Assembly: GCF_003334385.1 (NCBI RefSeq)
Contig: NZ_QOWN01000232.1
Strand: one strand, 5' to 3'
DNA from: Escherichia coli
GTDB lineage: Bacteria; Pseudomonadota; Gammaproteobacteria; Enterobacterales; Enterobacteriaceae
Length of the DNA: 201 nt
Shown: piece after piece, positions 1 to 201 of the stretch
Numbering within the stretch: the first letter of the stretch is position 1
How the letters are laid out: every line of letters starts with the position of its first letter
Position numbers and translations under genes: made by a program
Notes under the pieces: model-generated
What the model saw: the letters and a program-made list of their open reading frames with translations, nothing else
Told to the model about the DNA's origin: nothing
Databases searched by the model: none

Positions 1-53
1 GACACCGCCCTTTCACGGCGGTAACAGGGGTTCGAATCCCCTAGGGGACGCCA
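1..53 (+). tRNA. tRNA-Glu (anticodon UUC), 3' partial; the 5' ~23 nt lie upstream of the window
   Basis: Seen in sequence: anticodon stem CCGCC (5-9) / GGCGG (17-21) around the 7-nt loop CTTTCAC (10-16), anticodon TTC at 12-14; 4-nt variable loop 22-25; T-stem AGGGG (26-30) / CCCCT (38-42) around T-loop TTCGAAT (31-37); acceptor 3' strand AGGGGAC (43-49); discriminator G50; encoded CCA 51-53. From memory, the whole stretch matches the 3' part of E. coli tRNA-Glu (gltT/U/V/W family); which copy cannot be told. Confidence 0.93.
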
Positions 54-87
54 CTTGCTGGTTTGTGAGTGAAAGTCGCCGACCTCA

Positions 88-125
88 ATATCTCAAAACA
101 GACTGTTAAGTCTTGTTTGATATAT
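88..125 (+). promoter_or_regulatory. boxB-like RNA hairpin of the spacer antitermination module
   Basis: Seen in sequence: 5' arm ATATCTCAAAACAGACT (88-104) pairs with 3' arm AGTCTTGTTTGATATAT (109-125) around the tetraloop GTTA (105-108), giving about 14 of 17 pairs with an internal mismatch or bulge near 98-99 / 114-115 and one near 92 / 121. It sits directly upstream of boxA, where E. coli has its boxB-like hairpin (CTCAAAAC...GTTTTGAGA). Confidence 0.7.
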
Positions 126-126
126 T

Positions 127-141
127 TGCTCTTTAAAAATC
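127..141 (+). promoter_or_regulatory. boxA antitermination element (Nus factor / NusB-NusE binding site) of the rrn spacer
   Basis: TGCTCTTTAAAAATC matches the rrn boxA consensus (leader boxA TGCTCTTTAACAA; the spacer version carries AAAAA). It lies just 3' of the boxB-like hairpin, the canonical spacer arrangement. Confidence 0.78.
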
Positions 142-167
142 TGGATCAAGCTGAAAATTGAAACACT

Positions 168-185
168 GAACAATGAAAGTTGTTC
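168..185 (+). other. Small spacer stem-loop (6-bp stem, 6-nt loop), probably part of the 23S precursor leader structure
   Basis: Seen in sequence: GAACAA (168-173) is the exact reverse complement of TTGTTC (180-185), with loop TGAAAG (174-179). From memory, E. coli has the same stem with a different loop (GAACAACGAGAGTTGTTC). Function is inferred only. Confidence 0.45.
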
Positions 186-201
186 GTGAGTCTCTCAAAT
201 T

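Follow-up and report, generated by a model that had tools for sequence, protein, structure and literature searches.

Introduction

In the rrn operons of Escherichia coli, nut-like boxB-boxA sites occur after P2 and again in the 16S-23S spacer, upstream of the 23S gene; of the two elements, boxA is necessary and sufficient to recruit NusB/NusE and to build the antitermination complex, and boxB is dispensable in the assays used, its presence having been called 'puzzling' (PMC10250234, PMC8632103, PMC2724277). In particular, deletion of the leader boxB has little effect (PMC10250234). A hairpin that precedes a boxA therefore raises the question of what it is kept for, and the stretch of 201 nucleotides analyzed here (the window), which holds such a hairpin at positions 88-125, raises a further one: its tip differs from the tip usually quoted for E. 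coli, and a preliminary description had attributed this to divergence in a separate lineage. Here, we ask where the window comes from, how the hairpin folds, whether its pairing is under selection, how its tip varies within E. coli, and which role best accounts for these observations.

Identity and Layout of the Locus

Identical copies of the window are present among 5426 complete E. coli genomes searched by megablast, and the match with the tRNA-Glu/23S spacer of the K-12 operon rrnG is 100%. In J53, a K-12 derivative, the identical copy lies between the 16S and 23S genes and adjoins clpB, which marks the operon as rrnG, and the gltW-rrlG spacer of MG1655 equals the window across the 199 bases that they share. 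Annotated 16S, tRNA-Glu and 23S genes flank the identical E. coli sequence, the locus being the tRNA-to-23S part of the 16S-23S spacer. The window is the E. coli K-12 rrnG spacer.

All of the features described below lie on the plus strand. The 3' two-thirds of tRNA-Glu(UUC) occupy positions 1-53 (Rfam tRNA model positions 22-71, 34.6 bits; gltW in the identical E. coli records), with the anticodon loop CUUUCAC at 10-16 and the CCA end at 51-53. They are followed by an upstream spacer hairpin at 60-84, by the boxB-like hairpin at 88-125 and by the spacer boxA at 127-139; StyR-44 (RF01830), a conserved spacer segment that continues into 23S, matches 131-201 with 79.9 bits (gathering score 54, E = 6.7e-13). 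Its 3' end is cut by the window edge and it overlaps boxA, not the hairpin. In a search of Rfam 15 with all 4227 families and E values up to 10, the tRNA and StyR-44 were the real matches and 88-125 was covered by noise only (E of at least 2.6); the match to RF01830 is confined to 131-201, and the hairpin is not a member of this family. A scan of both strands of the window for promoters and terminators found none, and the hairpin is not an intrinsic terminator, since its G-C pairs are few and a qualifying T run is lacking. In the StyR-44 segment, the hairpin at 166-186 (GAACAAU-GAAA-GUUGUUC) carries U174 where rrnB, rrnC and rrnE have C, an rrnG-specific polymorphism that turns a C-G pair into U.G.

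A Two-Part Hairpin Directly Upstream of boxA

The hairpin, AUAUCUCAAAACAGACUGUUAAGUCUUGUUUGAUAUAU, has arms at 88-104 and 109-125 and the loop GUUA at 105-108. The minimum free energy of 88-125 is predicted to be -9.4 kcal/mol, compared with -3.3 +/- 1.75 for dinucleotide shuffles (z = -3.48), only one shuffle in 200 being equal, and folding of 54-201 gives the same hairpin. The arms thus pair in RNAfold as the preliminary description, which had suggested this check, had proposed. RNAfold on relatives and RNAalifold agree on its anatomy: a lower stem of 10 bp (88-97/116-125), a 2x2 internal loop (98-99/114-115), an upper stem of 5 bp (100-104/109-113) and the tetraloop, for an interrupted total of 15 bp. 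A repeat search with a 6-base seed misses the hairpin, in which no uninterrupted arm match reaches 6 bases.

Position T126 alone separates the hairpin from boxA, UGCUCUUUAAAAA, the NusB/NusE binding signal as read from the sequence, whose core at 127-135 is an exact UGCUCUUUA; the published rrn boxA is 5'-UGCUCUUUA-3' (PMC2724277). A stem-loop placed directly 5' of boxA, so that boxB precedes boxA, is the arrangement of an rrn nut-like site. Furthermore, the rrnB leader and the rrnA Ile/Ala spacer have hairpins of unrelated sequence that stop 2-3 nt short of the same boxA motif, and in the Glu-type spacers of Aeromonadales long, unrelated hairpins precede boxA. Published accounts disagree on whether the spacer set includes boxC, which is perhaps not defining; downstream of boxA in the window no match to the boxC-like GU-rich motif UGUGUGGG was found within two mismatches, and chance-level matches occur at 62-71 only.

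As judged from sequence and order, 88-125 and 127-139 are the known spacer boxB-boxA site in its rrnG allele, which has already been described. The label boxB would belong to 88-125 by virtue of its adjacency to boxA, and not to the hairpin at 60-84 with its GNRA-like loop. The title of the 1997 study by Pfeiffer and Hartmann reportedly concerns the spacer boxA, not the hairpin. The preliminary description was right that no new element is involved, since the hairpin occupies the boxB position, one base upstream of boxA (PMC10250234, PMC8632103).

Conservation of the Pairing Across Enterobacterales

Species-representative genomes were scanned for the 3' end of tRNA-Glu followed, after 55-85 nt, by TGCTCTTTAA, which gave 119 loci, spread over about 27 named genera of Enterobacterales and some Aeromonadales. 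From these, 80 distinct Enterobacterales Glu-type spacers were aligned by MAFFT, so that the alignment was not fitted to structure. The paired positions are complementary in 96.4% of cells, compared with 83.6% after column shuffling, a procedure that reached the observed value in none of 500 trials, and with 26-45% when the partner was slid by 1-3 columns. Changes on both sides are found in 12 of the 15 pairs and amount to 124 cells, where 24 are expected. RNAalifold, run without any structural hint, arrives at the two stem segments as well; it predicts 14 pairs, of which 12 persist despite changes on both sides. A register with two bulges was also considered; it gives 93.8% pairing and is beaten by the bulge-free 2x2 register, which reaches the overall value given above and 96.8% in the main helix, and in which pair 95/118 shows A-U to U-A covariation.

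The sequence of the hairpin is instead highly variable. The 80 spacers have 58 different tips, with loops from 3 to about 20 nt; UNCG-type loops (UACG, UUCG, UGCG, UCCG) occur in 37 spacers, and GUUA in the E. coli rrnG-type only. The rrnB allele, with cUUCGg, is a UNCG tetraloop, and the window loop, GUUA closed by U-A, is not. The end of the hairpin is always 0-3 nt before boxA across Enterobacterales; that boxA itself is invariant in the alignment is a consequence of the pattern used for the search and carries no independent weight.

The alignment indicates, therefore, that across Enterobacterales the pairing is conserved and that the sequence, the loop and the tip length are not. This agrees with the view, expressed in the preliminary description, that structure rather than sequence is under selection, and the covariation check that it had suggested, carried out here with pair counts on the MAFFT alignment and with RNAalifold, did reveal strong covariation.

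Two Versions of the Tip Within E. coli

Alignment of the four K-12 Glu-type spacers delimits a variable tip cassette at 100-113, which in the window reads AGACU-GUUA-AGUCU (rrnG-type). The tip that the preliminary description had given for E. coli, CUCAUC-UUCG-GGUGAUG, is correct and is the allele of K-12 rrnB, rrnC and rrnE. Between the two versions 10 of the 14 bases differ. From rrnB/C/E to rrnG, the pairs of the upper stem change from U-A to A-U, from C-G to G-C, from U.G to C-G and from C-G to U-A, with the central A-U unchanged, and GUUA takes the place of UUCG in the loop; the upper stem of 5 bp is retained, and to this extent the claim that a stem had been kept through changes on both arms stands. 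Since the window is K-12 rrnG itself, both versions coexist in one genome, and there is no divergence from "the E. coli version" to be explained.

The prevalence of the rrnG-type tip was estimated by megablast with a probe of 45 bases across the hairpin, which can match no other tip, since megablast needs 28 exact bases. The tip was found in 1750 of the 5426 genomes (1048 exact matches, 702 with one or two base differences); these genomes had one such place in the median and seven at most. The operon that carries it varies by strain: rrnG, adjoining clpB, in J53 and 95NR1; rrnB, adjoining murI-btuB, in 20AR0354; and rrnC, adjoining yieP and then tRNA-Asp and tRNA-Trp, in TUM13936. In this last strain the rrnG-type tip sits within a spacer that has rrnB-type polymorphisms on both sides, and the tip therefore recombines as a short cassette. 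These distributions are explained most simply by short-tract gene conversion that shuffles two self-complementary tip cassettes between rrn operons. In a direct experimental measurement of gene conversion among the rrn operons of E. coli, rrnG was the sole operon without observed conversions, which fits the retention of a divergent allele by K-12 rrnG (PMC8022953).

A tip that is polymorphic within a genome and within the species, and whose locus varies by strain, cannot serve as the lineage marker that it had been taken for; likewise, stepwise compensatory drift in a separate lineage does not describe two tips that differ as a block swapped by recombination. The GUUA tip was found in no other species of the 119-locus sample, which left out many species, E. 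coli included (contaminant contigs aside). Two entries of this sample, a 249-bp contig assigned to Chryseobacterium mucoviscidosis (L087) and a metagenome-assembled genome assigned to Oxalobacter (L122), carry a Glu-type spacer identical to that of E. coli rrnC/E; as they belong to unrelated phyla, contamination or mis-binning is the most likely origin.

The rrnG-type tip also creates an ACA triplet, lacking in the rrnB-type, at 98-100, where the internal loop meets the upper stem. ACA is the cleavage motif of MazF. This enzyme has been reported to cleave rrn precursors close to the leader boxA (PMC12541390). One could imagine that the cassettes are non-neutral and are kept for differing operon behavior, the ACA triplet, the exchange of the very stable cUUCGg for GUUA and a helix loosened by T121 causing operons to differ, under stress, in how the antitermination complex is reloaded or how well the 23S precursor survives; we regard this as a long shot.

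A Weakened Allele in K-12 rrnG

At position 121 the window has T. G is found there in the three other E. coli alleles examined, with or without the GUUA tip, and in the rrnB/C/E spacers; in the alignment, every one of the 79 remaining sequences has a base that pairs, whether G or another. By allele comparison and folding, this T, confined to the K-12-like rrnG allele, converts the C92-G121 pair of the lower stem into an uncompensated C.U mismatch. The predicted energies are -9.3 kcal/mol for the canonical hairpin of the T121 allele, -15.7 for the G121 allele and -14.9 for rrnB, T121 thus costing about 6 kcal/mol; a slipped register, in which 88-92 pair with 119-123, has -9.4 kcal/mol and is isoenergetic with the canonical one in the T121 allele. 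Among the 80 hairpins compared, whose median is -14.9 kcal/mol, that of the window has the lowest stability, and the exact T121 allele is present in 1048 of the 5426 genomes.

The statement that the hairpin keeps its fold holds, accordingly, for the tip and fails for the lower stem, where the mismatch and the loss that it entails had been overlooked. In the predicted structures the fold of the T121 allele is only partly kept, which points to weak constraint in the K-12 rrnG copy; with the weakest hairpin in the set of 80, this copy is more likely under relaxed than under strong constraint.

The Upstream Hairpin and the tRNA-Glu Anticodon Loop

The predicted upstream hairpin at 60-84 provides context for the site and lies outside the main finding. 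Its stems are 60-63/81-84 and 65-68/76-79, and its loop, GUGAAAG (69-75), is invariant in all 80 Enterobacterales Glu-type spacers, six of the eight stem pairs being changed on both sides. The loop contains the Glu codon GAA and is the exact reverse complement (7/7) of the tRNA-Glu anticodon loop CUUUCAC, 53 nt upstream; the duplex of the two has a predicted energy of -6.5 kcal/mol, and a shuffled spacer of 73 nt would contain such a 7-mer with a probability of 0.33%. Conceivably, the two loops form a kissing contact in the precursor.

The loop UGCAAA of the Ala-type spacer is complementary to the tRNA-Ala anticodon loop at 6 of 7 positions in E. coli; the relatives have GAAA or GCGA, and tRNA-Ile has no complementary loop. 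A general rule, by which spacer loops would complement the anticodon loop of their own tRNA, is rejected by the Ala-type relatives and by tRNA-Ile. The complementarity at the Glu loop is then either a coincidence or a Glu-specific feature, and the loops may simply be GNRA tetraloops, here GAAA with conserved flanks. Among the searchable papers, nothing directly relevant to anticodon complementarity or to the mosaicism of E. coli spacers was found.

Possible Roles of the Hairpin

The reading that we favor, and hold to be probable, is that 88-125 is the boxB of a second, spacer-borne nut-like antitermination site in rrnG, where it precedes boxA; its part in antitermination is suggested by its position. 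The hairpin would form first, as RNA polymerase leaves the spacer tRNA, and would lock up the flanking sequence, so that boxA would then emerge single-stranded, at a fixed distance from the helix, for binding by NusB and NusE (S10). The antitermination complex modified by Nus factors, SuhB and S4 would thereby be kept or re-established for the synthesis of 23S rRNA. In such a mechanism the helix alone would matter, any tip that pairs would be tolerated and the element would be weakly constrained, for which reason K-12 rrnG could carry the destabilizing T121.

The helix might, instead, be kept because it serves the processing or the stability of the RNA, for example by blocking or guiding the nucleases that act on the tRNA-Glu 3' trailer and the 23S 5' leader, or by insulating the folding of the tRNA from that of 23S, its adjacency to boxA being incidental. 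Such a role would reconcile a clearly selected helix with a published boxB that is dispensable both for antitermination and for 30S activity, and would suit a hairpin that lies 35 nt after a tRNA in need of excision. Yet a hairpin followed by boxA is also seen, each time in unrelated sequence, in the Ile/Ala spacers, in Aeromonadales and in the leader, which has no tRNA ahead of the hairpin; the helix thus goes with boxA and not with tRNA-Glu. Moreover, a stem of 15 interrupted base pairs is short for an RNase III substrate, and no nuclease site is known at 88-125. A processing role is the main rival reading, and we consider it unlikely.

It could also be argued that the hairpin is a palindrome with no function in the RNA, whose tips arise and spread by DNA processes such as quasi-palindrome templated repair and gene conversion, pairing being a by-product. 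The behavior of the tip as a mobile cassette, the stem mismatch tolerated in all of the genomes that carry the K-12 allele and the dispensability of boxB in assays would all be expected then. Such processes do not account, however, for pairing that is held through many sequences, in the lower as well as in the upper stem, over about 27 genera and with both-side changes in most pairs, nor for loops that vary freely while stems do not, and quasi-palindrome correction leaves the conserved distance to boxA unexplained; we find this origin very improbable. As for the proposal that the window derives from an enterobacterial genus other than that of E. coli, with a hairpin that drifted by compensatory substitutions and a tip that marks the lineage, its appeal came from the paired changes that separate this tip from that of rrnB/C/E and from the fact that tips do differ between genera. 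It is refuted, with virtually no probability left to it, by the identity of the window with K-12 rrnG, by the frequency of the tip in E. coli, where the other allele is found in the same chromosomes, and by the lack of the GUUA tip in the other species sampled.

The finding re-identifies the known boxB-boxA signal of the rrnG spacer, and little changes in the picture of this locus. It does show that differences from an "E. coli sequence" derived from rrnB may come from nothing more than variation between the seven rrn operons that a single genome carries, and it describes the tip at the population level, as a two-allele cassette that moves between operons. Furthermore, the pairing of the spacer hairpin is selected across Enterobacterales although the rrn boxB is dispensable in published assays, and for the question of what boxB is for, the Glu-type spacers offer a natural test set that covaries well.

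Comparison With Known Systems

The boxB of the lambda nut sites shares with the window hairpin its name and the fact of being a hairpin in a Nus-dependent antitermination signal. It lies 3' of boxA and is a 15-nt hairpin with a GNRA-like pentaloop, GAAAA or GAAGA, bound by N (PMC10250234, PMC8632103), whereas the window hairpin lies 5' of boxA, has a 15-bp stem with an internal loop and a GUUA tetraloop (UNCG-type in relatives), and has no N in the host. Its 5' position, its tetraloop and its interrupted stem exclude it from the lambda type.

In cyanobacteria, a Box-B helix is found just upstream of the Box-A antiterminator. This helix of the 16S-23S ITS is semi-conserved, varies in length and sequence between taxa while keeping its fold, and is compared between taxa (PMC12547637). 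That usage is probably the intuition behind the term "lineage marker"; the E. coli hairpin belongs to a different phylum and cannot be such a marker, because its variation is between the operons of one genome.

Closer to the window are the other hairpins of the rrn operons. The leader boxB, after P2, is likewise a hairpin, which stops 2-3 nt short of boxA; the RNA to which it belongs nucleates the Nus/SuhB/S4 antitermination complex. It shows no sequence similarity, being GC-rich (GCCGCUGAGAAAAAGCGAAGCGGC) where the window hairpin is AU-rich (AUAUCUCAAAAC...GUUUGAGAUAU). The Ile/Ala-type spacers of E. coli (rrnA, rrnD and rrnH) have a hairpin in the same position relative to boxA and 23S, also with a two-part stem and an internal loop; its sequence is unrelated, and it ends in the GNRA tetraloop GCAA (GAAA or GCGA in relatives), as opposed to the UNCG-type loops or GUUA of the Glu-type. 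In Enterobacterales Ala-type spacers (L132-L179, from metagenomes, and L127) the hairpin before boxA was seen to end in GCAA, GAAA or GCGA. The Glu-type spacers of Erwinia sp. S63 (L042) and Dryocola boscaweniae (L054) were found to carry the Ile/Ala-type hairpin (UACUUCAGAG...CUGCGAAGUA) before boxA, and whole boxB hairpins have thus been exchanged between spacer types.

The nearest system is the boxB-boxA of the E. coli rrn spacer itself (Berg, Squires & Squires 1989, cited in PMC10250234, PMC8632103, PMC2724277), in the same organism and the same class of locus, with the same order of hairpin, boxA UGCUCUUUA and 23S. In comparison with its better-known rrnB allele, which has cUUCGg, the window differs in its tip with the GUUA loop and in the C.U mismatch at 92/121, and nothing essential differs.
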